Shown: positions 1 through 14,575, counted from the stretch's first letter. The stretch: 14,575 nt of DNA from Sulfurimonadaceae bacterium (GCA_041562555.1 JBFEXS010000054.1:1-14575), one strand, 5' to 3'. The notes: generated by a model from the sequence alone, not told the origin. Numbers and translations: made by a program.

Positions 1-482
1 AATTAATGGCTAAAAATGAAGTGGATATAGAAAGTATGTTCTCTCCAGCTGTGTCCAGCTTAAATGGAATGGGAATACCATGTATTTATGCCGCACCAAA
101 AGAAGGCTATAGGGCGTGGCATGGAGTGCAGTGCCTTTCAAGCGCATGTGAAGGAGAACGAAAAGATGCAGCTTATCAATTCATGAACTGGTGGCTTTCA
201 GGTTGGGCCGGAGCCTTTATTGCACGCCAGGGATATTATATATCAAACCCTGAACGTGCACGAAAACAGATGAGTTCTGAAGAGTGGGAGTATTGGTATG
301 AGGGGAAAGTTGCTAGGACAGACCTTAGGGGTACGGATGGGAAGGTGTCTGTAAAAAAAGGGGATATCCGAACAGGAGGCTCTTATATACGACGGCATGA
401 GAATATTGCTGTATGGAACACGGTGATGTCCAACTATGACTACAGTCTTAATAAATGGAACGAATTTGTATTGACACGATAA
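1..482 (+). CDS. PotD/PotF-type extracellular solute-binding protein, C-terminal part (5' truncated by the window edge)
   Basis: The frame is open to the left edge (in-frame TTA at 3-5 precedes ATG 6). The motifs SMFSPAV, PKEGYRAW, AAYQFMNWWLSGWAGAFIARQGYY and KWNEF resemble the C-terminal lobe of polyamine-type ABC binding proteins. Stop TAA ends at 482. Confidence 0.75.
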   Translation, partial: LMAKNEVDIESMFSPAVSSLNGMGIPCIYAAPKEGYRAWHGVQCLSSACEGERKDAAYQFMNWWLSGWAGAFIARQGYYISNPERARKQMSSEEWEYWYEGKVARTDLRGTDGKVSVKKGDIRTGGSYIRRHENIAVWNTVMSNYDYSLNKWNEFVLTR

Positions 483-487
483 ATAGG

Positions 488-2764
488 ATGAAAAAACTCG
501 TGAAACCTTTTAAACTCAGAAAAAAGATTTATTTTTTATCTTTTATATCCAGTCTTTTCGTGGTCTTTATAGGGTGGATGGGCTACAGTACTCTGACACA
601 ACTTTCTCAAAACTTTCAAAACTTCCGAAAAACAAGTGAATTTGCCAATAAGAATATCTCGTTGGCCAAAGAGGTAGAGAGGCTTAAAGGAAGTGTACAA
701 AAGTTTACGTATACCGGCCTGAAGAGTTCGTTGGATGATGCCTACGAACGTTATGAAAAGATTAAAATATATAGTGATGAGAGTAAGGTGCCAGAGGAGC
801 TTTCTGTCGCTAAAAACTTTGCCCTAATAAACACACATCTAGAAAAATATTTTGCGACATTCAAAGAGCTTGAAGAACAGGTCCAAACACGCCAAAAATT
901 AAAACGAGAACAAAAGGTCATGATAAAGCAGATCCGAATGGATGTGATCCGTTATGCTTCAGATGGCAGTTTACAGTTAGTCAGCATGAGTAATATTTTA
1001 TTGGATAATCTGCATAATGTCGAACAGACAACCTTATATTACGCTGATTCACTGGAGAATAAATATATTAAAGAGATTAAGTCCCATATTAAAATACTCA
1101 ATGAGAGGCTAAATACTATTATCAAGCAGGAAAAAGATGCACAAAAACGATCGGAAATCTTATTGATAAAAGAAAAAATCAATCGATTTACAAAGGTCAT
1201 CAGTGCCCAAGTTCAGCATATTCGAAGTTATCTTTTTTTGGTTAATGTAGTCATGGCAGCTGAATCCTATGAAGTACTGTACCAAGCAAATCTAATCAGT
1301 GATGCTTCTCAGAAAATACTTGAACAGATCGATGATGATTTCAATGATCAAATTGTCACAGCGATCAAGACTTTAAGTTTTGTAGGTGGTATTTCTCTGG
1401 TCCTTATGGTACTTATCGCTGCTATAATAGCACGCAGTGTCATACGTCCGATAAGCTATTTGACCGAATCTTTTAATGAACTTTCCAAAGGAAATGCTGA
1501 TGCCCCGGTACCTGTATATGATGTGGATGATGAAGTTGGTGCTTTGACCAGGGCCGCTGCATCTTTTAGAGATAAGAATCAAGAAATCAATACACTTCTG
1601 GAGCATAGTAAAGAATTGAGTGAGAACCTTGTAGAGGCAAAACAGCAGGCCGATAGTGCAAACAAAGCAAAATCATCTTTCTTAGCAAGTATGAGTCATG
1701 AAATACGGACACCGTTAAATGCTATTATAGGGTTTATCAACCTTTTAAGAAAGGATGAAGATGATCCGAAAAAACTGGAATACCTCACTACAGTAAAAAA
1801 TTCCTCTAGTTCTTTATTAGGGGTTATCAATGATATCTTAGATATTAGCAAGATAGAAGATGGAAAGCTGGATGTAGAAGCAATCGATTTTGATATCTAT
1901 CAGCAAATACGTGAATTGGTGAAGTTTTATGAAGTGGCCATTACCGAAAAAGATGTCGAGTTGTCTTTAATAATAGATGAAAGTGTTCCAAAATATTTAA
2001 ATAGCGATTCTCTGCGGCTAAAACAGATTGTATCAAACTTGATCTCAAATGCCATTAAATTCTCCCCTGATAGGTCTACTGTCACGATTAAACTTGACTA
2101 TATAGAGCCCATGCTTTTTGTTTCAGTGAGGGATGAGGGGATCGGTATCAGCGAAGAAGCGAGACAACGTATTTTTAGCGCATTTGAGCAAGCAGAATCA
2201 TCTACTACACGTAGTTATGGTGGAACAGGTTTGGGCTTGACGATTTCCAAAAAACTTGTTGAACTTCTTGGTGGGAATATTACCGTTGAAAGTGAACTAG
2301 ATAAGGGTAGTACATTTTCATTCTCTATTAACGCACCTGTAGCTGATCAGCATATAGAAGAGATGGTGGAAGATAAAGAATATCGGTTTGAAGGATATGT
2401 GTTAGTTGCTGAAGATAACAAGACAAACCAGATGTTGATCAAGATATTACTGGATGAGTTGGGTGTCAAGTGTAGAGTTGTTAATGATGGAGAAGAGGCT
2501 GTAGATGCTTTTTCAAAGGAAGTGTTTGATTTGATCCTTATGGACGTCAATATGCCAAATATGGATGGTGTTGATGCAACTCGAAGAATTCGCAGTGAGG
2601 GTAGCGAACGCAGTACGATTCCAATTATTGCATTGACTGCAAATGCGATGAAGGAGGATGTAGAAACTTATATGCAGGCGGGTATGAATGCTCATATTTC
2701 AAAACCCATCGATAATATTCTTTTGATCAAAGAATTATCGAGATATCTGAAAGAGGCAGACTGA
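488..2764 (+). CDS. Membrane-bound hybrid sensor histidine kinase (TM - periplasmic helical domain - TM - HAMP - HisKA - HATPase - REC)
   Basis: Two hydrophobic segments flank a roughly 260 aa helical domain. HAMP (RPISYL...DEVGAL), H-box FLASMSHEIRTPLNAI, N-box RLKQIVSNLISNAIKF, G1 DEGIGI, G2 GGTGLGL, and receiver motifs AEDN, LMDVNMP, ALTAN and SKP are all present. I placed the start at ATG 488, after the upstream stop, rather than at 455. Confidence 0.93.
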   Translation: MKKLVKPFKLRKKIYFLSFISSLFVVFIGWMGYSTLTQLSQNFQNFRKTSEFANKNISLAKEVERLKGSVQKFTYTGLKSSLDDAYERYEKIKIYSDESKVPEELSVAKNFALINTHLEKYFATFKELEEQVQTRQKLKREQKVMIKQIRMDVIRYASDGSLQLVSMSNILLDNLHNVEQTTLYYADSLENKYIKEIKSHIKILNERLNTIIKQEKDAQKRSEILLIKEKINRFTKVISAQVQHIRSYLFLVNVVMAAESYEVLYQANLISDASQKILEQIDDDFNDQIVTAIKTLSFVGGISLVLMVLIAAIIARSVIRPISYLTESFNELSKGNADAPVPVYDVDDEVGALTRAAASFRDKNQEINTLLEHSKELSENLVEAKQQADSANKAKSSFLASMSHEIRTPLNAIIGFINLLRKDEDDPKKLEYLTTVKNSSSSLLGVINDILDISKIEDGKLDVEAIDFDIYQQIRELVKFYEVAITEKDVELSLIIDESVPKYLNSDSLRLKQIVSNLISNAIKFSPDRSTVTIKLDYIEPMLFVSVRDEGIGISEEARQRIFSAFEQAESSTTRSYGGTGLGLTISKKLVELLGGNITVESELDKGSTFSFSINAPVADQHIEEMVEDKEYRFEGYVLVAEDNKTNQMLIKILLDELGVKCRVVNDGEEAVDAFSKEVFDLILMDVNMPNMDGVDATRRIRSEGSERSTIPIIALTANAMKEDVETYMQAGMNAHISKPIDNILLIKELSRYLKEAD

Positions 2765-2780
2765 TAGACCTCATGAGGAA

Positions 2781-2806
2781 CGTGTTCGAAAAGGGCACGG
2801 CTTTAT
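2781..2806 (+). terminator. Possible weak intrinsic terminator between the convergent kinase and THI5-like genes
   Basis: CGTGTTC-GAAAA-GGGCACG forms a 7-bp stem with two G-U pairs at 2781-2799, followed by a short GCTTTAT tail. The U-tract is poor. Confidence 0.35.
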
Positions 2807-2807
2807 G

Positions 2808-3686
2808 TCAAGCTAAAAATGCCTTTTTAAAGTCATCATATTTAAGTTTGGTGATCCCAATCTCACTGAAAAAACCTAAAATCGGTGCCTGGTCTGAGGC
2901 AAGGGAATGAAAATCATTATGGAAGCACTCCATGGTACTTGAAAGGATGTCATCCATCAAGTCACTTTTCTCTTCCTGAGTATAGTCATAATAGTGTTGT
3001 ATGGTCTTGTCTGAATTTTTTTGTATCCATACTATAGCTTCTTTGACAGCTTTGATAAAGACCTCACAGGTCTGTTTGTTCGTCTCGTACCATTGTTTGT
3101 TTGTAAAGATGTCCAAGGCACTGAAGTTGGCAAACCCTACATTTTCGGCATCTAGGAATAAAACCTCCATCCCCTCATGTTTCGCTTCGACCCCTTCAAA
3201 ATTATAAAAGTATAACCATCCGGCGTCGGCGCCTTCTTTCATGTATTTTAGGTGTTCAAATCCATTGGCTTGAAACTTGACTTGGTCTCGTTGTACATAA
3301 ACACCTTTGTTTGCATAAAACCGGCGGATGATCTCGAAGGCGATACTGTCTGTCCTCTCATTGGACACAGGGGATGTTACGGTGATACTTTGACCATGTA
3401 TCAGTTTTTCATAGGATGACTTTTTGAGCAGTACACCACCTTTTGTCTCGAAATAGGTTCCCATGGTCAAAAACCGCTCATCAAACTGTTCAATAAGATG
3501 TAGTGGTTCATTGGTGGCAAAATGGATGTTCCCATTACACAGTTCATCTAAACCGTCATAATGTTCTGTTGGTTCGATGATCTCTATATCAAGACCGTGC
3601 TTTTCAAAGATACCCTGGCGTATACCCACAATAAAGGGCAAGTGGTCCGGGTTTAAAAACCATTCGATTGCGAGTTTTAATTTCAT
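2808..3686 (-). CDS. NMT1/THI5 (ThiY-like) family protein, no signal peptide
   Basis: The N-terminus KLAIEWFLNPDHLPFIVGIRQGIFEKHGLDIEIIEP matches the NMT1/THI5 pattern (L[DN]W..N..H..G.F...GLDV.I.EP). It is the last gene of the thiD-thiE operon, with an ATGA overlap with thiE at 3683-3686. Confidence 0.85.
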   Translation of the reverse strand: MKLKLAIEWFLNPDHLPFIVGIRQGIFEKHGLDIEIIEPTEHYDGLDELCNGNIHFATNEPLHLIEQFDERFLTMGTYFETKGGVLLKKSSYEKLIHGQSITVTSPVSNERTDSIAFEIIRRFYANKGVYVQRDQVKFQANGFEHLKYMKEGADAGWLYFYNFEGVEAKHEGMEVLFLDAENVGFANFSALDIFTNKQWYETNKQTCEVFIKAVKEAIVWIQKNSDKTIQHYYDYTQEEKSDLMDDILSSTMECFHNDFHSLASDQAPILGFFSEIGITKLKYDDFKKAFLA

Positions 3687-4303
3687 CTGTTCATTCCTTG
3701 TTTTAAATTTTTAATGTTTTGTTGTATATCGCCTTTGAAAATGTCATGAACGATACTGATCATATCCGGTTGATGTACGGCTATATCGTGTATGTTGTTT
3801 CGGTTGATCCCTCCAATAGTACACACTGGGATATCCAGTGCTTCTTTAGCCTTTTGGATGACACTCATTGACACGATACCCGATTTAGGTTTTGTCGGCG
3901 AAGGAAAAAATGAGCCAAAAGCAACGTAATCTGCGCCTTCTTCTTGTGCCTCTTTGGCTTTACGGATACTTCCATAGCAAGAGACCCCTATGATACCCTT
4001 GGGAAAAATATCTCTTGCAGAAGATATCGGCATATCATCTTTTCCGATATGTAAACCATCAGCGTTTATCTTTTGTGCGAGGTGGGGCCTATCATCAATA
4101 ATGAAGGGCACTTTGTATTGTTTACACAGTCCAAGAAGTTCTCGGCAAATGTTTTCAATCTCATCGTCTTGTGCCGTTTTGTTCCGGTATTGAAGGATGT
4201 CTACACCTGCTTTGAGTGCTTCTTCGACCTGTGTCACAACAGTCTCATCCGGTGTAAGTGTTTCATCGGTAATAGCATATAGTCCCTTGAGTTTATGCGA
4301 CAT
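3683..4303 (-). CDS. thiE: Thiamine-phosphate synthase
   Basis: Motifs GLYAITD, QYRNK, IIDDR, GLHIGKDD, GVSCY, YVAFGSFFPSPTKP and IGGI. The start is reassigned to ATG 4303 (MSHKLKG), preceded by AAGGGGG and overlapping the thiD stop by 11 nt. Confidence 0.93.
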   Translation of the reverse strand: MSHKLKGLYAITDETLTPDETVVTQVEEALKAGVDILQYRNKTAQDDEIENICRELLGLCKQYKVPFIIDDRPHLAQKINADGLHIGKDDMPISSARDIFPKGIIGVSCYGSIRKAKEAQEEGADYVAFGSFFPSPTKPKSGIVSMSVIQKAKEALDIPVCTIGGINRNNIHDIAVHQPDMISIVHDIFKGDIQQNIKNLKQGMNR

Positions 4304-5075
4304 CCTGACCCCCTTGCTTATGATTGATCGGTCCTGGTCCGTGGCCAATGTCTGGGGCATGTTTTAAGGCTTGTGTGATAAACTGCTTGGCGATGGAAAT
4401 CGATGTCTGCAGAGACTTCCCCAGCGCAAGATTGGCGGCAATGGCACTTGAGTAGGAACATCCCGTACCATGTAGATTGTTGGTCGGGATCCGTTCACTC
4501 TCAAAGACCTGTACCACATCTGAAATGAAAAGCTTGTCAATACTTTTGTCTATGCCCATCTCATCTATGGTTTCGTTTTTGATAAGTACAGGGGTGGTCA
4601 TTCTGTTCAGATGAGGATTAGGTCCTGTATCCCCCGGAAGATATCCGAATAGTGCTTTTGCCTCGAACTGATTGGGTGTTATCAGGCTTGCATGTTCAAA
4701 TAGCTCTTTCATCCTCTCAACCGTGTCTTCTTGTAAGAGGGGAGAACCGGCTTTTGAAATAAATACCGGATCTAAAACAACAGGTATCTCATAACGGCTG
4801 ATGAAGCCTTTGACCACTTCCATGATTTCGGCGCTGTAGAGCATTCCTATTTTGATCGCAGCAACCTCAAAATCATTGAAAACCGCTTCAATCTGTGCGC
4901 GTACAAAGTCCGAGGGAACCGCATGAATCGCAGTCACACCGGTTGTATTCTGTGCGGTCAATACGGTGACAACGGATGTGCCAAATACACCAAAAGCCTC
5001 AAAGGTTTTTAAATCAGCCTGTATACCTGCTCCTCCGCTGGAATCAGAACCTGCGATGCTTAGTACTACTTTCAT
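4293..5075 (-). CDS. thiD: Hydroxymethylpyrimidine/phosphomethylpyrimidine kinase
   Basis: Motifs [56 protein letters not shown] and [18 protein letters not shown] at 5081-5086 (minus strand). Confidence 0.96.
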
Positions 5076-5080
5076 AGGGA

Positions 5081-5106
5081 CTCCTTAATAAGTTGCCCAT
5101 ATTGTA
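5081..5106 (-). promoter_or_regulatory. Putative -10 box (TACAAT) and RBS (AAGGAG) of the thiD operon
   Basis: On the minus strand, TACAAT lies at 5101-5106 and AAGGAG at 5081-5086, 5 nt before the thiD ATG. Confidence 0.5.
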
Positions 5107-5234
5107 AAACAGGTAAGATTCTGTTCGTAGGTAAAAAATGTCGATTCGTTGCGCATATCGGAGTTACGAAGATGAATAGACGTGCAAGGTGCCATTTTTT
5201 TAGTCATATTTTTTTCTGTTTTCATCTGTGAGAA

Positions 5235-5263
5235 TGGTACAATACGCTGACAATTTAAAAGGA
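5235..5263 (+). promoter_or_regulatory. Putative extended -10 promoter (TGgTACAAT) and RBS of pgm
   Basis: TGGTACAAT at 5235-5243 fits TGnTAnAAT. T-tracts lie upstream, and AAGGA at 5259-5263 precedes ATG 5269. Confidence 0.6.
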
Positions 5264-5268
5264 AAACT

Positions 5269-6903
5269 ATGCTTCACCCCTATGCCGGAAAACCGGCTCC
5301 TCTTGATATATTAGAAAACATACCCAATCTTATCTCTTCGTACTATACCCGTACGCCGGATAGTGGTATGAGTGAACAGGCCGTCAGTTTCGGGACCTCG
5401 GGGCACCGCGGAAATGCCTTGAAAAACAGTTTTAATGAAGCACATATTTTTGCAATCACGCAGGCCCTATGTGAGTATCGAAAGGACGCAGGTATAGAAG
5501 GGACGCTCTTTATCGGTAAGGACACCCATGCTCTTTCAACTCCGGCACAGATCTCGGCACTGCAGGTCTGCGTGGCAAACGGTGTTCAATGCAAGATCGC
5601 AAAAGCGGATGGATATACACCGACACCGGTGATTTCATTTACGATTTTGGAAGCAAATAAAACAAGCCAGGAACAGTGTGACGGAGTTGTCATTACACCC
5701 TCACACAATCCTCCAAGCGATGGCGGGTTTAAGTATAACCCTCCCAATGGGGGACCTGCAGATAGTGACGTGACGACGATTATTCAAAACAGAGCGAATG
5801 AAATTTTGAAAAATGGTTTGAACGAAGTGGAAAAAGTCTCCTATGAAGAGGCAATGAAAAGCAACCTGGTAGAGGAATATGATTTTATATCTCCTTATGT
5901 CGAGGCACTGGCTGAGATCATCGATATGCAGGCAATCAAAGACGCGGATCTGCAGATAGGAGTAGATCCGATGGGAGGCTCGGGTATTGCCGTTTATGAG
6001 AAGATCAAAGAAGTGTACGGAGTGAACCTGGATATTGTCAATACCAAGGTTGATCCGAGTTTCTCCTTCATGTCCTGTGATCATGACGGGAAGATCCGTA
6101 TGGACTGCTCATCACAATATGCTATGGCTTCACTGATTACCCTGAAAGAGAAATATGATATCGCCTTTGGAAATGACCCTGATTTTGATCGGCATGGTAT
6201 TGTTACTCCATCGGTAGGCCTGATGAACCCGAACCATTATCTCAGTGTAGCTATCTGGTATCTGTTCTCACATAGAAAGGCCTGGAAAAAAGCGTTGGGC
6301 ATCGGTAAGACCTTGGTATCAAGTTCGATGATTGACAGGGTGGCAGCATCCATTGGAAAGGATGTCATTGAAGTACCGGTAGGCTTTAAATGGTTCGTAG
6401 ATGGTCTGTATGCAGGCAGTCTCGGTTTTGGGGGAGAAGAGAGTGCAGGGGCCTCTTTTTTACGTTTGGACGGTTCGGTATGGTCGACAGACAAGGACGG
6501 GATAATTCTGAACCTTTTGGCTGCAGAAATAACAGCCAAGTTGGACAAAGACCCGGGGGAAATATACCAAGAGTTTGAGAAGAAATTTGGTAGTTCCTAT
6601 TACGAGCGCATTGATGTGACAGCGACACCTGAGCAAAAAGCGGTCTTGAAAAAACTTTCGGCGGAGAACGTGACATCCACAATAATGGCGGGTGAGACGA
6701 TCACGGGTATCTTTACCAAAGCCAGTGGAAACAATGCGGATATCGGTGGATTGAAAGTAGAGACTGAAAACGGTTGGTTTGCGGCCCGTCCCTCAGGAAC
6801 AGAAGATATTTACAAAATCTATGCGGAAAGTTTTATCTCCAAAGAGCACTTGCATCAGATACAGAGAGAAGCACAGGAAATGGTCAATCAAGTTATCTGC
6901 TGA
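5269..6903 (+). CDS. pgm: Phosphoglucomutase, alpha-D-glucose-phosphate-specific
   Basis: HPYAGKPA N-terminus, FGTSGHRG, catalytic-serine loop ITPSHNP, metal loop NDPDFDRH, sugar loop GEESAG, and RPSGTEDIYKIYAESF. At 544 aa it has the length of an E. coli-type Pgm. Confidence 0.97.
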   Translation: MLHPYAGKPAPLDILENIPNLISSYYTRTPDSGMSEQAVSFGTSGHRGNALKNSFNEAHIFAITQALCEYRKDAGIEGTLFIGKDTHALSTPAQISALQVCVANGVQCKIAKADGYTPTPVISFTILEANKTSQEQCDGVVITPSHNPPSDGGFKYNPPNGGPADSDVTTIIQNRANEILKNGLNEVEKVSYEEAMKSNLVEEYDFISPYVEALAEIIDMQAIKDADLQIGVDPMGGSGIAVYEKIKEVYGVNLDIVNTKVDPSFSFMSCDHDGKIRMDCSSQYAMASLITLKEKYDIAFGNDPDFDRHGIVTPSVGLMNPNHYLSVAIWYLFSHRKAWKKALGIGKTLVSSSMIDRVAASIGKDVIEVPVGFKWFVDGLYAGSLGFGGEESAGASFLRLDGSVWSTDKDGIILNLLAAEITAKLDKDPGEIYQEFEKKFGSSYYERIDVTATPEQKAVLKKLSAENVTSTIMAGETITGIFTKASGNNADIGGLKVETENGWFAARPSGTEDIYKIYAESFISKEHLHQIQREAQEMVNQVIC

Positions 6904-6954
6904 TCTGTGTGCGATTTTAGATAGAATATTACCTATCTTATTACAGGAGTAATA

Positions 6955-7815
6955 ATGGCAGCAGGCTTTTTTGCAGTATTTGATGATATCGCTGTGCTTT
7001 TGGATGATGCAGCGACGATGGGAAAGGTCGCGACGAAGAAAACAGCAGGAGTCTTGGGAGATGATCTGGCTGTGGGTGCCGAGAAGGCATCAGGCTTCTC
7101 CGCCACGAGAGAATTACCGGTGCTTTGGGCAATCACGAAGGGCTCTTTACGTAATAAAGTCATTATTTTGCCGATCGCATTTTTGTTAAGTGCCTATGCT
7201 TCGTGGACGATTGTCCCTATATTGATGTTAGGTGGACTTTATCTCGCTTTTGAGGGTGCCGAAAAGATTTATGAATTCTTTGTTCCCCAGGAAACCATCA
7301 AGGAACAGATAGGCTCATTGTCGAAAGAGGCTTTCATGGCATACGAGCAGAAGAAAGTGAAATCGGCGATATTGACAGATTTCATCCTATCAATAGAAAT
7401 CATTGTCATTGCCTTGGGTACGGTTCTTGAGAAGCCTTTGTCAATACAAATCCTGGTGGTATCATTTATTGCTGTTTTGGCAACAATCGGGGTATATGGT
7501 TTTGTAGCGCTTTTAGTGCGTATGGATGATGTCGGTTTCAAGATGTTGGAGATGGCAGAAGGAAGAAAGGGTGTGATGCACTTTTCAGGCGAGATCCTCG
7601 TCGCAGCACTTCCAAAAGTCATCCGTGTATTAAGTATTATCGGTACTGCAGCAATGTTGTTAGTCGCAGGAGGGATCTTTGTACATAACCTGCATCAACT
7701 GCATACAGTGTTACATCCTATGCCCAACCTGTTAGGTGAGTTTTTGACGGGTCTGGTGATTGGTATGATTGTACTTGCAGTGGAAAAATCTGTTGTGGGA
7801 CTCTTCAAGAAATAG
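6955..7815 (+). CDS. DUF808 (YedI-like) inner membrane protein
   Basis: Motifs FDDIAVLLDD, KKTAGVLGDDLAV, RELPVLWAITKGS..NK, AILTDFILSIEIIVI, GVYGFVALLVRMDDVG and GTAAMLLVAGGI, with several hydrophobic helices. RBS AGGAG at 6945-6949. Confidence 0.9.
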   Translation: MAAGFFAVFDDIAVLLDDAATMGKVATKKTAGVLGDDLAVGAEKASGFSATRELPVLWAITKGSLRNKVIILPIAFLLSAYASWTIVPILMLGGLYLAFEGAEKIYEFFVPQETIKEQIGSLSKEAFMAYEQKKVKSAILTDFILSIEIIVIALGTVLEKPLSIQILVVSFIAVLATIGVYGFVALLVRMDDVGFKMLEMAEGRKGVMHFSGEILVAALPKVIRVLSIIGTAAMLLVAGGIFVHNLHQLHTVLHPMPNLLGEFLTGLVIGMIVLAVEKSVVGLFKK

Positions 7816-7872
7816 GCAGTGCTTAAGGGCACAACTTATGAAAGTATCACACAGGGTTATATATTGGATTAC

Positions 7873-7905
7873 TTAAGCAAAAATATATTTCGATTTTACT
7901 ATGAT
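7873..7905 (+). promoter_or_regulatory. Putative Campylobacterota-type sigma70 promoter for the EAL-HDOD gene
   Basis: TTAAGC at 7873-7878 and TATGAT at 7900-7905, 21 nt apart, in an AT-rich intergenic region. Confidence 0.4.
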
Positions 7906-7933
7906 TGAATATCGATAAACAATGGACAAATCT

Positions 7934-9178
7934 ATGAGCGAACACTTTTATCTTGCAAGACAGGTTATTTTAGATAGTAATGACACGATCATGGGCTATG
8001 AACTCTTGTATCGAGACAGTGAAAACTCCAGTGGTATTGATAATCCGCGCCATGCTACGGCTGCAGTGCTTGTCAATGTGCTTAATCAATCGGGTTTAAA
8101 AAACATTGTCGGTGACAAGCTCGCCTTCATCAATGTTGAAGGCTCCTTTTTACGGCATGATTTTATTGAATCGATTCCCTCGGAGACCTTTGTCTTTGAA
8201 CTGACATCGACGGGTGTGTTTGATGAACGGAATATTGAACTGATTCAGATCCTTCATCGTAAAAACTATAAGTTCAGTTTAGACCTTGAAACGCATAAAA
8301 GTGTTTCTACACTTAAAAAGATTCTTCCATACATTTCCTGGATCAAGATCGATACCAGCACATTTGAACGGGAGTTCCTGGATTCCTTTATGCAAGAATT
8401 CCGAAGTCCAAACTTGAAGTTTATTGCTTCCAAAGTAGAAGATGAAGGAACATTTTTAAGATACAAAAAAGCCGGGTTTGATGCATTTCAGGGATATTAC
8501 TTCGCCAAGCCAAAGATCATCAAAGATAAAAAACTTGATGGAAACCATTTGACACTGTTCAAATTGTGTAACACGATTCAATCGGGAGCTTCGATTCCTG
8601 AGATCGTCCAGGAGTTTGAAGCAAACCCATCGATCACGCTGCAGTTATTGCAGTTTATTAACTCCGGTGCCTTCCATTTTAGGAACCGAATCTCTTCGGT
8701 ACATCAGGTGATTACACTGCTGGGTCGAAATACCTTGGTACAATGGCTGATGCTATTGCTTTATTCAAAGAACTTTGGAAACAGCCACCGGTTTCAAAAT
8801 CCGCTTATCCTGATGGTCAAGCAGCGAACAGAGATAATGGTCAATCTGATGAAATTGATCAAGAAAGATGCTTCACAAACAGAACAGAGCGAAGCCTATT
8901 TTGTGGGGATATTGTCGTTAATGGATACCTTGATGCATATCCCTCTGAAAGACGTGGTCAGCGAGTTCTATGTTGATGATAGCATCTATGATGCACTTTT
9001 CGATCAGAAAGGACTTTTGGGTGAGCTCTTTGCTACGGCCATAGCGGTAGAAGAGTTTGATACCAATGCCATTGATCAGTTTCGAAACAAATATAACATT
9101 GATGCCAAGGTCTTTGAGACGATGATGCTAGAGGTGATGGAGACGACTACTCAGATGCAAAAAGATTCAAATCTTTAA
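7934..9178 (+). CDS. EAL + HDOD domain signal-transduction protein (YuxH/PdeH-like architecture) with a degenerate EAL active site
   Basis: EAL part: FYLARQVI, GYELLYR, AFINV, WIKID, KVED, FQGYYFAKP. HDOD part: NPSITLQLLQFINS, ISSVHQVITLLG, AYFVGILSLMD. The start is probably ATG 7934 (GGA 7 nt upstream); ATG 7922 is an alternative. Confidence 0.9.
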   Translation: MSEHFYLARQVILDSNDTIMGYELLYRDSENSSGIDNPRHATAAVLVNVLNQSGLKNIVGDKLAFINVEGSFLRHDFIESIPSETFVFELTSTGVFDERNIELIQILHRKNYKFSLDLETHKSVSTLKKILPYISWIKIDTSTFEREFLDSFMQEFRSPNLKFIASKVEDEGTFLRYKKAGFDAFQGYYFAKPKIIKDKKLDGNHLTLFKLCNTIQSGASIPEIVQEFEANPSITLQLLQFINSGAFHFRNRISSVHQVITLLGRNTLVQWLMLLLYSKNFGNSHRFQNPLILMVKQRTEIMVNLMKLIKKDASQTEQSEAYFVGILSLMDTLMHIPLKDVVSEFYVDDSIYDALFDQKGLLGELFATAIAVEEFDTNAIDQFRNKYNIDAKVFETMMLEVMETTTQMQKDSNL

Positions 9179-10235
9179 GGATCTCATCCACACCCAGACC
9201 GATTTCTTTTTCAAGGCTTATCTGGTTCCTTTTGATGTGAAAGGCCTGTATAAGCGGATGGTCTTCAAGATAAAATGGTGAGTCTAAGTCCGCCATTGTG
9301 ATATTCTCCTGTGAAAGTGCAAAGTGTACGGCGGCAAGAAGGCTCAGAGGGCCTTCAAGCATCGATCCGATCATGCAATTTGTCGTATAATCTTTTGCTA
9401 GTTTTGCTATCTGTATTGCTTCATGGATACCACCGGATTTCATCAATTTGATATTAAGCATATGCGCACTTTGTGTCTCTAACAGACGTTTGGCATCCTG
9501 CCTGCTAAAAAGAGATTCATCAGCAAGTATAGGGACGATCCCTTGTTTGCATAAATACCTCATATCGGTATCCTTTGAAGGGGTAAAGGGCTGTTCCAAA
9601 CACTCTATCTGAGTGGTATCAATCGTTTCTAAAAAGTGTAGGGCACCGGAAAGCTCAAAGGCCTGGTTTGGGTCCAGTCTCAGTTTGATATGTTTGGGAA
9701 TGATGGCATTTATGGCATTCATACGTGCTATGTTTTTGTTTATGTCGGCATCAAGCTTTATTTTAAGGTGTTCAAACCCTTGTTCCAGGGCAGAGTAGGT
9801 ATGATTCACCATTGTATTGATGTCATCTACGGAGATAGTGAGGTCTGTTATAAGAGTGTTTCCTTTTGCTCCCAGGTAGTGAAAGAGTGGTTGTTTCTTC
9901 TCTTTTGCCAGAAGATCATACAGGGCGATATCAATACAGGCCTTAGCTTCAGTGGAAGCCTTACATTTATGAAGTGTTGTAAAAATAGTCTCGACATGGA
10001 TACTATGATGCATGAGTGCAGGGAATATGATTTCATTGAGTTCATTGAGCAGGCTTTCATTAGTGGTCCCGGTGATAGCAGTAACCGCACAAGCCTCCCC
10101 ATAGCCAACTAAAGGTGTGTCCGTACGGATCATGATCATGATATCATCTATGGCCTCTACCCGCCGTAAAGAGGTGACAAAGGGTTGTTTAAGGCCAATA
10201 TTCAGATGGGCAGTCTCAAAGCCTGTTATCTTCAT
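9147..10235 (-). CDS. Dipeptide epimerase (L-Ala-D/L-Glu epimerase, YkfB/YcjG-like, enolase superfamily)
   Basis: Capping-domain FVTSLR (with the YkfB-like Arg), GYGEA, DIALYDL, KIK catalytic motif, metal ligands in DPNQ, EQP and DES, second Lys in NIKLMKSGG, GSMLE and the DLD (DxD) motif. Start ATG 10235 forms an ATGA overlap with the DUF819 stop. Confidence 0.9.
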   Translation of the reverse strand: MKITGFETAHLNIGLKQPFVTSLRRVEAIDDIMIMIRTDTPLVGYGEACAVTAITGTTNESLLNELNEIIFPALMHHSIHVETIFTTLHKCKASTEAKACIDIALYDLLAKEKKQPLFHYLGAKGNTLITDLTISVDDINTMVNHTYSALEQGFEHLKIKLDADINKNIARMNAINAIIPKHIKLRLDPNQAFELSGALHFLETIDTTQIECLEQPFTPSKDTDMRYLCKQGIVPILADESLFSRQDAKRLLETQSAHMLNIKLMKSGGIHEAIQIAKLAKDYTTNCMIGSMLEGPLSLLAAVHFALSQENITMADLDSPFYLEDHPLIQAFHIKRNQISLEKEIGLGVDEILKDLNLFASE

Positions 10236-11365
10236 ACCATCCACCTTAGAACCTGATCAAGTATAAGAGCGACAAAGGTCCCTAGAACATAACCCATACT
10301 TGCCATCAACACACCGACTCCTACAAGACTTTGTGCATATGCAGCGGATAAGATAGGGGCTGAGGCGATACCGCCTATATTAGCTAAAGAAGCGACACTG
10401 ATACTGAAAAGATCCAGTCTAAAGAGTTTCGCAGATATCAGCATCAAAAGGGCATGTATGGAAAGGATGCCCAGGCCTAACGAGATGTAATACAAAAGAC
10501 TGCTGTCAAAATGTAGCTGAGCACGTGAGGCAATAAGCGCGATTAAAAGGTAGAGCATCGCGTTGGCACTGCCTTGTACCCCTCTTATTCTGGATAAGGG
10601 AGAGAAGGAAAAGAGAACCCCTAACATCGTGGCTACGAGAACAGACCAGGTCGTAGCCGAAGCAAAGAAATGGGATAAAAAAATGCCTGAGACCTGTGCG
10701 ATCATGGAGACTGTAACCGCGGCAAGGAGCAGATAGGCATATCCTCGGTAGGAGAAGTGAATGGCACAGCTCTTTTCAAGGTTAATATCTTCGATCGGGT
10801 CTTTAGCCCTGGTATAGCGATTGAACGCAGGTGCAAAAGGTACAAGGAAAAGTAAAAACATTACCCAAAGACTGTAGTCGATGGAATCAATCAACATGGT
10901 AATGCCCAGTTCGCTTTCATCCCCATTGATAGCAGAAGAGACAGCGATCATATTTCCTGTGCCTCCCATCCATGAACCGGCCAAAGGAGAAAGAATATTA
11001 ATGTCAGCCGTCTGCTGACTAAAGAGGATAAAGGTCGTAATGAAGGCGATAAAAAGGGTGATGTTTGCAAGCATGAAGCTAAGAAGCATCTTTGGTCCAA
11101 GTCTGAGAAGGTAAGAGATCTTATTGGGAAGGAGCATTAGGAACAACATTGCCGGTAGAAGGTTGCTTTTGAGAGTAGAATAGCTCTCTGTCAGTGTTTC
11201 ATCAAAGGTGAACAGTCCCCCTGAACTTAGGATCATAATGCATAGATAGAGTAGGACGATGGGAGGAAGGTAATGTAAGACTCTGTATTTCTGTTTGGAC
11301 AGATAGAGTGCAAGTATACTCATGAGAGAAATAAAGAGAAGATAGGAATATACATCGGAGATCAT
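10232..11365 (-). CDS. DUF819 family polytopic membrane protein (putative secondary transporter)
   Basis: About 10 hydrophobic segments. Motifs LPPIVLLY, LLPAMLFLML, LGPKML, LAGSWMGGTGNMIAV, LYLLIALIASRA, SLANIGGIASAP and GVLMASMGY..GT. Confidence 0.85.
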   Translation of the reverse strand: MISDVYSYLLFISLMSILALYLSKQKYRVLHYLPPIVLLYLCIMILSSGGLFTFDETLTESYSTLKSNLLPAMLFLMLLPNKISYLLRLGPKMLLSFMLANITLFIAFITTFILFSQQTADINILSPLAGSWMGGTGNMIAVSSAINGDESELGITMLIDSIDYSLWVMFLLFLVPFAPAFNRYTRAKDPIEDINLEKSCAIHFSYRGYAYLLLAAVTVSMIAQVSGIFLSHFFASATTWSVLVATMLGVLFSFSPLSRIRGVQGSANAMLYLLIALIASRAQLHFDSSLLYYISLGLGILSIHALLMLISAKLFRLDLFSISVASLANIGGIASAPILSAAYAQSLVGVGVLMASMGYVLGTFVALILDQVLRWMV

Positions 11366-12000
11366 GGTGCCCCTTGCAGATTGGTTACCTGATGACGAAG
11401 CTGTTTCATAAATGAAGCTCCCGGGTCATATTTTACAGTACGATAGTTCTTTTGTCGTTCCAGCCAAAGGGGATGATCCTGAAATCGGGTGTATTCATAA
11501 TGGGCAATGAGGTATTGGATGCTCGGATATTTTTTTTGAAGATAGCGAATCAGTTTGAGATTCGCTTCCAGCTGTGCCTGGGTGAGATTTTCACGGTTAC
11601 CTTCACCACCTACATTCTCAATACCGATGGCACTAAGGTTCAGGCCGATTACATGGCGGGCCATAACGGTCTCATCCATGAGTCTGTAGATCGTCCCGTC
11701 TCTGTCGACCAAGAAGTGTGCTGATACATTGAGTCCAGAGGCTTCTTGTATATCGGGGCGGTCTGAGGGAAGCCTGGAATTGACAAAGCGCTGATATGAA
11801 CGTTCAAACCCATTGATTGAGGTCCAGTGTATCACGAGAATCTTTGGTGTGATCATGCCGGTGTCTGACACAATGCCATAATGTGTCTTGATATATTCTT
11901 GTGTGAGTTTTAGACGTGTCTTGTCAAAGATGATTGGTCTGTCAATGATCGTTATGGCAAAGAGTTGGGCATATGCGAGTAGAAGAAGAGAAAGTCTCAT
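11362..12000 (-). CDS. Secreted N-acetylmuramoyl-L-alanine amidase (Amidase_2/PGRP family)
   Basis: Zn ligands in VIHWT, IAHYE and KYDPG (Asp as third ligand, as in AmpD/AmiD), plus SAHFLVDRDG, ARHVIGLN and catalytic IGIEN. The start is reassigned to ATG 12000, giving the signal peptide MRLSLLLLAYAQLFA and an ATGA overlap with the upstream gene. Confidence 0.9.
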   Translation of the reverse strand: MRLSLLLLAYAQLFAITIIDRPIIFDKTRLKLTQEYIKTHYGIVSDTGMITPKILVIHWTSINGFERSYQRFVNSRLPSDRPDIQEASGLNVSAHFLVDRDGTIYRLMDETVMARHVIGLNLSAIGIENVGGEGNRENLTQAQLEANLKLIRYLQKKYPSIQYLIAHYEYTRFQDHPLWLERQKNYRTVKYDPGASFMKQLRHQVTNLQGAP

Positions 12001-13124
12001 GAACCTGCTTTGATGATGATCTTTGAGATTTCGCTTGGAGCCAATACCCGTATAGGCGGACCCCAATATCCGGTACCGCGGCTTACGAAGATCTGTTGGT
12101 CCTGATTATGTTGATACAGACCTGCAAGATAGGGCTGGTCAATCATGACGAGTAGACCGAAAGGAAAGATCTGCCCGCCGTGGGTATGTCCGCTCAGCAT
12201 CAGATCACAAGGTCTCTCTTCCAGTCGCAGAATGCTCTTGGGCTGGTGAGCCAATACAATGGTCGGTAGATCCGGATGAACACCTTCATACGCCTTTGGT
12301 ATATCCATCGGGTGCTCACCGATGCGTTCGCCAATCACATCGGTGAGCCCCACAAGGTTAAAATGATAGTCGCCATCTTTAATCTGAATACTCTCATTGA
12401 GTAAGACGGTAATGCCCAACTCCTTCATATAGGCGATCACTGCATCTGCTCCATGAAAATATTCATGGTTTCCCAAGATAAAAAATGTAGGCACCTTGAT
12501 CTTCTTCAGTGGTTCCAAATCCTCTTTTATCTCGTCAATATTATGATCGATTAAGTCACCGGTGATGGCAACGATATTCGGGCTTTGGTCATTAACACGG
12601 CGGACAAGCTCTTCCATGAAATGTTTTTTAAGACTTTTCCCAATGTGCACATCGCTCAGTTGTATGATGACATATGCTTCACTGTTAAATCCATTGATAT
12701 TGACACCAATAGTGTTCAAAACAGGTTCGCGAAGCCCTCCTTTTAAGCCCTTGAAAAGGTAGCTGAAGGCAAGAATGAGCATGGTCGTATCAAAAACGAT
12801 CTTAATGAACTTACGGCGACTCTGCTCAAAGGGTACATGCTTAAACACAGAGATATTCAGATCATAGATAACGGCTATAACAAAAAACAAGAAGGTAATG
12901 CCGATAGAGGCTGACAGAACATAATAAAGGGTTTCCGAGTCTGTAAAAATCTGAAATAAGATCTGTAAAACAAAGAGTACCTCACCGAACATCAAAAGCA
13001 AAGGAAGTATAAAGGAGTAACGATTAAAGGGTGGATGAAGTTTTAAAAAAAAGCGCTTATAGGTGTAATAGTTGAATGCAGCCATGACAGCAAGAAACAG
13101 TATGAAAAAAAGTGAAAATTTCAT
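11997..13124 (-). CDS. Membrane-anchored metallophosphoesterase (YkuE/YaeI-like, calcineurin-like superfamily)
   Basis: Complete MPP motifs SDVH, TGDLID, GNHE, LAHQP and SGHTHGGQ, plus VSRGTGYWGPPIR. Four N-terminal hydrophobic segments. Confidence 0.92.
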   Translation of the reverse strand: MKFSLFFILFLAVMAAFNYYTYKRFFLKLHPPFNRYSFILPLLLMFGEVLFVLQILFQIFTDSETLYYVLSASIGITFLFFVIAVIYDLNISVFKHVPFEQSRRKFIKIVFDTTMLILAFSYLFKGLKGGLREPVLNTIGVNINGFNSEAYVIIQLSDVHIGKSLKKHFMEELVRRVNDQSPNIVAITGDLIDHNIDEIKEDLEPLKKIKVPTFFILGNHEYFHGADAVIAYMKELGITVLLNESIQIKDGDYHFNLVGLTDVIGERIGEHPMDIPKAYEGVHPDLPTIVLAHQPKSILRLEERPCDLMLSGHTHGGQIFPFGLLVMIDQPYLAGLYQHNQDQQIFVSRGTGYWGPPIRVLAPSEISKIIIKAGS

Positions 13125-13864
13125 AAGTGCTTGTATCCGATATCTTGTTCGTCAAGAAAGTCTGTAAATGTCTTGAAATGTTTGTTCAAGAGTTCTTGGT
13201 CCTTGGAACTGAGTCTAAACTCAACATTTGCTTTTCCATTATTGATGATGGGTAGGGACGAAAGCTCAATGTCTTCGGGAAGATTAAACATAAGCTCCTG
13301 GAGTTTCCCTTCTCCGCACTGTGCCAGGAAACCCTGAGTGAATTTAGTCGGTGCCTGGGGGATATACTCGGATATGATAGTATCCATCATTGGTTGGGCC
13401 ATCTCCGGAAAACCAGGCATGAAGAAGTATCGATCTTGCAGTTGGAAACCCGACATGTTATTCACAGGATTGAAAAGAAGAGAAGCATCCTTTGGCAGGT
13501 CAGACATCCTGATAGGATGTGGGTAGGCCCTCTCTTGCAGACGGTTGATGATGTCTTGTTCAAACTTTGGATGTCTATAGAGTCTTCCGTCACCAAAGAC
13601 GTTAGCACTAAGCTGTCGCGTAAGGTCATCGGGTGTCGAACCGATACCTCCGAAACTGAACATCATCGCTTTTTCATCTTGTTTGATCAATTCATAGGTG
13701 TTCGTGATCAACACGGGGTCATCTTTTATGATGAAGGAGCTAAAGAGTGAGGTGCCTTTTCTTTGGAGTCCCTGACTGAGATAATCGAAGTGTTTGTCTT
13801 TGCGCCGACCGTCTAGTATCTCTGTTCCGATGATAACGGCGTATATATGAGGTTCATCAAGCAT
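13121..13864 (-). CDS. Stand-alone COG1058 (CinA N-terminal, molybdopterin-binding-fold) protein; probable ADP-ribose/FAD pyrophosphatase
   Basis: Motifs IIGTEILDGRRKD, SFGGIGSTPDDLT, NPVNNMSGF and MPGFPEM; there is no PncC C-terminal domain. The start is probably ATG 13864 (AAGGA at 13871-13875, 6 nt spacing); 13870 and 13879 are alternatives. Confidence 0.85.
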   Translation of the reverse strand: MLDEPHIYAVIIGTEILDGRRKDKHFDYLSQGLQRKGTSLFSSFIIKDDPVLITNTYELIKQDEKAMMFSFGGIGSTPDDLTRQLSANVFGDGRLYRHPKFEQDIINRLQERAYPHPIRMSDLPKDASLLFNPVNNMSGFQLQDRYFFMPGFPEMAQPMMDTIISEYIPQAPTKFTQGFLAQCGEGKLQELMFNLPEDIELSSLPIINNGKANVEFRLSSKDQELLNKHFKTFTDFLDEQDIGYKHL

Positions 13865-13870
13865 ACTCAT

Positions 13871-13897
13871 TCCTTGCATAAATCAGAAGCCATTTTA
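13871..13897 (-). promoter_or_regulatory. Putative -10 box (TAAAAT) and RBS for the five-gene operon
   Basis: On the minus strand, TAAAAT lies at 13892-13897 and AAGGA at 13871-13875. Confidence 0.45.
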
Positions 13898-13986
13898 CAC
13901 TTTTTTAATGAAAATAGCCAATTCTTTTCAGTAATATTTACCAAGAGCAGTCATAATGGAAGCTTAAAAATTTAAGTCAATTTATG

Positions 13987-14014
13987 TTGCAATAATTTAA
14001 AAAAGTTATATAAT
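13987..14014 (+). promoter_or_regulatory. Putative sigma70 promoter of the acyl-CoA synthetase gene
   Basis: TTGCAA at 13987-13992, a 16 nt spacer, and a perfect TATAAT at 14009-14014. Confidence 0.55.
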
Positions 14015-14059
14015 GTTTAAATAGTAATGATTGATGAAACCACCATACAGGAAATCAAT

Positions 14060-14575
14060 ATGTTCGAATGTAAGACCTTAGCAGAGCTGGTAGACTTTAT
14101 CGAAACACAGATTGATAATGAAAGTTTTCTAAACCATATAGAGAATGGACATTGGATAAGTATCTCTTCCATGGAGTTTGTCTCAAAGGTACACCGCCTT
14201 GCATCAGCCTTGAGTGCCAGAGGGGTTAAAAAGGGTACTTGTGTCGCTATCATATCCGATTCTTCTCCCTTTTGGCTTATTGTAGATTATGCTTTGCAGT
14301 CTCTTGGTGCAGTCTCTGTACCGATTTTTGCCAATATCTCCTCCAGCAATCTTAGTTTTGAACTTGAAGATGCTGAGATTAAGTATGTCTACATCGCTTC
14401 GCAGGAAAAATTTGATCAACTTGCTGCATATTTTGAGAACATGGAACTGGTCTTGATAAAGGATATTGAGGCAAAGGGTCAAAATATTGAAAAGCTTGAT
14501 GATTTTTATGCTGATAATATTGATTATGAAAAACCTCTGATAGATGAGAATGATCTGGCAACGATTATCTATACC
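14060..14575 (+). CDS. Long-chain fatty acid-CoA ligase / AMP-dependent synthetase, N-terminal part (3' truncated; absent from the ORF track)
   Basis: Manual translation gives MFECKTLAELVDF...RLASALSARGVKKGTCVAIISDSSPFWLIVDYALQSLGAVSVPIFAN...ELEDAEIKYVY...DENDLATIIYT. It ends at the start of the AMP-binding signature (normally IIYTSGTTG) with no stop. AGGA RBS precedes ATG 14060; an in-frame ATG also exists at 14027. Confidence 0.9.
   Translation, partial: MFECKTLAELVDFIETQIDNESFLNHIENGHWISISSMEFVSKVHRLASALSARGVKKGTCVAIISDSSPFWLIVDYALQSLGAVSVPIFANISSSNLSFELEDAEIKYVYIASQEKFDQLAAYFENMELVLIKDIEAKGQNIEKLDDFYADNIDYEKPLIDENDLATIIYT

Follow-up and report, generated by a model that had tools for sequence, protein, structure and literature searches.

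The murein-peptide modules of B. subtilis (ykfB/ykfC), E. coli (mpaA-ycjG-pepD) and B. thetaiotaomicron (BT1313-BT1314) have a chemistry in common, i.e., an amidase, a cut between gamma-D-Glu and the diamino acid, an L-Ala-D/L-Glu epimerase and a dipeptidase. In Bacillus, murein peptides are taken up by ABC systems. For Bacteroides, an extracytoplasmic version of the pathway has been postulated (PMC4600125), and the putative oligopeptide permease BT1086 acts after epimerization. A further likeness is provided by E. coli, in which the periplasmic amidase AmiD frees sugar-free peptides that are scavenged by MppA/OppBCDF (PMC10622912); this transporter is ATP-driven, uses a binding protein and feeds stem reuse. 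AmpG and YejBEF-YepA likewise import wall turnover products into the cytoplasm, although these are MFS or ABC proteins for sugar-linked muropeptides, unlike the DUF819 protein considered below. The route that we propose follows the chemistry of the ykf, ycj and BT modules; its enzymatic pathway is already known, and the novelty lies in the carrier and in where the stems would be cleaved.

The window analyzed, i.e., the whole stretch of 14,575 nucleotides from a Sulfurimonadaceae bacterium (GCA_041562555.1, JBFEXS010000054.1), contains three minus-strand open reading frames in the coding order amidase, DUF819, epimerase. These encode an Amidase_2-family N-acetylmuramoyl-L-alanine amidase of 212 residues (11362..12000, with its ATG at 12000; PF01510, E 3.6e-19), a DUF819 membrane protein of 377 residues that we propose as an L-Ala-D-Glu importer (10232..11365; PF05684, E 4.4e-63), and an enolase-superfamily dipeptide epimerase of 362 residues, predicted to be of the L-Ala-D/L-Glu type (9147..10235; MR_MLE_N/C). 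The first-pass annotation had joined these genes by ATGA stop/start overlaps, and both were present, at 11362..11365 (amidase/DUF819) and 10232..10235 (DUF819/epimerase), each reading tcat on the plus strand. Since the same overlap couples two further minus-strand genes upstream of the amidase (11997-12000 and 13121-13124), the trio lies in a five-gene run. The first gene of the run, at 13121..13879 and with an uncertain start codon, encodes a molybdopterin-binding domain of the CinA N-terminal type (PF00994); it scored under the cut-off with CinA models and is not counted here as part of the module. The second, at 11997..13124, encodes a membrane-anchored metallophosphoesterase (PF00149) that falls outside the conserved module and adjoins the trio solely at loci from the window's own genus. 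A scan for promoters and terminators was at chance level (14 vs 12.0 and 5 vs 3.6), and a search of viral contigs yielded no relatives.

We consider it probable that the trio serves a route in which peptides of the wall are trimmed to L-Ala-D-Glu before they reach the cytoplasm, and the dipeptide is then imported by DUF819, epimerized and hydrolyzed. Exported peptidases would cleave the stems at the D-Glu-mDAP bond, and the amidase, itself likely exported, as its family membership suggests, would detach the peptide from MurNAc. DUF819 would bring the dipeptide over the inner membrane, probably coupled to Na+ or H+. The epimerase, if its motifs are a guide, would turn L-Ala-D-Glu into L-Ala-L-Glu, from which a PepD-like dipeptidase encoded elsewhere would yield L-Ala and L-Glu. 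In contrast to the multi-component E. coli system, there would be one secondary carrier, the cargo of which is likely to be the dipeptide rather than the whole stem peptide; in contrast to the ykf, ycj and BT modules, a single DUF819 gene would serve the uptake step and the epimerase is leaderless. Amino acid recovery, rather than stem re-ligation, is suggested because no Mpl was found over the cut-off in the window's genome (89% complete), in a search whose sensitivity is doubtful given that its sole return was a weak Mur-ligase match. The murein could come from the organism's own wall or from foreign walls, both of which are compatible with the model.

The amidase matched Pfam Amidase_2 with 69.8 bits (cut-off 26) and was aligned with T7 lysozyme. 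Its residues H58, E128, H167 and D192 were invariant in 22/22 neighboring amidases; by comparison with AmpD and T7 lysozyme, we take H58, H167 and D192 to be zinc ligands and E128 to be the catalytic Glu. The first 15 residues (11956..12000, minus strand) form a hydrophobic leader ending in Ala that we predict, by eye and by comparison with homologues, to be a Sec signal peptide. Full-length homologues have similar leaders. In four relatives, the amidase is fused behind a GH3 (NagZ-like) domain, and in these fusions the amidase domain begins at the point where the leader of the window's protein stops. The amidase is therefore likely to be exported, and its initial description as a signal-bearing enzyme with intact zinc ligands agrees with these findings.

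The epimerase gave Pfam matches to MR_MLE_N (E 8e-12) and MR_MLE_C (E 3e-41). Its closest PDB entries were 3jva, 3r0k and 1jpm/1tkk (E 1e-61 to 8e-57), with YkfB among the nearest solved relatives. R24, K158/K160, D188, E214, D239, K263 and D316/D318 are all present, their counterparts in B. subtilis YkfB being R24, K160/K162, D191, E219, D244, K268 and D321/D323. These comprise the acid/base pair of the KxK motif and second lysine (K158/K160, K263), the metal ligands (D188, E214, D239), the DxD site for the free amino terminus (D316/D318), and R24, which contacts the Glu carboxylate of the substrate. Among 73 neighboring epimerases, R24 was kept in all and the DxD motif in 72. The epimerases, the window's enzyme included, have no leader. 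The full set of L-Ala-D/L-Glu epimerase motifs noted earlier was thus borne out, and conversion of L-Ala-D-Glu to L-Ala-L-Glu is predicted on the basis of PDB alignments and one computational preprint. The best NCBIfam model, NF041118, scored 184.5 bits against a cut-off of 500, and NF011708 scored 103.4 against 343; both models appear to be lineage-narrow. Second best was the DgcA model NF042940 (148.8 bits), and a DgcN-DgcA route for D-Glu is known in marine bacteria (PMC10845958). The enolase-family protein could then be a DgcA-like N-acyl amino acid racemase, with the cluster serving the use of free D-glutamate, or the genes could be linked without a common pathway, as the inclusion of two unrelated genes in the ATGA chain might suggest. 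We regard either as very improbable: the DgcA score lies far under its cut-off of 400 and is lower than the Ala-Glu score, the enzyme retains the DxD for binding a free amino terminus, and no acetyltransferase recurs among the annotated neighbors. Moreover, the two additional genes of the run are confined to the genus, whereas the linkage extends over seven phyla and includes a fusion; the linkage appears to be more than chance, since the family keeps the trio whereas the flanking genes change.

DUF819 matched PF05684 with 214 bits (cut-off 27), its residues 16-374 covering model positions 7-377 of 379. About ten transmembrane segments had been expected, in keeping with the 10 long helices and two helical hairpins of the AlphaFold model (pLDDT 92.9); a plain hydropathy scan gave 9 segments. 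Both termini are predicted to lie outside, with 15 Lys and Arg in the inside loops and three in the outside loops, and an N-out, 10-helix topology has been described (PMC8396727). The tip of the first hairpin, residues 132-138 (10952..10972, minus strand), contains G134, G135 and N138, which are invariant family-wide. That of the second, residues 326-337 (10355..10390, minus strand), contains the branch-specific L327. The model displays the re-entrant fold features of the CPA/AT group, i.e., ten helices, two inverted repeats and two Gly-rich re-entrant hairpins, and its nearest folds are carriers of amino acids and carboxylates: AspT (Z 28.3, rmsd 3.4 over 348 residues) and CitS (Z 24.2, rmsd 4.5 over 369 residues). 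AspT (AAEx), CitS (2-HCT) and GltS (ESS) likewise have two inverted five-helix repeats and Gly-rich hairpins, although identity to DUF819 is 12-14%. We infer from the model that DUF819 is a secondary carrier with the AspT/CitS fold, working by an elevator mechanism. An MFS-like sugar symporter, as one DUF819 protein was guessed to be in print (PMC4521371), is at odds with these fold matches. No sequence relative of DUF819 was found in the PDB at E <= 1, and no DUF819 substrate in the papers searched.

The cargoes of the solved CPA/AT relatives are carboxylates or single amino acids rather than peptides, in contrast to the dipeptide proposed here. DUF819 might carry a free, wall-derived amino acid (D-Glu, D-Ala, L-Ala or mDAP) or be an AspT-like exchanger or exporter, the dipeptide entering otherwise. 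The top fold match is indeed an Asp:Ala antiporter, the clan includes Glu and citrate symporters, and one distant DUF819 group adjoins PLP-dependent decarboxylases at three loci, a context expected of an exchanger. Cargo and direction are not fixed by fold, however; the tightest partner enzyme, with R24 and the DxD kept, requires an intact dipeptide, and the trio loci show no other recurring peptide permease. Such a carrier or exchanger therefore seems improbable.

Dipeptide import is better matched by the neighborhoods of the DUF819 branch to which the window's protein belongs (trees were built with FastTree). At 85/117 branch loci, an epimerase lay inside the fetched flank, and 94/117 had an epimerase, an SH3-NlpC/P60 peptidase or a window-type amidase. 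SH3b-NlpC/P60 genes were found at 32 of the 80 GTDB branch loci, a set picked by similarity in which kin are not independent; 28 of the 80 had no nearby epimerase, some being ended by contig edges. Other neighbors were LD-carboxypeptidase, MurQ, a GH3, NagA-like, PepD and M15 genes, and together the branch partners point to murein breakdown. The linkage spans seven named phyla, and since relatives keep similar partners in all seven, the window's branch likely imports L-Ala-D-Glu. Signal-like leaders were seen by eye in 32 neighboring NlpC/P60 proteins, and the one tested best matched DvLysin (3m1u, E 4e-26), a gamma-D-Glu-mDAP-cleaving enzyme (PMC4600125). The DUF819 loci differ from the ykf, ycj and BT modules in having DL-peptidases of the DvLysin or Pgp1/Csd4 type. 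Two DUF819-SH3-NlpC/P60 fusion proteins, 49% identical and one with 16 cluster members, both belong to the branch; the peptidase follows the DUF819 C-terminus, which is predicted to face outward.

Outside the branch, no Ala-Glu epimerase was found near DUF819 at any of 46 loci, and we reject a family-wide linkage. The linkage to murein genes anticipated by the first-pass annotation thus holds within the branch and not across the family. Even draws of genomes gave DUF819 matches in 17/251 Pseudomonadota, 19/251 Bacillota, 8/121 genomes from the phylum of G248 and 2/18 from that of G251. The 44 DUF819 copies in these genomes, tallied after omission of the seed loci, the weak matches G449 and G652, and G523 (no DUF819 open reading frame), fell mostly outside the branch (41 vs 3 inside). 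Those 41 had a single enolase-family neighbor, at locus L169, and its weak alignment shows that it is no Ala-Glu epimerase. Long DUF819 proteins with N-terminal extensions, all outside the branch, showed no second Pfam domain. Two Cytophagales records, the sole Bacteroidota sampled, had no murein neighbors.

Many loci outside the branch adjoin general peptidases, i.e., S9 peptidases at four Pseudomonadota loci and in Xanthomonas and M19 dipeptidases at five Bacillota loci, besides S15, M15, CstA and oxoprolinase neighbors. An M15-DUF819 cassette has been reported in N. meningitidis (PMC12671195). DUF819 might hence be a broad carrier of short peptides (ordinary dipeptides, murein tri- and tetrapeptides, or both), for which L-Ala-D-Glu is one cargo of many that the epimerase merely makes digestible. 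The amidase would free longer stems too, and three of five checked branch members lacking an epimerase neighbor had none genome-wide (window's protein as query, E <= 1e-20; G708, G624 and G893). The branch may carry ordinary dipeptides as well, because the G624 copy adjoins PepD and that at locus L106 an M19 dipeptidase. Against this, Y164 and L327 were present in 24/24 branch representatives and 0/29 others, the neighboring NlpC/P60 peptidases appear to be exported, no cytoplasmic MpaA/M14 for tripeptide processing was found in the window's genome, and the epimerase disappears along with DUF819 in the window's order. We therefore view broad specificity as rather unlikely.

This joint loss was apparent among 61 related genomes, in which DUF819 (E <= 1e-30) and the epimerase occurred in an identical 32; 29 of these also had the amidase. 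In G036, a complete genome that retains no more than remnants of DUF819, both enzymes were missing. Linkage, co-occurrence, fusions and carrier fold together support the suggestion of a single-component permease for the branch and not for the whole family, and they favor the dipeptide over the stem peptide, both of which had been put forward. We consider it slightly more likely than not that this one branch is a single-gene, ion-driven elevator importer selective for L-Ala-D-Glu, serving a route of outside digestion and dipeptide import in at least seven phyla, including the AmpG-less Campylobacterota, with the peptidase tethered in some bacteria to the outer face of the carrier, and that the whole family is a peptide-carrying arm of the AspT/CitS fold. 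If true, this would be a new importer type for cell-wall recycling and an extension of that fold to peptides; it would explain how free-living AmpG-less Campylobacterota recover wall nitrogen and carbon, and would open organic matter that contains D-amino acids to use by marine and anaerobic bacteria. L-Ala-D-Glu is commercially ordinary, so one uptake assay could test the role of DUF819.

Independence from AmpG, as first supposed, was supported in part. AmpG was found in 0/61 relatives, and the window's genome (G000, 89% complete) gave no match to AmpG, AnmK or M14/MpaA; however, DUF819 is not a replacement everywhere, as AmpG was over the cut-off in 2/9 branch-bearing genomes of other lineages, both proteobacteria. 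The window's genome also encodes one family-5 binding protein, which could offer an ABC route, and a PepD-like protein scoring 291.9 against a cut-off of 343.75. The name yjcL in PMC13566226 applies to a different protein. A DvLysin-type peptidase occurs in nearly all relatives, and M99 and SH3_6 genes in 46/61 each, although no SH3_6 gene was found in the window's genome. Since they are equally common in relatives without DUF819, these exported DL-peptidases allow the model and are no test of it. On another contig of the window's genome, a csd6/pgp2-like gene adjoins a csd4/pgp1-like (M99) gene.

The window, contig C54, comes from a genome of 2.1 Mb (89% complete). Five of its minus-strand genes are joined in a chain by ATGA overlaps at 13121-13124, 11997-12000, 11362-11365 and 10232-10235, and encode, in this order, a molybdopterin-binding-domain protein, a metallophosphoesterase, an Amidase_2 protein (11362..12000), a DUF819 protein (PF05684; 10232..11365) and an enolase-superfamily protein (9147..10235). 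Re-checking of overlaps and domain matches confirmed the coordinates and the amidase, DUF819 and epimerase family calls of the first-pass annotation. The conserved unit comprises only the last three genes: of 30 loci of relatives, the window included and with flanks of about 1.5 kb, 28 had the epimerase and 22 the amidase, and the metallophosphoesterase adjoins the trio only within the window's genus. Proteins that their sources label Sulfurimonas and Arcobacter share 68-69% identity with the window's DUF819 protein, which suggests that the genome belongs to Campylobacterota. A convergent EAL/HDOD gene (7922-9178, plus strand) overlaps the 3' end of the epimerase gene by 32 bases (9147-9178); it recurs beside the trio in most loci of the genus and has at least four more paralogues in the genome. 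Minus-strand positions 2808-5075 hold thiamine salvage-like genes, including an NMT1/THI5 protein (domain match) and two genes that, from their sequence, we take to be ThiD-like and ThiE-like.

Across the genomes of 61 relatives, those carrying DUF819 (E <= 1e-30) were the very 32 that carry the epimerase, a count excluding G036 (DUF819 fragments only) and G042 (weak match), two genomes that both lack the epimerase. The amidase was found in 30 of the 61, 29 of these within the 32. No p-value is attached to this co-occurrence, because kin genomes are not independent. DUF819 turned up in 12 of 201 genomes drawn evenly from the phylum, and in none from the two largest families. A decayed DUF819 remnant (L208, G036:C1:412418-412915) lies in a complete genome devoid of both the epimerase and an amidase of this group.

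Residues H58, E128, H167 and D192 of the amidase, which has a short leader resembling a signal peptide, are kept in 22/22 homologues. In four relatives an amidase of the same group is fused behind a GH3 (NagZ-like) domain (L203:3012-6159; also L205, L206 and L207), with a sodium:solute symporter adjoining and, in at least one case (L205), AnmK nearby. These arrangements connect the amidase group with the breakdown of muropeptides on grounds separate from DUF819, and form a candidate sugar branch in which the symporter would import (anhydro)MurNAc. In Paraglaciecola, related symporters are encoded next to MurQ and a BadF-type kinase. The window's epimerase fell below every curated-model cut-off; its closest solved structures are the dipeptide epimerases 3jva, 3r0k and B. 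subtilis YkfB, and it retains the catalytic lysines, metal ligands, DxD and R24. In YkfB, DxD and R24 contact the amino terminus and Glu carboxylate of L-Ala-L-Glu (bioRxiv 10.1101/2022.05.01.490185). R24 was kept in all 73 full-length epimerases neighbouring DUF819, none of which has a leader.

An AlphaFold model of DUF819 from a 100-row alignment (pLDDT 92.9) showed ten long helices and two hairpins, in agreement with a listing of ten helices, two re-entrant, and an outside N-terminus (PMC8396727). Positive residues numbered 15 in predicted inside loops vs 3 outside, a bias that places both termini outside by prediction. Foldseek ranked CitS first; a second structural aligner gave AspT Z 28.3 (rmsd 3.4, 348 residues) and CitS Z 24.2 (rmsd 4.5, 369 residues), with Na+/H+ antiporters well below (Z up to 13.8). 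On this modelled fold, a predicted carrier role is well founded, but the fold gives neither cargo nor direction.

Within a 165-row FastTree tree, the epimerase-linked copies grouped in a single branch (119 rows; support 87, or 97 without the deepest row, and 93 in a second tree), for which Y164 and L327 are diagnostic (24/24 branch vs 0/29 other representatives). The epimerase was present at 85 of 117 branch loci (one gene being entered twice, as L007 and L174) vs 0 of 46 outside. Conserved linkage to murein genes, as first proposed for DUF819, thus holds for this branch but not family-wide. Among copies from evenly drawn genomes, 3/44 fell in the branch, one of them with the epimerase, and a genome-wide search of five branch members found no epimerase in three. 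Copies outside the branch often have an S9, M19, S15 or M15 peptidase, CstA or a decarboxylase as neighbour, and many have unrelated neighbours; an M15-DUF819 cassette has been reported (PMC12671195). The suggested AmpG-independent route fits the relatives, where AmpG was found in 0/61, but AmpG exceeded the cut-off in two of nine branch-bearing genomes outside that set. Together, the non-branch neighbours, epimerase-less branch members and AmpG co-occurrence point to a family of apparent short-peptide or amino-acid carriers, in which one branch seems specialised, probably not exclusively, for the murein dipeptide. A broad peptide carrier is a minority reading, and we consider it rather unlikely. 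Distant Bacillota copies (L178-L181, L184) adjoin M19 dipeptidases, one also an X-Pro dipeptidyl-peptidase. Another distant group (L186, L191, L195) has PLP-dependent decarboxylases as neighbours, a context suggestive of AspT-like exchange of substrate for product; for the window's protein, an amino-acid carrier or exchanger is improbable, the AspT-like fold notwithstanding, given its epimerase-linked branch. Land plants reportedly possess Ala-Glu epimerases as well as DUF819 proteins (PMC3605383, PMC6121227).

Among the best 80 of at least 588 GTDB loci, ranked by similarity to a branch member, the epimerase was present at 52, SH3b-NlpC/P60 at 32, and at least one of the epimerase, SH3b-NlpC/P60 and the amidase at 60. 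By record label, and in an ORF-based tally totalling one fewer, the epimerase link was found in Campylobacterota (17/35), Pseudomonadota (15/23) and Bacillota (12/15), and at single loci of Fusobacteriota, Synergistota, Thermodesulfobacteriota and Rifleibacteriota. L040 bears the label Flavobacterium, but its DUF819 and its gene order place it within Paraglaciecola; the label is probably in error, and no phylum was added to the tally for it. A scan of 116 representative proteins, a subset of all neighbours, showed further repeated families: LD-carboxypeptidase, MurQ, BadF-type kinase, NagA-like and GH3 genes, serine beta-lactamase-fold peptidases, PepD, M19, TonB receptors and DUF3870. The 32 neighbouring NlpC/P60 proteins have leaders that look signal-like by eye, and one compared with structures matched DvLysin. 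DvLysin cuts gamma-D-Glu-mDAP in peptidoglycan and fragments (PMC4600125), and its secreted relative PnpA leaves dipeptide stems (PMC7860986). In two proteins, P0163 (835 aa) and P0270 (818 aa, 16 members), which are 49% identical, the peptidase is fused at the DUF819 C-terminus. P0270 has no extra hydrophobic helix directly after the carrier part; P0163 has a short hydrophobic linker there, so its topology is less sure. Both DUF819-SH3b-NlpC/P60 fusions are of metagenomic origin.

In the window's genome, contig C20 carries a Csd6/Pgp2-like gene followed by a signal-bearing M99 gene; in C. jejuni, Pgp1 shortens stem tripeptides to dipeptides (PMC3310789). An M99 or SH3_6 protein occurs in all 32 DUF819-bearing relatives but also in most relatives without DUF819, so DL-peptidase presence is only permissive for the model. 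M14/MpaA, AnmK and AmpG were not found in this 89% complete genome, and Mpl gave no match over the cut-off; a PepD-like gene scored below the cut-off, and one family-5 binding protein, which could offer an ABC route, is present. Since the peptidase would cut outside the membrane and the epimerase would act inside, L-Ala-D-Glu would be the molecule that must cross. The genomic context of the transporter assignment is well supported, and DUF819 of the window's branch is, on balance, a probable importer of L-Ala-D-Glu; some explanation other than those weighed here is very improbable. Searches of the open-access literature yielded neither a substrate nor a murein link for DUF819, nor a paper joining Sulfurimonas, recycling and epimerase. 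As a pathway, the proposed route varies a known theme, murein-peptide catabolism; what is new is the carrier assignment.

Two further families recur around the module. In 14 loci, most of them clostridial (L044, L068, L076, L086, L102 and others), DUF819 and the epimerase are separated by DUF3870 (about 110 aa), a second uncharacterised family tied to the module. An unannotated cluster, c25 (about 225-255 aa), is commonly encoded just after the epimerase in gammaproteobacteria (L042, L063, L103, L209); its homologue in the window's genome (L218, G000:C3) adjoins a gene of the NhaC family, which is also common around the module.
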